DNA of 64,000 nt from an uncultured Candidatus Rokubacteria bacterium (GTDB lineage Bacteria > Methylomirabilota > Methylomirabilia > Rokubacteriales > CSP1-6). The stretch is from contig CAVVEU010000024.1 in assembly GCA_963747235.1 (NCBI GenBank), positions 544,001-608,000 of the forward strand, in the 5' to 3' direction. Each line of letters begins with the position of its first letter. Within the stretch, counting starts at the first letter, position 1. The notes beneath the pieces were generated by a model, which worked only from the letters and a program-made list of their open reading frames with translations, did no database searches and was not told the DNA's origin. The position numbers and the translations under genes are program-made. Below, piece after piece: positions 1 through 64,000 of this stretch.

Positions 1-272
1 TCGTAGTTGAAGATGTGGGAGTCGGCGTCGAGCACCACTTCCTGGCCCGCGCGCGTCTGGGCGAGGACGGAGACCAGGTTGCCCTGGGTGCCGGAGGAGA
101 CGAACAGGGCGGCCTCCTTGCCGGTGCGCCGGGCCGCGGTGTCCTCGAGGCGCCGGACCGTCGGATCCTCTTCCCAGACGTCGTCGCCCACCTCGGCGCG
201 CGCCATGGCATCGCGCATTGCCTGGGTCGGGAGAGTGAGGGTATCCGATCGGAGATCGACGACGTCGTGCAT
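1..272 (-). CDS. ltaE: Low-specificity L-threonine aldolase, 5' part (runs off window edge)
   Basis: Manual translation [39 protein letters not shown]...[12 protein letters not shown]...SHIFNYE carries the DLRSDT and GDDV motifs; not in ORF track. Confidence 0.9.
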
Positions 273-275
273 GAC

Positions 276-1028
276 TTACCTCGCGGCCTGGAGGCGTTGC
301 GCGGCGCGCTTGCCCCACTCCGTGTAAGGGTACTCATCCGCCAGCTGCCGATACATCCGCTGAGACTCCTCGGCCCGTCCGTCGCCGGAATATACCTCAC
401 CCAGCCGGAAGAGCGCCTCCGGGATCACGAGGGTGCGCGGGAATTCCTTGACCACCTTCTCCAGCCGCTGGCGGGCCGCCCCGGGATTGCCCTGGTTGAT
501 GTAGTAGGCGGCGACCCACAGCTCCTTCTGGGCCAGGCGCCCCCGACAGATGTCGATCTTGGCGAGCGCGTCCGCCGCGTAGCGGCTCTCCGGGTACTCG
601 CGAACGAGCACCTTGAACGCCTCCATCGACTTGCGGGTGATCTCCTGGTCCTGCTCCACCGGCTTCATCTGGTCGTAGTAGCTCATCGAGAGACGATACT
701 GGACCAGGTCGGCGATCTGGTGCCGCGGGTAGAAGGCCATGAAGCCTTCGAACTCCTTGATCGCCTTGTCGAACTGTCCCTCGCGGTAGAACGCCTCGCC
801 GATCAGGAAGCGGGCCCGCGGCGCGTAGCTCGATTGCGGGTGCCGCTCCGCGACCTTGCGGAAGGCGGTGCGCGCCTCGTCGTACCGGCTCTTGTTGAGC
901 TGAGTCTCGCCTTCCGCGTACAGCTCGGAGGCAGGCGGGAGCGCCTGCGGACGCTGGCGGAAGAAGTCCGCAATGGTCGTGCACCCGCTCAGGAGCAGGA
1001 GCAGACTCATCAGCGTCGCGGGAACCAA
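276..1028 (-). CDS. bamD: Outer membrane protein assembly factor BamD (TPR lipoprotein); true start may be ~1048 across a 1-nt indel
   Basis: Lipobox LSGC, TPR-like helices, DQEITRKSMEAF...YPESRYA and LAQKELWVAAYY segments. Confidence 0.85.
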   Translation of the reverse strand: MVPATLMSLLLLLSGCTTIADFFRQRPQALPPASELYAEGETQLNKSRYDEARTAFRKVAERHPQSSYAPRARFLIGEAFYREGQFDKAIKEFEGFMAFYPRHQIADLVQYRLSMSYYDQMKPVEQDQEITRKSMEAFKVLVREYPESRYAADALAKIDICRGRLAQKELWVAAYYINQGNPGAARQRLEKVVKEFPRTLVIPEALFRLGEVYSGDGRAEESQRMYRQLADEYPYTEWGKRAAQRLQAAR

Positions 1029-1170
1029 GGAGGAATTTGAGACGCATCGGCCAGTGGTTGGCCATCGATTGGCCCCCAGTTGTAAGGGCGGAAGTCTGGA
1101 AAGTCAAGGACATCGTGCGGGGGGCCTCCCCTCCGGGCGGCGGGGGCTCCGGTTCAGCTTTGTCGTCGAC

Positions 1171-1773
1171 TTACCGGGCGCGGGCGCGGTCTTTCGCGGC
1201 CGGCCCCCAGATCGCCTCCAGTCGCTGGTCGCGGCCGCAACCGGCGCGGTAGAGGTTGTAACGGATCGGGTTCTTCTTGTAGTAGTCCTGGTGGTAGTCC
1301 TCCGCGGGCCAGAACTTCGAGGCCGTGACGACCTCGGTCACCACCGGCTTCCGCAGGCGCTCCGCCACCGCGCGCCTGGATTCCTCCGCCAGGCGCCGCT
1401 GGGTCTCGTCGTGCACGAAGATAGCGGCCCGGTACTGGCTGCCGGTGTCGCAGAACTGCGCGTTGGCGGTCAGGGGGTCGATGTTGCGCCAGAATACGTC
1501 GAGAAGCTGCGAGTAGGCGACCTTCGCGGGGTCGTACACGATCTCGACCGCCTCGGCATGGCCCGTCCGGCCGGCCGAGACCTGCTCGTACGTCGGATCC
1601 GTGGTGCGGCCGCCCGTGTAGCCGGAGGTGGTCGAGACGACTCCGTCCAGCTTGTCGAACGGCGGCTCCATGCACCAGAAGCAACCGCCCGCGAAGGTGG
1701 CTCGGGCGCGCTCCTGCGCGTCTGCTGCGACGACCGCGGCGAGACAGAGCAGGCTCGCGATGATCGTGCGCAT
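1171..1773 (-). CDS. msrA: Peptide-methionine (S)-S-oxide reductase with Sec-type signal peptide
   Basis: FAGGCFWC, GYTGG, GHAEAV, AEDYHQDY motifs; hydrophobic N-terminus. Confidence 0.95.
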   Translation of the reverse strand: MRTIIASLLCLAAVVAADAQERARATFAGGCFWCMEPPFDKLDGVVSTTSGYTGGRTTDPTYEQVSAGRTGHAEAVEIVYDPAKVAYSQLLDVFWRNIDPLTANAQFCDTGSQYRAAIFVHDETQRRLAEESRRAVAERLRKPVVTEVVTASKFWPAEDYHQDYYKKNPIRYNLYRAGCGRDQRLEAIWGPAAKDRARAR

Positions 1774-1776
1774 GGC

Positions 1777-2268
1777 TCAGGCCCGCCGGAAGACGAGGGC
1801 GATGCCGTTCATGCAGTAGCGTAGCCCGGTCGGCTTCGGCCCGTCGTCGAACACGTGTCCCAGGTGGCCGCCGCACCGCCGGCAATGCACCTCGGTCCGG
1901 GACATGAACAGGGACCGGTCCGTCGTCGTCCCGACCGCGTCCGGCAGCGGCGTCCAGAAGCTGGGCCAGCCGGTTCGGCTGTCGAACTTCGTGTCCGACG
2001 AGAAGAGAGGCAGCTCGCACCCGGCGCAATGGTAGGTTCCCCGGCCGTACTCCTTGTCCAGGGGGCTGCTCCCGGGGCGCTCGGTCCCGTGCTTGCGCAA
2101 CACCGAGAACTGCGCCGCGGTGAGCCGCTGCTTCCACTCGGCCTCGGTCATCGCCACGTCGAAGGTCCCGGTCGGCTTGCTCACCTTGTCCTCCGCGCCG
2201 GCGATCCGCGCGGCCGCTCCCGCCGTGGCGATCGCCAGCCCCATCTGCAAGAGTCGTCGTCTGGTCAT
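1777..2268 (-). CDS. msrB: Peptide-methionine (R)-S-oxide reductase with Tat signal
   Basis: GTERP, CxxC pairs, GWPSF, GHLGHVFDDGP, RYCMN; N-terminal TRRRLL. Confidence 0.95.
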   Translation of the reverse strand: MTRRRLLQMGLAIATAGAAARIAGAEDKVSKPTGTFDVAMTEAEWKQRLTAAQFSVLRKHGTERPGSSPLDKEYGRGTYHCAGCELPLFSSDTKFDSRTGWPSFWTPLPDAVGTTTDRSLFMSRTEVHCRRCGGHLGHVFDDGPKPTGLRYCMNGIALVFRRA

Positions 2269-2332
2269 CTTGGGCCAGTATGCGCCTCGGAAGCGCTCCG
2301 CATGTCACAGGGGCGTGAACAAACTCGGAACG

Positions 2333-2362
2333 TTGACAGGTCCTGCCGAGACTACATATGAT
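2333..2362 (+). promoter_or_regulatory. sigma70-type promoter TTGACA-18-TATGAT, likely leaderless
   Basis: TTGACA 2333-2338, TATGAT 2357-2362, ATG at 2369, no SD. Confidence 0.6.
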
Positions 2363-2368
2363 CCCGCC

Positions 2369-3638
2369 ATGCCGCTGGGACCGGTGACGCTCCCGACGAT
2401 GCACCGTGTGCGGCAGACCTTCGCGCGCACCCGCCTCGAGGACATTCCCGGAGGGGTCCGGAAGACCCTGGCCGGCGCCGGCCTGCCCATCAAGCGGGGG
2501 GATAGGGTGGCGGTCGGGGCGGGCAGCCGGGGGATCGCCAATATCGCGGTCATCGTCCGCGCCACCGTGGACTGGCTCAAGGCGCACGGGGCCCGGCCCT
2601 TCGTCTTCCCGGCCATGGGCAGCCACGGCGGGGCCACCGCCGAGGGGCAACGCTCGGTGCTGGAGCAATACGGCATCACCGAGGCCACCATGGGCTGCGA
2701 GGTCCGGGCCTCCATGGACGTGGTCCAGGTGGGGGAGGCTCTGGGGCTGCCGATCTGGCTCGACCGGATCGCCTCCGAGGCCGACTGGATCGGGGTGGTC
2801 AACCGGATCAAGCCCCACACCGACTTCAAGGGCTCGATCGAGTCCGGCCTCTTCAAGATGATGACGATCGGGCTCGGCAAGTACCACGGGGCCACCCAGT
2901 ACCACCGGGCCAACGTCACTCACGGCTACGAGACGGTGATCACCGCGGTGGGCCGCGAGATGCTGGCCAAGGCCCGCATCGGGTTCGGGCTCGGGATCGT
3001 GGAGAACGGCTACGACGAGACCGCGTGCGTGGAGGCCTTCAACGCGGCGGACCTCGAGGCGGGCGAGCGGCGGCTGCTCAAGGACGCGCGCACCTGGATG
3101 GCGCGGCTGCCCGTTCTCCCCCATCGACGTGCTGGTGGTCGAGGAGATCGGCAAGAACGTCTCCGGCTCCGGCATGGACACCAACGTGATCGGCCGCCCG
3201 TCGAACCCGCACGAGCCGTTCCCGGCCGACCCGAAGATCCTGTGGATCGTGGCCCTCGACCTCACCGAGGAGAGCCACGGCAACGCCACCGGGATCGGCA
3301 ACGCCGACTTCACCACCCGCCGGCTGGCCGAGAAGATCGACTGGAAGCCGACGGCCATCAACACCCTCACCGCCTGCGCCCCCAACGGGGCCAAGCTGCC
3401 CCTCGTGTTCGAGAGCGACCGCGAGGCGGTGGAGAATGCGCTGAACTGCATCGGCCTCACCCCGCCCGACCGCGCCCGCGTGATCCGGATCCGGAGCACG
3501 CTGGTGCTGGGCGAGATCGAGTGCTCCGAGGCCATGCTGCCGGAGATCGCCAAGCGTCCGGACCTGACCGTGATCGGCGAGGGTCGTCCCCTCGGGTTCG
3601 ACGCGGCGGGCCGCATCATCCCGCTTCTCGCCCACTGA
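2369..3638 (+). CDS. LarA/DUF2088-like (lactate racemase domain) protein, frameshift ~3110
   Basis: GSRGIANI, PAMGSHGGAT, NRIKPHTDF, then GKNVSGSGMDTNVIGR in the next frame. Confidence 0.75.
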
Positions 3639-3660
3639 GCGAAACAGGAGGTTCCAACCG

Positions 3661-4638
3661 ATGATCGTGACGACCCGAAGGGTATACGTGCTGGCCGCCG
3701 CGCTGTTGCTCAGCCTGGCTCTGGCGGCGCCCGGCCACGCCCAGGACAAGGTGGGGCTGATCTTCTCCGCCGGCCCCACCGGCGGAACCTGGACGCCCAT
3801 GGCCGCGGCCACCGCTGACGTGATCAAGAAGAAATTCCCCGAGCTCGACGTCCAAGTCGAGCCGGGCGCCGCCCTCGTCAACATGGAGAAGATCCGCAAC
3901 GACAAGGCCGACATCGGCTGGTCCATGACCACCGTGCTCGCCGACGCGCGCGCGGGGGTGAACACCTGGAAGGGGAAGCAGACCGACAAGCCCCTCATCG
4001 TCGCCAACTACTACCCGAACGTCTGGCAGCTCATCGTCCCTGTCGACAGCGATGTTCGGAAGCTCGAGGATTTGAAGGGCAAGGCGGTGGCGCTCCCGCC
4101 CCGCGGCAACACCAGCCTCGCCGAGGGGTGGGAACTGCTCCTCAAGGTCGTCGGCATGAAGCTCGACGACCTCGGGACCAAGAGCTACGGCTCGATCACC
4201 GAGAACGGCGAGCTGATCAAGAACCGGCAGGCGGTAGCCATGGGGTGGTACACCGTCGTCCCGGCCTCGTTCGTGCTGGATGTCGGCTCATCGCGGAAGC
4301 TGCGGATGGTGGGCCTGACCGAGGACACGATCAAGAAGATGCAGGCTCTCAACGCCGGATTCATCCGCCACGTGGTCCCGAAGGGCACGTACGGCGCCTA
4401 CGGTGTCGAGGAGGACGTGGTGACGATCCAGGCCCCGACCATCCTGATCGCCTCGTCCAAGACGCCCGCCGACGCGATCTACAAGGTCACCAAGGCCATC
4501 GTCGAGGGCCGGGACGCCTTCGGCCACGTGAGCTCGGTCATGAAGGGCACCACTCCGCAGCACTTCGCCGAGTCGTTCGGCATGCCCCGGCACCCCGGGG
4601 CGGAGCGCTACTATCGCGAAGCCGGCCTCCTGAAGTAG
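3661..4638 (+). CDS. TAXI-family TRAP transporter solute-binding subunit
   Basis: Signal peptide, GPTGGTW, DLKGKAVAL, C-terminal HPGAERYYREAG; SD AGGAGG upstream. Confidence 0.9.
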   Translation: MIVTTRRVYVLAAALLLSLALAAPGHAQDKVGLIFSAGPTGGTWTPMAAATADVIKKKFPELDVQVEPGAALVNMEKIRNDKADIGWSMTTVLADARAGVNTWKGKQTDKPLIVANYYPNVWQLIVPVDSDVRKLEDLKGKAVALPPRGNTSLAEGWELLLKVVGMKLDDLGTKSYGSITENGELIKNRQAVAMGWYTVVPASFVLDVGSSRKLRMVGLTEDTIKKMQALNAGFIRHVVPKGTYGAYGVEEDVVTIQAPTILIASSKTPADAIYKVTKAIVEGRDAFGHVSSVMKGTTPQHFAESFGMPRHPGAERYYREAGLLK

Positions 4639-4645
4639 TCGCTCG

Positions 4646-6532
4646 GTGCGCAAGCTCGCCGGCTACTCCGGGCTGGTCGTCGGCGTGGTGGGGGTCTTCA
4701 TGTCCCTCTACCACGTCTACGCCCGGCTCACCCCCGCGGCGCCGGACAGCTTGGCGCTGCGGATCATTACGCTCGCGTTCAGCCTGGTTCTCGCGTTCCT
4801 GCTCTTTCCGGCGCGCAAGGGCGGCCCGTCCGATCGGATCCCGTGGACCGACCTGGCCTGGGCCGCCCTGTCGCTCGTCTGCACCGCCTACCTGTTCGTC
4901 CGGTACGAGTACGTCAACAGCCGCTTCCCCACCGCCGACCCGTTGAGCGCCGTGGACATGGCGGTGGCGGCGCTCGCGGTGATCCTGGTCCTCGACGCGA
5001 CGCGGCGGACAATCGGGGCCGCCCTGCCCATCGTCGCCCTGTCCTTCATCGTCTACGCCCTCGCGGGCCCCTGGATGCCCGGAGCCCTCCATCACCGCGG
5101 GCTCACGCTCGAGATCCTCCTCGACCAGACCTTCTTCACCAGCGAGGGCATCTTCGGGATCCCGCTCGGCGTGGCCGGCTCGTACGTCATCCTCTTCATC
5201 ATCTTCGGCGCGTTCCTCGAGAAGTCGGGGGCGGGCCAGTTCTTCATGAACTTCGCCAACGCCCTCGCGGGGGGCGCGCGCGGCGGCCCCGGCAAGGTCG
5301 CGGTGGTGTCCTCGAGCCTGTTCGGGACCATCTCGGGTTCCGCGGTCGCCAACGTCATGGTGGACGGCTGGCTGACCATCCCGATGATGAAGCGGACCGG
5401 CTTCAAGCCGGAGGCGGCGGCCGCCATCGAGGCGGTGGCCTCCACCGGCGGCCAGATCATGCCGCCCATCATGGGGGCGGCCGCCTTCGTGATGGCCGAG
5501 TTCCTCGGCGTCTCCTACGGCTCCATCATGCTCGCCGCCATGATCCCCGCGCTGTTCTACTACGGGGCCCTCTTCGCGGCCATCCACTTCAACGCGATCC
5601 GCAGCGGCCTGCGGGGCATCCCCCGGGAAGAGCTGCCCGTGCTCGGGCACATCATGGTGCGGCAAGGCCACCTCTTCATCCCGCTCGTGGTCATCTTCGT
5701 CCTGCTCCTGCAGGGGTTCACCGCCACCTACGCGGCCATCATCTCGTCGGTGTCGGTGATCCTGCTGTCCTGGCTTCGCGCGGAGAGCCGGATCACGCTT
5801 CGGCGCGCGATCGACGCGCTCCGGGACGGCGCGGAGCAGACGGTGCCGGTGGCGATGGCCACCGCGGCCGCGGGCATCGTCATCGGGGTGGTGCTCCAGA
5901 CCGGGCTGGCCATCCGGTTCACGAGCTTCCTGGTCGGCATCTCGGGCACGAGCCTCCTTCTCGCCCTCTTCATCACCATGTGCGCCGCGATCATCCTCGG
6001 CATGGGGATGCCGACGACACCCGCCTACATCATGCTCGCCGCGCTGCTGATCCCCGCGCTCATCAAGCTCGGGGTGACCCCGATGGCCGCGCACATGTTC
6101 GGCTTCTACTTCGCGTGCCTCTCCGCGGTCACGCCGCCGGTGGCCCTGGCGGTCTACGCTGCTGCGTCGATCGGCAAGTCCGGCCTGTGGGGGTCCGGGT
6201 TACAGGCGGTCAAGTTCGCCGCCGCCGGGTTCATCGTTCCGTATTTCTTCGTCTACAACCCGGCCCTCCTCTTCTCGGGCCCGTGGATCGAGATCGGCCG
6301 CGCCATCCTCACCGGCACCATCGGCGTGATCGCGCTCGCGGCGGGGCTCGAGGGCTACTTCATCCGGGTCGCCCGGCCGTGGGAGCGCGCGATCTTCGTC
6401 GCGGCCGCCCTGTGCCTCATCGATCCGGGGCTGATCACCGACGTGATCGGGCTGGGCCTGCTTCTGGCCGGTCTTGCCCTGCAGAAGCTCCGGCCGGCGA
6501 TCATGATCGCCCAGCCGGTGAGACCGTCGTGA
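4646..6532 (+). CDS. TRAP transporter fused 4TM/12TM permease
   Basis: EGIFGIPLGV, GTISGSAVANV, ASTGGQIMPPIMGAAAF, LGMGMPTTPAY, TPPVALA. Confidence 0.92.
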   Translation: MRKLAGYSGLVVGVVGVFMSLYHVYARLTPAAPDSLALRIITLAFSLVLAFLLFPARKGGPSDRIPWTDLAWAALSLVCTAYLFVRYEYVNSRFPTADPLSAVDMAVAALAVILVLDATRRTIGAALPIVALSFIVYALAGPWMPGALHHRGLTLEILLDQTFFTSEGIFGIPLGVAGSYVILFIIFGAFLEKSGAGQFFMNFANALAGGARGGPGKVAVVSSSLFGTISGSAVANVMVDGWLTIPMMKRTGFKPEAAAAIEAVASTGGQIMPPIMGAAAFVMAEFLGVSYGSIMLAAMIPALFYYGALFAAIHFNAIRSGLRGIPREELPVLGHIMVRQGHLFIPLVVIFVLLLQGFTATYAAIISSVSVILLSWLRAESRITLRRAIDALRDGAEQTVPVAMATAAAGIVIGVVLQTGLAIRFTSFLVGISGTSLLLALFITMCAAIILGMGMPTTPAYIMLAALLIPALIKLGVTPMAAHMFGFYFACLSAVTPPVALAVYAAASIGKSGLWGSGLQAVKFAAAGFIVPYFFVYNPALLFSGPWIEIGRAILTGTIGVIALAAGLEGYFIRVARPWERAIFVAAALCLIDPGLITDVIGLGLLLAGLALQKLRPAIMIAQPVRPS

Positions 6533-6621
6533 GCCGGGCCGCGCAGGCTGCCCTGACGTTGATCGCGGCAACGCTGCTCGTCGGCACCGTGCTCTACGGG
6601 GTCCTCCGCGTCTACGCCTGA
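6529..6621 (+). CDS. Putative 30-aa single-pass membrane protein
   Basis: GTG overlaps the permease TGA (GTGA); MSRAAQAALTLIAATLLVGTVLYGVLRVYA is one hydrophobic helix. Confidence 0.5.
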   Translation: MSRAAQAALTLIAATLLVGTVLYGVLRVYA

Positions 6622-6642
6622 CCCGTGTGGCCCGCGAATTGC

Positions 6643-6672
6643 TTGACAGACGCCCGTCGCGCGGCATACAGT
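6643..6672 (+). promoter_or_regulatory. sigma70-type promoter for sugar ABC operon
   Basis: TTGACA 6643-6648, TACAGT 6667-6672; SD GAGGAGGAG before ATG 6729. Confidence 0.6.
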
Positions 6673-6728
6673 CCGCACACACCTTTCCAGATTTTGTCCC
6701 GACCCGTTACCTCAGTGAGGAGGAGTCC

Positions 6729-8007
6729 ATGGGACCTGTCACTCGCCGTCAGTTCCTGACCACCACCGGAGCCGGCCTCGCCGGCATCCTTGCCACCCGC
6801 GTGCCGCCGGCCCGGGGCCAGCAGCGCGAGATCTCGTACCTCTGCTGGAACAACTTCGCGCCCGCCTCGGACAAGAAGCTGGCCGAGATCGGGCTGCGCT
6901 TCACCAAGGACACCGGGATCAAGCTCAAGATCGACCACATCTCCCACATGGGCCCCCAGCAGGCCAAGTACGCCTCCGAGGTGCAGACCCAGGCCGGGCA
7001 CGACATGGTCGAGATGCGCATGCACTTCCCGTGGCTCTACGAGCCGCAGCTCGTGGACGTCTCCGACGTGGTGGCCGGCCTCGAGAAGCAGTACGGGAAG
7101 GCCATCGCCTCCTCGTACGAGGGGGCGCACGTCAAGGGCGTGTGGCGCGCGGTCCCGCAGTACCACGGCATGTTCGTGGCCACCTACCGCGAGGACCTCT
7201 TCAAGAAGGCGAGCCTCAAGGTGCCGGACACCTGGGAAGATCTCTACACGGTCGGCAAGGAGCTCAAGAAGATGGGGAATCCGGTGGGGATCCCCATCTC
7301 GCAGAACTACGATTCGATCTCCACCGCGGGGCCCGTGCTGTGGTCGTTCGGCGGCATGGAGGTGGACAAGGACGGCAAGACGGTGCGCATCAACTCGCCC
7401 GCCACCGTGCAGACGATCGAGTGGTACCAGAAGATGTACCGGGACTGCATGGAGCCCGAGGTGCTGTCCTGGTCGGATGCGAGCAACAACGAGTCCATCC
7501 AGCAGGGCAAGGCGGGCTGGATCCACAATCCGGTCTCGGCCTACATCATCGCCAAGCAGCGCAAGCTCGTGACCGCCGACGGCATCAACCACCACCGGAG
7601 CCTGGGCGGCCCTCAGGGGCGCCACGAGACGGACACGCCGCGCCACATCGGCATCTGGAAGTTCTCCAAGAACATCGACGCCGTCCAAGGAGTGGATCCG
7701 CTACCTGCTTGGCAAGCGCGAGAACTACGACGAGTACATCATGGCGGGGGACGCCTTCAACCTGCCCACGTACGAGAAGCTCCAGGACCACCCGGTGCTC
7801 CGGACCGATCCCAAGCTCGCCGCCCTCAAGGGGGAAGGCGTCCAGTACCACACCTACGGCTGGCCGGCGCCGCCCTCGGACAAGGTCCAGCTCATCACCA
7901 ACACCTATCTCCTGCCCAACATGATCGCCAAGGCGGTCACCGGCACCTCGACCAAGGACGCCATCGCCTGGGCCGAGAACGAGATGAAGAAGATCCTGGC
8001 TGGGTGA
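6729..8007 (+). CDS. Carbohydrate ABC transporter solute-binding protein (Tat), frameshift ~7683
   Basis: TRRQFL Tat motif, YREDLF, VPDTWEDL; C-terminus continues in ORF 7741..8007. Confidence 0.85.
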
Positions 8008-8065
8008 GGTGAAGCCGACGGCGAGCCGAACGAATATGACAAAGGGGTCAGGGTAGAGACGACAC

Positions 8066-9010
8066 ATGGCGGTCAGAGCCGAGCAAATTCGCGTAACGCC
8101 GGCCCGCCCGGGGTTGGTGGCCCGGGTGAGGGGATTGCTCGACCGCGAGGAGATCCTGGGGCCGGTCTTCGTCACCCCGGCCCTGCTCCTCCTGCTCCTG
8201 CTCGTCGCCTATCCGTTCGTGATGGCGCTCTACTTCTCGATGTCCAACGCCTTCATCGGCCGGCCGAGCGAGTTCATCGGCTTCCGCAACTTCGTGAAGC
8301 TGTGGGACAGCGACGCCTTCCGCCAGACCTTCCAGAACGCCTTCGTCTTCACCGGGATCGCGGTGGTGTTCAAGGTGGTGCTGGGGATCATCCTGGCCCT
8401 GCTCCTCAACGAGCAGCTCTGGTTCAAGCGGATGATCCGCGGGCGTGGTGCTCCTGCCCTGGGTCATCCCCACCGCGCTCAGCACGCTCGGGCTGGTGGT
8501 GGATGTTCAACTCGCTCTACAGCGTGGTGAACTGGACCGGCATCGCCACCGGGCTCATGGATCCGCCCGGGCCCGAACTGGCTCGGCCAGCGGTACTACG
8601 CGATGGCCGCGGTCATCACCGTCAACATCTGGCGCGGGCTGCCGTTCTTCGCGATCACCATCCTGGCGGGCCTGGTGGCCATCCCCAAGGAGCTGTACGA
8701 GGCGGCCGAGGCCGACGGCGCGGGCGCCAATGCCCGCTTCTGGCACATCACCCTGCCGCTGCTCAAGCCGGTGCTCGCGGTGGTGGTGCTCTTCTCCACC
8801 ATCTTCACCTTCAGCGACTTCAACATCGTCTACGTGCTCACCCACGGCGGGCCCATCAACTCCACCCACCTCTTCGCCACGCTGTCGCGCATGATCGGCA
8901 TCGACACCGGGCGGATCGGCGAGGGCGCGGCGATCTCGCTCTACCTCTTCCCGCTGCTCGTCTTCGTGGTCTGGGCCCAGCTCCGCTTCGTGCGGAAGCA
9001 GACGTTCTGA
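8066..9010 (+). CDS. Carbohydrate ABC permease, several frameshifts ~8440-8580
   Basis: FIGFRNF, LLPWVIP, EAA loop ELYEAAEADGA. Confidence 0.85.
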
Positions 9011-9017
9011 GCCCGAC

Positions 9018-9863
9018 GTGACCGTCGCGCGCCGGCCGTTCCTGGGGAAGGTCACGAAGCACCTGCTGCTGCTGCCGTTCCTCGTCTTCGCGCTGTTCCC
9101 CTTCTACCACATGACGCTCACGTCGCTGAAGCAGGACCGCGAGCTCTACGATCGCTACGCGGTGCCCCTCATCATCACGCAGGGGCCCACCCTCGAGCAC
9201 TACACCAAGCTCCTCTGGGACACCGAGTTCCTCATCTGGACCAAGAACAGCCTGCTCGTGACCGGCCTGTCCACCGTGGTGTCGGTCGTCATCGGCACCA
9301 TCGCGGCCTACGCGCTCGCCCGGCTGAAGTTCGCCGGGGTCGCCGCCCTCGGTACCGGGATCTTCGTCACCTACCTCGTGCCCACCTCGCTCCTGTTCTT
9401 GCCGCTGGCCCAGGTCATCAACTGGATCGGGATGGGCGATTCGAAGTGGGCGCTCGTGCTGACGTACCCGACCTTCCTGGTGCCGTTCTGCACGTGGCTG
9501 CTCATCGGCTACTTCCGCACGGTCCCCAAGGAGATCGAGGAGTGCGCGATGGTGGACGGGGCCACGCGAATCCAGGCGCTCTGGCGCATCGTGCTGCCCA
9601 TCGCGGTGCCCGGGCTCGTGTGCGCGGCGCTCTTCGCCTTCACGCTCTCGTGGAACGAGTTCATCTACGCGCTCACCTTCACGTCCTCGTCGGATCAGAT
9701 CACCGCCAGCGTGGGCGTCACCACCGAGCTGATTCGCGGGGACATCTACTTCTGGGGCTCGCTCATGGCGGGCGCGGTCCTGGGCTCGGTGCCCATCGTG
9801 ATCCTGTACGTGTTCTTCCTCGACTACTACGTCTCCGGCCTCACCGCCGGCGCGATCAAGTAG
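9018..9863 (+). CDS. Carbohydrate ABC permease
   Basis: AAYALARL, EIEECAMVDGA, SWNEFIYAL, GLTAGAIK end. Confidence 0.92.
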   Translation: MTVARRPFLGKVTKHLLLLPFLVFALFPFYHMTLTSLKQDRELYDRYAVPLIITQGPTLEHYTKLLWDTEFLIWTKNSLLVTGLSTVVSVVIGTIAAYALARLKFAGVAALGTGIFVTYLVPTSLLFLPLAQVINWIGMGDSKWALVLTYPTFLVPFCTWLLIGYFRTVPKEIEECAMVDGATRIQALWRIVLPIAVPGLVCAALFAFTLSWNEFIYALTFTSSSDQITASVGVTTELIRGDIYFWGSLMAGAVLGSVPIVILYVFFLDYYVSGLTAGAIK

Positions 9864-9906
9864 CTCCAGCCGCCTCCTGGTCCGACCGCCGGCGACCGTC
9901 GGCGCG

Positions 9907-9921
9907 TGGCATCCATCTTGC
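9907..9921 (+). promoter_or_regulatory. sigma54 (-24/-12) promoter upstream of GNAT gene
   Basis: TGGCATCCATCTTGC fits TGGCAC-N5-TTGC with exact GG/GC spacing. Confidence 0.65.
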
Positions 9922-9957
9922 GCGAAACTCCATCTCAGCGATGGAGTGATCGGAAGG

Positions 9958-10487
9958 ATGGAGGCGATGACGGGCGAGGTGATGCAGGACGCGGCACAGT
10001 ACCCGCGCGAGTTGGTGCGGAGATCACGCTCAAGGACGGCTTCTCCGCGCGGATCCGTCCCATCCGACCCGACGACGAGCCCCGGCTCACGGTGCTGCGC
10101 CACCTCCCTCCCGACTGGTACCACTTCTTCGCGAACGTGGACTACGTGCGCCGCCTGGCCCTGGTGGCGGAGCGCGAGACGGTCGCGGGCGTGCAGCTCA
10201 TCGGCGTCGGCCGCTACGAGCCCGGGGAGGAGCCGGACACCGCGGAGGTGGCGTTCGTCGTCGACGATGGCTGGCAGGGCCGCGGTCTGGGCGGCATCCT
10301 GCTGGACGCGGTGCTAAGGGCGGCCGAGGCGCGGGGGATTCACCGCTTCAGCGCCTACGTGCAGGCCGACAACTACCGGATGCTGCGGCTGCTCACCACC
10401 CGGACCCAGGTCGAGGACCGGAAGACGGAGGAAGGGGTCACCGCGCTACGGTTCCGGCGCGTCCCCGCTGACGCCACACCTCGATGA
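9958..10487 (+). CDS. GNAT N-acetyltransferase (type seen fused to acyl-CoA synthetases), frameshift ~10020; start uncertain
   Basis: LKDG..IRPIRPDD, VDYVRRLALVA, AEVAFVVDDGWQGRGLG, DNYRML. Confidence 0.8.
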
Positions 10488-11091
10488 TCCCGGGCAGGAT
10501 GGACAGGATGATGATCGCGAAGATCACGAGCGAGAAGTTGCGCCGCACCACCGGGATATTGCCGAAGAGGTAGCCGCCCAGCACCAGGCTCAGGATCCAC
10601 AGGAGCGCGCCCGCCACGTTGTAGAAGAGGAAGTGCCCGTACCGCATCCGGCCGATGCCCGCCACGAACGGGGCGAACGTCCGCACGATCGGCACGAACC
10701 GCGCGATCACGATGGTCTTGGCCCCGTAGCGCTCGTAGAACTCGTGGGTGCGGTCGAGATGACGGCGGTTCAGGAACCGCACGCCCTCCCGCCGGAACAC
10801 CCGCGGGCCGAGCCTCGCCCCGATCGCGTAGTTGACGCTGTCCCCCAGGATCGCGGCGGCGCTCAGCAGCGCGATGACCAGCCCGAGGTCGAGGGCCCCG
10901 AGGGCCGCGAAGGTGCCGACCGCGAAGAGCAGCGAGTCGCCGGGCAGGAAGGGCGTCACCACCAGGCCCGTCTCGCAGAAGACGATCAGGAACAGGATCA
11001 GGTAGGTCCAGACCCCGTACTGCTGGATGATCTCGCTGAGATGCCGGTCCAGATGGAGCACGATGTCGACGAGCAGCCACAGGAGATCCAT
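10438..11091 (-). CDS. dedA: DedA family membrane protein
   Basis: FCETGLVVTPFLPGDSLLF, GDSVNY, ARFVPIVRTFAPFVAG. Confidence 0.92.
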   Translation of the reverse strand: MDLLWLLVDIVLHLDRHLSEIIQQYGVWTYLILFLIVFCETGLVVTPFLPGDSLLFAVGTFAALGALDLGLVIALLSAAAILGDSVNYAIGARLGPRVFRREGVRFLNRRHLDRTHEFYERYGAKTIVIARFVPIVRTFAPFVAGIGRMRYGHFLFYNVAGALLWILSLVLGGYLFGNIPVVRRNFSLVIFAIIILSILPGIIEVWRQRGRAGTVAR

Positions 11092-11223
11092 GGTCCGACC
11101 ATTGTAGCCTCTGGCCGGGCTCCTGACCGAATTCGCAGCAGCGGCTGCCTGTCGGATGACCAGCGCGGCGCGGCCGCGTGATCCGCGGGGCCGATTTGGC
11201 GCGGTTCCACGCGGGTTCGATGC

Positions 11224-11238
11224 TGGCACAGGGGTTGC
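11224..11238 (+). promoter_or_regulatory. sigma54 (-24/-12) promoter
   Basis: TGGCACAGGGGTTGC, full match to TGGCAC-N5-TTGC, 23 nt before GTG 11262. Confidence 0.7.
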
Positions 11239-11261
11239 TCCCGCCGATGGGGCCCAGCCAC

Positions 11262-11576
11262 GTGAGCGAGCGCGTAGATTCCTGCTTGGTGGTCGGCGGC
11301 GGGATCGTCGCCGTTCGCGCCGTGGTGTCGCTGCTGGAGGCGGGCGCCCGCGTCACGGTGGTGAGCCCGTGGCTCGCGCCCGCGCTCCTCGAGGTGGCGC
11401 GCGAGGGCCGGCTCTCCTGGTGGCCGCGGGAGTACGCGTGCGGCGACGTGTCGGGCTTCGCGCGGGTGGTCGCCGCGACCGACGACGCGGAGGTCAACGC
11501 GCGCGTGCTCGCGGAAGCCCGCGAGCGCGGCCTGCCGGTACCCCCGACGCCGCGTCGATCGGCCGACCACCGCTGA
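11262..11576 (+). CDS. Stand-alone NAD-binding domain of precorrin-2 dehydrogenase (CysG-N/SirC-like), truncated
   Basis: CLVVGGGIVA, LLEAGARVTVVSP, VVAATDDAEVNARV; stops before the expected NxxD and dimerisation region. Confidence 0.65.
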   Translation: MSERVDSCLVVGGGIVAVRAVVSLLEAGARVTVVSPWLAPALLEVAREGRLSWWPREYACGDVSGFARVVAATDDAEVNARVLAEARERGLPVPPTPRRSADHR

Positions 11577-11612
11577 GGGCGTCCAGCGCCCACTGAAGTT
11601 GGTCCCGGAGGT

Positions 11613-11639
11613 TCGGAAGGGGGCGCAGCCCCCCTCCGA
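11613..11639. repeat. GC-rich hairpin between convergent genes (REP-like or bidirectional terminator)
   Basis: TCGGAAGGGGGC-GCA-GCCCCCCTCCGA, 12-bp stem with one mismatch. Confidence 0.55.
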
Positions 11640-11640
11640 G

Positions 11641-12616
<976 letters not shown>

Positions 12617-12620
<4 letters not shown>

Positions 12621-13621
12621 CGCGCCGCGCTCGAGGTGGCGGGGGCCGGGACCGAGAGCCAGCAGCGCGTGGTGTGACGCGGGGCCAGCACCGTCTCGGG
12701 CGGCGTCTGCTCGCGGCACTGGGTCAGCGCCTGCGGGCAGCGCGGGTGAAACGCGCAGCCGGACGGCGGCGCGGCCAGATCCGGCGGCTGGCCCTCGATG
12801 GCGGTCAGGCGCTCGCGGCTGTCGCCCATGCGCGGGATGGACCCGAGCAGCGCCTGGGTGTACGGATGGGCGGGCGCGTCGAAGATGCGGGTCACCGGTC
12901 CCCACTCGACCAGCCGCCCCGCGTACATCACCGCCACCTGGTCGCACATCTTGGCCACGATGCCCAGGTTGTGGGTGATGAAGATCAGGGCCAGCTCGTG
13001 CTGCCGCTGCAGGTCCCGCAGGAGATTCAGGTACTGGGCCTGGATCGTGAGGTCCAGGCTCGTGGTGGGCTCGTCGGCGATGAGCAGCCGGGGGGCGCAG
13101 GAGATCGCGATGGCCCCCACGATGCGCTGGCGCATGCCGCCCGACATCTGGTGGGGGTACTCGCCCACCCGCGCCTCCGGCGCGGAGATGCGCACCGACT
13201 TCAGCAGCTCCTTGGCCCGGCTCCAGGCCCCGGCGCGCCCCACCCCTTCGTGCACGCGGAGCGCCTCCCCGACCTGGTCCCCGACGGTGAAGAGCGGGTT
13301 CAGCGAGGCCATCGGGTCCTGCAGGATCATCGCGATGCGCTTGCCGCGGATGCGCCGCATCTCGGCGTCGGACTTCGCGCGGAGGTCCTCGCCGTCGAAG
13401 AGGATCTCCCCGCCGGTGATGCGGGCCGCGGGCGGCAGCAGGCGCAGGATGGTCAGCGCCAGCGTGCTCTTGCCGGAGCCGGACTCGCCCACGATGCCGA
13501 GCGTGCTGCCCGCCTCCAGCGTGAGCGAGACCTCGTCCACCGCGCGCACCACGCGGGTGCCCCGCGCGCTGACATAGTGGGTCGAGAGGTTGCGCAGCTC
13601 GAGAAGGGGCGGAGCGCTCAC
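12617..13621 (-). CDS. Oligopeptide/dipeptide ABC ATP-binding protein (OppD/DppD-like)
   Basis: [29 protein letters not shown]. Confidence 0.92.
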
Positions 13622-14502
13622 AGCTGGCGGAGCTGGGGGTCGAGCTTCACGCGGAGCCAGTCACCCAGGAGGTTGGCGGAGAGCACCATGAACATGATGC
13701 AGCAGCCGGGCAGCACGGTGAGCCACCAGTAGCCCGCCATCATGCCCTTCTTGCCGTCGGCGAGCATGAGCCCCCAGGCCGGCTTGGGCGGTGGGACCCC
13801 GACCCCGAGGAAGGACAGGGCCGCTTCCGTCACCACCACCACCCCCAGCATCAGGGTGCCCAGCACGATGGCGGAGTTGAGCACGTTGGGCAGGATGTGC
13901 CGCTTCATGATGGTGCGCCTGGAGCAGCCCGCCACGATGGCGAGGCGGACGAAATCGCGCTCCTTCAGCGAGAGCACCTCGCCGCGGATCACCCGCGCGT
14001 AGCGCGTCCAGTAGACCGCACCCAGGATGATCACGATGTTCATCTCGCTGGGCCCCACCACCGCGGCCAGGAAGATCGCGAAGGTCAGCGCGGGCAGGGC
14101 GAGCCAGGTGTCGGTGATCCGCATGATGACCTGGTCCACCCAGCCGCCCAGGTAGCCGGACAGGATGCCGAGGCCGGTGCCCAGGACGCCCGCCACCAGC
14201 ACCGCGGTGAAGCCCACCACGATGGAGACGCGGGCCCCGAAGATCAGGCGCGAGAGCACGTCGCGGCCCAGGTGATCGCTGCCGAGCAGGAACTTCTCGC
14301 TCCCGCCCTGCTGCCAGAACGGGGGGCGGAAGCGCTCGCCCAGGGCGCCCACCTCGGGATCGTGCGGGGCGAGCACGTTGGCGAAGATCGCCACGAAGAG
14401 CAGACCGCCCAGGATGGACAGCGGGATCAGCGGGAAGCCCTCGGTCCGGAACGCGGCGAGGCGCCCGGCGACGGGGATCGTGGCGGCGCGGCTGCCGTTC
14501 AT
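13618..14502 (-). CDS. Peptide ABC permease (OppC/DppC-like)
   Basis: LGSDHLGRDVLSRLIFGAR, HILPNV, EAALSFLGVG, LLGDWLR. Confidence 0.9.
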   Translation of the reverse strand: MNGSRAATIPVAGRLAAFRTEGFPLIPLSILGGLLFVAIFANVLAPHDPEVGALGERFRPPFWQQGGSEKFLLGSDHLGRDVLSRLIFGARVSIVVGFTAVLVAGVLGTGLGILSGYLGGWVDQVIMRITDTWLALPALTFAIFLAAVVGPSEMNIVIILGAVYWTRYARVIRGEVLSLKERDFVRLAIVAGCSRRTIMKRHILPNVLNSAIVLGTLMLGVVVVTEAALSFLGVGVPPPKPAWGLMLADGKKGMMAGYWWLTVLPGCCIMFMVLSANLLGDWLRVKLDPQLRQL

Positions 14503-15420
14503 CGGGCGAACCGGATGCGCGGATCGATGACCGCGTAGAGGATGTCGACGAGGAGGCTCACGATCACGACCATGGCTCCATTCAGGATGACGGTCGCCTG
14601 CACGACCGGGAAGTCGCGGAAGGCGATGCCCTCGTAGAGCAGCCGGCCGATGCCGGGCCACGCGAAGACCGTCTCCACCACCACCGCGACGTTGACCATG
14701 ACCACGAGATTGATCCCGGCCAGCGTCAGCACCGGGATGAGCGCGTTCTTGAACGCGTGCTTGCCGATCACGAGCGCTTCCGGCAGCCCCTTGAGCCGGG
14801 CCAGCTTCACGTACTCGGAGCCCAGCACGTCCAGCATGGACGAGCGGGTGAGCCGCATGTGGGCGGCCGCGAAGTACCAGCCGAGCGCGAAGGCGGGCAT
14901 GATCGAGGTGGGCCGCGGTGCCCGAGCCGGAGGACGGGAGCCACCCGAGGTACACCGAGAAGAACAGGATCAGGAGGAGGCCGACCCAGAACGACGGCAG
15001 CGACAGCCCGAGGAGGGCGAACACCTTGCCCGCGCTGTCCCACCACTGGTTGACCCGCACCGCCGCGATGATCCCGGTGGGGATGCCGATCAGGAGCGAG
15101 AAGGCCATCGCCGCGCCGGCGAGCAGGAGCGAGCTGGGCAAGCGCGAGAGATAGAGCTCGAGGACCGGGGTGCGGTAGTAGAAGGAGTGGCCGAGGTCGC
15201 CGCGCACCAGGCTCGAGGCGAAGTGGCCGTACTGCACCCAGATCGGGCGGTCGAGGCCGAACTGCTGGCGGATGGCCTCCATGTCGGCCTGGCTGGCCCC
15301 CGGCTCCACCAGGAGCACGGTCGGATCGCCGGTCAGCCGCACGAGCAGGAAGATCGTGATGGACAGGAGGACGAGCGAGATCGCCGCGAAGCCGACCCGC
15401 TTGAGAATGTAGCGCTTCAT
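14499..15420 (-). CDS. Peptide ABC permease (OppB/DppB-like), frameshift ~14905
   Basis: GLDRPIWVQY, GDLGHS, then RSSMLDVL...HAFKNA...VETVFAWPGIG, DPRIR. Confidence 0.88.
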
Positions 15421-15421
15421 G

Positions 15422-16985
15422 TCACTGCTTCTTCAGGCGCAGGTCTTCGTACGGCGCCGAGTACGCGTGGTTGGCCACGAGCCCCAGCCCGTGGACCTCG
15501 AGGCGCGGGCCCACCCCGTTGAGGAAGGCGGGCTCGATCACCGGCCCGAACATGACCTTCTCGTGGATGAGCTGCTGGATCTTGTGGAGGATCTGCTGGC
15601 GCACCCGCGGGTTCATCTCGTTGACCTGCTCGGTGTAGAGGCCGTCCACGTCGGGATAGGCGCCGTACGCGTAGCGGCCGCCCGTGACCGCGTACTGCTC
15701 GAGGCGCGTGGGCGCGTTGCCGGGCGCGCCGCTGCCGCTGAAGATCACCCCGCGCAGCTTCTTCTCGCCGTACTCCTTGAAGAAGGCGACGCGCTCCATC
15801 GGCCGGAGGCGAAGCCGGATGCCGACCTGCTGGAGGTAGTTGGCCACCGGCTCCCCGATGGCCACGCCGTAGATCGTGTCGCCGGTGAGATCGCCCGCGT
15901 CGAAGCCGTTCGGGTAGCCCGCCTCCACCAGGAGCTGCTTGGCCGCCCTTGGCGTCGAAGGCGTAGGGCGGCGGCGCCCAGAAGTACTCCATGCCCTGGG
16001 GGATGAAGCGAGTGCGCGAGCTTGGAGAGGCCCGAGGTAGACCGCCTGGTTGATGCCGGCGCGGTCGATCGCGAGGTTCGCGGCCAGGCGCACGCGCCGG
16101 TCGTGCCAGGGCGACTTCGGGTCCCACTGCTCGGTGAAGACCAGCCAGGTGGTGAAGGTGAAGTAGGTGGGCAGCCAGGGCGAGCCCGGGCGTGCGCTTG
16201 AGCTCCTCGGCGAGCGGCCCGGTGATCGAGTAGGCCACGTCCACCTCGCCGCGCTTGAGCGCGGCCAGCCGGGTGGACTCGTCGGGGATCGTGCCGCAGC
16301 ACGAGCGTCTTCACCGCCGGGATCTTTCGCCAGTAGTGCTCGTGCGCTTCCAGGATCAGCTCGACGCCCGGCTTGAACGAGACGAACTTGTACGGCCCCG
16401 CGCCCACCGGGCGCCTTCTTGAAGCCCTCGTCGCCCACCTGCTCGACGTACTTCCTGGGCACGATCCAGGCGGCGCCGGTCGCCGGCGTCGCGTAGAAGG
16501 CCAGGAAGTCGGGCCACGCCTGCTTCAGGGTGAAGCGGACACGGTGCGGGTCGAGCGCCTCCACCTTGGCGACCTTGCCCTTGAGCAGGGCCGCGCTCGC
16601 GCCCCGGTACCGCTCGAAGGAGAACTTCACGTCCTCGGCGGTCATCACGTCGCCGTTGTGGAAGCGCACGTTCTTCCGCAGCACGAACTCGTAGACGAGG
16701 CCGTCCTTCGACTGGGTCCACGACTCGGCGAGGGACGGCGCCATCGCCTTGCCGGGCATCGGCTTCACGAGGGCGTCGTGCATGCGCGTACAGCACCATG
16801 AAGGGCGTGATGATCCCGGCGGTCTCGGCCGGATCGAACCAGGTCGGCGCCAGGGAGACGTGCACGGCCCAGGTCACCTGGCCTTCGGGCGCGGCGATGG
16901 CTGCGGGCGGGGCGGGGAAGGTGAAGAGCGCAACGGCCAGCGACAGCGCGATCAGGGTCGAGCGGACAGGGGTCATGGGCACCAT
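15422..16985 (-). CDS. Peptide ABC solute-binding protein (family 5), multiple frameshifts
   Basis: Signal peptide; PSLAESW, FHNGDVMTAEDVKFSF, GAGPYKF, DRRVRLA, AGYPNGF across frames. Confidence 0.85.
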
Positions 16986-17172
16986 TTCCTGAAGGAGGTG
17001 TGCACGGCGACTCGGACAGAGGGCGCACTCCTGAACAGGGCGGCGAGAAGACCGCCGCGAGGGCCGATAGGCGGATGCGCCGGGGTCCGATCATCACCGT
17101 CTCCTCCATGAGACGAAGGTCGGAGCGCTAGGAAGCTTGGGACTTGGCCTGAGTCGGGTCGGGAGTGCCGTG

Positions 17173-17200
17173 ATTATCGTCGAAACGATGTCCTTGTCAA
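17173..17200 (-). promoter_or_regulatory. sigma70-type promoter upstream of peptide ABC operon
   Basis: Minus strand TTGACA-16-GATAAT. Confidence 0.5.
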
Positions 17201-17218
17201 TGGGGCGGGAACGGCGAA

Positions 17219-17559
17219 TCAGCGGTCGCGGGCGGTGGTATAGACCTCGATCAGCCCGGTGAGGGTCCGGACGCTGCGGTCGAAGACGTCGGCGGCCCGG
17301 CCGATGGTGGCGGGGGTGGTGCCGTCCATGCGCAGGATGTGGGTCCAGCCCGCGATGGCGTTCAGGTGAGCCCGCAGGTCGTGGCCGAGCTGGTGCCGCG
17401 CCTCGCCGTCCGCCTTCCGCTCCCGCTCCACGGAGCCGCGCAGCGCGGTGACGCGTCCGGCCAGGTCGGCGCGCGCCTCGTCGGGCAGGTCGCGCCGTCC
17501 CGCGACGGCCGCTTCGAGGTTCTCGAGCAGCCCCGCGACGGTCGGGTCCATCGTCTCGA

Positions 17560-17563
<4 letters not shown>
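17219..17563 (-). CDS. Stand-alone HisKA/DHp (phosphoacceptor) domain protein
   Basis: H-box-like [15 protein letters not shown], no HATPase domain; GTG overlaps stop of the upstream regulator. Confidence 0.7.
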
Positions 17564-18958
<1,395 letters not shown>

Positions 18959-19222
18959 CGCGAATCGTCCATGTCCACTGATCGAGCAAGGGCCGTGCCC
19001 GGACCGAGGGCGCGGCGATGTGCTGGAAACTATGAAGATGACCGCCACGCGATCGGGTCAGCCAGTCGCGATGACGGCATTGTGGCACGGTAAGAACGAC
19101 CCGGCTACCGGCCGGCGACCTCCTGACGCTCGGAAGTTCTGACCCGGTAACCCTTGGGTACTCAGCGCACCGCACCGCCCGATCCGGACGGAAAACGGGC
19201 TCGTTGCCGGGGTTTGGGCGGG

Positions 19223-19237
19223 TGGCAGCCGAGTTGC
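19223..19237 (+). promoter_or_regulatory. sigma54 (-24/-12) promoter, followed by direct repeats
   Basis: TGGCAGCCGAGTTGC; GGTGTTGCGA repeated at 19242 and 19260. Confidence 0.55.
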
Positions 19238-19294
19238 TTCGGGTGTTGCGACTTGTGAAGGTGTTGCGATTTTGCGAGAGGAGACCAGACAACG

Positions 19295-19567
19295 ATGGCG
19301 CAGCGGCGAGAGCTTGATGAGTCGCTCCTGACCGAGGTCACCCGGCGCCTGGCCGAGATCTCGGAGACCCAGCACGAACTGGCCCGCCGGCAGCGGATCC
19401 TGTCTCGCGCGGCGACGCAACTCCGCACGGGCAAGGGCGGGGAATCGGTCCTGGCCGAGATCCGCGAGCAGAGCCCGGAGCTGCTCCGGGACTACTGCGA
19501 TCTCCACGTCACGCTCACCACGTCGCCGCCGCTCCGCCCGGTGCCTCGGGTCGCCGCCTCGGCCTGA
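19295..19567 (+). CDS. Hypothetical 90-aa helical/coiled-coil protein
   Basis: SD GAGGAG upstream, GC3-rich codons, helical charged sequence. Confidence 0.7.
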   Translation: MAQRRELDESLLTEVTRRLAEISETQHELARRQRILSRAATQLRTGKGGESVLAEIREQSPELLRDYCDLHVTLTTSPPLRPVPRVAASA

Positions 19568-19591
19568 AGCGGGCCGCGGGCGCCGGGCCGA

Positions 19592-20567
19592 TCAGGCCGA
19601 CGGGGCGAGCGTCTCCGCCCACTCCGGCCGGATCCGCATGCGGGTGACGGCCTCCATCACCCGGTGCGGGCTCCCCAGATCGGACCAGACGATGCGCGGG
19701 AGCCGGGAGACCGCGAGCGCATCCGGACACGCTTCGATCACGCTCTTCGAGAAATTCGCCCGGGCCATCAGCTCGTAGGCCTGTCGGACCGCATCGGCTT
19801 CCTCGGGCGTGCCCAGGAACGGCTCGATGTGGGCCAGGCGATCGCTCAGCTCGGGCAGCGCCTGCCAGCCGGTCTGCACCAGCGTCGCGACCTTGGCGAC
19901 GAGGACCGACGTATTCCACAGGTGACCGGCCCCGAGACAGGCGCGGGCGCGCGCGACCGACGGCTTCTCCCAGAACTGCCGCACCGCCCGGACCGGGCCG
20001 GTGGAGAGATCGCCGAGCGCCTCGTCCGGCTCGATCCATCCGTATTCCACTTCCGGTGAGGTCGGCGGGGCGCCGAGCAGCACGAGCCGCTCGGGATGCT
20101 TCTCGACCCAGGCGGTCACTTCCGCGACGTGGGCCATGAAGGCGGTGTCGCCGAGCAGGAAGTGGTCGGACGGGAAGATCGCCACCGTCGCTTCGGGATT
20201 GCGCCAGGCGATCCAGTGCGCCGGGTAGAGCACCCCGGCGGCGGTGCCGCGATCGAGCGGCTGGGCCAGGATCCGCGGGCGCGTGGCGCCGGAGAACTCC
20301 TCGGCGATGTAGCCGGCGTGCCGGCGGACCGTGACGACGAGCGTACGCTCCGGCGGGATGGCGAGGGCCACGCGGTCGAGGGTCTGCCGTAGGAGCGTGC
20401 GCGGGCCGAGGAGGCGCACGTACTGCTTCGGCCGATCGGCGCCGAACACCTGGCGGACCAGAGGCCGCAGTCGCATGCCCTCGCCGCCGGCCAGGATCAC
20501 CGCCCAGCAGTGCGGCGGTTCGACGCGCGCGATCGTGTCCGTGCTCCAGTAGCGTCTGCTCGCTCAT
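19592..20567 (-). CDS. Sugar-phosphate nucleotidyltransferase (mannose-1-P guanylyltransferase-like, no cupin domain), indel near 5' end
   Basis: WAVILAGGEGMRL, PKQY, QPLDRGTA, FPSDH, EYGWI, FWEKP, WSDLG; SD AGGAGGAG. Confidence 0.88.
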
Positions 20568-20618
20568 CCCGTCTCCTCCTGCCCCGGGAATTTGATGAAG
20601 GGGGGCGGCGTCGGGAGT

Positions 20619-20633
20619 TCAAGCGACGTGCCA
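20619..20633 (-). promoter_or_regulatory. sigma54-like promoter for nucleotidyltransferase
   Basis: Minus strand TGGCACGTCGCTTGA (-12 C replaced by A). Confidence 0.5.
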
Positions 20634-20790
20634 GCCCGCCATCGAGCCGCGCCTCTCGCCGGCCCAATACTGGCGGGGCATTTTCATGAAGGGCGGCGGG
20701 GCTCGCGGACGAACAGGAGCTTCTACCGGGTTATTTCTTCCGCGACGCCCCGGGTGACTCCGCGCGGACGAGTCCGCTATAATGCGCTCC

Positions 20791-21772
20791 ATGAAACCGC
20801 TCGTCGTGCTCGGAGGGCCCATCCACGAGGATGGGATGAAGCAGCTCGAGGCGGAGGCGCGGGTGGTCGTCACGAGCGCCGAGACCGAGGCCGGCATGAT
20901 CGCCGCCGCCAAGGAGGCCGAGGGCATCCTCTTCCGCTCCAAGCCGGACTGCACCCGGAGCCTGATGGCGGCCTGCCCGAAGCTCAAGGTGGTGGGGCGT
21001 CACGGGGTGGGACTCGACATCGTGGACCTGCCCGCGGCCACCGATCTCGGCGTCGCGGTGGTGCACGCGCCCGGCTCCAACTCGAACTCGGTGGCCGAGC
21101 ACGCGATCATGCTCATGCTGGCCTGCGCCAAGCAGGCGGTGGTGGTGGACCAGCGGACCCGCAAGGCCGAGTGGGGCAAGGCCCGCTGGGAGGGCATGCT
21201 CGAGCTGAACGGCAAGACGCTCGGCATCATCGGCGTCGGCAATATCGGCCGGCGGGTGGCCCGGACCGCGGCCGCGCTCGGCATGCGGGTGATCGGGTAC
21301 GACAAGTACGTGCCGGCCGACGAGGTGCGCAACCGCGGGGTCGAGCCGATGCCCGACATGGCCTCGGTCCTGCGCCAGGCCGACGTGGTGACCTGCCACA
21401 CGCCGCATACCAAGGAATCGCATCACATGATCGACGCCGCCGCGGTGGCCCAGATGAAGGACGGCGTGATCTTCGTGAACACCTCCCGCGGCAAGACCCA
21501 GGACGAGAACGCCCTCGTGGCCGGGCTCGAGAGCGGCAAGATCCGCGCGGCGGGCATCGACGTCTTCGAGGAGGAGCCCGCGTCCTCCGACAACCGCTTC
21601 TTCCAGCTCGAGAACGTGATCGTCTCGCCCCACATCGCGGGGGTGACTCGGGAGACCATGCGCGGGATGGCGCTCCAGGTGACCGCCGAGATGCTCCGCG
21701 TGCTGCGCGGCGAGAAGCCGCACGTGCTCGGCCAACGCCGATCTCTGGCCTCGGCTCGGGCACCTCAAGTAG
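20791..21772 (+). CDS. D-isomer-specific 2-hydroxyacid dehydrogenase (SerA-like, no ACT domain), indel near 3' end
   Basis: GRHGVGLD, SVAEH, GIIGVGNIG, NTSRG, DVFEEEP, SPHIAG; TATAAT 7 nt before ATG. Confidence 0.88.
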
Positions 21773-21796
21773 ACTGGGCGAGGGGAGACACCACCG

Positions 21797-22585
21797 ATGC
21801 CGATCGACGCGCGCCATCCGAAGGAGATCCGGGCCGACATCCGGGCGGGCCGGCTCGCCACCATCACCGCCGGGCTCGCCCCCGGCTTCGTGCAGGCCAA
21901 CCTCGCGGTGCTGCCGAAGGAGCAGGCCTACGACTTCCTGCTCTTCTGCCAGCGCAACCCGCGGCCCTGCCCGCTCATCGAGGTGACCGACGTGGGCTCG
22001 CCCGAGCCGGTGGGGGTGGCGCCGGGGGCCGACCTGCGCACGGACATTCCGCGGTATCGCATCTACAAGGACGGCGTGCTCGCCGACGAGGTCACCGACG
22101 TGACCCCGTTCTGGCGCGATGACCTGGTCGCCTTCCTCCTCGGCTGCTCGTTCACCTTCGAGTGGGCGCTGCTCGACGCGGGCATCCCGATGCGCCACAT
22201 CGACGAGGGCAAGAACGTGGCGATGTGGAAGACCTCGGTGGCGTGCCGGCCCGCCGGCCAGTTCCACGGGCCCATGGTCGTCTCGATGCGGCCGATCCCG
22301 ACCGGGCTCGTCTCGAAGGCGGTGACGGCCTCGGCGCGCTTCCCCGGCGCCCACGGCGCCCCCGTGCACATCGGCGACCCGGCGGCGCTCGGCATCGCCG
22401 ACGTCAACAAGCCCGACTGGGGCGACTCGGTGGGCGTTCGCGCGGGCGAGGTGCCGGTGTTCTGGGCCTGCGGGGTGACGCCGCAGGCGGTGGCGCTGGC
22501 CTCGAAGCCCGCGTTCATGATCACGCACAGCCCGGGGCACATGTTCATCACCGACCTGCCGAATCACACGCTCGCGGCAATCTGA
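21797..22585 (+). CDS. DUF1445/YcsI-family putative hydro-lyase (D-glutamate cyclase-like)
   Basis: QANL, FCQRNPRPCPL, DLRTDIPRY, GCSFTFE, HGAPVHIG, FWACGVTPQ, THSPGHMFITD. Confidence 0.9.
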   Translation: MPIDARHPKEIRADIRAGRLATITAGLAPGFVQANLAVLPKEQAYDFLLFCQRNPRPCPLIEVTDVGSPEPVGVAPGADLRTDIPRYRIYKDGVLADEVTDVTPFWRDDLVAFLLGCSFTFEWALLDAGIPMRHIDEGKNVAMWKTSVACRPAGQFHGPMVVSMRPIPTGLVSKAVTASARFPGAHGAPVHIGDPAALGIADVNKPDWGDSVGVRAGEVPVFWACGVTPQAVALASKPAFMITHSPGHMFITDLPNHTLAAI

Positions 22586-22598
22586 TCACTCCCGCCCG

Positions 22599-23345
22599 GT
22601 GACGATCTGGTCCGAGCCGCGGTTCCTCCCCTGCGGGGATCGCGCCCTCTCGGTCGAGCTGGGTGACGAGATCACCCGCGACATCAACGCCCGCATCCTG
22701 GCGCTCGAGTACCTGCTCCAGCAGAAGCGCGTGCCCGGCGTCGGCGAGACCGTTCCCAGCTATCGCGCCCTGCTCGTCTACTACGACCCGCTCGTGGTGG
22801 GCTACGAGGAGCTGACCGCCACGCTGCGCGGGCTCCTGGCCGAGGCGCGCCCGGAGGTGCTGCCGCCCGTGCGCACCGTGGAGCTGCCGTGCTGCTACGG
22901 CGGCGAGCTGGGCTTCGAGCTCGAGGCCGCCGCGGCCAAGCTCGGGCTCGCGCCCGAGGAGATGGCGCGCCTGCACGCGGCGGCCGACTACTACGTCTAC
23001 TTCGTCGGCTTCACCCCCGGGCTGCCGTACATGACCGGCATGCCCGAGCGCCTGACGATCCCGCGCCTCACGAACCCGCGCGTGAAGACGCCGCCCGGCA
23101 GCGTGAGCATCGGGGGCGTGCAGTGCTGCATCTACTCGGTGGAGAGCCCGGGCGGCTTCTGGGTGCTCGGCCGCACGCCGGTGCGCCTCTACGATCCGAC
23201 CGCGCCCGATCCGATCCTGCTCCGCGCGGGCGATCACGTGCGCTTCCGCCCGGTCGACCGCGCCGAGTACGACGCGATCGCGGCCCTGGTGGACGCCGGC
23301 CGCTACACGCCCCGGATCGCCGGCTCCGTCACCACGACGCCATGA
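22599..23345 (+). CDS. pxpB: 5-oxoprolinase subunit B (KipI-like)
   Basis: GDRAL, VPSYRAL, GFTPGLPY, PRVKTPPGSV, SPGGFWVLGRTP. Confidence 0.88.
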   Translation: MTIWSEPRFLPCGDRALSVELGDEITRDINARILALEYLLQQKRVPGVGETVPSYRALLVYYDPLVVGYEELTATLRGLLAEARPEVLPPVRTVELPCCYGGELGFELEAAAAKLGLAPEEMARLHAAADYYVYFVGFTPGLPYMTGMPERLTIPRLTNPRVKTPPGSVSIGGVQCCIYSVESPGGFWVLGRTPVRLYDPTAPDPILLRAGDHVRFRPVDRAEYDAIAALVDAGRYTPRIAGSVTTTP

Positions 23346-24271
23346 GCGACCTGCTCGTCCAGGACGCGGGCCCGCTCACCACCATCCAGGACCTGGGCCG
23401 GCCCGGCCATCTGCGCGTGGGCATCCCGGCCTCGGGGCCGATGGACCGCGAGGCCTTCCTCCTCGCCAACCGCCTGATCGCCAATCCGGACACCGCGGCC
23501 GGGCTCGAGTGCACGCTGATCGGCCCGCGCGTGGAGTTCACCGACGAGCGGCTGATCGCGATCACCGGCGCCGACATGGCGCCCACCGTGAACGGCGCGC
23601 CGGTGCCCGCCTGGCAGGGGCTGCGCGTGCACGCGGGCGACGTGCTCAAGCTGGGCCCCGCGCGCAGCGGGGTGCGCGCCTACCTGGCGATCGCGGGCGG
23701 CATCCAGACGCCGCCGGTGCTCGGCTCGCGCGCGACCTACGTGCGCGGCCGGCTGGGCGGCCTCGAGGGCCGCGCGCTGCGCAAGGCCGACCGGCTGCCG
23801 CTGGGCCCGGCGGGGGCGGCCCGGCCGCACCGCCTGCATCCCGACCGCGTGCCCACGTACGGGGGCGAGCCCGAGCTGGCGGTGGTGCTGGGCCCGCAGG
23901 ACGATCGCTTCACGCCGACGGGCATCGCGGCCCTCTTCGAGGCCCCCTACGAGATGCTGCCCCAGAACGACCGCATGGGCGCGCGGCTCAAGGGGGCCGT
24001 CATCGAGCACACCCGCGGCCACGACATCATCTCCGACGGCGTGGCGCTGGGCGGCATCCAGGTCATCGGCGACGGCCAGCCCATCGTGCTGCTGGCCGAC
24101 CGGCAATCCACCGGGGGATACACCAAGATCGGCACCATCTGCTCCTTCCACATCGGCCGGATCGCCCAGGTGAAGCCGGGCGGGCGGCTCCACTTCCGCC
24201 GCGTGACAGTGGCCGAGGCTCATGCGATGCTGCGGCAGAGCCTGCGGTCGCTGGACACCGCTATCGAATAG
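23342..24271 (+). CDS. pxpC: 5-oxoprolinase subunit C (KipA-like)
   Basis: TTIQDLGR, SGPMD, LGSRATY, DRMGARL, DRQSTGGYTKI. Confidence 0.88.
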   Translation: MSDLLVQDAGPLTTIQDLGRPGHLRVGIPASGPMDREAFLLANRLIANPDTAAGLECTLIGPRVEFTDERLIAITGADMAPTVNGAPVPAWQGLRVHAGDVLKLGPARSGVRAYLAIAGGIQTPPVLGSRATYVRGRLGGLEGRALRKADRLPLGPAGAARPHRLHPDRVPTYGGEPELAVVLGPQDDRFTPTGIAALFEAPYEMLPQNDRMGARLKGAVIEHTRGHDIISDGVALGGIQVIGDGQPIVLLADRQSTGGYTKIGTICSFHIGRIAQVKPGGRLHFRRVTVAEAHAMLRQSLRSLDTAIE

Positions 24272-24295
24272 CCACCGGATCCAGGGAGGAACGCC

Positions 24296-25615
24296 ATGTC
24301 TCTCGAGCGCGCCGTCACCGACTACCAGGCCAAGACCCCCCGCTCCCGCCAGCTCTTCGAGGAGGCGCTGCGGGTGATGCCGGGCGGCAATAGCCGGACG
24401 ACCACCTTCTTCGACCCGTACCCGTTCTACATCACCCGCGGCGAGGGCGCGCGGATCTGGGACGCCGACGGGATCGAGCGGCTCGACTTCAACGGCAACT
24501 ACACGAGCCTGATCCTGGGCCACGCCAACCCGCAGGTGGTGAAGGCGATCCAGGACGCGGCGGTGAACGGCATGTCGTTCCCGGGCCCGAGCGAGCACGA
24601 GATCCGGCTCGCCGAGATCCTCACCACGCGCATTCCGGGCATGGAGGTGGTGCGCTTCGCCAACTCCGGCACCGAGGCCACCATGCACGCGGTGCGGGTG
24701 GCCCGCGCGTTCACCGGCCGCGCCAAGATCGCCAAGTTCGAGGGCGCCTACCACGGCACCCACGACTGGGTGCTGGTGAGCGTGGCGCCGGATCCGGCCA
24801 CCGCCGGCTCGCGCAAGCGGCCGAAGTCGGTGGCGTGGTCCTCGGGCGTGCCGCCCATGGTGCTCAAGCACGTGGTGACGCTGCCGTGGAACGACGCGGA
24901 CGCCTGCGAGAAGATCCTCGAGAAGCAGGGAGGTGACATCGCGGCGCTGATCATCGATCCCTTGCTGGCCAACGCGGGCATGATCCCGGTGCGCGAGGGG
25001 TTCCTCGAGAAGCTGCGCGAGGTCACCCAGCGCCTCGGCATCCTGCTGATCTTCGACGAGGTCATCTCGTTCCGGATCGGCCGCGGCGGCGCCCAGGAGC
25101 GCTTCAACATCCGGCCGGACCTGACCACGCTCGGCAAGATCATCGGCGGCGGCCTCGCGGTGGGCGCCTTCGGCGGGCGCGCGGACGTGATGAACTTCTA
25201 CGACCCGCGCGACGGCAAGGGCCGCATCAACCACGGCGGCACCTTCAACGCCAACCCGCTCACGATGGCGGGCGGCATCGCCACCATGGAGCAGCTCACG
25301 CCGGACGCGTATGCGCGCCTCGAGGCGCTCGGCGATCGGCTGCGCGACGGGGTGCGGCGCCTCCTGCGCAAGAAGGGCTACGCGGGCCAGATCACCGGCA
25401 CCGGCTCGCTCTTCTGGCTGCATCACACCAAGAAGAAGCTGAGCGACTACCGCTCGGCCCGCCCGGAGGATCCGAAGACGCCCGCGCGGACGTTCCTGGG
25501 CCTGGTCAACGAGGGCGTGCTCCTCTCCCAGCGCGGGCTCGGCGCCTGCTCCCTGGCCATGACCGACGCCGACGTGGACCGCTTCGTGGAGACGCTGGGC
25601 CGGGTTCTCGAGTAG
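24296..25615 (+). CDS. Class III aminotransferase (GSA aminomutase-like paralogue)
   Basis: SGTEAT, FEGAYHG, FDEVIS, LGKIIGGG, HGGTFNANP. Confidence 0.85.
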   Translation: MSLERAVTDYQAKTPRSRQLFEEALRVMPGGNSRTTTFFDPYPFYITRGEGARIWDADGIERLDFNGNYTSLILGHANPQVVKAIQDAAVNGMSFPGPSEHEIRLAEILTTRIPGMEVVRFANSGTEATMHAVRVARAFTGRAKIAKFEGAYHGTHDWVLVSVAPDPATAGSRKRPKSVAWSSGVPPMVLKHVVTLPWNDADACEKILEKQGGDIAALIIDPLLANAGMIPVREGFLEKLREVTQRLGILLIFDEVISFRIGRGGAQERFNIRPDLTTLGKIIGGGLAVGAFGGRADVMNFYDPRDGKGRINHGGTFNANPLTMAGGIATMEQLTPDAYARLEALGDRLRDGVRRLLRKKGYAGQITGTGSLFWLHHTKKKLSDYRSARPEDPKTPARTFLGLVNEGVLLSQRGLGACSLAMTDADVDRFVETLGRVLE

Positions 25616-25619
25616 GGCC

Positions 25620-26447
25620 ATGAGCCGCCGTCGCCCCTCTTTCGAATGCGCTCGCCTCGCCTTCGGCTGCGGCTCGCAAGGCCATCGACCTCAACTGCGA
25701 CATGGGCGAGTCGTACGGGCGCTGGACGCTCGGCGCCGACGAGGCCATCATGCCGTTCATCAGCTCCGCCAACGTGGCCTGCGGCTTCCACGGCGGCGAC
25801 CCGCACATCATGCGCAAGACGGTGGAGCTGGCGCTGGCGCACCGGCGTCGCCCTCGGCGCCCACCCCTCGCTGCCCGATCTCATGGGCTTCGGCCGGCGC
25901 AAGATGGACGTGAGCCAGCGCGAGCTGCAGGATTACCTCTGCTACCAGACCGGCGCGCTGCGCGAGATCGCGCGCGCGGCGGGGTCCCGAGCTGCAGCAC
26001 ATGAAGCCCCACGGCATCCTCTACAGCATGATGGAGGCCGACGAGGCGCTCGCCACCGCGGCCGGACAGTCCGCGATGGACTCGGACCTGATCCTGATGA
26101 CGCTCGCCTCCGGGCGCTACGACGCCACGTGCCGCAAGATGGGCGCGCGGGTGGCCTCGGAGGGCTTCGCGGACCGCGCCTACAACGTGGACGGCACGCT
26201 CGTCTCCCGCAAGATCGCGGGCTCGCTCATCACCGACCCGGTGAAGGCCGCCGCGCAGGCCGTGGAGATGGCGATGCGCGGGAAGGTCCGCACCATGGAC
26301 GGCGTGGAGATCGACATCTCGGTGCAGACCATCTGCTGCCACGGCGATACCCCGGGCGCCGAGCGCATCGTGCGCACGGTGCGCGAGGCGCTGGAGAAGG
26401 CCGGCTGCCAGGTCAAGCCGCTGCGCGACTGGCTGCCCGCCCACTGA
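25620..26447 (+). CDS. pxpA: 5-oxoprolinase subunit A (LamB/YcsF), several frameshifts
   Basis: [51 protein letters not shown]. Confidence 0.88.
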
Positions 26448-26881
26448 TGACCGGGCGCGCCGCCGGCCTCGTCCTGGTCGCCGCCCTCCTGGCGCCGGGC
26501 TGCTCGGTGGCCCGGCTGCCCGAGACGGCGGCGGCCCGCGAGCAGACCGCGACCCAGCACCGCCTCGACGTGGCCGACTGCAAGGCCGAGGTGGGCTACC
26601 GCCACAACTACAACGGCGACGACTCCCCGCTGGCCAATGCCCTCCGCAACGTCTTCGTCCTCGGCACGAGCGGCGCCGCGCTCGGCGGCTTCCTGACCGG
26701 GCTGCCCACGACCGTCGCGTCGTCGACGGCCAGCGAGGGCCTGATCGCGGGCGCCGGCGCGGGGGGTATCGCGGGCGGCGCGATCAGCGTGACCGGCCGC
26801 TCCCGCTTCGAGCGCGAGTGGATCGCCTGCATGGAGAGCCGCGGCTACCGGATCGTTGCGGCCCCGGCGGCCATCCATTAA
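26447..26881 (+). CDS. Hypothetical lipoprotein with glycine-zipper segment
   Basis: Lipobox-like APGC, DxxxC...GAALGG/GAGAGGIAGG...CMESRGY; ATG overlaps pxpA stop. Confidence 0.7.
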   Translation: MTGRAAGLVLVAALLAPGCSVARLPETAAAREQTATQHRLDVADCKAEVGYRHNYNGDDSPLANALRNVFVLGTSGAALGGFLTGLPTTVASSTASEGLIAGAGAGGIAGGAISVTGRSRFEREWIACMESRGYRIVAAPAAIH

Positions 26882-26917
26882 GATGAGGGCGCCCCGGGCA
26901 TCCACCCAGGCATCCAG

Positions 26918-28039
<1,122 letters not shown>

Positions 28040-28052
28040 GAGAGAGACGTCG

Positions 28053-28448
28053 ATGGCGAACGTTCCCGCTGAGCTCAAGTACACCCGCGAGCACGAATGG
28101 GCCAAGGTGGAGGGCGACCGCGCCCGCATCGGCATCACCGCCTTCGCCCAGGAGCAGCTCGGCGACGTGGTCTTCGTCGAGTTGCCCAAGGTGGGCGCGA
28201 AGGTCACCGCCATGAAGACGTTCGGGGTGGTCGAGTCGGTGAAGGCGGTCTCCGATCTCTTCGCGCCGGTCTCGGGCGAGGTGGTGGAGGTCAACGCGGA
28301 GCTGCCGAAGCAGCCCGAGCTCGTGAACACCGACCCCTACGGGAAAGGCTGGATGCTCGTCATCCGGATGGCGAATCCGAAAGACGTGGACGGCCTGATG
28401 AGCGCCGGGGACTACGAGAAGCTCATCGCCGACGGCGGCGGGCACTAG
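28053..28448 (+). CDS. gcvH: Glycine cleavage system H protein
   Basis: HEW, GITAFAQEQLGD, lipoyl-Lys in VESVKAVSD, NTDPYGKGW. Confidence 0.97.
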   Translation: MANVPAELKYTREHEWAKVEGDRARIGITAFAQEQLGDVVFVELPKVGAKVTAMKTFGVVESVKAVSDLFAPVSGEVVEVNAELPKQPELVNTDPYGKGWMLVIRMANPKDVDGLMSAGDYEKLIADGGGH

Positions 28449-28449
28449 C

Positions 28450-29793
28450 ATGCGCTACATCTCCAACACGGCGGCCCAGCAGAAGGAGATGCTGGGCGTC
28501 ATCGGCGCCGCCTCGATCGAGGACCTGCTGGTCCGCATCCCGACCAAGGCGCGGCTGTCGCGGCCGCTGAACCTGCCGCGCGCCATGGCCGAGACCGACC
28601 TGATCCGGCATCTCCAGCGCATGGCCGCGCTCAACGCGGGCGCGGACGACCATGCCTGCTTCCTCGGGGCGGGCTCCTACGACCACGCGATCCCGAGCCC
28701 CATCAACCACCTGATCTCCCGCGGCGAGTTCTTCACCGCCTACACCCCGTACCAGCCGGAAGCCAGCCAGGGCACGCTGCGCTCGATCTTCGAGTACCAG
28801 ACCATGATGGCGGAGCTGACCGGCATGGACGTGGCCAACGCCTCGATCTACGACGGCGCCTCCTCGCTGGCCGAGGCCACGCTGATGGCCCACTCGGTGA
28901 CCGGGCGCGACACCCTGCTGATCTCGCGCGGGGTGAACCCGCTCTACCGCCAGGTGGTCGAGACCTACGTGGAAGGCCCCGGGCTCAAGATCAAGTCGGT
29001 CGCGCTCGGCGACGGGGTCACCGACCTGGACGCGCTGCGGAAGGCGGTATCCAAGCACAGCGCGGCGGTGGTGATCCAGTACCCGAACTTCTTCGGCTCG
29101 CTCGAGGACGTCCGGGCGATCGCGGACATCGCCCACGAGGCGGGCGCGCTCCTGGTCGTGGTCGCGGATCCGGTGAATCTCGGCCTGCTGACTCCCCCGG
29201 GCGCCTGCGGCGCCGATATCGTGGTGGGCGAGGGGCAGGGGCTCGGGGTGCCGATGAGCTTCGGCGGCCCCAACCTCGGGGTCTTCGCGGCCAAGCAGGA
29301 GCTGGTGCGGCGGATGCCCGGCCGCCTGGTCGGCGCCACCGTGGACGTGGACGGCCAGCGCGGCTTCGTGCTGACGCTGCAGACGCGCGAGCAGCACATC
29401 CGCCGCGAGAAGGCGACGTCGAACATCTGCACCAACGTGGCGCTGTGCGCGCTGATGGCCACGATCTACGTGTCGATCCTGGGCAAGCGCGGGCTGCGCA
29501 AGGTCGGCGAGCTCTCGACCGCCAAGGCCCACTACGCGGCGCGTGAGCTCACGAAGATCCCGGGGGTTCGGCTGCGCTTCACCGCGCCCTTCTTCAAGGA
29601 GTTCACGCTCCAGCTCCCGAAGTCGCCGGAGCGGGTGATCAAGCGCCTCATGAAGGACCGGCTGCTCGCCGGCGTGCCGCTCAAGGGGTTCGACCGCGCC
29701 TACAAGGACTGCCTGCTCGTCGCGGTGACCGAGAAGCGCACCAAGGACGAGATCGACGCCTACGCGGCCGCGCTGGCCGCGGCGGTGGCGTGA
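28450..29793 (+). CDS. gcvPA: Glycine dehydrogenase subunit 1
   Basis: [37 protein letters not shown]. Confidence 0.97.
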
Positions 29794-29800
29794 GGCCGCC

Positions 29801-31273
29801 ATGCCCGCCGCCAAGCCCGCCTACGACAAGCTGATCTTCGAGCTCTCCGCGCCCGGCCGCTTCGCCTACTCGCTGCCCGAGAGCGACGTGCCGGACAGCG
29901 ATCCGGCCGCGCTCCTGCCGAAGGAGCACCTGCGCGCGTCCGCCGCCGAGCTGCCGGAGGTCTCCGAAGTGGACGTGGTCCGCCACTACTCGCGCCTGTC
30001 GCAGATGAACTACGGCGTGGACACCCACTTCTATCCGCTCGGCTCGTGCACGATGAAGTACAACCCGAAGATCAACGAGGACATGGCGCGGCTGGGCGGC
30101 TTCGCGCGCCTGCACCCGCTGGCCCCGGAGGCGGCGAGCCAGGGCGCGCTCCAGCTCATGTGGGAGCTCGGGCGGGACCTGGCCGAGATCTCCGGGATGG
30201 ATGAGGTCTCGCTCCAGCCCGCGGCGGGCGCCCAGGGCGAGCTGGCGGGCGTGCTGATGATCCGCGCCTACCACCTGGCGCGGGGCGAGCGGCGCCACAA
30301 GGTGCTGATCCCCGACTCGGCGCACGGGACCAATCCCGCGTCCACCGCGCTGGCCGGCTTCGCGGTGGTCGAGCTCAAGTCCGAGGCCAACGGGGACGTG
30401 GATCTCGTGGACCTCGAGCGGCATCTCGACGAGGACGTGGCCGCGTTCATGATCACCCAGCCCAACACGCTGGGGCTCTTCGAGTCGAAGATCCACCAGA
30501 TCACCGAGATGTGCCACGCCAAGGGCGTGCAGGTCTACATGGACGGCGCCAACTTCAACGCCATCCTCGGCATCACGCGCCCCGGCGACCTGGGCTTCGA
30601 CGTCTGCCACTTCAACCTGCACAAGACCTTCACCACGCCGCACGGCGGCGGGGGCCCCGGCTCGGGGCCGGTGGGCATCAAGGCGCATCTGGCCCCGTTC
30701 CTGCCCACGCCGGTGGTGGTCAAGCGGGACGCCGGCGCCTTCGGGCTCGACTGGAACCGCCCGCAGTCCATCGGCAAGCTGCAGGCCTTCTGGGGCAACT
30801 TCGGCATGCTGGTGCGCGCCTACACCTACATCCGCACGATGGGACCGGACGGCCTGCGCTCGGTCTCGGAGAACGCGGTGCTCAACGCCAACTACATCCT
30901 CAAGCGCCTCGAGGGCGACTACGACCGCTCGGCGCCCGGCCCGTGCATGCACGAGTGCGTGCTCTCCGCCCGGCGCCAGAAGAAGCTCGGGGTGTCCGCG
31001 ATGGACATCGCCAAGCGGCTGCTGGACCTGGGCTTCTACGCCCCGTCGACGTACTTCCCGATGATCGTCGAGGAGGCGCTGATGATCGAGCCCACCGAGA
31101 CCGAGTCGAAGGAGACGCTCGACCAGTTCTGCGACGCCATGATCCAGATCGCGCGGGAGACCGAGACGAACCCGCATCTGATCCACGAGGCGCCGGTCAC
31201 GACGCCGGTGCGCCGCTTGGACCAGACGCTGGCCGCCCGCCAGCCCGTGCTGAGGTGGCGTCCGTCCAAATAA
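29801..31273 (+). CDS. gcvPB: Glycine dehydrogenase subunit 2
   Basis: [45 protein letters not shown]. Confidence 0.97.
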
Positions 31274-31307
31274 CCCTCTCCCCCTGGGGAGAGGGCAGGG
31301 TGAGGGG
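31274..31307. repeat. REP/BoxC-like palindromic repeat, copy 1
   Basis: CCCTCTCCCC-CT-GGGGAGAGGG-CAGGGTGAGGGG directly after gcvPB stop. Confidence 0.8.
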
Positions 31308-31321
31308 TGACAAGTCGAGGG

Positions 31322-32260
31322 GTGACGACTCCGTTCCGCCTGCTGGTCACCGAGCCCCTCGACGGCGCGCTCAACATGGCGCTGGACGAGGCCCTCCTGC
31401 TGGGCCGGCTCGCGGGCACCGCGCCCCCCACGCTCCGCTTCTTCTCCTGGCAGCCCGCCACCATCTCCCTCGGCTACGGGCAGGCCCTCGACCATCGCAT
31501 CGCCATGGAGGCGGCGTCCGCGCTCGGCCTCGGGCTCGTGCGCCGGCCCACCGGCGGCAGCGCGATTCTCCACGAGGGGCCCGAGCTCGAGCTGACCTAC
31601 AGCGTGGCGGCGCGCGCGGGGGATTTCGAGGGCGCGGGGGACCTGCTCGAGACGTATCGCTGGATCGGCGCGGCCCTCGCCGCCGGGATCAATCGCCTGG
31701 GCGCGCCGGTCGAGATGGTGCCGGTGCAGCCCTCCGATCCCACCGCGATGCCCACCTTCTGCTTCGCGCGGACGGGCTCGTACGAGCTGGAAGTCGCCGG
31801 CCTCAAGGTGGTGGGCAGCGCCCAGCGGCGGCAGGGCGCGGGCTTCCTGCAGCACGGGGCGGTGATGCTGGGCGCCGCGCCGGACCGCCTGCGGCGCGTG
31901 TTCCCGGCGGAGCGCGATCCGCTGGCCGGCATGACCACGCTCGAGGCCGTGCTGGGCCGGCGGCCTTCATTCGAGGAGACCATGACCGCGCTGGCCGAGG
32001 GCTTCCGCGCGGTGCACGGGCTCGAGCTGGCTGCCGGCGGGCTGGCGGCGGAGGAGATGGAGCTGGCCGAGTCGCTGGTGCGCGAGAAGTACGGGACCGA
32101 CCGCTGGACGCGATCCGGCCGCGCGATGACCGTGACCACCCCTCACCCTGCAGCCCCTCACCCTGCCCTCTCCCCGGAGGGGAGAGGGTCCGATGACGTT
32201 CGCGCGCGAGTACCCGGATGCGCCGCGTGTGGGCGTGGGGGCGGTGATCCTGGACGGTGA
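31322..32260 (+). CDS. Lipoate-protein ligase/octanoyltransferase family (LipM/LplA-like); 3' end uncertain
   Basis: NMALDEALL, PTLRFF, RRPTGGSAILH, KVVGSAQ, LQHGAV; follows gcv genes. Confidence 0.88.
   Translation: MTTPFRLLVTEPLDGALNMALDEALLLGRLAGTAPPTLRFFSWQPATISLGYGQALDHRIAMEAASALGLGLVRRPTGGSAILHEGPELELTYSVAARAGDFEGAGDLLETYRWIGAALAAGINRLGAPVEMVPVQPSDPTAMPTFCFARTGSYELEVAGLKVVGSAQRRQGAGFLQHGAVMLGAAPDRLRRVFPAERDPLAGMTTLEAVLGRRPSFEETMTALAEGFRAVHGLELAAGGLAAEEMELAESLVREKYGTDRWTRSGRAMTVTTPHPAAPHPALSPEGRGSDDVRARVPGCAACGRGGGDPGR
32139..32188. repeat. REP/BoxC-like palindromic repeat, copy 2 (inverted relative to copy 1, with partial duplication)
   Basis: CCCCTCACCCTGC-AG-CCCCTCACCCTG-CCCTCTCCCC-GGA-GGGGAGAGGG. 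Confidence 0.8.
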
Positions 32261-32666
32261 CCGCGTGCTCCTGGTCAAGCGCGGGCAGCCGCCGTCCCAG
32301 GGCAAGTGGAGCATTCCCGGCGGCCTCGTGCACCTGGGCGAGCGCATCGAGGACGCGGCGCGCCGCGAGGTGCTGGAGGAATGCGGGGTGAGCGTGCGCC
32401 TGCTCGGGCTCTGCGGGGTGATCGACCGGGTGCGGCTCGCCCCCGAGAACGGATCGGAGCCGCCCCGCGTGCACTATCACTACGTGATCATCGACTACGT
32501 CGCGGCGGTCGAGTCCGGGGTCCCGCGCGCGGGCAGCGACGCCGCCGAGGTGCGCTGGGTGCCGATCGCCGATCTCGGCCGCTACGACACCACCGACGGG
32601 CTCGCGGACATGGTCCACCGCGCCGTGAGCCTCTGCCCGCCACAGACCCTGTCCCACGGAGGATGA
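32193..32666 (+). CDS. NUDIX hydrolase
   Basis: Nudix box GGLVHLGERIEDAARREVLEECG; GSDA motif. Confidence 0.9.
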   Translation: MTFAREYPDAPRVGVGAVILDGDRVLLVKRGQPPSQGKWSIPGGLVHLGERIEDAARREVLEECGVSVRLLGLCGVIDRVRLAPENGSEPPRVHYHYVIIDYVAAVESGVPRAGSDAAEVRWVPIADLGRYDTTDGLADMVHRAVSLCPPQTLSHGG

Positions 32667-34177
32667 CCGCAATGGAGCTGGCGCTGGAGACCCGGAGCCC
32701 ATCGGAAGCGCGCGCGGACGTGCTGGTGCTGGGGCAGTACGGCGACGGCGCGCGGCCCGCGCCCGAGATCGTCGCGCTGGACCGGGCGCTCGGCGGCCTG
32801 CTCTCGCGCGTGCAGAAGAGCGAGAAGTTCGAGGGCAAGCCGGGGCAGATCTCCTACTTCCACACCGCGGGCGTGATCCCCGCCGAGCGGGTCCTCGTGG
32901 TGGGGCTGGGCCCGGTCAAGCGGGGCGCGCGGGCGCGCGACGCCGAGCCCATCCGCCGCGCCACCGCCGCGGCGGTGCGGCGCGCGCGCGACCTGGGCGC
33001 CGCTTCGATCGCCGTGTTCATGCCCGCCGCCGCGCTGCCCGCGCGCGAGCGGGCGCAGGCGGTCGCGGAGGGCGCGCTGCTCGGCACCTATCGCTTCGAC
33101 AAGTACCTGAAGGAGAAGAACGGCAAGGTGGTCCGCGCGCTCACCGTGCTCGAGCCCGACCGGCGCAGCGCGGCCGCCGCGCGCGACGGGGTGCGCCTCG
33201 GCCGCATCGCGGCGGAGGCCACCTGCCTGGCGCGCGACCTGGTCAACGAGCCGGCCAACGTGGTGACGCCCACCTTCCTGGCGCGGCGCGCGGCCGAGAT
33301 CGCCGAGGAGGGCGGGCTCGCCCTGCGCGTCCTGGACCGGGCCGAGTGCGCCACGATGGGCATGGGCGCCTACGTGGGCGTGGCGCAGGGCAGCGAGGAG
33401 GCGCCCAAGTTCATCCACCTGACCTACACCCCGAAGGGCCGGGCGCGCCGCCGCGTGGTGGTGATCGGCAAGGGCATCACCTTCGACTCGGGCGGGCTCG
33501 ATCTCAAGACCGCCGACGGCATGCTGCGGATGAAGGACGACATGGCGGGCGCCGCGTCGGTGCTGGGCATCTTCCAGGCCCTGCCGCGGCTCAAGCCCCC
33601 GGTCGAGGTGCATGGGCTGATCGCGGCCACCGAGAACATGCCCTCCGGCACCGCGCAGCGCCCGGGCGACATCGTGCGGGCGATGAACGGGCTCACCATC
33701 GAGATCGGCAATACCGACGCGGAGGGCCGGCTCACCCTGGCCGACGCCCTCGCCTACGCGGTCGAGCACATCAAGCCGGACGAGATGATCGACATGGCGA
33801 CCTTGACCGGCGCGGTGGTCATCGCGCTGGGCCAGGGCGTGTCCGGGATGATGGCCAGCGACGACGGCCTCGCCTCGCGGGTCCTGGCCGCCGCCGACGG
33901 GGCGGGGGAGCGGATGTGGCGGCTGCCGCTCCACGACGAGTACAAGGACGGGCTCAAGAGCGACGTGGCCGACCTCAACAACATCTCGAGCCAGCGCGGA
34001 GCCGGGGCCATCGTGGCCGGCCTCTTCATGCGCGAGTTCACCGCGGGCGTGCCGTGGGCGCATCTCGACATCGCGGGCACCGCCTTCACCGAGCGGGAGC
34101 TGCCGCTCGGGCCCAAGGGCGCCACCGGCGTGGGCGTGCGGACGCTGCTCACCTATCTCGCGAACGGATCGCGCTAG
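32663..34177 (+). CDS. pepA: Leucyl aminopeptidase (M17)
   Basis: GKGITFDSGG, MKDDMAG, NTDAEGRL, ATLTGA, HLDIAG. Confidence 0.95.
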   Translation: MTAMELALETRSPSEARADVLVLGQYGDGARPAPEIVALDRALGGLLSRVQKSEKFEGKPGQISYFHTAGVIPAERVLVVGLGPVKRGARARDAEPIRRATAAAVRRARDLGAASIAVFMPAAALPARERAQAVAEGALLGTYRFDKYLKEKNGKVVRALTVLEPDRRSAAAARDGVRLGRIAAEATCLARDLVNEPANVVTPTFLARRAAEIAEEGGLALRVLDRAECATMGMGAYVGVAQGSEEAPKFIHLTYTPKGRARRRVVVIGKGITFDSGGLDLKTADGMLRMKDDMAGAASVLGIFQALPRLKPPVEVHGLIAATENMPSGTAQRPGDIVRAMNGLTIEIGNTDAEGRLTLADALAYAVEHIKPDEMIDMATLTGAVVIALGQGVSGMMASDDGLASRVLAAADGAGERMWRLPLHDEYKDGLKSDVADLNNISSQRGAGAIVAGLFMREFTAGVPWAHLDIAGTAFTERELPLGPKGATGVGVRTLLTYLANGSR

Positions 34178-34192
34178 GCGCCGCGGGACCCG

Positions 34193-35038
34193 ATGGCGGG
34201 CGGCGTCGACCTCCACACGCACACGATCGCCTCCGACGGCACGCTCCGGCCGCGCGAGCTGGTGGCCGAGGCGGCCCGGCGCGGGGTGCGCGTGCTCGCG
34301 ATCACCGATCACGACTCCACCGAGGGCCTCGCCGAGGCGATCGAGGAGGCGCGGCTCCACCCGCCGCTCGTCATCGTGCCCGGCATCGAGATCAACTGCG
34401 ACGTCGAGGGCGCCGAGATCCACATCCTGGGCTACTGCATGGACTACGAAGCGGCGTGGTTCCAGGACTTCTGCCGCGCCCAGCGCGAAGAGCGCCGGGC
34501 GCGCGTGCACCGGATGGCCGAGCGGCTCGCCGAGCTCGGCATGCCGATCGACCCCGAGCGCGTGTTCGCCCTGGTGCAGGAGGGCTCGGCGGGGCGCCCG
34601 CACGTGGCCCGCGTGATGGTCGAGCGCGGCTACGTCAAGACGGTGCGCGAGGCTTTCGACAAGTACCTGGCCGCGGGCAAGCCCGCGCACGTCCAGCGCA
34701 AGAAGCTCACGCCCGAGGACGCGGTGCGGCTGCTGCGCCGGGCCGGCGGCGTGCCCGTGTTCGCCCACCCGGGGTTGTCGGATCGGGACGCGTTGATCCC
34801 GTCCCTGGTCGCGGCCGGGCTCATGGGCATCGAGTGCTTCTACAGCGAGCACACCCCCGCCCAGCGCGGCAGCTATGTCGAGCTCTGCCGCCGGCACGGC
34901 CTGCTCGCGACCGGCGGCTCCGATTTCCACGGCCCGCCGGTGCGCGCCGCGGTCCTGGGCAACCCGACCGTGCCCCTGGCGGTCTGGGAGGCCCTGCAGG
35001 TGAAGGCGGCGGAGGCGCGGGCGAGCCGCCCCGCCTGA
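34193..35038 (+). CDS. PHP-domain phosphoesterase (YciV/TrpH-like)
   Basis: DLHTHTIASDG, ITDHD, HILGY, GRPHVA, AHP, GGSDFHG. Confidence 0.9.
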   Translation: MAGGVDLHTHTIASDGTLRPRELVAEAARRGVRVLAITDHDSTEGLAEAIEEARLHPPLVIVPGIEINCDVEGAEIHILGYCMDYEAAWFQDFCRAQREERRARVHRMAERLAELGMPIDPERVFALVQEGSAGRPHVARVMVERGYVKTVREAFDKYLAAGKPAHVQRKKLTPEDAVRLLRRAGGVPVFAHPGLSDRDALIPSLVAAGLMGIECFYSEHTPAQRGSYVELCRRHGLLATGGSDFHGPPVRAAVLGNPTVPLAVWEALQVKAAEARASRPA

Positions 35039-35045
35039 CCCCGGC

Positions 35046-35071
35046 TGTCGATTCCGGGGGTCGTCGGCGTC
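35046..35071 (+). promoter_or_regulatory. ECF42-type promoter upstream of DGPF gene
   Basis: TGTCGA-16-CGTC matches the ECF42 target consensus as I recall it. Confidence 0.65.
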
Positions 35072-35135
35072 GTATAGATGAGGGCCGCTTCGACGGCCCG
35101 ACATCCACGATAGGGCACGAGAGGGAGGCATACCG

Positions 35136-35481
35136 ATGCGCTACCTGTTGCTCATCTGCTCCGACAAGAACCAGCCCGCTCCGTCCCCGGCCGAGATGGA
35201 CGCCATGGTGCAGGGACACGGCCGCTTCGCCCAGGAGCTGCACGCGGCCGGCAAGATGGTCCACGGCGAGCGCCTGCGCCCCGACACCGACGGCAGCCGC
35301 GTCCGCTTCAAGGCCGGGCAGCGCCAGATCATGGACGGGCCCTTCGCCGAGACGAAGGAGGCCCTGGGCGGCTTCTACCTGATCGAGTGCGACACGCAAG
35401 CAGGAAGCCCTGGAGTGGGCGAAGAAGGTCCCGCTCGGCGAGGGCGGCTTCATCGACGTGCGGCCGGTCTGGGCGATGTAA
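35136..35481 (+). CDS. YciI/DGPF-family protein, frameshift ~35400
   Basis: MRYLLLI, DGPFAETKEALGGFY, then EALEWAKKVP...IDVRPV. Confidence 0.9.
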
Positions 35482-35563
35482 GGGCGGGAGCCTCCGCCGC
35501 CGCGCCGCGGGCCCGGCGGTCGCGCCCCCAGCATGATCGCCGGATGGCGTACCATGCCAGGTC

Positions 35564-36850
35564 GTGGAGCCGTCGACGGACGAGAGCGTGCGCGCGCGCC
35601 TGGCCGAGGTGTTCCGGCTCGAGTACGCGCGGGTGGTCGCCTCGGTGCTGCGGATCGTGCGCGACATCGACGCGGCGCAGGAGGTGGTCCAGGAGGCCTT
35701 CGAGCAGGCGCTCGATCACTGGCCCGCGGACGGCATCCCGGATCGTCCGGGCGCGTGGCTGCTCACCACGGCGCGCCGCCGGGCGCTCGATCATCTGCGG
35801 CGCGTCCGCCGGGCCGGCGCGCGCGTGGACGCCCTCGCCCACGAGGCGCTCGGCGCGGCGCACCCGGCGCCTGACGTGCCCAGCTTCGAGACGCCCGACG
35901 AGATCCCCGACGATCGGCTCCGGCTGATCTTCACCTGCTGCCATCCCGCGCTCCCCGCCGACAGCCGCGTCGCGCTCACGCTGCGGCTGGTCGGCGGTCT
36001 CTCGACGACGGAGATCGCGCGCGCGTTCCTGGTGCCCGAGCCGACGATCGCCCAGCGCCTGGTGCGCGCGAAGCGGACGATCCGCGACGGCGGCTTCCCG
36101 TACGAGGTGCCGGAAGGGGTCGAGCTCGCGTCGCGGCTGTCGGCCGTGCTCGCGGTGCTGTACCTGATCTTCAACGAGGGCTACGCGGCCCATTCGGGCG
36201 ACGACCTCGTGCGGCACGATCTCTGCGAGGAGGCGATCCGTCTCGGCCGCGTGCTCGCCGAGCTGATGCCGCGCGAGCCCGAGGTGCTGGGCTTGCTGGC
36301 CCTGATGGAGCTCCAGACCTCCCGCGCGGCGGCGCGCACCGACGCCGACGGCAATCTGGTGCTGCTCGAGGATCAGGACCGGCTGCCGCTGGGACCGGGC
36401 GCCGGATCGCGCGGGGCCTCGCCTGTCTCGAGCGCGCCGGGCCGTCGGCGCGCGCGGGGGCCTATCAGCTCCAGGCCGCCATCGCCGCCTGTCACGCGCA
36501 GGCCGCCATCGTGGGAGGCGACGGACTGGCCGCGCATCGTGGGCCACTACCGGGCGCTCGCGGCGCTCGCCCCGTCGCCCGGTCGTCGACCTGAACCTGG
36601 CGGTGGCGATCGGTCTGGCCGACGGGCCCGCGGCGGGCCTGGCGGCGCTCGATCGGATCGACGACCTGGCGCTGCGCGCCTATCATCTGCTGCCCGCCGC
36701 GCGCGCCGAGTTCCTCCGCCGCCTCGGCCGCGCCCCGGAGGCCGCCGTCGAGTACCGGCGCGCGCTCCGCCTCGTGGACAACCCGCGCGAGCAGGTGTTC
36801 CTGGCGCGCGGCTGGCGGCCTGCGAGCCGGGGGGTGGCTCGGGCGCGTAG
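35564..36850 (+). CDS. ECF sigma factor with C-terminal TPR-like extension (ECF42-type), frameshifts in 3' third
   Basis: PGAWLLTTARRR, DDRLRLIFTCCHPAL, QRLVRAK, LYLIFNEGY, TDWPRI. Confidence 0.9.
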   Translation: MEPSTDESVRARLAEVFRLEYARVVASVLRIVRDIDAAQEVVQEAFEQALDHWPADGIPDRPGAWLLTTARRRALDHLRRVRRAGARVDALAHEALGAAHPAPDVPSFETPDEIPDDRLRLIFTCCHPALPADSRVALTLRLVGGLSTTEIARAFLVPEPTIAQRLVRAKRTIRDGGFPYEVPEGVELASRLSAVLAVLYLIFNEGYAAHSGDDLVRHDLCEEAIRLGRVLAELMPREPEVLGLLALMELQTSRAAARTDADGNLVLLEDQDRLPLGPGAGSRGASPVSSAPGRRRARGPISSRPPSPPVTRRPPSWEATDWPRIVGHYRALAALAPSPGRRPEPGGGDRSGRRARGGPGGARSDRRPGAARLSSAARRARRVPPPPRPRPGGRRRVPARAPPRGQPARAGVPGARLAACEPGGGSGA

Positions 36851-37693
36851 CTACCGCGCGTGGTTCGGGAACATCCGCTCGAAGATCTCGGGATCGGTGC
36901 GCGAGCGGAAGAAGGCCAGCTGGCGCTCGGAGTAGTCGGCGCCCGACCGGAACACGATGGCGGCGGTGGCCAGCAGGGTGCCGTCGGCCGCGAGCAGGGC
37001 CGAGCGGGTGCGCCAGAACGTGCGCCGCCGGTCCACCGGCGTCACGTCGGCGAAGCGGCCCACCGCGGTGACCGGGCCCGGCGCGATCGCCTCGGGGCGC
37101 AGCAGGGTCAGGGCGATGCGATTGGTGAGGCCGCCTTCCTTCGTGACCAGGGCGCCGAGCCACCACGCGATCTCGTCGAGCACTACCGCGGCCAGCGCGG
37201 GCGCGAGGCGATCGCCGGGCCGCCGCCAGGGCTCGCGGGGCAGGAAGCGGGCCCAGACGCCGTCGGCGTCGAAGCGCAGGCCGAGCTGCAGCCCGAGCGG
37301 GTTGTGCGCGCCGCAGGCCAGGCACTGATCGGACAGCGGCATCGGCCAGCCCTCGCGCCCGCTCGCCCGCCAGCCGGGATCGGGCGCGGGGTCCTCGATG
37401 TCGCCATGACCGATCGTGGCCGACGTGAGCGGCTGCGTCCCGTCGAGAATGGTGACGGTGGCGACGCCGCCGTCGACGTGGCCTTCGAGCGCGAGCGGCG
37501 TGTCGAGCGGCACCGACGAGGTGAGGCGGCCTTCGACGAGGCGCGGCCGGCCGTCCGGCCCCAGCGCGGCGGACGCCCCATCCAGCAGCGCGACCAGCCC
37601 GCCGCCGTGCACGATCCCGGGCCAGCTCTGCAGCACGGGCGGCGCGAGGAAGCGCCCGCGGCCGTCGGCCTCGAGCGTCGCGGCGGCGGCCAT
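36851..37693 (-). CDS. Double hot-dog fold thioesterase-like protein
   Basis: WPGIVHGGGLVALLD in domain 1; CLACGAHNPLGL and VLDE in domain 2. Confidence 0.7.
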   Translation of the reverse strand: MAAAATLEADGRGRFLAPPVLQSWPGIVHGGGLVALLDGASAALGPDGRPRLVEGRLTSSVPLDTPLALEGHVDGGVATVTILDGTQPLTSATIGHGDIEDPAPDPGWRASGREGWPMPLSDQCLACGAHNPLGLQLGLRFDADGVWARFLPREPWRRPGDRLAPALAAVVLDEIAWWLGALVTKEGGLTNRIALTLLRPEAIAPGPVTAVGRFADVTPVDRRRTFWRTRSALLAADGTLLATAAIVFRSGADYSERQLAFFRSRTDPEIFERMFPNHAR

Positions 37694-37795
37694 GACGTCG
37701 CCGACCGCCGGGCCCGCCGGACGCCGCGTGCTATACTCGCGAGGATTCATGCCGCCGGCCATTCTACTGTCGCCGTCGCTCCCGCCGCAACGCGT

Positions 37796-39013
37796 GTGAC
37801 CAGCTCGACCCTCGAGCTCCTGAGCCATGGCCCGTTCGCGCGGATCATGCTCACGAACTTCTTCTTCTTCGGGGCGCTGAACACCTTCCTGCTCCTGCCG
37901 CTGTATATCCAGAGGCTGGGCGGCGACGAGGCGGATATCGGGCTCGTGCAGGGCCTCTACAGCGCGGCCGGCATCGTCTGCCAGCCGGTGGTGGGCGCCC
38001 TCATCGACTACCTGGGCCGCCGCTTCTTCATGCGGCTCGGCGCCGTGCTGCTCGTGGTGTCCTGCGCGCTCTTCGTGGTGGCGAGCCCGCTGCCCCTGCT
38101 CGGCGTGCTGCGCATCCTGCAGGGCGTGGCCTTCTCCGCCTTCTTCGTCGCCAACTACATCCACGTGGTGGAGATGGTGCCCGCGGAGCGGCGCGGGTGG
38201 GCGCTCGGCATCTTCGGCCTCTCGGGCCTCGTCTCCACCTCGCTGGCCCCGCTCTTCGGCGAGTTCATGATCCGCCGCTTCGGCTTTCCCACGTTCTTCA
38301 TGGCCTCCACCGTGATCGCGGCGGTGGCCACCGCGATGTGCTGGCGGGTGCGGGACGTGCGGCCGGCCGCGCTGGGCGCCCGCCCGGGCCTGCACGTCAT
38401 CCGGGAAGGGCTGCTCGAGCTGCGGCACATGCACATGGCGATCGGGCTGTTCTTCGGGCTCGGCACCGGGACCATCTTCACGTTCCTGCCGACCTTCGGC
38501 GAGGACCTGGGCATCACGAGCGTCGGCCTCTTCTACACCGCGTACGCGGCGGCGGCGATGCTGGTGCGGGTGGTGGGCGGCAACCTGATCGACGTGCGCG
38601 GCCGGCGCGCGGTGATCATCCCGTGCATGTTCGTGCAGTCCGCCGCGACCTGCATCATCGCGCTGGTCGCGATCCTGTTCGCGCCCGCGCTCCGGCTGCC
38701 GGTGCTGCCGTTCATCTTCCTGGCCGGCTTCCTGGCTGGCGCGGCCCACGGCTTCCTCTACCCGGCCATGTCGGCCCTGCTGATGGACGTGACGCCCGAG
38801 CGTCGCCGCGGCAGCGCGGTGGGCATCTTCAGCTCGGTGATCCTCGTCGGGAACTCGTTCGGGGCGATCGCCTTCGGCTACGTCGCGCACGGGCTCGGGT
38901 ACGCGGTGATGTGGAGCGCGCTCACCGTGCTGCTGATCGTCGGCTCGTTCCTGAGCGTCCGGCTGCGCGTGGGCTACGCGAGGCCGGTGACGGCGCCCGC
39001 GCCCGCGTCCTGA
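37796..39013 (+). CDS. MFS transporter
   Basis: About 12 hydrophobic segments; motif A GALIDYLGRR and GNLIDVRGRR; TGCTATACT upstream at ~37729. Confidence 0.9.
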   Translation: MTSSTLELLSHGPFARIMLTNFFFFGALNTFLLLPLYIQRLGGDEADIGLVQGLYSAAGIVCQPVVGALIDYLGRRFFMRLGAVLLVVSCALFVVASPLPLLGVLRILQGVAFSAFFVANYIHVVEMVPAERRGWALGIFGLSGLVSTSLAPLFGEFMIRRFGFPTFFMASTVIAAVATAMCWRVRDVRPAALGARPGLHVIREGLLELRHMHMAIGLFFGLGTGTIFTFLPTFGEDLGITSVGLFYTAYAAAAMLVRVVGGNLIDVRGRRAVIIPCMFVQSAATCIIALVAILFAPALRLPVLPFIFLAGFLAGAAHGFLYPAMSALLMDVTPERRRGSAVGIFSSVILVGNSFGAIAFGYVAHGLGYAVMWSALTVLLIVGSFLSVRLRVGYARPVTAPAPAS

Positions 39014-39038
39014 TCCGCCGCGCGCGCGGGCCGCGCGG

Positions 39039-39067
39039 TTGACTTGCCCCGGAGGCGAGCCGATACT
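39039..39067 (+). promoter_or_regulatory. sigma70-type promoter for DUF151-AAA-DUF4197 operon
   Basis: TTGACT-17-GATACT; SD GGGAGG before ATG 39104. Confidence 0.55.
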
Positions 39068-39103
39068 GAGTCGCACGCCGTCGCGTGGGAGGCCCCGTCG
39101 ATC

Positions 39104-39637
39104 ATGGTGAGACGCACTCGATATCGCCGCCTGGCGCCGGTGCTCGCGCTGGGCGTTCTCCTCGTGGGCGCCCGCAATCCGGGGGAGACGCCCGCGCCGC
39201 CCGCCGCCACCCCGCAGGAAGTCACGGTGATCGGCGTGTTCAGCGATCAGCGCGGCCAGCACGGCGTGATGCTCGAGGGCAAGCGCGACAAGCGGCGGGT
39301 CCTGATGGTGATCGGGGCCGCCGAGGCCACCGCCATCGCGGTGCCGCTCGAGAACATCACGCCGCCGCGCCCGCTCACCCACGATCTCTTCCTCACCCTG
39401 TTCGGGCGGCTCAAGGTGCAGGTCACGAAGGTGGTGATCACCGACCTGCGCAACAACACCTACTACGCGACGGTGTTCCTGACCTCGAGCGGTACGGCGA
39501 TGGAGCTCGACTCGCGTCCCTCCGACGCCATCGCGCTGGCCATCCGCGCCAGGGTGCCCGTCTTCGCGGAGGAGCGCGTGTTCGAGAAGTCCGATCGGCC
39601 GCCGGGCAGCCCGGGCGGGCCGGGGGAGCGGATCTAG
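39104..39637 (+). CDS. Bifunctional nuclease family (DUF151) protein with N-terminal signal/anchor
   Basis: IGAAEATAI, PRPLTHDL, YYA, DSRPSDAIALA. Confidence 0.88.
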   Translation: MVRRTRYRRLAPVLALGVLLVGARNPGETPAPPAATPQEVTVIGVFSDQRGQHGVMLEGKRDKRRVLMVIGAAEATAIAVPLENITPPRPLTHDLFLTLFGRLKVQVTKVVITDLRNNTYYATVFLTSSGTAMELDSRPSDAIALAIRARVPVFAEERVFEKSDRPPGSPGGPGERI

Positions 39638-39641
39638 CCCC

Positions 39642-40631
39642 GTGGCGAGCGAGACGCCCCGCGCGGGCGCGCCGGCCCTGCCGCCGCACACGCCCCCTCA
39701 GAACGTCGAGGGGCAGCAGTGGGCGATCGAGCGCCGCCTGGGCGAGATCTTCGGCAAGCTCGGCGAGAAGCTCGCCGAGCTCACCGGGCGCGTCGAGGTG
39801 CAGGTCAAGCCGGAGACCTCGTTCGCCGACATCGGCGGCCTCGCCGAGGCCAAGGGCATCGTGCGGAGCTTCGTGACCGCGCTGACCGATCCCGAGCTGT
39901 ATCGCAAGTGGGGCATCGCCCCGCCCAAGGGCATGCTGATCTACGGGCCGCCGGGCACCGGCAAGACGCTGCTGGCGCGCGCGCTCGCCACCGAGGCGGG
40001 GGCCGTCTTCTACCACCTGAAGCTCGGCACGCTCACCGCCAAGTTCGGGCCCAATACCGGCGAGCTGCTGCAGGAGATCCTGGGCCTGGCGCGCGAGCAG
40101 GGCCGGGCGGTGGTGTTCCTCGATCAGGCCGACGCGCTCGCGCTCGAGCATCTCCTGCCGCCGGCCCAGGCCCGCGAGGCGGGCGCCCGCATCGTGGCCG
40201 CGCTCTGCGAAAAGCTCGATACCCTGGAAGCTTTCTCTCGGATCGTCGTGGTGGCGGCCACCAGCCGCACCGACGTGGTGGATCCCTCCCTGGTGGCCCC
40301 GGGCCGGCTCGATCGGCTGGTCGAGGTGCCGCTGCCGGACGCGGTCGCGCAGCAGCAGATCCTCGAGCTGACGCGGACGCGCGCCGAGCAGGCCGCCGAT
40401 CGGCGGCTCGTGGGCGATCTCGACTACCGCTCCCTGCTGCCGCCGATGGGCGGCATGAGCGGGGGCGAGCTCCGCGATCTGCTGCGCCGCGCGCTCGAGG
40501 AGAAGGTCCACGCGGCCGGGCAAGGCCAGGACGCGGGACTCGTCACCACCCAGGACCTGCTGCGCCAGGTGGACGTGTACCGGCGCATCCGGGCCGTCGT
40601 CGAGAAGATCCGCTACGGGCAGTACCTCTAG
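39642..40631 (+). CDS. Single-domain classic-clade AAA protein, degenerate catalytic motifs, C-terminal GQYL
   Basis: SFADIGGL, PPKGMLIYGPPGTGKTLLARA, VVFLDQAD, AATSR, DPSLVAPGRLDR, GMSGGEL; ends KIRYGQYL*. Confidence 0.9.
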   Translation: MASETPRAGAPALPPHTPPQNVEGQQWAIERRLGEIFGKLGEKLAELTGRVEVQVKPETSFADIGGLAEAKGIVRSFVTALTDPELYRKWGIAPPKGMLIYGPPGTGKTLLARALATEAGAVFYHLKLGTLTAKFGPNTGELLQEILGLAREQGRAVVFLDQADALALEHLLPPAQAREAGARIVAALCEKLDTLEAFSRIVVVAATSRTDVVDPSLVAPGRLDRLVEVPLPDAVAQQQILELTRTRAEQAADRRLVGDLDYRSLLPPMGGMSGGELRDLLRRALEEKVHAAGQGQDAGLVTTQDLLRQVDVYRRIRAVVEKIRYGQYL

Positions 40632-40649
40632 CCCGAGCGAGGAGGCATC

Positions 40650-41396
40650 ATGCGCACACGTCGAGGAGTGAGGCACTGGTCCGGCTGGCTGGCCGTCGCG
40701 GCGGTCCTGTTCGTGCTGACGGGACCGGCCGGCGCGCAGTGGGACAAGCTGCTGAAGGGGCTGGGCGGCGGGGAGGGGAGCGCGGGCGCGGGGCTGTCGG
40801 ACGCCAAGATCGGCGCGGGGCTCAAGGAGGCGCTCCAGGTGGCCACCGAGAAGACGGTGAGCCTCACCGGAAAGACCGACGGCTACTTCTCCAACCAGGC
40901 CATCAAGATCCTGATGCCGGAGAAGCTGCGGAATTTCGAGAGCGGGCTGCGCGCGGTGGGCTTCGGTGGGCAGGTCGACGAGCTGGTGCTCGGCATGAAC
41001 CGCGCCGCGGAGCGCGCCGCGCCGCAGGCCAAGCAGATCTTCTTCGACGCCATCGGCGCGATGAGCTTCGACGACGCCCGCAAGCTCCTGAACGGCGGGG
41101 ACACCGCGGCCACCGAGTACTTTCGCGGCAAGACCACGCCGCGGCTGACCACCGCGTTCCGGCCGGCGGTCGAGCAGTCCATGAATCAGGTCGGCGTGAG
41201 CCGGCAGTACAAGGATCTGGTCGGGCGCTTCGAGTCGATCCCGTTCGCCAAGTCCCAGGCCTTCGACCTGGACGGCTACGTCGTGGACCAAGGGCTGGGC
41301 GGGCTCTTCACGGTGCTGGCGGAGCAGGAGAAGCAGATCCGCACCAACCCGACCGCCCGCGCCACCGATCTCCTGAAGGAAGTCTTCAAGCGCTAG
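40650..41396 (+). CDS. DUF4197-family secreted protein
   Basis: Signal peptide; [37 protein letters not shown]. Confidence 0.88.
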
Positions 41397-41430
41397 CGCG
41401 GCTCGCGGGTGGTACCATGGCGCCGCATCG

Positions 41431-41853
41431 ATGCCATCGGTCACCCGCGTGCGCGTGCGCTACAAGGACACCGACACCATGTCGGTCGTCTACTACGGCA
41501 ACTACCTGACCTACTTCGAGGTGGGGCGCGTGGAGTTCCTGCGCGAGTACGGCTGGCCCATGTCGGCGGTGAACGAGCGCGTGCACCTGCCGGTGGTGGA
41601 AGCCTTCGTGAAGTACGTGAAGCCGGCGAAGCTCGACGATCTGCTGGAAGTCGTCTCGCGGGTGAGCGAGCGCAAGCGGGCCAGCTTCCGGTTCAGCTAC
41701 GAGATCCGCAACGAGGCCAAGGAGCTGGTGGCCACCGGGCACACCGTGCACGCCTGCTGGAACCCGGCCACCGCCAAGATGATTCCCATCCCGGACTGGC
41801 TGAAGGAGATCATGCCCGATGCCGACCTCGACCCCGTCACGCCCCGACGCTGA
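41431..41853 (+). CDS. Acyl-CoA thioesterase (YbgC/4HBT family)
   Basis: [26 protein letters not shown]. Confidence 0.88.
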
Positions 41854-43496
41854 CCGGCAGCCCCGGCCGATCGCCGAGATCGCGCGCGAGCTCGGCCTCG
41901 GCCCGGAGGAGTGGATCCCCTACGGCCACGACAAGGCCAAGGTGCGCGTCGGCGCGCTGGCCGCCCGCCGCGATCGGCCCGACGGCAAGCTCGTGGTGGT
42001 GTCGTCCATCACCCCGACCCCGGCCGGCGACGGCAAGACCACCATGACCATCGGCATCGGGCAGGCGCTGTCGCGCGTCGGCGCCCGGCCGGTGATCGCG
42101 CTGCGCGAGCCGTCCATCGGGCCGACGCTCGGCATGAAGGGCGGCGGCACCGGGGGCGGCAAGGCGCAGGTGGTGCCGATGGAGGAGATCAACCTCCACT
42201 TCACCGGCGACTTCCACGCGATCACCTCGGCGCACAACCTGCTCGCCGCCGCCATCGACAACCACCTCCACCACGGCAACCCGCTCGGCATCGACGTCCG
42301 CCAGGTGGCGTGGAAGCGCGTCCTCGACGTCAACGACCGCGCCCTGCGCAGCGTGGTGGTCGGGCTCGGCGGGCGCCTCGACGGCGTGCCGCGCGAGGCG
42401 GGCTTCCTCATCACCTCGGCCTCCGAGATCATGGCCGCGCTCTGCCTGGCCGAGGACCTGATGGATCTCAAGCAGCGGCTCGGCCGGATGCTGGTCGCGC
42501 TGACCGCCGACGGCAAGCCGGTGACCGCCGACGCGCTCGGGGTGACCGGCGCGATGATCGCGCTGCTGCGCGACGCCATCCACCCGAACCTGGTGCAGAC
42601 GATGGAGGGCACGCCCGCGCTGGTGCACGGGGGGCCGTTCGCCAACATCGCCCACGGCTGCAACTCGGTGCTGGCCACCCGGCTCGCGCTCAAGCTCGGC
42701 GACATCTGCCTCACCGAGGCGGGCTTCGCCACCGACCTGGGCGCCGAGAAGTTCTTCGACATCAAGTGCCGGCTCGCGGGGCTCACGGCCCGACGCGGCC
42801 ATGATCGTGGCCACCGCGCGGGCGCTCAAGTACCACGGCGGGGTGCCGGTGCCGGAGCTGGACCGGGAGAACGTGGCCGCGCTCACCCTCGGACTCGACA
42901 ACCTGGAGGCGCACGTGGACGCGGTGCGCCAGTTCAAGGTGCCGGTCCTCATCGGGATGAATCGCTACCCGTCGGACACCGAGGCGGAATACGCGGCGGT
43001 GCGGGAGCGCTGCGCGCGGCTCGGGGTGGCGGTGCACGTGGCCGACGTGTTCGGGCGCGGGGGCGCGGGCGGCGAGGAGCTGGCCCGGGGCCTGCTCGCC
43101 CTCCTGGCCCGGGAGCGCTCGGCCTTCGCGCCGCTCTACGCGCTCGACGACCCCATCACGGTGAAGCTCGACACCATCGCGCGGCGGATCTACGGCGCCG
43201 ACGGCGTCGAATATCCCAAGCGGGTCGAGCGTCAGATCGCGCAGGCCGAATCCCTCGGCTACGGGAGGCTACCGATCTGCGTCGCGAAGACCCAGCGCTC
43301 GCTGTCCGACGATCCGGCCCTGCTGAATCGCCCCCGCGGGTTCAAGATCACCGTCAACGAGATCCGCATCTCGGCGGGCGCCGGCTTCCTGGTGGCCATC
43401 ACCGGTGACATCACCACCATGCCCGGGCTGCCGCGCCGTCCCAACGCCGAGAAGGTGGACGTCACGCCGGACGGCGTCATCACGGGGCTCTTCTAG
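41819..43496 (+). CDS. fhs: Formate-tetrahydrofolate ligase, frameshift ~42790
   Basis: [54 protein letters not shown] end. Confidence 0.95.
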
Positions 43497-43544
43497 GCCT
43501 GTGCTATACTTTGCGGCGGTCCCCGCGGAAATCGGACCGCACGT

Positions 43545-44525
43545 ATGATCCAAGTCGACAATCTCACGAAGCGCTACGGACCGGTCACGGCCATCCACGA
43601 TGTGTCCTTCACCGTGGAGAAGGGCCGCATCGTCGGCTTTCTCGGCCCCAACGGGGCGGGCAAGTCCACCACGATGAAGATCCTCTCGTGCTTCATGCCC
43701 GCCAGCGGCGGCACCGCCCGCGTGGCCGGCTTCGACGTGTTCTCCCAGTCGTTGGAGGTCCGGCGACGCATCGGCTATCTCCCGGAGAACGCGCCGCTCT
43801 ACCCCGATCTCTCGGTCGCGTCCTATCTGGACTTCGTGGCCGAGATCAAGGGCGTGGGGCGGACCGCGCGGCGCGGGCGGGTGGCCGACGTGATGGAGCG
43901 GTGCTTCATCGGGGACATGCAGAACCGCCTGATCGGCAAGCTCTCCAAGGGCTACCGGCAGCGGGTGGGGCTGGCCCAGGCCCTCCTGGGCGATCCGGAG
44001 GTGCTGATCCTGGACGAGCCCACCATCGGACTCGACCCGCGGCAGATCGCGGAGATCCGCGCGCTGATCCGGTCGCTGGCCGGGCAGCACACCGTGATCC
44101 TGTCCACCCACATCCTCCCCGAGGTCTCGATGGTGTGCGACGGCGTCGTCATCATCAACCGCGGGCGCATCGTGGCCCAGGGCACCGAGTCCGAGCTCGT
44201 CCAGCAGGCCTTTCCGTCCGCGCGCATCGAGCTGCGGGTGGCGGGCGCCGACGGCGACCTGGCCGCCGCGGTGGCCGCGATCCCGGGCGTGGTGGGCGTG
44301 CAGCCGCTCGCGCCCCGCGACGGCGGCGTCGGGGTGCTGGTGGAAGCGGCGCGCGACCGCGACGTGCGGCCCGACCTGGTCCGCCTCGTCACCGGCAAGG
44401 GCTGGACGCTCCAGGAGCTGCACCCGGTCGGCATGAGCCTCGAGGAGGTCTTCATCCGCGTGGTCGCGGGCGAGCAGGAGCCGCACGAGCCGGTCCCGGC
44501 GACGGCGGAGGAGGAGACGCGCTGA
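43545..44525 (+). CDS. ABC exporter ATP-binding protein (GldA-like)
   Basis: GPNGAGKST, LSKGYRQR, LDEPTIGLDP, SLEEVF. Confidence 0.9.
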   Translation: MIQVDNLTKRYGPVTAIHDVSFTVEKGRIVGFLGPNGAGKSTTMKILSCFMPASGGTARVAGFDVFSQSLEVRRRIGYLPENAPLYPDLSVASYLDFVAEIKGVGRTARRGRVADVMERCFIGDMQNRLIGKLSKGYRQRVGLAQALLGDPEVLILDEPTIGLDPRQIAEIRALIRSLAGQHTVILSTHILPEVSMVCDGVVIINRGRIVAQGTESELVQQAFPSARIELRVAGADGDLAAAVAAIPGVVGVQPLAPRDGGVGVLVEAARDRDVRPDLVRLVTGKGWTLQELHPVGMSLEEVFIRVVAGEQEPHEPVPATAEEETR

Positions 44526-45292
44526 TGCGCTGGCTGCCCGTGTTCAAGAAGGAGATGCGGCTGTACTTCGGCTCGCCGGTGGCCTACGTGGTCTTCACGT
44601 TCTTCCTGGTGATCTCCGGCTGGTTCTTCAGCCAGATCTTCCTCTTCTACAGCGACGCCTCCATGCGGTCGTTCATGCAGCCGCAGTTCGGCCAGAACCT
44701 CAACGTGGTGGACAACGTGATGCGCCCGCTCTTCACCAACATGAGCGTGGTGCTCCTGTTCTTCATCCCGATGCTGACCATGCGGCTCTTCGCCGAGGAG
44801 AAGAAGTCGGGGACGATGGAGCTGCTGCTGACGTACCCGGTGCGCGACGGCGAGGTGCTCGCCGGCAAGTACCTGGCCGCCCTCGCCCTCTACCTGATCC
44901 TGCTCGGCCTGACCCTGCTCTACCCGGGGCTCGTCGCGTACTTCACCCGGGTCGAGTGGGGACCGATCCTGACCGGGTACCTGGGCCTGATCCTGATCGG
45001 CGCGGTGTTCCTCGCGGTCGGCGTGCTCGTCTCCTCGCTGACCGAGAACCAGATCGTGGCCGGCTTCGGCACCTTCGGGATGCTGCTCGCGTTCTGGGTC
45101 ATCGGCTGGGGCGCCGAGTTCGCGGGCGGCACCATGCGCACCGTGCTCCAGTACCTCTCGATCGGCGACCATCTGGAAGGCTTCACCCGCGGCCTCATCG
45201 ACACCAAGGACCTCGTGTACTTCGTGACCGGCGTGGCGCTGGCCCTGTTCCTCACCCTGCGCTCGCTCGAGTCGAAGCGGTGGAGGGGCTAG
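44525..45292 (+). CDS. ABC-2 permease (GldF-like)
   Basis: KKEMRLYFGSPVAY, TMRLFAEEKKSGTMELLLTYP, SSLTENQIVA. Confidence 0.9.
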   Translation: MRWLPVFKKEMRLYFGSPVAYVVFTFFLVISGWFFSQIFLFYSDASMRSFMQPQFGQNLNVVDNVMRPLFTNMSVVLLFFIPMLTMRLFAEEKKSGTMELLLTYPVRDGEVLAGKYLAALALYLILLGLTLLYPGLVAYFTRVEWGPILTGYLGLILIGAVFLAVGVLVSSLTENQIVAGFGTFGMLLAFWVIGWGAEFAGGTMRTVLQYLSIGDHLEGFTRGLIDTKDLVYFVTGVALALFLTLRSLESKRWRG

Positions 45293-45296
45293 CCCG

Positions 45297-46874
45297 ATGA
45301 GATGGCTCAAGCGCCACACGCTCACCGCGGCGGTGGTCTCCCTGCTACTGGCCCTCGCCCTCTGGCACTTCTACCCGGGCGTGCCCGCCCAGTGGCTCTT
45401 CCTGGGCCTGGGGGGCGCCCTGCTGCTGCTCTCGCTCGCCTTCAACGCGGGCGAGGCGCGCACCGCGATGGGCACCCGCACCGCGCGCTACGGCGCGGGG
45501 GCGGCGGTGATGGCGCTGCTCGCCCTCGGCATCGTGGTGGCGGCCAACGCGATCTCGCTCCGGCACAGCGTCCGCTGGGACTTCACCGAGAACAAGCGCA
45601 ACAGCGTCTCGCCCCAGACGATCCAGGTGCTGCGGACCCTGAAGGCTCCGGTCAGCGCGATCGCCTTCTTCCGCTCCGACACCCCGGGCAAGAAGGTGGC
45701 GGAGGACCTGCTCACCCAGTACGCGACCTACTCGCGCGGCAAGTTCACGTGGCGCCTGGAGGACACCGACCGGGCGCCCGCCCTGGCCCGGCAGTACGGG
45801 GTGGAGAGCTACGGCACCGTGGTGCTGGAGGGCGGCCCGGCGGGCCAGACGCGCACCGAGAAGGTGCAGGACGCCGAGGAGGAGAAGCTCACCAACGCCA
45901 TCGTCAAGATCACCCGCGCGGGCAAGCGGGTCGTCTACGTGCTCAAGGGCCACGGCGAGCGCGAGATCGGGAGCACCGACCGGGCCGGCTTCAGCCAGGC
46001 CAAGGAGCAGATGGAGAAGGCCAACTACGAGGTCAAGGACCTCTTCCTGGCCCGGGACCCGAAGATCCCCGAGGACGCGGCGATCGTGATGGTGCCGAGC
46101 CCGAAGACGGATCTCTTCCCGCAGGAGCTGGCCGCGCTCGACGGCTACATCGCGAAGGCGGGCAAGGTCTTCTTCATGACCGCGCCCTTCCAGGCCGATA
46201 CCACCGCGAAGTACCTGACCAAGTACGGGATCGTGGTGGACGAGGACGTGGTGATCGAGCTCAACCCGATCGGCCAGCTCTTCGGGGTGGGCCCGCTCGT
46301 CCCGGTGGTGGGGCAGTACGAGCCGCATCCGATCACCAAGGACATGGGCGGGGTCATGACGCTGTTCCCGCTCACCCGCTCGGTGGCGCCGGCCAAGGCG
46401 CTGCCGAAGGGCGTGCAGGCCTCGGTGCTGGCCCAGACGAGCCGCCAGTCGTGGGGCGAGACCGACAAGGCCGTGTTCCAGACCGGCAAGGCCACCCCGG
46501 ATCCCAACGAGAAGACGGGGCCGCTCTCGGTGGCGCTGGTGGCCACGGTGGACGCGCAGCCCGATCCGAAGGCGGAGGGCGACGCGGCCAAGAAGGCGCC
46601 CAAGGCCCGCCTCGTGGTGGTGGGCACCGCCGACTTCGCCTCCAACCAGTTCCTGGGGGCGCAGGGCAATCGCGACTTCTTCCTCAACATCGTGTCCTGG
46701 CTCGCGGAGGAGGAGGATCTCATCTCGATCCGCGCCAAGGATCCGAAGCAGAACCCGGTGGTGCTGACCTCCGGCCAGTCCCGGCTGGTGCTGGGCCTGC
46801 CGATCCTGGTGCTGCCGGGCGCCGTCCTGATCTGCGGCATCGCGGTGATCATGCAGCGGCGCCGCGCGCGCTAG
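45297..46874 (+). CDS. GldG-family ABC auxiliary protein
   Basis: WDFTENK, EEKLTNAI, GHGE, GNRDFFLNIVSWL; N- and C-terminal TM helices. Confidence 0.88.
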   Translation: MRWLKRHTLTAAVVSLLLALALWHFYPGVPAQWLFLGLGGALLLLSLAFNAGEARTAMGTRTARYGAGAAVMALLALGIVVAANAISLRHSVRWDFTENKRNSVSPQTIQVLRTLKAPVSAIAFFRSDTPGKKVAEDLLTQYATYSRGKFTWRLEDTDRAPALARQYGVESYGTVVLEGGPAGQTRTEKVQDAEEEKLTNAIVKITRAGKRVVYVLKGHGEREIGSTDRAGFSQAKEQMEKANYEVKDLFLARDPKIPEDAAIVMVPSPKTDLFPQELAALDGYIAKAGKVFFMTAPFQADTTAKYLTKYGIVVDEDVVIELNPIGQLFGVGPLVPVVGQYEPHPITKDMGGVMTLFPLTRSVAPAKALPKGVQASVLAQTSRQSWGETDKAVFQTGKATPDPNEKTGPLSVALVATVDAQPDPKAEGDAAKKAPKARLVVVGTADFASNQFLGAQGNRDFFLNIVSWLAEEEDLISIRAKDPKQNPVVLTSGQSRLVLGLPILVLPGAVLICGIAVIMQRRRAR

Positions 46875-46878
46875 CCCC

Positions 46879-48655
46879 ATGGCGCGAGGCAAGACCCTCG
46901 TCGTTCTCCTGCTCCTCGCCGCCGGTCTCGGCGGCTTCTTCTACTACGACACCTACTGGCTCAACCCCAAGCGCGAGAAGGCGGAGTCCGCGAAGGGGCG
47001 CATCTGGACCGTCGAGCCCAAGGACGTCGAGGGCGTCACCATCGCCCGCAAGGGCGAGACCGTCCGGCTGAAGCGCACCGCGGACGGCTGGGAGATGCTC
47101 GAGCCCCTGCGCGTGCGGGCCGACAAGGCCGCGGTGGACGACATGGTGACCGGCCTCGCCACCGCGCGCATGGACCGCGAGATCGATCCCAATCCGGCCA
47201 AGCCGGCCGATTTCGGGCTCGCGCCCCCGGAGGCGGAGGTGCGCCTCGACGTCAAGGGCGCCGCCGCGCCGCTCGTCCTCCGGGTGGGCAGCAAGAACCC
47301 GACCGGGGTCTGGGTCTACGCGCGCGAGGGCGACAAGCCCGCGGTGATGACGATGTCGGAGAGCGTCGCGCGCGACACCGCGCGCCCGGTGGCCGATTTC
47401 CGCGATCGCAGCGTGATGGCCTTCGACCGGCGCAATCTGACCGGCCTCGACCTCGACGTGGCCGGCGATCAGATCGGCCTCGTCGCCGACGAGCCGGGCA
47501 AGTGGCGCATCGTGAAGCCGCGCCCGCTCCGCGCCGACGCGGACATGGTGGCCGATTTCCTCGAGAAGCTGGAAGGCGCCAAGGCGCTCGAGTTCGCGGA
47601 CGACGCGCCGAAGTCGCTCGCGCCCTACGGGCTCGACAAGCCGTCCCGCGTCACGGTGTGGCTCGGCCGCGACAAGGACCGCTCGTCCCGGACCCTGCTG
47701 GTGGGGCGCCCGGTGCCGGAGAAGAAAGGCGTCTACGTCAAGCGCGACGGCGAGCCGGGCGTGCTCCTGACCGCGGAGGCGGTGTGGACGACGTTCCCGA
47801 AGACGGTGGCGGTGCTGCGCGACAAGACCGTCGTCACCTACGCCTACGACAAGCTCACGAAGGTGGAGCTCGCGCACGGGCGCGGCAGCGTCACGCTGGA
47901 GAAGGACGGCACCGGCTGGAAGCTCACCGCGCCCGAGGCGCTCCGAGGCCGATTCGTCCGCGGTGACCGGGCTCCTGTGGAAGATCCGCGACCTGCGCGC
48001 GCTCGGCTTTCTCGCCGAGAGCCCTGCCGAGGCCCCGCGCTTCCTGCCCCGGCCCGAGGTCACGGTGCGGCTCTGGGAGGAGGGCGCCAAGGAGCCGAAG
48101 ACGCTCCTGCTGCAGTCCTCGACGGAGCGCCGCGGCGGGCAGCCCGTGGCGGTGGCCGCGGTGCGAGGGGAGGGCCCCGTGATGCTGGTCGACGGGAAGA
48201 TGCTCGCGGACCTCGCCCCGGGGATCGCCGAGCTGCGCGACCGGGCCCTGCTCCCCGCGTTCGAGATCGGCGACGTCAAGAAGGCGCGCGTGGCCGCGGG
48301 CGACAAGCCCCTGGTCGTGGAGAAGAGCGGCGAGTCGGAGTGGAAGGTGGTGGAGCCGGCGCGCGGGAAGACCAAGGAAGGCCGCGTGGCCGGCATGCTC
48401 CTGACGCTCCGGGGCCTCAAGTGGAAGGAGATCGCGGCCAAGGGTCCGGAGGACGCGGCCAAGTGGGGCCTCGACAAGCCCGAGGTGGAGCTGACCCTGT
48501 TCAAGGACGGCGGCGCCGAGCTGGCCACGCTCTTGGTCGGGCGCACCGACGGCGCCGTGACCTACGTGAAGTTGAAGGCCGAGCCCGGCATCTTCGCGGT
48601 GTCCAGCAAGGACCTGGACGACCTGCGCAAGGCAAGAGCCGAGATTCCCTCCTGA
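46879..48655 (+). CDS. DUF4340 repeat protein, frameshift ~47945
   Basis: N-terminal anchor; repeated units with FGL/YGLDKP/WGLDKP and RD boundaries. Confidence 0.8.
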
Positions 48656-48722
48656 AACCCGGCTTCTCCGGCCGGGGCGACAGTGGCAGAATAGGGTTGT
48701 CCAGAGAGGCGTCCGATCGATC

Positions 48723-49112
48723 ATGAGCCTACGCGCCGTCGTCGCCAGTCTCGCGCTGCTCGCCCTGGCCGGCTCGCTCGGTCCGGCAATCGCCGGTGAG
48801 CTGCGGCCGACCGTGCTGGCGCCGAATCCCTTCGCCATGACGCCGCCTCCCGGGCCCCTCGAGCCCCGCCCCACGCCCAGCGTGCCGGTCCGGCCGCCCC
48901 ACGGCCACCCCGGCCGCCCGCCGGTCTTCTCGGCCCCGTCGGTGGTCTGCTGCGCGGGTTACTGGGCCTATCAATGGGTGCCCACCGCGTACACGACCTA
49001 TGTGTGGGTGCCGGGATACATCACGGCGGAGGGGGTCATGGTCGGCGGCTCCTACCAGCCGCAGCTCGTGAGCGGCGGGTACTATCAGCTCGTGTGGGTG
49101 AGCGGGAACTGA
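48723..49112 (+). CDS. Hypothetical secreted Pro-rich protein with aromatic WVPGY-like repeats
   Basis: Signal peptide, Pro-rich linker, GYWAYQWVP/YVWVPGY/GYYQLVWV. Confidence 0.65.
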   Translation: MSLRAVVASLALLALAGSLGPAIAGELRPTVLAPNPFAMTPPPGPLEPRPTPSVPVRPPHGHPGRPPVFSAPSVVCCAGYWAYQWVPTAYTTYVWVPGYITAEGVMVGGSYQPQLVSGGYYQLVWVSGN

Positions 49113-49798
49113 TGGCGCAGCCTCCGCTCTACCTGAAGCAGATCGAGCTGGGGCCGATGCAGAACTTCGTCTACCTCATCGGCGACCAGGCGAGCCGCGA
49201 GTGCGTGGTGGTGGATCCGGCGTGGGAGATCGACGGTATCGCGGACCTGGCGGCCAAGGACGACATGCGGCTCATCGGCGCGCTGGTCACCCACACCCAT
49301 CAGGACCACGTGGGCGGCCACCTCTTCGGCCACGACATCCCGGGCGTGGAAGAGCTGCTCGCCAAGCACCCCATGAAGGTCTACGTGCACGAGGCCGAGC
49401 GCGAGTTCCTCAAGGGCTTCGGCTCGGACGTGGTGCAGGTGCGGGGCGGGGACACGCTCCAGGTGGGGCAGGTGCCGCTGACGTTCATCCACACGCCCGG
49501 GCACACGCCGGGCTCGCAGTGCTTCCTGGTGGACGGCTGCCTCATCTCCGGCGACACGCTCTTCATCCGCTCGTGCGGCCGCACCGATCTGCCCGGCAGC
49601 GATCCCCAGGAGATGTATACCTCGCTCACGCAGCGCCTGGGCGCGCTGCCCGAGGAGACGGTGGTGCTGCCCGGCCACAACTACGGCGGCTCGCAGACCA
49701 CCATCGGCGCCGAGAAGCGCCAGAACCCGATGATGCGCTTTCCGTCCATGAGCGACTTCATGCGCGCCATGGGCGGTGGTCGCGTCGGCCGCACATAA
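49112..49798 (+). CDS. MBL-fold metallo-hydrolase (glyoxalase II-like)
   Basis: THTHQDHVGG, TPGHTPG, SGDTLF, PGH. Confidence 0.9.
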   Translation: MAQPPLYLKQIELGPMQNFVYLIGDQASRECVVVDPAWEIDGIADLAAKDDMRLIGALVTHTHQDHVGGHLFGHDIPGVEELLAKHPMKVYVHEAEREFLKGFGSDVVQVRGGDTLQVGQVPLTFIHTPGHTPGSQCFLVDGCLISGDTLFIRSCGRTDLPGSDPQEMYTSLTQRLGALPEETVVLPGHNYGGSQTTIGAEKRQNPMMRFPSMSDFMRAMGGGRVGRT

Positions 49799-50685
49799 CC
49801 GCACCCGCCCTCCTCGTCGTCAACCCCGCGGCCGGCGGCGGCCGCGCCCGGCGCCTCTGGCCATCCCTCCGCGACTCGCTCACCCGGCAGCGCTTCGCCT
49901 TCGAGATGGTCGAGACGCGCGGGCGCGGCCACGCCGCGACGCTGGCCGCCGAGGCCGCGCGGGCCGGCGTCTCCCTCGTGGTCGCGGTGGGCGGCGACGG
50001 CACGCTGAACGAGGTGGTCAATGGCCTCGTCCCGCTGCGCGCGGAGCATCCGGTGACCGTCGGCGCGCTCATGACCGGACGCGGGCGCGATGCCTGCCGC
50101 AACCTGGGCCTCGCGCGGGATCCCCGGCGCGCCGCGCGCCGCCTCGTGGAGGGACGCGTCGTCGCGCTGGATGTCGGGCTGGCCCGGTGGCCGGGTGGCC
50201 ACCGGTACTTCCTGGGCTCGGCCGGCACGGGATTCGACGCGGTGGTGGCCGCGCGGACCGGCGCGCGTGGCGGGCGGCTGATCTACGCGCGCGCGGTGCT
50301 GACGAGCTTGCGCGACTACCGGCCCGCCGAGATCGCGGTGCGCCTGGACGATGCCGACGCGTGGGCCGGCCCCGCGGCGAGCGTGGTGGTGTGCAACGGC
50401 GCCTGGTTCGGGGGCGGCATGCGCATCGCGCCGGGCGCCCGCCCCGACGACGGCCTCCTCGACGTGGTCCGGCTGGGCGCGCTCGGCCGGCTCGAGCTGG
50501 CCGGCTGGCTCCCCACCGTGTACTGGGGCGGCCATCTCGCCAATCCCCGGATCGCGCTCCGGCGCGCGGCCCGGGTGCGGGTGGACGCGGCCGCGCCGCT
50601 TCCGGTCCAGCTCGACGGTGAGCTCGGCGCCCACACCCCGCTCGACATCGAGATCTGCCCCGGCGCCCTCCGCCTCCTGGTGTAG
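49795..50685 (+). CDS. Diacylglycerol kinase family (YegS/DgkB-like) lipid kinase; start appears to be ATA
   Basis: VVNPAAG, VGGDGTLNEVVNG, GFDA, FGGGM, DDGLLD, QLDGE. Confidence 0.85.
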   Translation: MTAPALLVVNPAAGGGRARRLWPSLRDSLTRQRFAFEMVETRGRGHAATLAAEAARAGVSLVVAVGGDGTLNEVVNGLVPLRAEHPVTVGALMTGRGRDACRNLGLARDPRRAARRLVEGRVVALDVGLARWPGGHRYFLGSAGTGFDAVVAARTGARGGRLIYARAVLTSLRDYRPAEIAVRLDDADAWAGPAASVVVCNGAWFGGGMRIAPGARPDDGLLDVVRLGALGRLELAGWLPTVYWGGHLANPRIALRRAARVRVDAAAPLPVQLDGELGAHTPLDIEICPGALRLLV

Positions 50686-50690
50686 CGCCG

Positions 50691-51449
50691 CTAGAGGGCG
50701 GACATGCCTCCGTCCACGAAGAGCACCTGGCCGGTGATGTAGTCGGAGCAGGTGGCGAAGAAGCGGACCGCCTCCGCCACGTCGGCGGGCCGCCCGTGCC
50801 GGCCCATCGGGATGCGCGCGGCGAGGCGGCGCCCCGATTCGCGCGGGAAGCCCTCGGGCAGCAGCACCACCCCGGGCGCGACCGCGTTCACCTGGATGCG
50901 CGGGGCCAGGGCCACCGCGAGGCCGCGGGTGAGCATGACCACGCCCGCCTTGGAGATGCCGTAGGGCACGTAGCCGGCCCAGGCGCGCACCGCGCCGACG
51001 TCCGCGATGTTGATGATGCGCCCGCCGCGCCGGCCCATGGCGCGGGCGGCCGCCTGGCTCACGAAGAACGGCGCGCGCAGGTTGACCGCGAGGAGCCGGT
51101 CGAACTGGGCGGGGGTGGTGGTGAGCACCGGCGTGCGGAAGAAGAGCGCCGCGTTGTTGACCAGGATGTCGAGACGGCCCAGGCGCCGCACCGCGCCCGC
51201 CACGAGCGCGCGCGCCTCGCGCGGCCGCGCCACGTCGGCGCGCAGCGCGACCGCGCGCACGCCGCGCGCCTCGAGCTCGCGCACCGCGGCGCGCGCCTCC
51301 ACGGCCGAGCGGCGGTAGCCCACCGCCACGTCGGCGCCCGCGTCCGCGAGCGCGCGCGCGATCTCGAGGCCGACGCGCACCGCACCGCCGGTGACGAGCG
51401 CCACCTTGCCGGTCAGTTCCTTGACTTGCCCTGGGCCGTGTGGTCTCAT
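50691..51449 (-). CDS. SDR oxidoreductase (pteridine reductase/FolM-like); start uncertain
   Basis: TGGAVRVG, NNAALF, YGISK, NAVAPG, TGQVLFVDGG. Confidence 0.85.
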   Translation of the reverse strand: MRPHGPGQVKELTGKVALVTGGAVRVGLEIARALADAGADVAVGYRRSAVEARAAVRELEARGVRAVALRADVARPREARALVAGAVRRLGRLDILVNNAALFFRTPVLTTTPAQFDRLLAVNLRAPFFVSQAAARAMGRRGGRIINIADVGAVRAWAGYVPYGISKAGVVMLTRGLAVALAPRIQVNAVAPGVVLLPEGFPRESGRRLAARIPMGRHGRPADVAEAVRFFATCSDYITGQVLFVDGGMSAL

Positions 51450-51458
51450 CGATTTGAC

Positions 51459-52070
51459 ATGTCGGGTAGTTTCCGCAACTGGATGAAGGTTCGGTTCATC
51501 ACCGGACTGTTCTCCACCGTTCCCGCGATCGCCACGGCCTGGCTGCTGTGGGTGTTCTGGAACGCGATCGACGATTTTTTCTCCCCGGTGTACACCCAGA
51601 TCCTCGGCCGGCGCATTCCCGGTCTGGGCTTCCTCACCGCGGTCGTCATCATCTTCATGATGGGCACGATCGCCCGCAACGTGGTCGGCCGGCGCATCCT
51701 CGCCCGCATCGAGCGCCTCTTCGAGCACGTGCCGATCTTCCGCAGCATCTACCCCTCCGTGAAGCAGCTGCTGGAGTCGTTCTCCCCCCAGCAGCGCAAC
51801 TCCTTCAAGGCGGTGGTCCTGGCCGAGCACCCGCGCAAAGGCGAGTACGTCTTCGGCTTCGTCACGTCCGAGCTGCTGCTCGAGGGTGTCGAGGGCAAGC
51901 GCGCCATGGTGACGGTGTTCGTGCCCACGAACAACCTCTACCTGGGTGACGTGATCGTGGTGGCGAAGGAGGAGACGCTGCCCACCGGCCTCACCGTGGA
52001 GGAGGGCATCCGCATCATCCTCTCCGCGGGCACCGCCACGCCGCCCCGGCTGCCGCGCGAGCGGCTCTGA
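51459..52070 (+). CDS. DUF502 membrane protein
   Basis: FITGL, IPGLG, IYPSVKQ, VFVPT, EEGIRIILSAG. Confidence 0.88.
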   Translation: MSGSFRNWMKVRFITGLFSTVPAIATAWLLWVFWNAIDDFFSPVYTQILGRRIPGLGFLTAVVIIFMMGTIARNVVGRRILARIERLFEHVPIFRSIYPSVKQLLESFSPQQRNSFKAVVLAEHPRKGEYVFGFVTSELLLEGVEGKRAMVTVFVPTNNLYLGDVIVVAKEETLPTGLTVEEGIRIILSAGTATPPRLPRERL

Positions 52071-52700
52071 TCACGGGGCCGGCGGCAACCCCGCCAGCCA
52101 GGCCCCGATCGCCTCACCCAGCGGATAGAGCTTGCCGAAGAAGAAGTGGTCCGCCCCCTCGATGATCCGCTCCTCGGCCGAGGTGAGTGCGGCCAGGCGG
52201 TGGAGCGCCTCGACCGGACAGTAAGAATCCGCGGTGCCGGCTACCAGCAGGAGGTGGCCGGGGCCCGCCTGCAGGAAGTCGAGCTCGTACATCCCGAGCG
52301 GCGGGGCGATCAGGCCCAGCGGCGCCTCCGGAGCGCTCGGCCGGGTGGCCCGTGCCGCCATCGCGGCACCGAACGAGTAGCCGATCACCCCGACCCGGCT
52401 CCCGGCGGGCAGATGGGTCGCGAGCGCCGCCATCGCCGCGGTCACGTCCTCCTGCTCGCCGCGCCCCTTGTCGTGGGCCCCCTCGGAGCCGCCCGCCCCG
52501 CGGAAGTTGAAGCGGAGGGTGGCATAGCCGCCCGCCCGCGCGACCTCGGCGGCCCGGATGACCACGGGGTTGTCCATGTCGCCCCCGTAGAGGGGATGAG
52601 GGTGGCAGATGACGAACCCTCCGGTGGGGTTCGCGAGGGGTCCGAGCCGGGCCTCCAGGGCGGGGCCGTCCGGAACGTGGACCGCGAGGGCTTCTTCCAT
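52071..52700 (-). CDS. Alpha/beta hydrolase
   Basis: CHPHPLYGGDMDN, LRFNFRG, GYSFG nucleophile elbow, GADHFF. Confidence 0.9.
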   Translation of the reverse strand: MEEALAVHVPDGPALEARLGPLANPTGGFVICHPHPLYGGDMDNPVVIRAAEVARAGGYATLRFNFRGAGGSEGAHDKGRGEQEDVTAAMAALATHLPAGSRVGVIGYSFGAAMAARATRPSAPEAPLGLIAPPLGMYELDFLQAGPGHLLLVAGTADSYCPVEALHRLAALTSAEERIIEGADHFFFGKLYPLGEAIGAWLAGLPPAP

Positions 52701-52777
52701 AGGAATTCCGACCTTAGGGGGTCCGGCGGGAATATTCAAGGGCCAGACCGCGTCACAGCCTACGAGGTATACTTCCG

Positions 52778-53290
52778 ATGATGCCGAGCCTCGGCTGTCT
52801 CTGGAATCGCCCGCGTCTCGAGCGCCTGGTCGATGGCGCGCTCGGGCCCCGCGCCGGGCGAGCGGCCACGTCTCACGCGGCCCGCTGCCCACGCTGTGGC
52901 GGTGAGGTGGCGCAGCTCACCCGGCTCCGCCTGCTGGTCCGGAGCGCGGCGCCGGACGTGGCCGATCCCGAGTGGGCCGGCTTCTGGCCCGCGGTCCGCG
53001 TCCGGATCGCCGGCGAGGCGCGCCAGCCGGTCCGCGAGTCCTGGTGGCTGCCCGTCTGGAAGCCGGTGTGGGGCCATCCGCGGGTCGCCCTCGGCAGCCT
53101 CATGGTCTCGAGCCTCGCGCTCGGCCTGGTGCTCTGGCCCAGCCCGCCGGTGATGCTGGCGGCGCCGGTGGTCGTGCAGGACGTCTCCTCCGCCGATCCG
53201 GACCGCAGCGTGATGGTCTACTCGAGCCCGGATGACGACGTGACGGTGATCTGGGTCTTCAACCCCGGGGAGCAGGACGAGCAGTCGTAG
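52778..53290 (+). CDS. Anti-sigma-like membrane protein with zinc-binding HxxxCxxC motif
   Basis: LVDGAL...HAARCPRC, one TM helix, short C-terminal beta domain ending VIWV. Confidence 0.7.
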   Translation: MMPSLGCLWNRPRLERLVDGALGPRAGRAATSHAARCPRCGGEVAQLTRLRLLVRSAAPDVADPEWAGFWPAVRVRIAGEARQPVRESWWLPVWKPVWGHPRVALGSLMVSSLALGLVLWPSPPVMLAAPVVVQDVSSADPDRSVMVYSSPDDDVTVIWVFNPGEQDEQS

Positions 53291-54166
53291 CTAGTCCTTC
53301 AAGCTGGCCAGCCGCTCCTTCGCGAGCGGCGCTTCTTCCGATTGCGGAAAGTGCTCGACCAGGTACTGCAGCCGCGCCTGGGCGAGCGCGGTCTGCTTGA
53401 GCTCCACGAGGGCGAGCGCTTCCTTGTAGAGCGCGGTCGGCACCTTGCTGCCGCGCGGGTAGGCGACGACGACCTTCCGGAACTCCTGCACCGCCTGCTC
53501 GAGGTTCTCCCGCGCCTTCTCGGGCTGGCTCGCGGTGGCGCGCGCCATGCTGAAGTAGGCCTCCCCGATCCAGTACTGCGAGCTGTCGGCCAGGGGCGAG
53601 TCCGGGAAGCGCCGCAGGAAGTCACGGAAGCCCGACACCGCGAGCGGATAGAGTCCCTTGCTGAAGTCGAGGTAGGCCGCCTGGTAGCTCTCCTCCGCGC
53701 TGGCCCCGCCGGAGCGGGCCGGCGGGGGGACCGCCGCGACCGACGGCGCGGGCGCGCCGGACGCGCGCGGGCGGGGGAACCGGCGCCGCGCCGCCCGAGG
53801 GCGCCGCGCGCCCGATGGTCTCGACCCGCTGGGACAGCTCGTCCACGCGCGCGGAGACGCGCGCGACTTCCGCGGAGAGCGCGTCGAGCCGCGCGTTGAG
53901 CGCCGCGCTCTGCTTGCCGCTCTCCGCGCTCTGCTCGCGGGTGCGGCGATCGAGCTGGCCCACCACGGTCTCGGTGTCCCCGCGGCCCGCGATGCACCGC
54001 GAGCGTCAGCGAGTTGAGGTCCTGGCGGAGCTGGGCCACGTCCTGCTGCAGGGCCTGGCCGGAGACGTCGGCGCAGCCCGCGGCGGCGGTGAGCGTGACG
54101 GCGAGGAGCGTCCAAGCCGCGAAGGGGAGCCGGAGGCTCCCCTTCGCGGTCGATCTGGACAGACAC
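53291..54166 (-). CDS. cpoB: Tol-Pal associated TPR protein CpoB/YbgF, frameshifts
   Basis: Lipobox AAGC, coiled coil, YQAAY...FPDSPLADSSQYWIGE...KVPTALYK; downstream of pal. Confidence 0.85.
   Translation of the reverse strand: MSVQIDREGEPPAPLRGLDAPRRHAHRRRGLRRRLRPGPAAGRGPAPPGPQLADARGASRAAGTPRPWWASSIAAPASRARRAASRARRSTRGSTRSPRKSRASPRAWTSCPSGSRPSGARRPRAARRRFPRPRASGAPAPSVAAVPPPARSGGASAEESYQAAYLDFSKGLYPLAVSGFRDFLRRFPDSPLADSSQYWIGEAYFSMARATASQPEKARENLEQAVQEFRKVVVAYPRGSKVPTALYKEALALVELKQTALAQARLQYLVEHFPQSEEAPLAKERLASLKD
54117..54149. repeat. Perfect 15-bp palindrome inside the 5' end of cpoB
   Basis: CCGCGAAGGGGAGCC-GGA-GGCTCCCCTTCGCGG. Confidence 0.85.
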
Positions 54167-54183
54167 GACGAACTCCGTGTCGA

Positions 54184-54766
54184 TCAGCGGGCCTTCACGA
54201 GGAAGTGCGCCCGCCGGTTCTTGGCCCAGCATGCTTCGCTGTGCTCGGTGCAGGTGGGCCGCTCCTTGCCGTAGGAGATGATCGTGATCCGGTTGGCCTG
54301 CACGCCCTGGCCGACCAGGTAGTTCATCGTCGCCTTCGCGCGCCGCTCGCCGAGCGCCAGGTTGTACTCGTTGGTGCCGCGCTCGTCGCAGTGGCCTTCG
54401 ATCAGCACGAGATTGTTGTTGGTCTTCAGCCACGTCGCGTTCGTGTCGAGCATCTTGGCGTCGGTGGCCCGGATGTCGTACTTGTCGAAGTCGAAGAAGA
54501 CGTCCTTCAGGTTGTCCGTCTCGCGGAACTCGCTCGGCGCCGGGCGGCGTCGTGCTGGGCGCGGCGGTCGAGGGCGCGACGGTTGACGGCGTCATCGCGG
54601 TGCTCGGCGCAGACGTCGAAGGCGCCGCGGAGGAAGGCGCGGGAGCGCCGGTCGGCGGAGGCGCGGAGGCGGCCGTGGTGGCGGGCCGCTTCGGGCACCC
54701 CGCGAGGAAGAGAGAAAGAACGAGCACTGGAGCAACCAGCAGCACGTTTCCCCGTCGATGCGCCAT
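54184..54766 (-). CDS. pal: Peptidoglycan-associated lipoprotein, frameshift ~54540
   Basis: Lipobox LAGC; FFDFDKYDI, IEGHCDERGTNEYNLALGERRA, SYGKERP, NRR. Confidence 0.93.
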
Positions 54767-54827
54767 GAGTCAAATCCTCCTAGGTTTCATGCGCCTGATG
54801 ATCATTTTTCGTTACCAAAATATCGTA

Positions 54828-56177
54828 TCACGGAAGGCGCGGTGACCAAGAAGCACTTGTGGACTCCCCGGGCGCCCGCGTGAGGGGTTGCTGCTCCGTG
54901 CCGTCGGCGAGCATGGTGAAGAGCTGATACCCGCCCGCCAGACGGTTGGACTGGAAGACGAGATGGCGGCCGTTCGGGGCCCACGAGGCGCCCTCGTTGT
55001 TGCCGGGACCGGCGGTGAGCCGCCGCAGGTTCGATCCGTCGGGGCCGATGCCCCAGAGATCGAAGTTGCCCTGGCGCGACGTGAAGACGATGGTGTCGCC
55101 CTTGGGGGACCAGCGGGGCTGCGTGTTGAACCCGGCCTGGGTGAGGCGCCGCACGTTCGCGCCCTCGGCGTCCATCACGAAGACGTGCGCGCCCCCGGCC
55201 CGCTCGGACACGAACGCGATCTCGCGCCCGGTCGGGGACCAGCTCGGCTCGGTGTCGATGCCGCTGTAGGTGGTCAGCCGGCGGAAGGCCCCGGAGGCGA
55301 GGTTCAGCACGTACACCTCGGGGTTGCCGTCGCGGGACAGGGTCAAAGCTACCGACTTGCCGTCCGGGCTGAAGGCGGGCGAGGTATTGATGCCGAGGAA
55401 GCCGGCCAGCACCTGCACCGGCCGGTTCTCGAACGGGAACATCCGGTAGAGGTACGGGTAGCCCCGCATGTACGAGGTGAAGGCCAGCGAGCGCGTGTCC
55501 GGGCTCCACACCGGCGAGATGTTGATGGAGTTGTTCGACGTCACGCGCGCCGCGCTCGCGCCGTCGTAGTCCATCAGGCTGAGCTCCTTGCTGCCGGAGC
55601 CCGAGTTCACGTAGGCGACCTTGGTGTCCGCGACGCCCGCCTCGCCGGTGAACTGCAGCACCACCTCGTCCGCCACCTTGTGGGCGAGCCGGCGCGTCTG
55701 CGCGGCGGGCAGCTCGATCTTCTTGGCCCCGATCAACCGGAACTCGGGCGAGGTCAGGTCGTGCAGCCGCATCTCGAGCTCGGCGCGGTCGCCGCGCAGG
55801 GTGAGCACGCCCTGCAGGCCCGCGTGGGCGCCCGCCGCCGCGAAGTTGGCGAAGGCGGCCTTGAGCGCGGCGGGATCCCCGACCGGGATCGCGGGCACGT
55901 CCGAGACGACGCTGAAGAGGCTCGAGAACGTGAGGTCACGCGCGGTCACCTGGGACAGGCCGCGCCCGAGCCCCTGGGCGTCGGGGCCGCCCACCACCGT
56001 GAAGTGCGGGATCACGATGTTGAGCTTCTTGGCGCCGGTGGCCAGCACGTTGAGCAGCACGTCGGCGGCCTGCGAGCGGGCGGCGGGCGGGGAGGCGAGG
56101 GCGCCGCCCAGCGCGGCCAGCAGCACCAGCCCGACGAGGAAGCCGAGCGGACGTCCGGGACGCATCAGTGTGTTCAT
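54828..56177 (-). CDS. tolB: Tol-Pal beta-propeller protein TolB
   Basis: AHKVAD, MDYDG, repeated PxWSPDG units. Confidence 0.93.
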   Translation of the reverse strand: MNTLMRPGRPLGFLVGLVLLAALGGALASPPAARSQAADVLLNVLATGAKKLNIVIPHFTVVGGPDAQGLGRGLSQVTARDLTFSSLFSVVSDVPAIPVGDPAALKAAFANFAAAGAHAGLQGVLTLRGDRAELEMRLHDLTSPEFRLIGAKKIELPAAQTRRLAHKVADEVVLQFTGEAGVADTKVAYVNSGSGSKELSLMDYDGASAARVTSNNSINISPVWSPDTRSLAFTSYMRGYPYLYRMFPFENRPVQVLAGFLGINTSPAFSPDGKSVALTLSRDGNPEVYVLNLASGAFRRLTTYSGIDTEPSWSPTGREIAFVSERAGGAHVFVMDAEGANVRRLTQAGFNTQPRWSPKGDTIVFTSRQGNFDLWGIGPDGSNLRRLTAGPGNNEGASWAPNGRHLVFQSNRLAGGYQLFTMLADGTEQQPLTRAPGESTSASWSPRLP

Positions 56178-56195
56178 GACTCACCCATTCATGTG

Positions 56196-57070
56196 TCAGC
56201 CGCGACGAAGGTCGAAGGTGAACAGGATGCGGAGCGACGGCTTCGTCCAGTCGTCGGGCAGTTTCGGGAAAGGGCCCGCCGCCATGACCGCGCGAAGGGC
56301 CGCATTGTCGTAGAAGGCGTTGCCGGAGCTCTTGTGGATGGCGGGCGGCTTGATCGATGCCGTCACGCAGGATCTCGACGTAGATCTGCGGCTTCTGCTG
56401 CGGGTCGCTGGGCTGGTTCTGACGCTGCCACTCCTGCTCGACCTTCTGGAGCACCTGCCGGAGGTACCACGCGTGCGGGAAGTCGCCGACGTCGAGGGTC
56501 AGGGCGCCCGCGCCGGTCACGGAGCCGGTCGGCGCGCCGAGCGATGCGGTCTCCGGGCGGCCGCGCGGACTCGGCCGTCTTCTCGCCCTGCGGGGTGCCG
56601 GCCGGCGGCGTCGCCAGCGACGGCAGCTCCTTCTCGCCGGGGCGGGGCAGGGTGGCCCGCGGCGGCAGCGGCCTCGCCGAGGGCAGGGACGGTGCGGGAA
56701 GGCTCGGCGCCTCGCGCTTCGGCGCCTCGCGCGGGGCGGTGGTGGCCTTGGGCTCCGGCTCGGGCTCGGGCGCGCGCGGCGCCACCGGCGCCTGCGGGCG
56801 CGCGGGCAGGGTCGGCGCGGCGGGCGCATTCGGGTTGCCGACCGCGGCCACCATCGGCACCAGGTTGACGACCTGGATCTTCTCGGAACGCCAGCCGCCC
56901 CACATCACGAACGCGGCCATGCCGCCGAACACCACGACGTGCACCACGGTGGAGAAGCCGATGGCCGCCAGCGGCAGGCGCCGCCGCCGCAGCGCCGGCC
57001 CCGGCCGTCTCAGACCGGGATCGGGGAGCGGACCGACGGGGTAGCGGCGGGCGGCCATCGTCGAGCTCAT
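56196..57070 (-). CDS. TonB/TolA-like energy transducer, frameshifts
   Basis: TM helix with STVVH (SxxxH), Pro-rich linker, C-terminal domain (SSGNAFYDNAALRAV...PFPKLP). Confidence 0.8.
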
Positions 57071-57507
57071 CGAGCGCGGGTCGGCTCCGTCACCATGCCG
57101 AGCTTCTCGATCCCGGCGCGGCGCACGCGATCCATCGTCTCGACCACGAGGCCGTACTGCAGGGCCTGGTCCGCCCGCAGGTAGAGCGTCTTGTCCTGCC
57201 GGTTCTTGAACAGGTCGCGCAGGGCCTGCTCGACCGCGCCCAGGGCCACCGGCTTGTCGTTGATGTAGATGGTCTGCTCCTTCGTCACCGTCAGCACCAC
57301 CCGCTCCTCGACCGCGGTCGGCTTGCCCGAGCTCTTGGGCAGGTTGACGTCGATGCCCCGGTACATGAGCGGCGCGGTGAGCATGAAGATGAGGAGGAGC
57401 ACCAGGATGACGTCGACCAGCGGGATGATGTTGATCTCGGACATCGTCCCGCCGATGCGGTAGCTGCCGCCGCCGCCGTAGTCGGGCGTGTCGACCTTAA
57501 TGGCCAT
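57067..57507 (-). CDS. tolR: TolR/ExbD family protein
   Basis: EINIIPLVDVILVLLLIFM, VNLP, LRADQALQYG. Confidence 0.88.
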   Translation of the reverse strand: MAIKVDTPDYGGGGSYRIGGTMSEINIIPLVDVILVLLLIFMLTAPLMYRGIDVNLPKSSGKPTAVEERVVLTVTKEQTIYINDKPVALGAVEQALRDLFKNRQDKTLYLRADQALQYGLVVETMDRVRRAGIEKLGMVTEPTRAR

Positions 57508-58237
57508 CTTTGGGCACCCGTGCCATCTTCTGCGCCGGACGAGCGAAGGCGTTCAGCAGGTCCAGCGTGAAGCCTTCCATCTCCATCGCCCAGTGCTTGG
57601 TGCGGTTCACGAAGAAGTTGTAGCCCATGACCGCGGGAATGGCCGCGCCGAGGCCGGCCGCGGTGGCCACGAGCGCTTCCGAGATGCCGGGCGCGACCAC
57701 CGCGAGGTTGGCCGAGCCCTGCTGGCCGATGTTCTGGAAGGCGGTCATGATGCCCCACACCGTGCCGAACAGCCCGATGAACGGCGCCGAGCTGGCCACG
57801 GTGGCGAGGAAGGGCAGGTAGCGCTCCATGCGCGCGACTTCGGAGGAGCCGGCCCGCCGGAGCGCGCGGCTGGTCGCGTCCAGGCGCTCGACGGCCAGAC
57901 CCTCCTCCGCGTCGTCCAGTACGTGGTCCACCATCTCCGCGCTGCCGTAGGCGGTGACCAGCTCCTGGCCCGCCGCCACGTAGAGCTGGGCCAGGGGGCT
58001 GTCGCGGTGCTTCTTGGCCGCTCCGTAGACCACCGAGAAGCGACGTGCTTCCCGGAAGATCTGCCGGAAGCGGAGCGACTCGCGCCGGATCTTCCGGAAC
58101 TCCCACCACTTCTCGACGATCAGCGCCCAGCAGATGACGGAGAAGGTCGCGAGGAGGAGCAGGACGAACTTGGCGACGGGACCGGCGCTGAGGACGAGCT
58201 CCGCAACGCCGCCGTTGGCACTTCCTGACCCTGGCAC
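57497..58237 (-). CDS. tolQ: TolQ/ExbB family proton channel
   Basis: LATVASSAPFIGLFGTVWGI, VAPGISEALVATAAGL, AIPAV. Confidence 0.9.
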   Translation of the reverse strand: MPGSGSANGGVAELVLSAGPVAKFVLLLLATFSVICWALIVEKWWEFRKIRRESLRFRQIFREARRFSVVYGAAKKHRDSPLAQLYVAAGQELVTAYGSAEMVDHVLDDAEEGLAVERLDATSRALRRAGSSEVARMERYLPFLATVASSAPFIGLFGTVWGIMTAFQNIGQQGSANLAVVAPGISEALVATAAGLGAAIPAVMGYNFFVNRTKHWAMEMEGFTLDLLNAFARPAQKMARVPKDGH

Positions 58238-58362
58238 CCGGGGGTCTCCTTGTACGAGTGAATGGGGAACGACGTGACGAATTCTTTGATTTGATGATAC
58301 CGGAGCCTTTTTCAGAGTGTCAACAAATTCGCCCCGAAAATGCCTGAAAAGTCGCTGAATTA

Positions 58363-58391
58363 TTGACAGTCTTGGGGTCCGGCCGTATAAG
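58363..58391 (+). promoter_or_regulatory. sigma70-type leaderless promoter of lgt
   Basis: TTGACA-17-TATAAG, ATG 6 nt downstream, AT-rich divergent intergenic region. Confidence 0.65.
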
Positions 58392-58397
58392 CCTTAC

Positions 58398-59180
58398 ATG
58401 TTCCAGTCGCCGGGCGCCATCGCGGTGCACGTGGGCCCCATCGCGATCCGCTGGTACGGCGTCCTCATGGCGACGGCCATGGCCCTGGGCCTGTGGCTCG
58501 CGCATCGGGACGCGCAGCGTCGGGGCCTCGATTCCGAGCGCCTGCTGAAGGCCTCCGAGCTGGCCCTGCTGGGCGGCCTGATCGGCGCGCGACTCTACTA
58601 CGTGGCGTTCAACCTCGACTACTACAGCCAGTTCCCCGGTAAAATCTTCGCGCTCTGGGAAGGCGGGCTCGCCATCCACGGCGGCGTGCTGGGCGGCATC
58701 CTGGTGGGTGGGATCTATGCGTGGCGGCGGCGTCTGCCCCTCCGGCACTATCTCGACGTGGCCGCGCCGAGCCTCGCGCTTGGACAGGCGATCGGGCGAT
58801 GGGGCAACTTCTTCAACGAGGAAGCGTTCGGCCGGCCCACCGAGCTGCCCTGGAAGCTGTACATCTCGCCGCCGCACCGGCCGCTGCCGTTCGCGCAGGC
58901 CGAGTACTTCCACCCCACGTTCCTCTACGAGTCCACGTGGGACCTCATGGTGTTCGGCCTCCTCGTGTTCGTGCTCCGCGATCGTCTCGTGCGGGCGCCG
59001 GGCGCGCTGTTCCTGGCCTACGTCGGGCTCTACTCGCTCGGCCGGATCTTCACCGAAGCCCTGCGAACCGACCCGCTGATGCTGGGCTCCGTCCGCGTCG
59101 CGCAGCTCGTGAGCCTGCTCTGCATGATCCTGGCCCTGGTGGGCGTGCCGCTGCTGCTGCGCCGCCGCCGCGCCGTCTGA
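58398..59180 (+). CDS. lgt: Prolipoprotein diacylglyceryl transferase
   Basis: IRWYG, GARLYY, GGLAIHGG, GRWGNFFN, HPTFLYES. Confidence 0.96.
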   Translation: MFQSPGAIAVHVGPIAIRWYGVLMATAMALGLWLAHRDAQRRGLDSERLLKASELALLGGLIGARLYYVAFNLDYYSQFPGKIFALWEGGLAIHGGVLGGILVGGIYAWRRRLPLRHYLDVAAPSLALGQAIGRWGNFFNEEAFGRPTELPWKLYISPPHRPLPFAQAEYFHPTFLYESTWDLMVFGLLVFVLRDRLVRAPGALFLAYVGLYSLGRIFTEALRTDPLMLGSVRVAQLVSLLCMILALVGVPLLLRRRRAV

Positions 59181-59202
59181 TCCGCGGCGGCCCCCCGGCG
59201 GC

Positions 59203-59877
59203 ATGAAGCGCTACGCGAGCCGCGACGGACGTCTCCGTCTCTTCGTGGGCGACAGCCGGCGCCTGGCCGGCATCGCCACCGGCAGCGTCGGCGTCATCCT
59301 GACCTCGCCGCCCTACTGGGTGCGCGGGCGTGGGCGCGCGCGGGCCGAGCGCTACGCGCGCGAGCTCGCGGCCGGCTTCGCGCGGGAGTGGCGCCGGGTG
59401 CTCGCGGACCACGGCGACCTCTGGCTCGTGATCGGCGACCGGCACGACGGGACCGAGTGGGTGGGGATGGACGCGCTCGCCGCGAGCTCCCTGCGCCGCG
59501 CCGGCTTCAGGCTGCAGGCCAAGGGGCTCTGGGCGCAGGTGCGCTCGCGCGAGCGCTGGGACAACCGGGTCAACCACCTGCTGCGCTTCCGGAAGGCGGA
59601 GCATCCGGTGCGGGTGGATGGGACCACGCTCTGCTGGATGCTGCCGCTGCCGCGCTCGCACCCGGAGAGCCTGTGGGACGCGACGCCGGACCCGGTGCTC
59701 CGCGGCCTGCTCGCGCTCTCCGCGCGCCGCGGCGCGGTGCTCGATCCGTTCGCGGGCGCGGGCACCGTGGGGCGCATCGCGGCCGCGCTCGGGCGCGAGT
59801 GGATCGGGGTGGAGCGCGATCCGCAGATGGCGGCGTTGACCGCGCGCCGGCTGCGGCTCCGCCCGGTCAGGGCCTGA
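59203..59877 (+). CDS. Short orphan amino-methyltransferase (N4-C/N6-A, beta-class motif order)
   Basis: TSPPY (motif IV) precedes VLDPFAGAGT (motif I). Confidence 0.78.
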   Translation: MKRYASRDGRLRLFVGDSRRLAGIATGSVGVILTSPPYWVRGRGRARAERYARELAAGFAREWRRVLADHGDLWLVIGDRHDGTEWVGMDALAASSLRRAGFRLQAKGLWAQVRSRERWDNRVNHLLRFRKAEHPVRVDGTTLCWMLPLPRSHPESLWDATPDPVLRGLLALSARRGAVLDPFAGAGTVGRIAAALGREWIGVERDPQMAALTARRLRLRPVRA

Positions 59878-61094
59878 GCGTCGCGTAGACCAGCCGGCGC
59901 AGCGAGGCCTCGTCGAAGGCGGTGGCCTGCCGGCTCGGCGCGCTGGCCTCGGTCTTGAGCCCGGTCTCGCTCAGGATCACGCAGATGGTCGCGTCGGGAT
60001 CGATCGCCTTCTCGGCGAGGAGCCGTCGCAGCACCGCGAGCGCGGCCACGCCGGTCGGCCCAGCCCAGATGCCCTCGGTGCGGGCCAGCAGGGCCTGCGT
60101 CTCGAGGATCTCCTCGTCCTCCGCCTCACCCGCCACGCCGCCGGTCTCGTTCAGGATGCGCAGCACCCAGTCGCCCTTGCGGCCCGGGTTGCCCGCCGCG
60201 AGCCCCTCGGCCACCGTGTAGCCGATCTTCACCGGCTCGACCGGCCGCTTGCCGCGCCACGCGCGCGTGATCGCGTTGGCCCGCGCCGCCTGCGCGGCCA
60301 CCATCAGGGGCCGCCGCGGGATCCAGCCGAGCCGCTCGAGCTCGACGAAGCCGCGGTGGGTCGCGATGAAGGTCTCGCCCACCGCCGCGGGGGCCACCAC
60401 CACGTCCGGCGCCCGCCAGCCCGACTGCTCGGCGATCTCGTAGGCGAGCGTCTTCTTGCCCTCGTGCTTGTAGGCGTTGCGCGAGGCGCCGCAGTCGAAG
60501 AAGAGCCGCTCCTCGACGAGCCGGTCCCAGAGGTGATGAGGTCGTCGTAGACCCCCTGGTAGAGGACGAGATCGGTGGCGGTGGCGGTCATGTGCAGGAG
60601 CTTGGGCGCCGAGGTCCGCTCGTAGGCGAAGATCAGCGAGCGCAGGCCGGCGCGCGCGGAGTAGGCGGCGATGGACGAGCCCGCGTTGCCGGAGCTCACC
60701 ACCGAGGTGGCGCGGAAGCCGAACTGGAGCGCGGCCGCCACCGCGGTGGGGGAGGAGCGGTCCTTCACGGTGCCCGGTGGGATTGCTGCCCTCGAACTTG
60801 ACCTGGAGCCGGCGCACGCCGAGCCGGCGACCGAGGGCCGGGCAGTCGAGCAGCGGGCTCTGCCCCTCGCCGAGGGTCACGCGGTGGGCCGGGTCGGCGA
60901 TGGGCAGCACCGGCGCGTAGCGCCAGAGGCCGCCGCCGGTGAAGACCGCCGGCCCCGCCTGGCGAAGCGCCTCCCAGTCGTAGGTGAGCTCGAGGAGGCC
61001 GCGGCACGCCGCGCACTCGAGCACGTAGCTCGAGCGGGTGCTCGCGTCCGCACTCGATGCAGCGGAGGGCGGTCGCGAATGACTCTCACGTCAT
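59867..61094 (-). CDS. Threonine synthase-like PLP enzyme, frameshifts
   Basis: N-terminal CxxC pairs, LWRY, LGEG, NPTG(T)VKDR, SSGNAG, EGKKT, RTEGI, GLK. Confidence 0.82.
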
Positions 61095-61106
61095 CGCGGC
61101 CCGAAG

Positions 61107-62088
61107 CTACTGCTCGAGGATGGCGATCATCGTCCTCGATGCGATGGCGCAGGGTGTGCTCGGCGAGCGCCCGCTTGCGCGCCCGCTCGCCGATGTCGCG
61201 CGCCTCGTCGGGATGGGCGAGGTAGTGGTCGAGCTGCCGCCGCAGCTCGGCCAGGTCGTGGTACACCACCGACCTCTTCCCCCGCGGTGAAGAGGTGGGC
61301 GAGCTCGTCCTTGGCGTCCACCACCTGGCACGCCGCGCTCGCCGCGAGCTCGAAGGCGCGCGTGTTCACGCCCACGATGTCGTTCATCGGGTGGTGGTGG
61401 TTCAGCGACAGCGTCGAGCCCGAGTACACCGCGAGCTTGGCCCGCCCCCACACCGGGCCGCCCGCCACCATCGCGCGCACCTCGGGCGCCTCGACGCGGT
61501 CCCAGCCGCCGCCCCAGAGCCGCACCGGGTAGCCCGCCAGCTCGCGCACGAAGCGCGTCCGGTAGGGATAGGCGTTGCCGACGAAGCTGATCGGCGCCGC
61601 GTAGCGCCGCGTCTCCTCCGCGGTCAGCTCGATCGGGTGGTGCTGCTCGGGCACGCAGTACATCGGCAGGTAGTGCAGGTTGCGCAGCCCCGCCTGCTCG
61701 AGCGCCCGCAGCGCGTAGCGCTCCTTGGTGAAGAAGGCGTCGTAGGCCTCGACGCAGTCGAACGGGATCATCCACAGCGGGTTGTCGGGGAAGAAGTTGA
61801 GGAAGCGGGTGTCGATCCGGGCCTTCACGCGCCGGATGAGGCCCGGGCGTGACCGGGCCCGCCCTTGATCACGAGCACGAGATCCGGCCGCCACGCGAGG
61901 CAGGCGCGCTCGAGCCGGCGGAGGATGAAGATCTGGTAGGTGGCCTTGGTGCTGCGGTTCTTGTAGAGCGGGTTATCGCGCCGGTAGGCGAAGGTCCGCA
62001 CCTCGTGGCCCATGGCCACGAGCTCGTCGCGGAAGTCCATCCCCATCAACCCGGGACGCGCGAACGGCAGGACGATCAGCCAGCGCAC
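61107..62088 (-). CDS. CgeB-like glycosyltransferase, frameshifts
   Basis: PDLVLVIKG, ISFVG, NTRAFELAA, EHTLRHR. Confidence 0.8.
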
Positions 62089-62129
62089 GGGCGAAGCGTA
62101 TCACACCGGTATCACATCGACGGGGGGCC

Positions 62130-63121
62130 TCAGGCGAAGGCGGGCAGCACTTCCCGGGACAGCAGCTCCAGCTCGCGCATGATGTGCCGATGCGGCATGC
62201 CGGGGAAGAAGACCCGGCAGATGAGATGGGTCATGCCGTACTCGTCGACGAAGGGCCGGAGCGCGCGGATGACTTGCTCGGGCCCGCCGATGAGGAAGCG
62301 ATTCTTCATCAGCCCGTCGAGATCGGTGGCGATGGAGGCGTCGATGAACGGATGCCGCCAGCCCCCCGCGTACTCCTTGCGGTACGAGATCATGATGTGC
62401 TTCTCGGCCAGCTCGCGCGCCTCCCGGTCGGTGTCGGCGATGATGACGTCGCGGGTGAGCGGCCACTCGGTGATCGGCTCCGTCCGCCCCGCCGCCTTCC
62501 GGTTGGCCAGGAACTGCTGCTTGCCCGCGAGCAGGCGGGGCAGGTCCGCGGTGGGCCCCGGGATCCAGTTGTCGGCCAGGGTGGCGGCGCGGCGCAGGGT
62601 GATGTCGCCCCATCCGCCGATCCAGACCGGGGGATGCGGGCGCGTGATGGACTTGGGCTCGAGCCGGCCCGTCACCTTGTAGTACGTGCCCCTGGAAGGA
62701 CACCGTCTCCTGGGTCCACAGGGCCTTCATGATCGCGAGCTGCTCCTCGAAGCGCGCGCCGCGCTTCGCGAGCTCGGCGTCGTAGAGGGCGAACTCGTCC
62801 GGCTTGTAGCCGATGGCGATGCCGAGCACGAAGCGCCCGTCCGACATCACGTCCAGCATGGCCGCGTCCTCCGCGAGCCGGACCGGATGGTAGAACGGCG
62901 CCACCAGGATGTCGGTGCCCAGCCGCATGCGGGTGGTCCGCGTCGCGAAGCCCGCGAGCACCGGCAGCGGGCGAGGGCCAGTAGTGATCGGTGACCGAGT
63001 GGTGCTCCTCCATCCACACCGAGTCGAAGCCCAGCTCCTCGGCGCGCGTGACCTCCTCGAGCGCCTCCCGGTAGTAGTGCCCGCCCTCGATGGGGATGAA
63101 GCCGACTTCGAGGCGCGCCAC
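62130..63121 (-). CDS. LLM-class flavin-dependent oxidoreductase, frameshifts
   Basis: AEELGFDSVWMEEHH, HPVRLAEDAAMLD, GRFVLG, PPVWIGG. Confidence 0.88.
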
Positions 63122-63128
63122 GATCGCG

Positions 63129-63314
63129 CTACTTATCGCTCGCCAGCTTGCCGTTCACGCCCCAGTTCGTCTTCTCGATGTCCTGGAACACGATGTGCAC
63201 CTGGTCGGCGGTGGTCTTGCCGATCTTGACCATCGCGTCGGTGATGGCGGCGGTGATCTCGCGCTTCTGCTGGTCGGTGCGGCCGGCGTACCACTGGACG
63301 GTGATGTTGGGCAT
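63129..63314 (-). CDS. 4-oxalocrotonate tautomerase family protein
   Basis: Pro-1 (MPNITV), GRTDQQKR, NWGVNG; 61 aa; SD GAGGAG. Confidence 0.92.
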   Translation of the reverse strand: MPNITVQWYAGRTDQQKREITAAITDAMVKIGKTTADQVHIVFQDIEKTNWGVNGKLASDK

Positions 63315-63337
63315 CGGAGTCTCCTCGCTGGTCGGGG

Positions 63338-63670
63338 TTACTTGAGTCGCCGCAGGTCGTCGGGGAAATTGGACGTGAACGAGTAGGACCGGACGAGGCC
63401 GTCGGCGTTGAAGCGCACGATGAGGTCCTTGCTGACCGCGCTCGCGCCCAGGCGCTGCACGTAGAGCCATCGCCAGGTCGAATCGCCGTTCTCGAAGCCG
63501 ACCTGGTAGGGCTCGCCGAGCATCCGCTGGAGCCCCCAGCGATCGCTCCGGCCCGCGACGATCCAGTGCGCGTCGGGCGAGGGGAACTCGCGGCCGATCC
63601 TGATCGACATGCAGCCGGCGAAGAGACCGAGCGCGACCAGACATACCAGTAGCGACCCGGGCGCGCGCAT
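63338..63670 (-). CDS. Small lipoprotein, SmpA/BamE-like fold
   Basis: Lipobox FAGC, LGEP, WRWLY, LIVRF; TTGACA-17-CATACT promoter 7 nt upstream. Confidence 0.7.
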   Translation of the reverse strand: MRAPGSLLVCLVALGLFAGCMSIRIGREFPSPDAHWIVAGRSDRWGLQRMLGEPYQVGFENGDSTWRWLYVQRLGASAVSKDLIVRFNADGLVRSYSFTSNFPDDLRRLK

Positions 63671-63816
63671 GGCGCGGAGTATGAATCCGGCCAGGTACTT
63701 TGTCAACGATTCGCGCGGTTGCACGTCGCGCGATACGACGGCGTGGACGGCGGCGGAAATTCGCCGGCTGGTGCGAGTACTGACGAGAGCGGCCGAGAAG
63801 CTCGACGGCTAGGCGC

Positions 63817-64000
63817 TCATGCCCTGAGGCCTTGGTCAAGCACTCTCGCCAATTCGGTGCACGTGATGTTCTGTACGGCCATCTTGCCGTCACTGTCCCG
63901 GGTGAAGATGACCGTGACGCTCGTGCCGGACGGGAATGACTCCAGGATCAGTCCTTCCGGGAGCGGGATTCTCTCCCGGTCACTCAGCACGATACAATCC
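63817..64000 (-). CDS. 3' part of hypothetical protein (partial, lower GC)
   Basis: Open frame ...IVLSDRERIPLPEGLILESFPSGTSVTVIFTRDSDGKMAVQNIT...LRA*. Confidence 0.45.
   Translation of the reverse strand, partial: DCIVLSDRERIPLPEGLILESFPSGTSVTVIFTRDSDGKMAVQNITCTELARVLDQGLRA

Follow-up and report, generated by a model that had tools for sequence, protein, structure and literature searches.

The gene described here lies in a 64,000-nucleotide stretch of DNA (hereafter the window) from the genome of an uncultivated soil bacterium of the Methylomirabilota/Rokubacteria. It encodes a protein of 329 residues, which a first-pass annotation had read as a single AAA module with an intact Walker A motif (GPPGTGKT) and four deviant functional sites. 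The list of open reading frames and the positions of the motifs bear out the single module, the Walker A and the four deviant sites, and the raw sequence has CAG at 40125-40127. The gene and its features, in window coordinates, are as follows.

39642..40631, + strand: coding sequence of a 329-aa single-AAA protein with a KIRYGQYL end; GTG start, TAG stop at 40629-40631; PF00004 at 8.7e-27
39705..39761, + strand: N-terminal amphipathic helix, residues 22-40 (DSSP on the model, H22-40); family consensus WALQRRLEDVFAKLGEKFGDLTGRVE conserved
39945..39968, + strand: Walker A GPPGTGKT, residues 102-109; K108 invariant in the family
40041..40052, + strand: pore loop 1 KFGP, residues 134-137, replacing K-aromatic-hydrophobic-G
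40110..40127, + strand: Walker B VVFLDQ, residues 157-162; Q162 (CAG at 40125-40127) replaces the catalytic Glu
40254..40268, + strand: sensor-1 region AATSR, residues 205-209; S208 replaces Asn
40290..40316, + strand: second region of homology (SRH) LVAPGRLDR, residues 217-225; first arginine finger replaced by A219
40548..40613, + strand: long C-terminal helix carrying the tail, residues 303-324 (DSSP on the model, H303-324), then five non-helical residues
40605..40628, + strand: tail KIRYGQYL, residues 322-329, sharing its final four residues with the genome's Mpa and Bpa

The annotated GTG start is supported by the orthologues, whose starts coincide with it and several of which use ATG. 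In HMMER alignments to solved VAT/Cdc48 chains, Q162 falls under the Walker B Glu, S208 under the Asn of ATNR, A219 under the first Arg of RPGRFDR and KFGP under KYYG/KWVG, so all four deviations are real. Measured against the full catalytic set (Walker B DE, sensor-1 Asn and two SRH arginines), the protein has DQ, S208 and A219 and keeps R222. The pore loop keeps its aromatic residue, F135, and is changed at the next two positions (hydrophobic to G, and G to P). A sequencing error at the CAG codon is ruled out, as DQ is common to 12 of the 70 species-level rows. Among the differences listed for contigs from public sequencing runs, none falls at 40125-40127; a further 283 differences lie outside those listed, and the comparison adds little. 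One 1041-nt contig (X15), from a run recorded as a metatranscriptome, covers 39953-40993 with 37 differences; it is that of a relative, and DNA carry-over is possible.

The gene lies outside the proteasome operon, and its neighbours vary by lineage and are unrelated to proteolysis. In the window these are genes for a BFN-domain protein, a DUF4197 protein and a thioesterase, with the DUF4197 gene sitting between the AAA gene and the thioesterase. The order BFN-domain gene, AAA gene, thioesterase is kept only within one taxonomic family (f1); a BFN-domain gene is adjacent in 37 of the 62 loci with room for it and a DUF4197 gene in 10 of 67. Lineages with canonical members of the AAA family have DUF72, GNAT and GntR genes as neighbours. 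As the order is restricted to f1 and the neighbours in other lineages are unrelated, we dropped gene neighbourhood as a clue to function.

Family assignment and predicted fold

Pfam assigns the protein one PF00004 AAA domain, at 94.6 bits against a cut-off of 21.2, and the GK[ST] of the P-loop is present. The best NCBIfam models are those for PAN (181 bits), Cdc48 (160), FtsH (129) and Mpa (106), and all of these scores lie far under their cut-offs. The PAN models (TIGR01242 / NF003069) give 173-181 bits against a cut-off of 500 and align to residues 24-284, covering the AAA part only. With the Mpa/ARC model TIGR03689, the protein scores 105.7 bits against a cut-off of 504.75, whereas the genome's true Mpa scores 759.9; with the Cdc48/Cpa model TIGR01243, it scores 160 bits against 802.65, and its 329 residues hold one AAA domain. 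PF10759, the Bpa domain, is absent from its Pfam matches. The earlier statement that the protein is neither Mpa, Cpa nor Bpa is therefore upheld.

An AlphaFold2 model (mean pLDDT 91.1, pTM 0.85) finds its best structural matches in the AAA domains of PAN, 3whk and 3h4m, with TM-scores of 0.89-0.90 normalised to the target. In this model a long last helix is followed by a free tail, and helix 22-40 is the sole element N-terminal of the AAA fold, with no coiled-coil or OB domain. PAN, like Rpt1-6, resembles the protein in its classic-clade AAA module, where the best NCBIfam and structural matches lie, and in the way that the long last helix leads directly into a short docking tail with a penultimate tyrosine. 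Unlike PAN, the 329-residue protein is without a coiled-coil/OB N-domain (the alignment begins at residue 24), ends in GQYL rather than HbYX, is bacterial, and has degenerate catalytic residues in the window's lineage.

The known bacterial activators differ from it in other ways. Mpa/ARC has the AAA fold and the GQYL C-terminus and is encoded in the same genome together with the 20S, but the AAA protein is without the coiled-coil, double OB and beta-grasp domains, and no Pup-binding element is evident in it. The tail of Mpa is buried by its beta-grasp domain, according to the passage on Mpa in a 2025 review (PMC12288473). Bpa/PafE (PF10759) also has the GQYL C-terminus, and its role without ATP hydrolysis is one that we propose for the AAA protein; its fold, however, is unrelated, and the AAA protein keeps a P-loop, whereas Bpa forms dodecamers and binds no nucleotide as described in the corresponding passage of the same review (PMC12288473). 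Cpa, a Cdc48-like actinobacterial AAA protein, is reported to interact with the 20S, its role being called unresolved in the passages that treat it (PMC12288473, PMC6017811). In the portion of PMC6017811 that concerns Cpa, it is described as having two AAA rings but neither GQYL nor HbYX, and binding is not mediated by its last five residues; the AAA protein, in contrast, has one AAA module and an invariant tail.

A truncated Mpa or a pseudogene is ruled out by the family scores, the tree, the dN/dS values and the intact reading frames in about 200 genomes. PAN is the nearest match to the family, which does not represent a shortened Mpa. Its sister group consists of proteins of 478-544 aa.

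The tail and the catalytic sites across the family

The 5.57-Mb genome has 26,640 stop-to-stop frames of 100 aa or longer, and GQYL closes 3 of them, where 0.012 would be expected from position-wise residue frequencies; the three are Mpa, Bpa and the AAA protein. The remaining 23 orderings of these four residues end none of the frames. Thus, the GQYL end that the first-pass annotation had singled out is confirmed, and it is shared with both activators of the same genome. GQYL is needed for 20S activation by Mpa and PafE, as stated in the relevant passages of two sources (PMC12288473, PMC6017811).

The tail is kept in 118 of 120 homologues at 70-96% identity, gathered by whole-length similarity, and in cluster representatives at 63, 43 and 39% identity, neither set of rows having been selected by the tail; 39% is the lowest identity to which it is kept across the family. 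It is also kept in all four orthologues examined from a second taxonomic family (f2), which are 51-56% identical, were found by homology alone and end in VKIRYGQYL. It is, then, a docking motif with a penultimate tyrosine, at the extreme C-terminus and conserved among relatives. The nearly invariant segment spans nine residues, EKIRYGQYL, which is more than GQYL docking is known to need, and so another partner is possible.

The catalytic sites behave differently from the tail. Among 121 rows, the last position of Walker B is E in 92, Q in 27 and D in 2 (DE in 53 of 70 species-level rows), the sensor-1 position is N in 54, S in 45, H in 14, A in 7 and D in 1, and the first SRH arginine is A in 98 and R in 9; the second, R222, is invariant in the family. 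Among 70 rows, the last residue of Walker A is T in 37, S in 20 and A in 13, and pore loop 1 is of the KFG/KFA type in 55, KW in 14 and KGPDIT in 1. Sensor-1, Walker A and Walker B thus vary freely among close relatives (N/S/H/A/D; T/S/A; E/Q/D) while the tail does not, a pattern expected if hydrolysis is not under selection. Of the joint conservation of DQ, TSR and GQYL that the first-pass annotation had proposed to test, the GQYL part stands (118/120) and the DQ and TSR parts do not, as both vary among homologues.

The AAA family is phylum-wide, occurring in at least 202 of the 251 Methylomirabilota genomes. In a rooted tree, the pore loop, DE, sensor-1 N and R are all canonical in the basal members, and a long branch leads to the degenerate clade; DQ is placed in a subclade of six rows that includes the window's gene (SH-aLRT 100%) and in one other row. 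With canonical basal members and DQ confined largely to a small subclade, the description 'catalytically degenerate' fits the lineage of the window and fails for the family. Within the DQ clade, dN/dS is 0.12-0.17 in 9 of 9 pairs, indicating purifying selection on the gene. The family seems to be undescribed: among the titles and abstracts listed for published work on GQYL and on the proteasomes of Rokubacteria and Methylomirabilota, none deals with it, and supplementary phylogenomic tables on Pup-proteasome distribution might list such genes.

Proteasome genes in the genome and the phylum

The first-pass annotation, which noted that the window holds no proteasome genes, had inferred the partner of the tail. 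The window is indeed free of them, but the genome encodes a complete Pup-proteasome system: an operon about 151 kb downstream on the same contig (C24:735482-741930) carries PafA, PrcA, PrcB, Dop and Mpa, and further genes, for Pup and Bpa, lie on contigs C8 and C13, respectively. The genome's Mpa has 610 aa. K52 of PrcA, which we take from the mycobacterial literature to be the pocket lysine, occurs in all of the aligned PrcA sequences (26 of 26). According to the part of a 2025 review that deals with it (PMC12288473), a conserved lysine of the alpha subunit is needed. A complex prediction with two PrcA copies and residues 234-329 of the AAA protein, supplied as alignments and run without controls, scored 0.00 and 0.10, where the mark is 0.32, and we count it neither way. 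HslV is ruled out as an alternative partner, as the adjoining HslU has a tail of its own (SRYIL).

If the tail serves the 20S, then the two might be expected to occur together, and the first-pass annotation had asked whether homologues are found only with 20S genes. To cross-tabulate them by hand over 251 genomes, we scored the tail by a short C-terminal pattern that covers f2. Both tail and PrcA are present in 159 genomes, the tail only in 43, PrcA only in 37 and neither in 12. Exclusive co-occurrence does not emerge from the table, which shows no association. PrcA is found in 196 of the 251 genomes, and because it is near-universal whether the tail is present or not, co-occurrence within the phylum is uninformative.

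Among the families of the phylum, just one (f6) was without PrcA and Mpa, in 2 of 2 genomes that are each 100% complete, and the AAA protein is missing there too. In f13, PrcA is present in 18 of 20 genomes and the tail in 2 of 20; this family keeps the 20S mostly without the AAA protein, which is therefore dispensable for the 20S. In f10, all six genomes have the tail and none has PrcA (0/6), but fragments of PafA, Dop and PrcB lie at contig ends in 2 of the 5 genomes searched, and Mpa is present in both, also at contig ends, which weakens f10 as a counter-example. In three genomes that are 92-100% complete and carry the tail (G219, G218 and G136), PrcA and Pup-ligase genes were not found. 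For G219 (100% complete) and G218, both of genus g46, Mpa too was not found, and Bpa was. Of the 42 'tail only' genomes tested, 8 have Bpa, these three, G154 and G223 among them; as Bpa is a dedicated 20S activator, its presence suggests that the bins, and not the cells, are what lack the 20S locus. PrcA matches in these assemblies often lie within about 1-2 kb of a contig start. The absences of PrcA are confounded by assembly gaps.

Possible roles at the proteasome gate

The reading we favour, with confidence a little short of even, is that the protein forms a ring lacking an N-domain, uses its tail to dock on the 20S, binds ATP but hydrolyses hardly any, if any at all, and either opens the gate or occupies it. 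The AAA module would form the ring upon ATP binding, assuming that a ring free of N-domains assembles, and the last helix would leave free KIRYGQYL tails protruding, an arrangement known from PAN and the Rpt subunits. To judge from the identical motifs, these tails would insert between PrcA subunits, in the pockets used by the GQYL of Mpa and Bpa. The ancestor was probably an active minimal unfoldase, basal members keeping the pore loop, DE, N and both arginines. Loss of the pore-loop motif and of the first arginine finger came on the Rokubacteria branch, followed by changes at sensor-1, at the Thr/Ser of Walker A and, in the subclade of the window's gene, at the Walker B Glu (to Gln). The comparison shows that the lysine of Walker A, the second arginine and the tail did not change and that the gene remained under purifying selection. 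The window protein is therefore most likely a ring that binds ATP and scarcely hydrolyses it, if at all, and we model it as a naturally ATP-locked proteasomal ATPase. Docked on the 20S, such a ring may keep the gate open to peptides and unfolded proteins, or may compete with Mpa and Bpa for the alpha ring.

A Walker B change from Glu to Gln blocks hydrolysis but leaves ATP binding intact, and PAN needs only to bind ATP, not to hydrolyse it, in order to dock and open the gate. The nearest comparison is with Walker B E-to-Q trap mutants and with PAN loaded with non-hydrolysable ATP, in which ATP is bound and not hydrolysed, as proposed here. Unlike the Q of the trap mutants, that of the AAA protein is natural, clade-fixed and under purifying selection, and the sensor-1 Asn and one arginine finger are missing as well. 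As K108, D161, R222 and the pore-loop Phe are retained, residual ATPase or translocation activity is possible. The proposal in full, namely that the family is a third GQYL cap built from a PAN-like module without an N-domain and that one branch has become an ATP-locked pseudo-ATPase, sensing or binding ATP and gating or blocking the 20S without unfolding, is tentative, something possible rather than probable.

The same tail could bring a working unfoldase to the 20S, perhaps a slow one, in which the deviant residues are tolerated or compensated and which would offer a minimal alternative to Mpa for Pup-independent substrates. The canonical basal members, the four residues retained in the window protein (K108, D161, R222 and F135) and purifying selection over the whole gene all speak for such an enzyme. 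We consider it unlikely, as four catalytic or translocation sites deviate together in the window protein, the catalytic sites of close relatives vary freely around a fixed tail, and Glu to Gln in Walker B is the classic hydrolysis-blocking change. Alternatively, the tail may have nothing to do with the 20S, the protein being a stand-alone AAA remodeller or nucleotide-binding scaffold whose EKIRYGQYL binds another partner or its own ring. The lack of an operon link with the proteasome, the 43 of 202 tail-bearing genomes without a detected PrcA (three of them, G219, G218 and G136, also without Pup-ligase genes) and the conservation of nine tail residues rather than four would fit, but it is very unlikely that the tail matches those of the cell's two 20S activators by chance, at 0.012 expected, Bpa is encoded in 8 of the 42 'tail only' genomes tested, pieces of PafA, Dop, PrcB and Mpa sit at contig ends in f10, PrcA matches often lie near contig starts, and HslV has its own tailed HslU; this explanation, too, has a small chance of being right.

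Chaperones of archaea and eukaryotes that bear HbYX act in 20S assembly, and a purely binding role as an assembly or maturation factor, with the tail holding alpha rings during assembly, would share the tail and partner evidence of the gate reading and suit the catalytic decay. It is nevertheless improbable, as f13 keeps its 20S mostly without the protein, the actinobacterial 20S is not known to need such a factor for its assembly, and an AAA ring differs in fold from the known assembly chaperones. Poisoning or tuning of Mpa hexamers by a mixed-in subunit, which the first-pass annotation had raised, is very improbable indeed. The AAA fold and the tail are common to both proteins, and in one genome (G020) an Mpa-like gene is convergent with the AAA gene, 117 bp apart; however, coiled-coil and OB domains drive hexamer formation in Mpa and PAN, and the AAA protein has neither, which makes a mixed hexamer unlikely. 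It also reaches only 105.7 bits against the Mpa cut-off of 504.75, and its family is a separate clade nearer PAN and Cdc48.

The passage of a 2025 minireview on activator association with the 20S calls its regulation unknown and adds that Mpa seems to need further factors (PMC12288473). The known bacterial proteasome activators comprise two GQYL-tailed ones, Mpa/ARC and Bpa/PafE, and the tail-less Cpa; the AAA family would add a third protein with a GQYL tail, built on another AAA scaffold without any substrate-recognition domain, and most genomes of this widespread soil phylum encode it. If the tail binds something else, GQYL would not be a proteasome-specific signature, which is also worth knowing. 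If 20S binding is true, the set of bacterial proteasome caps would be wider, and if the tentative proposal of an ATP-locked pseudo-ATPase at the gate also holds, the ring would be the first regulator in nature known to act on activator occupancy at a bacterial proteasome. The series from canonical ATPase to Walker-B-Q proteins without an arginine finger, all with the tail unchanged, is a natural experiment in what ATP binding alone does at the proteasome gate, and would exemplify an enzyme turning into a pseudoenzyme regulator.

A single AAA module with a GQYL end

The gene under study encodes a protein in which Pfam finds a single AAA domain (PF00004, 8.7e-27).

39642-40631, forward strand: AAA protein, GTG start, 329 aa, ending ...VVEKIRYGQYL-stop

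Its orthologues start at the same position, several of them with ATG. Among NCBIfam models the protein scores highest with PAN (181 bits), followed by Cdc48 (160), FtsH (129) and Mpa (106), every score lying far under the cut-off of its family. An AlphaFold2 model built with the family alignment (pLDDT 91.1, pTM 0.85) has, ahead of the AAA fold, a helix spanning residues 22-40; the last helix spans 303-324, and beyond it five residues are non-helical. Using Foldseek, we find that it most resembles the AAA domains of PAN (3whk and 3h4m; TM-score 0.89-0.90, normalised to target) and, after these, FtsH, p97 and Rpt chains. A last helix and then a tail likewise close PAN and the Rpt subunits, whereas in Mpa a beta-grasp domain tucks the tail away (PMC12288473).

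The first-pass annotation had pointed to four deviant functional sites, and these proved to be real, as the deviant residues fall under canonical columns in HMMER alignments to solved VAT/Cdc48 chains. Q162 stands in the Walker B glutamate column (the raw sequence at 40125-40127 is CAG), S208 in that of the sensor-1 asparagine, and A219 in that of the first SRH arginine, while KFGP replaces the KYYG/KWVG pore loop, though retaining its aromatic residue.

The loci of family f1 and of the lineages with canonical members that we examined hold no function-indicating neighbour. In f1, a BFN-domain gene precedes the AAA gene (next to it at 37 of the 62 loci with room) and a thioesterase gene lies downstream; in the window a DUF4197 gene, adjacent to the AAA gene in 10/67 loci, sits between the two. 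The neighbours in lineages with canonical members are DUF72, a GNAT acetyltransferase, GntR and IlvD. The BFN-domain gene of the window (PF02577; 39044-39637, forward strand) ends 4 nt ahead of the AAA start codon, and by eye the N-terminal 74 residues of its product contain a basic-then-hydrophobic stretch resembling a signal or membrane anchor. Elsewhere in the window, a formate-tetrahydrofolate ligase gene (41819-43496, forward strand) is split over two frames near 42790-42801, its pieces matching positions 10-321 and 327-556 of PF01268, which reflects either a frameshift or an assembly error; a gene at 35564-36400 (forward strand) joins an ECF-type sigma factor (Sigma70_r2 and r4_2) to DUF6596.

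The tail is conserved while ATPase residues decay stepwise

A whole-length homology search returned 120 proteins with 70-96% identity to the 329-aa protein, of which 118 end in GQYL. The names that homologues carry put the host in Methylomirabilota, alternatively called Rokubacteria or NC10. Among 1.84 billion cluster representatives, searched exhaustively, there are further full-length relatives at 63%, 43% and 39% identity and two fragments, all ending EK[IL]RYGQYL. The pattern EK.RYGQYL-stop occurs in at least 118 stretches of species-representative genomes; nearly all of the 80 loci listed carry Rokubacteria, Methylomirabilota or NC10 labels, and several labelled otherwise could be traced, through their contigs and coordinates, to genomes within this GTDB phylum. 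Within the phylum the pattern is present in 182/251 genomes and in 0/21 of family f2. Homology search nevertheless recovered f2 orthologues, 51-56% identical, in 9/9 genomes searched, and the 4/4 ends examined read VVKIRYGQYL. Because they were found by homology, these orthologues are a pattern-independent test of tail conservation, and the expectation that homologues would keep GQYL is borne out. KIRYGQYL-stop is found in 200/251 genomes (81/104 high-quality ones), and the union of both patterns covers 202/251. Homology search detected no orthologue in f13 (8 genomes; best matches two-domain AAA proteins ~40% identical) or f6 (2 genomes; best matches ~32% identical). Four genomes (G219, G112, G114, G039) have two or three tail matches, which may be either paralogues or repeats arising in assembly; the three in G039 have the same 30-nt match, and two of them lie at or near contig ends. 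Source databases call family members nothing more specific than 'ATP-binding protein' or '26S proteasome regulatory subunit'.

The catalytic sites behave differently from the tail.

Residues at functional sites among family members
Walker B, 121 close rows: E 92, Q 27, D 2
Sensor-1, 121 close rows: N 54, S 45, H 14, A 7, D 1
First arginine finger, 121 close rows: A 98, R 9, other 14
Walker B, 70 species-level rows: DE 53, DQ 12, EE 4, unreadable 1
Walker A last residue, 70 species-level rows: T 37, S 20, A 13
Pore loop, 70 species-level rows: KFG/KFA-type 55, KW-type 14, KGPDIT 1

Since the 70 species-level rows were chosen by their tail, they say nothing about its conservation. The proposal that Walker B Gln (DQ), sensor-1 Ser and GQYL are jointly conserved did not hold: the tail is kept, but the first two are present in just 27 and 45 of 121 rows. 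Invariant positions in a 58-row alignment include K108 (the Walker A lysine), K134, R222 (the second arginine) and residues 321-329. In a maximum-likelihood tree of these rows, rooted on a sister group that has canonical motifs but is extended at the N-terminus and lacks GQYL, the family is monophyletic (SH-aLRT 99%). Its basal rows have KWY[AG][DE]S, DE, N and R; a 41-row clade, set off by a long branch (0.79, support 100%), has KFG.NT and alanine at the arginine-finger position, and among its members decay extends to sensor-1, Walker A and Walker B. DQ marks a 6-row clade (support 100%) to which the window gene belongs, and is seen in one row besides. Between the window gene and nine DQ-clade members dN/dS is 0.12-0.17, which shows that selection maintains the degenerate protein. 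Collectively, these data establish a conserved PAN-like single-AAA family under selection, whose ATPase residues erode step by step, with the P-loop lysine, one arginine and the tail persisting.

The f2 orthologues (L170-L173) represent a second, independent route of catalytic decay: Walker A reads GPPGNGKT, Walker B either DD or ED and the pore loop K/R-VGP, with the tail VVKIRYGQYL. The sister group (P0175, P0191, P0199, P0211, P0245, P0247) consists of 478-544-aa AAA proteins, 37-43% identical, with canonical motifs and an N-terminal extra region of ~200 aa; some end ...GF-x rather than GQYL.

The 20S proteasome and its activators in the host and the phylum

In the host genome (5.57 Mb, 42 contigs, 88% complete), where the window occupies C24:544001-608000, we scanned all six frames for stop-to-stop stretches of 100 aa or more. 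Three of 26,640 end in GQYL, against 0.012 expected from position-wise frequencies, and no frame carries one of the remaining 23 permutations of G, Q, Y and L at its end. The second and third are the genome's Mpa (610 aa, ...VINTGQYL) and Bpa (163 aa, ...REPGQYL). The invariant end of the AAA protein is thus identical to the docking motif of the same cell's two known 20S activators. The partner that the first-pass annotation had inferred, the window having no proteasome genes, is present: the genome encodes a complete proteasome system.

Proteasome genes of the host genome
C24:735482-741930: PafA, PrcA, PrcB, Dop and Mpa, ~151 kb from the AAA gene on the same contig
Contig C8: Pup
Contig C13: Bpa

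HslU adjoins HslV in this genome. A weak fourth proteasome-family match (L004, G000:C40:484726-485277; PF00227, 25.5 bits, in a 303-aa open frame) is none of PrcA, PrcB or HslV.

Across the phylum, PrcA (TIGR03691) is found in 196/251 genomes and 90/104 high-quality ones. We tabulated tail against PrcA by hand from per-genome rows.

Tail and PrcA in 251 genomes
Tail found: PrcA found 159, PrcA not found 43
Tail not found: PrcA found 37, PrcA not found 12

The two show no association across the 251 genomes (PrcA in 79% of those with the tail versus 76% of those without). PrcA absences are unreliable, since PrcA matches are often found no more than 1-2 kb from the start of a contig, since Bpa is present at a separate locus in 8/42 'tail only' genomes tested (5/9 high-quality ones), and because of family f10. 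There the tail is in 6/6 genomes and PrcA in 0/6 (5/5 tail-only without G044), yet two of the five genomes searched have PafA, Dop and PrcB fragments at contig ends, and both have Mpa, again at contig ends. In many genomes of the phylum the Pup-proteasome operon is very often at contig ends or on very short contigs (G091:C379, G121:C61, G102:C142, G043:C139, G041:C543), and is therefore under-detected relative to stated completeness. In genus g46 (G218, 93% complete; G219, 100%), the tail protein and Bpa were found, while PrcA, Pup ligase and Mpa were not detected. PrcA, Mpa and the tail protein are all missing from both f6 genomes (each 100% complete); f13 has PrcA in 18/20 genomes and the tail in merely 2/20. 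The most divergent member (L059, 39% identical) has PrcA on the same contig, 171 kb off. These tallies include genomes flagged unpublished (G034, G044, G076, G216, G217), and no claim rests solely on them. In a single case (G020, family f7; L174:4169-7017, G020:C1:207168-210016), an Mpa-like gene ending GHYL instead of GQYL is convergent to the KIRYGQYL gene, 117 bp apart; PrcA of this genome is on another contig.

A candidate regulator of the 20S

The analogy we draw is mechanistic: PAN can dock on the 20S and open its gate with ATP bound but not hydrolysed, and a Walker B E-to-Q change blocks hydrolysis. Our finding would add to the AAA proteasome caps that dock by a C-terminal motif. Published work assigns GQYL to Mpa and PafE/Bpa (PMC12288473, PMC6017811), and describes Cpa as having no GQYL-like motif and binding without its C-terminus (PMC6017811). 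The authors of a ClpI paper argued against 20S binding from the lack of GQYL-like ends. PMC12288473 states that nothing is known of how activator association with the 20S is regulated. A full-text literature search, confined to the papers themselves as distinct from supplementary gene lists, found no description of this family.

The shared end suggests that the protein probably docks on the 20S in some manner; that its tail binds another partner, as genus g46 might hint, is unlikely. As to what docking would achieve, we tentatively favor a hydrolysis-impaired 20S cap or regulator. The protein would form a ring, insert its tail into PrcA pockets and, with hydrolysis presumably lost in its lineage, may act as gate opener or competitor. 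The canonical motifs of the basal rows and the retained pore-loop aromatic would suit a still-active minimal unfoldase that docks by its tail; the substitutions at four sites in the window protein would not, and we consider this rather unlikely. The same tail might serve a 20S assembly factor, which seems quite improbable next to the PAN-like fold, and a poison subunit of Mpa, whose profile the protein matches far below the cut-off, is the most improbable of all. The hydrolysis-impaired cap or regulator would be distinctive in its missing N-domain, in carrying a GQYL tail on a PAN-like scaffold, and in what may be a natural conversion towards a pseudo-ATPase.
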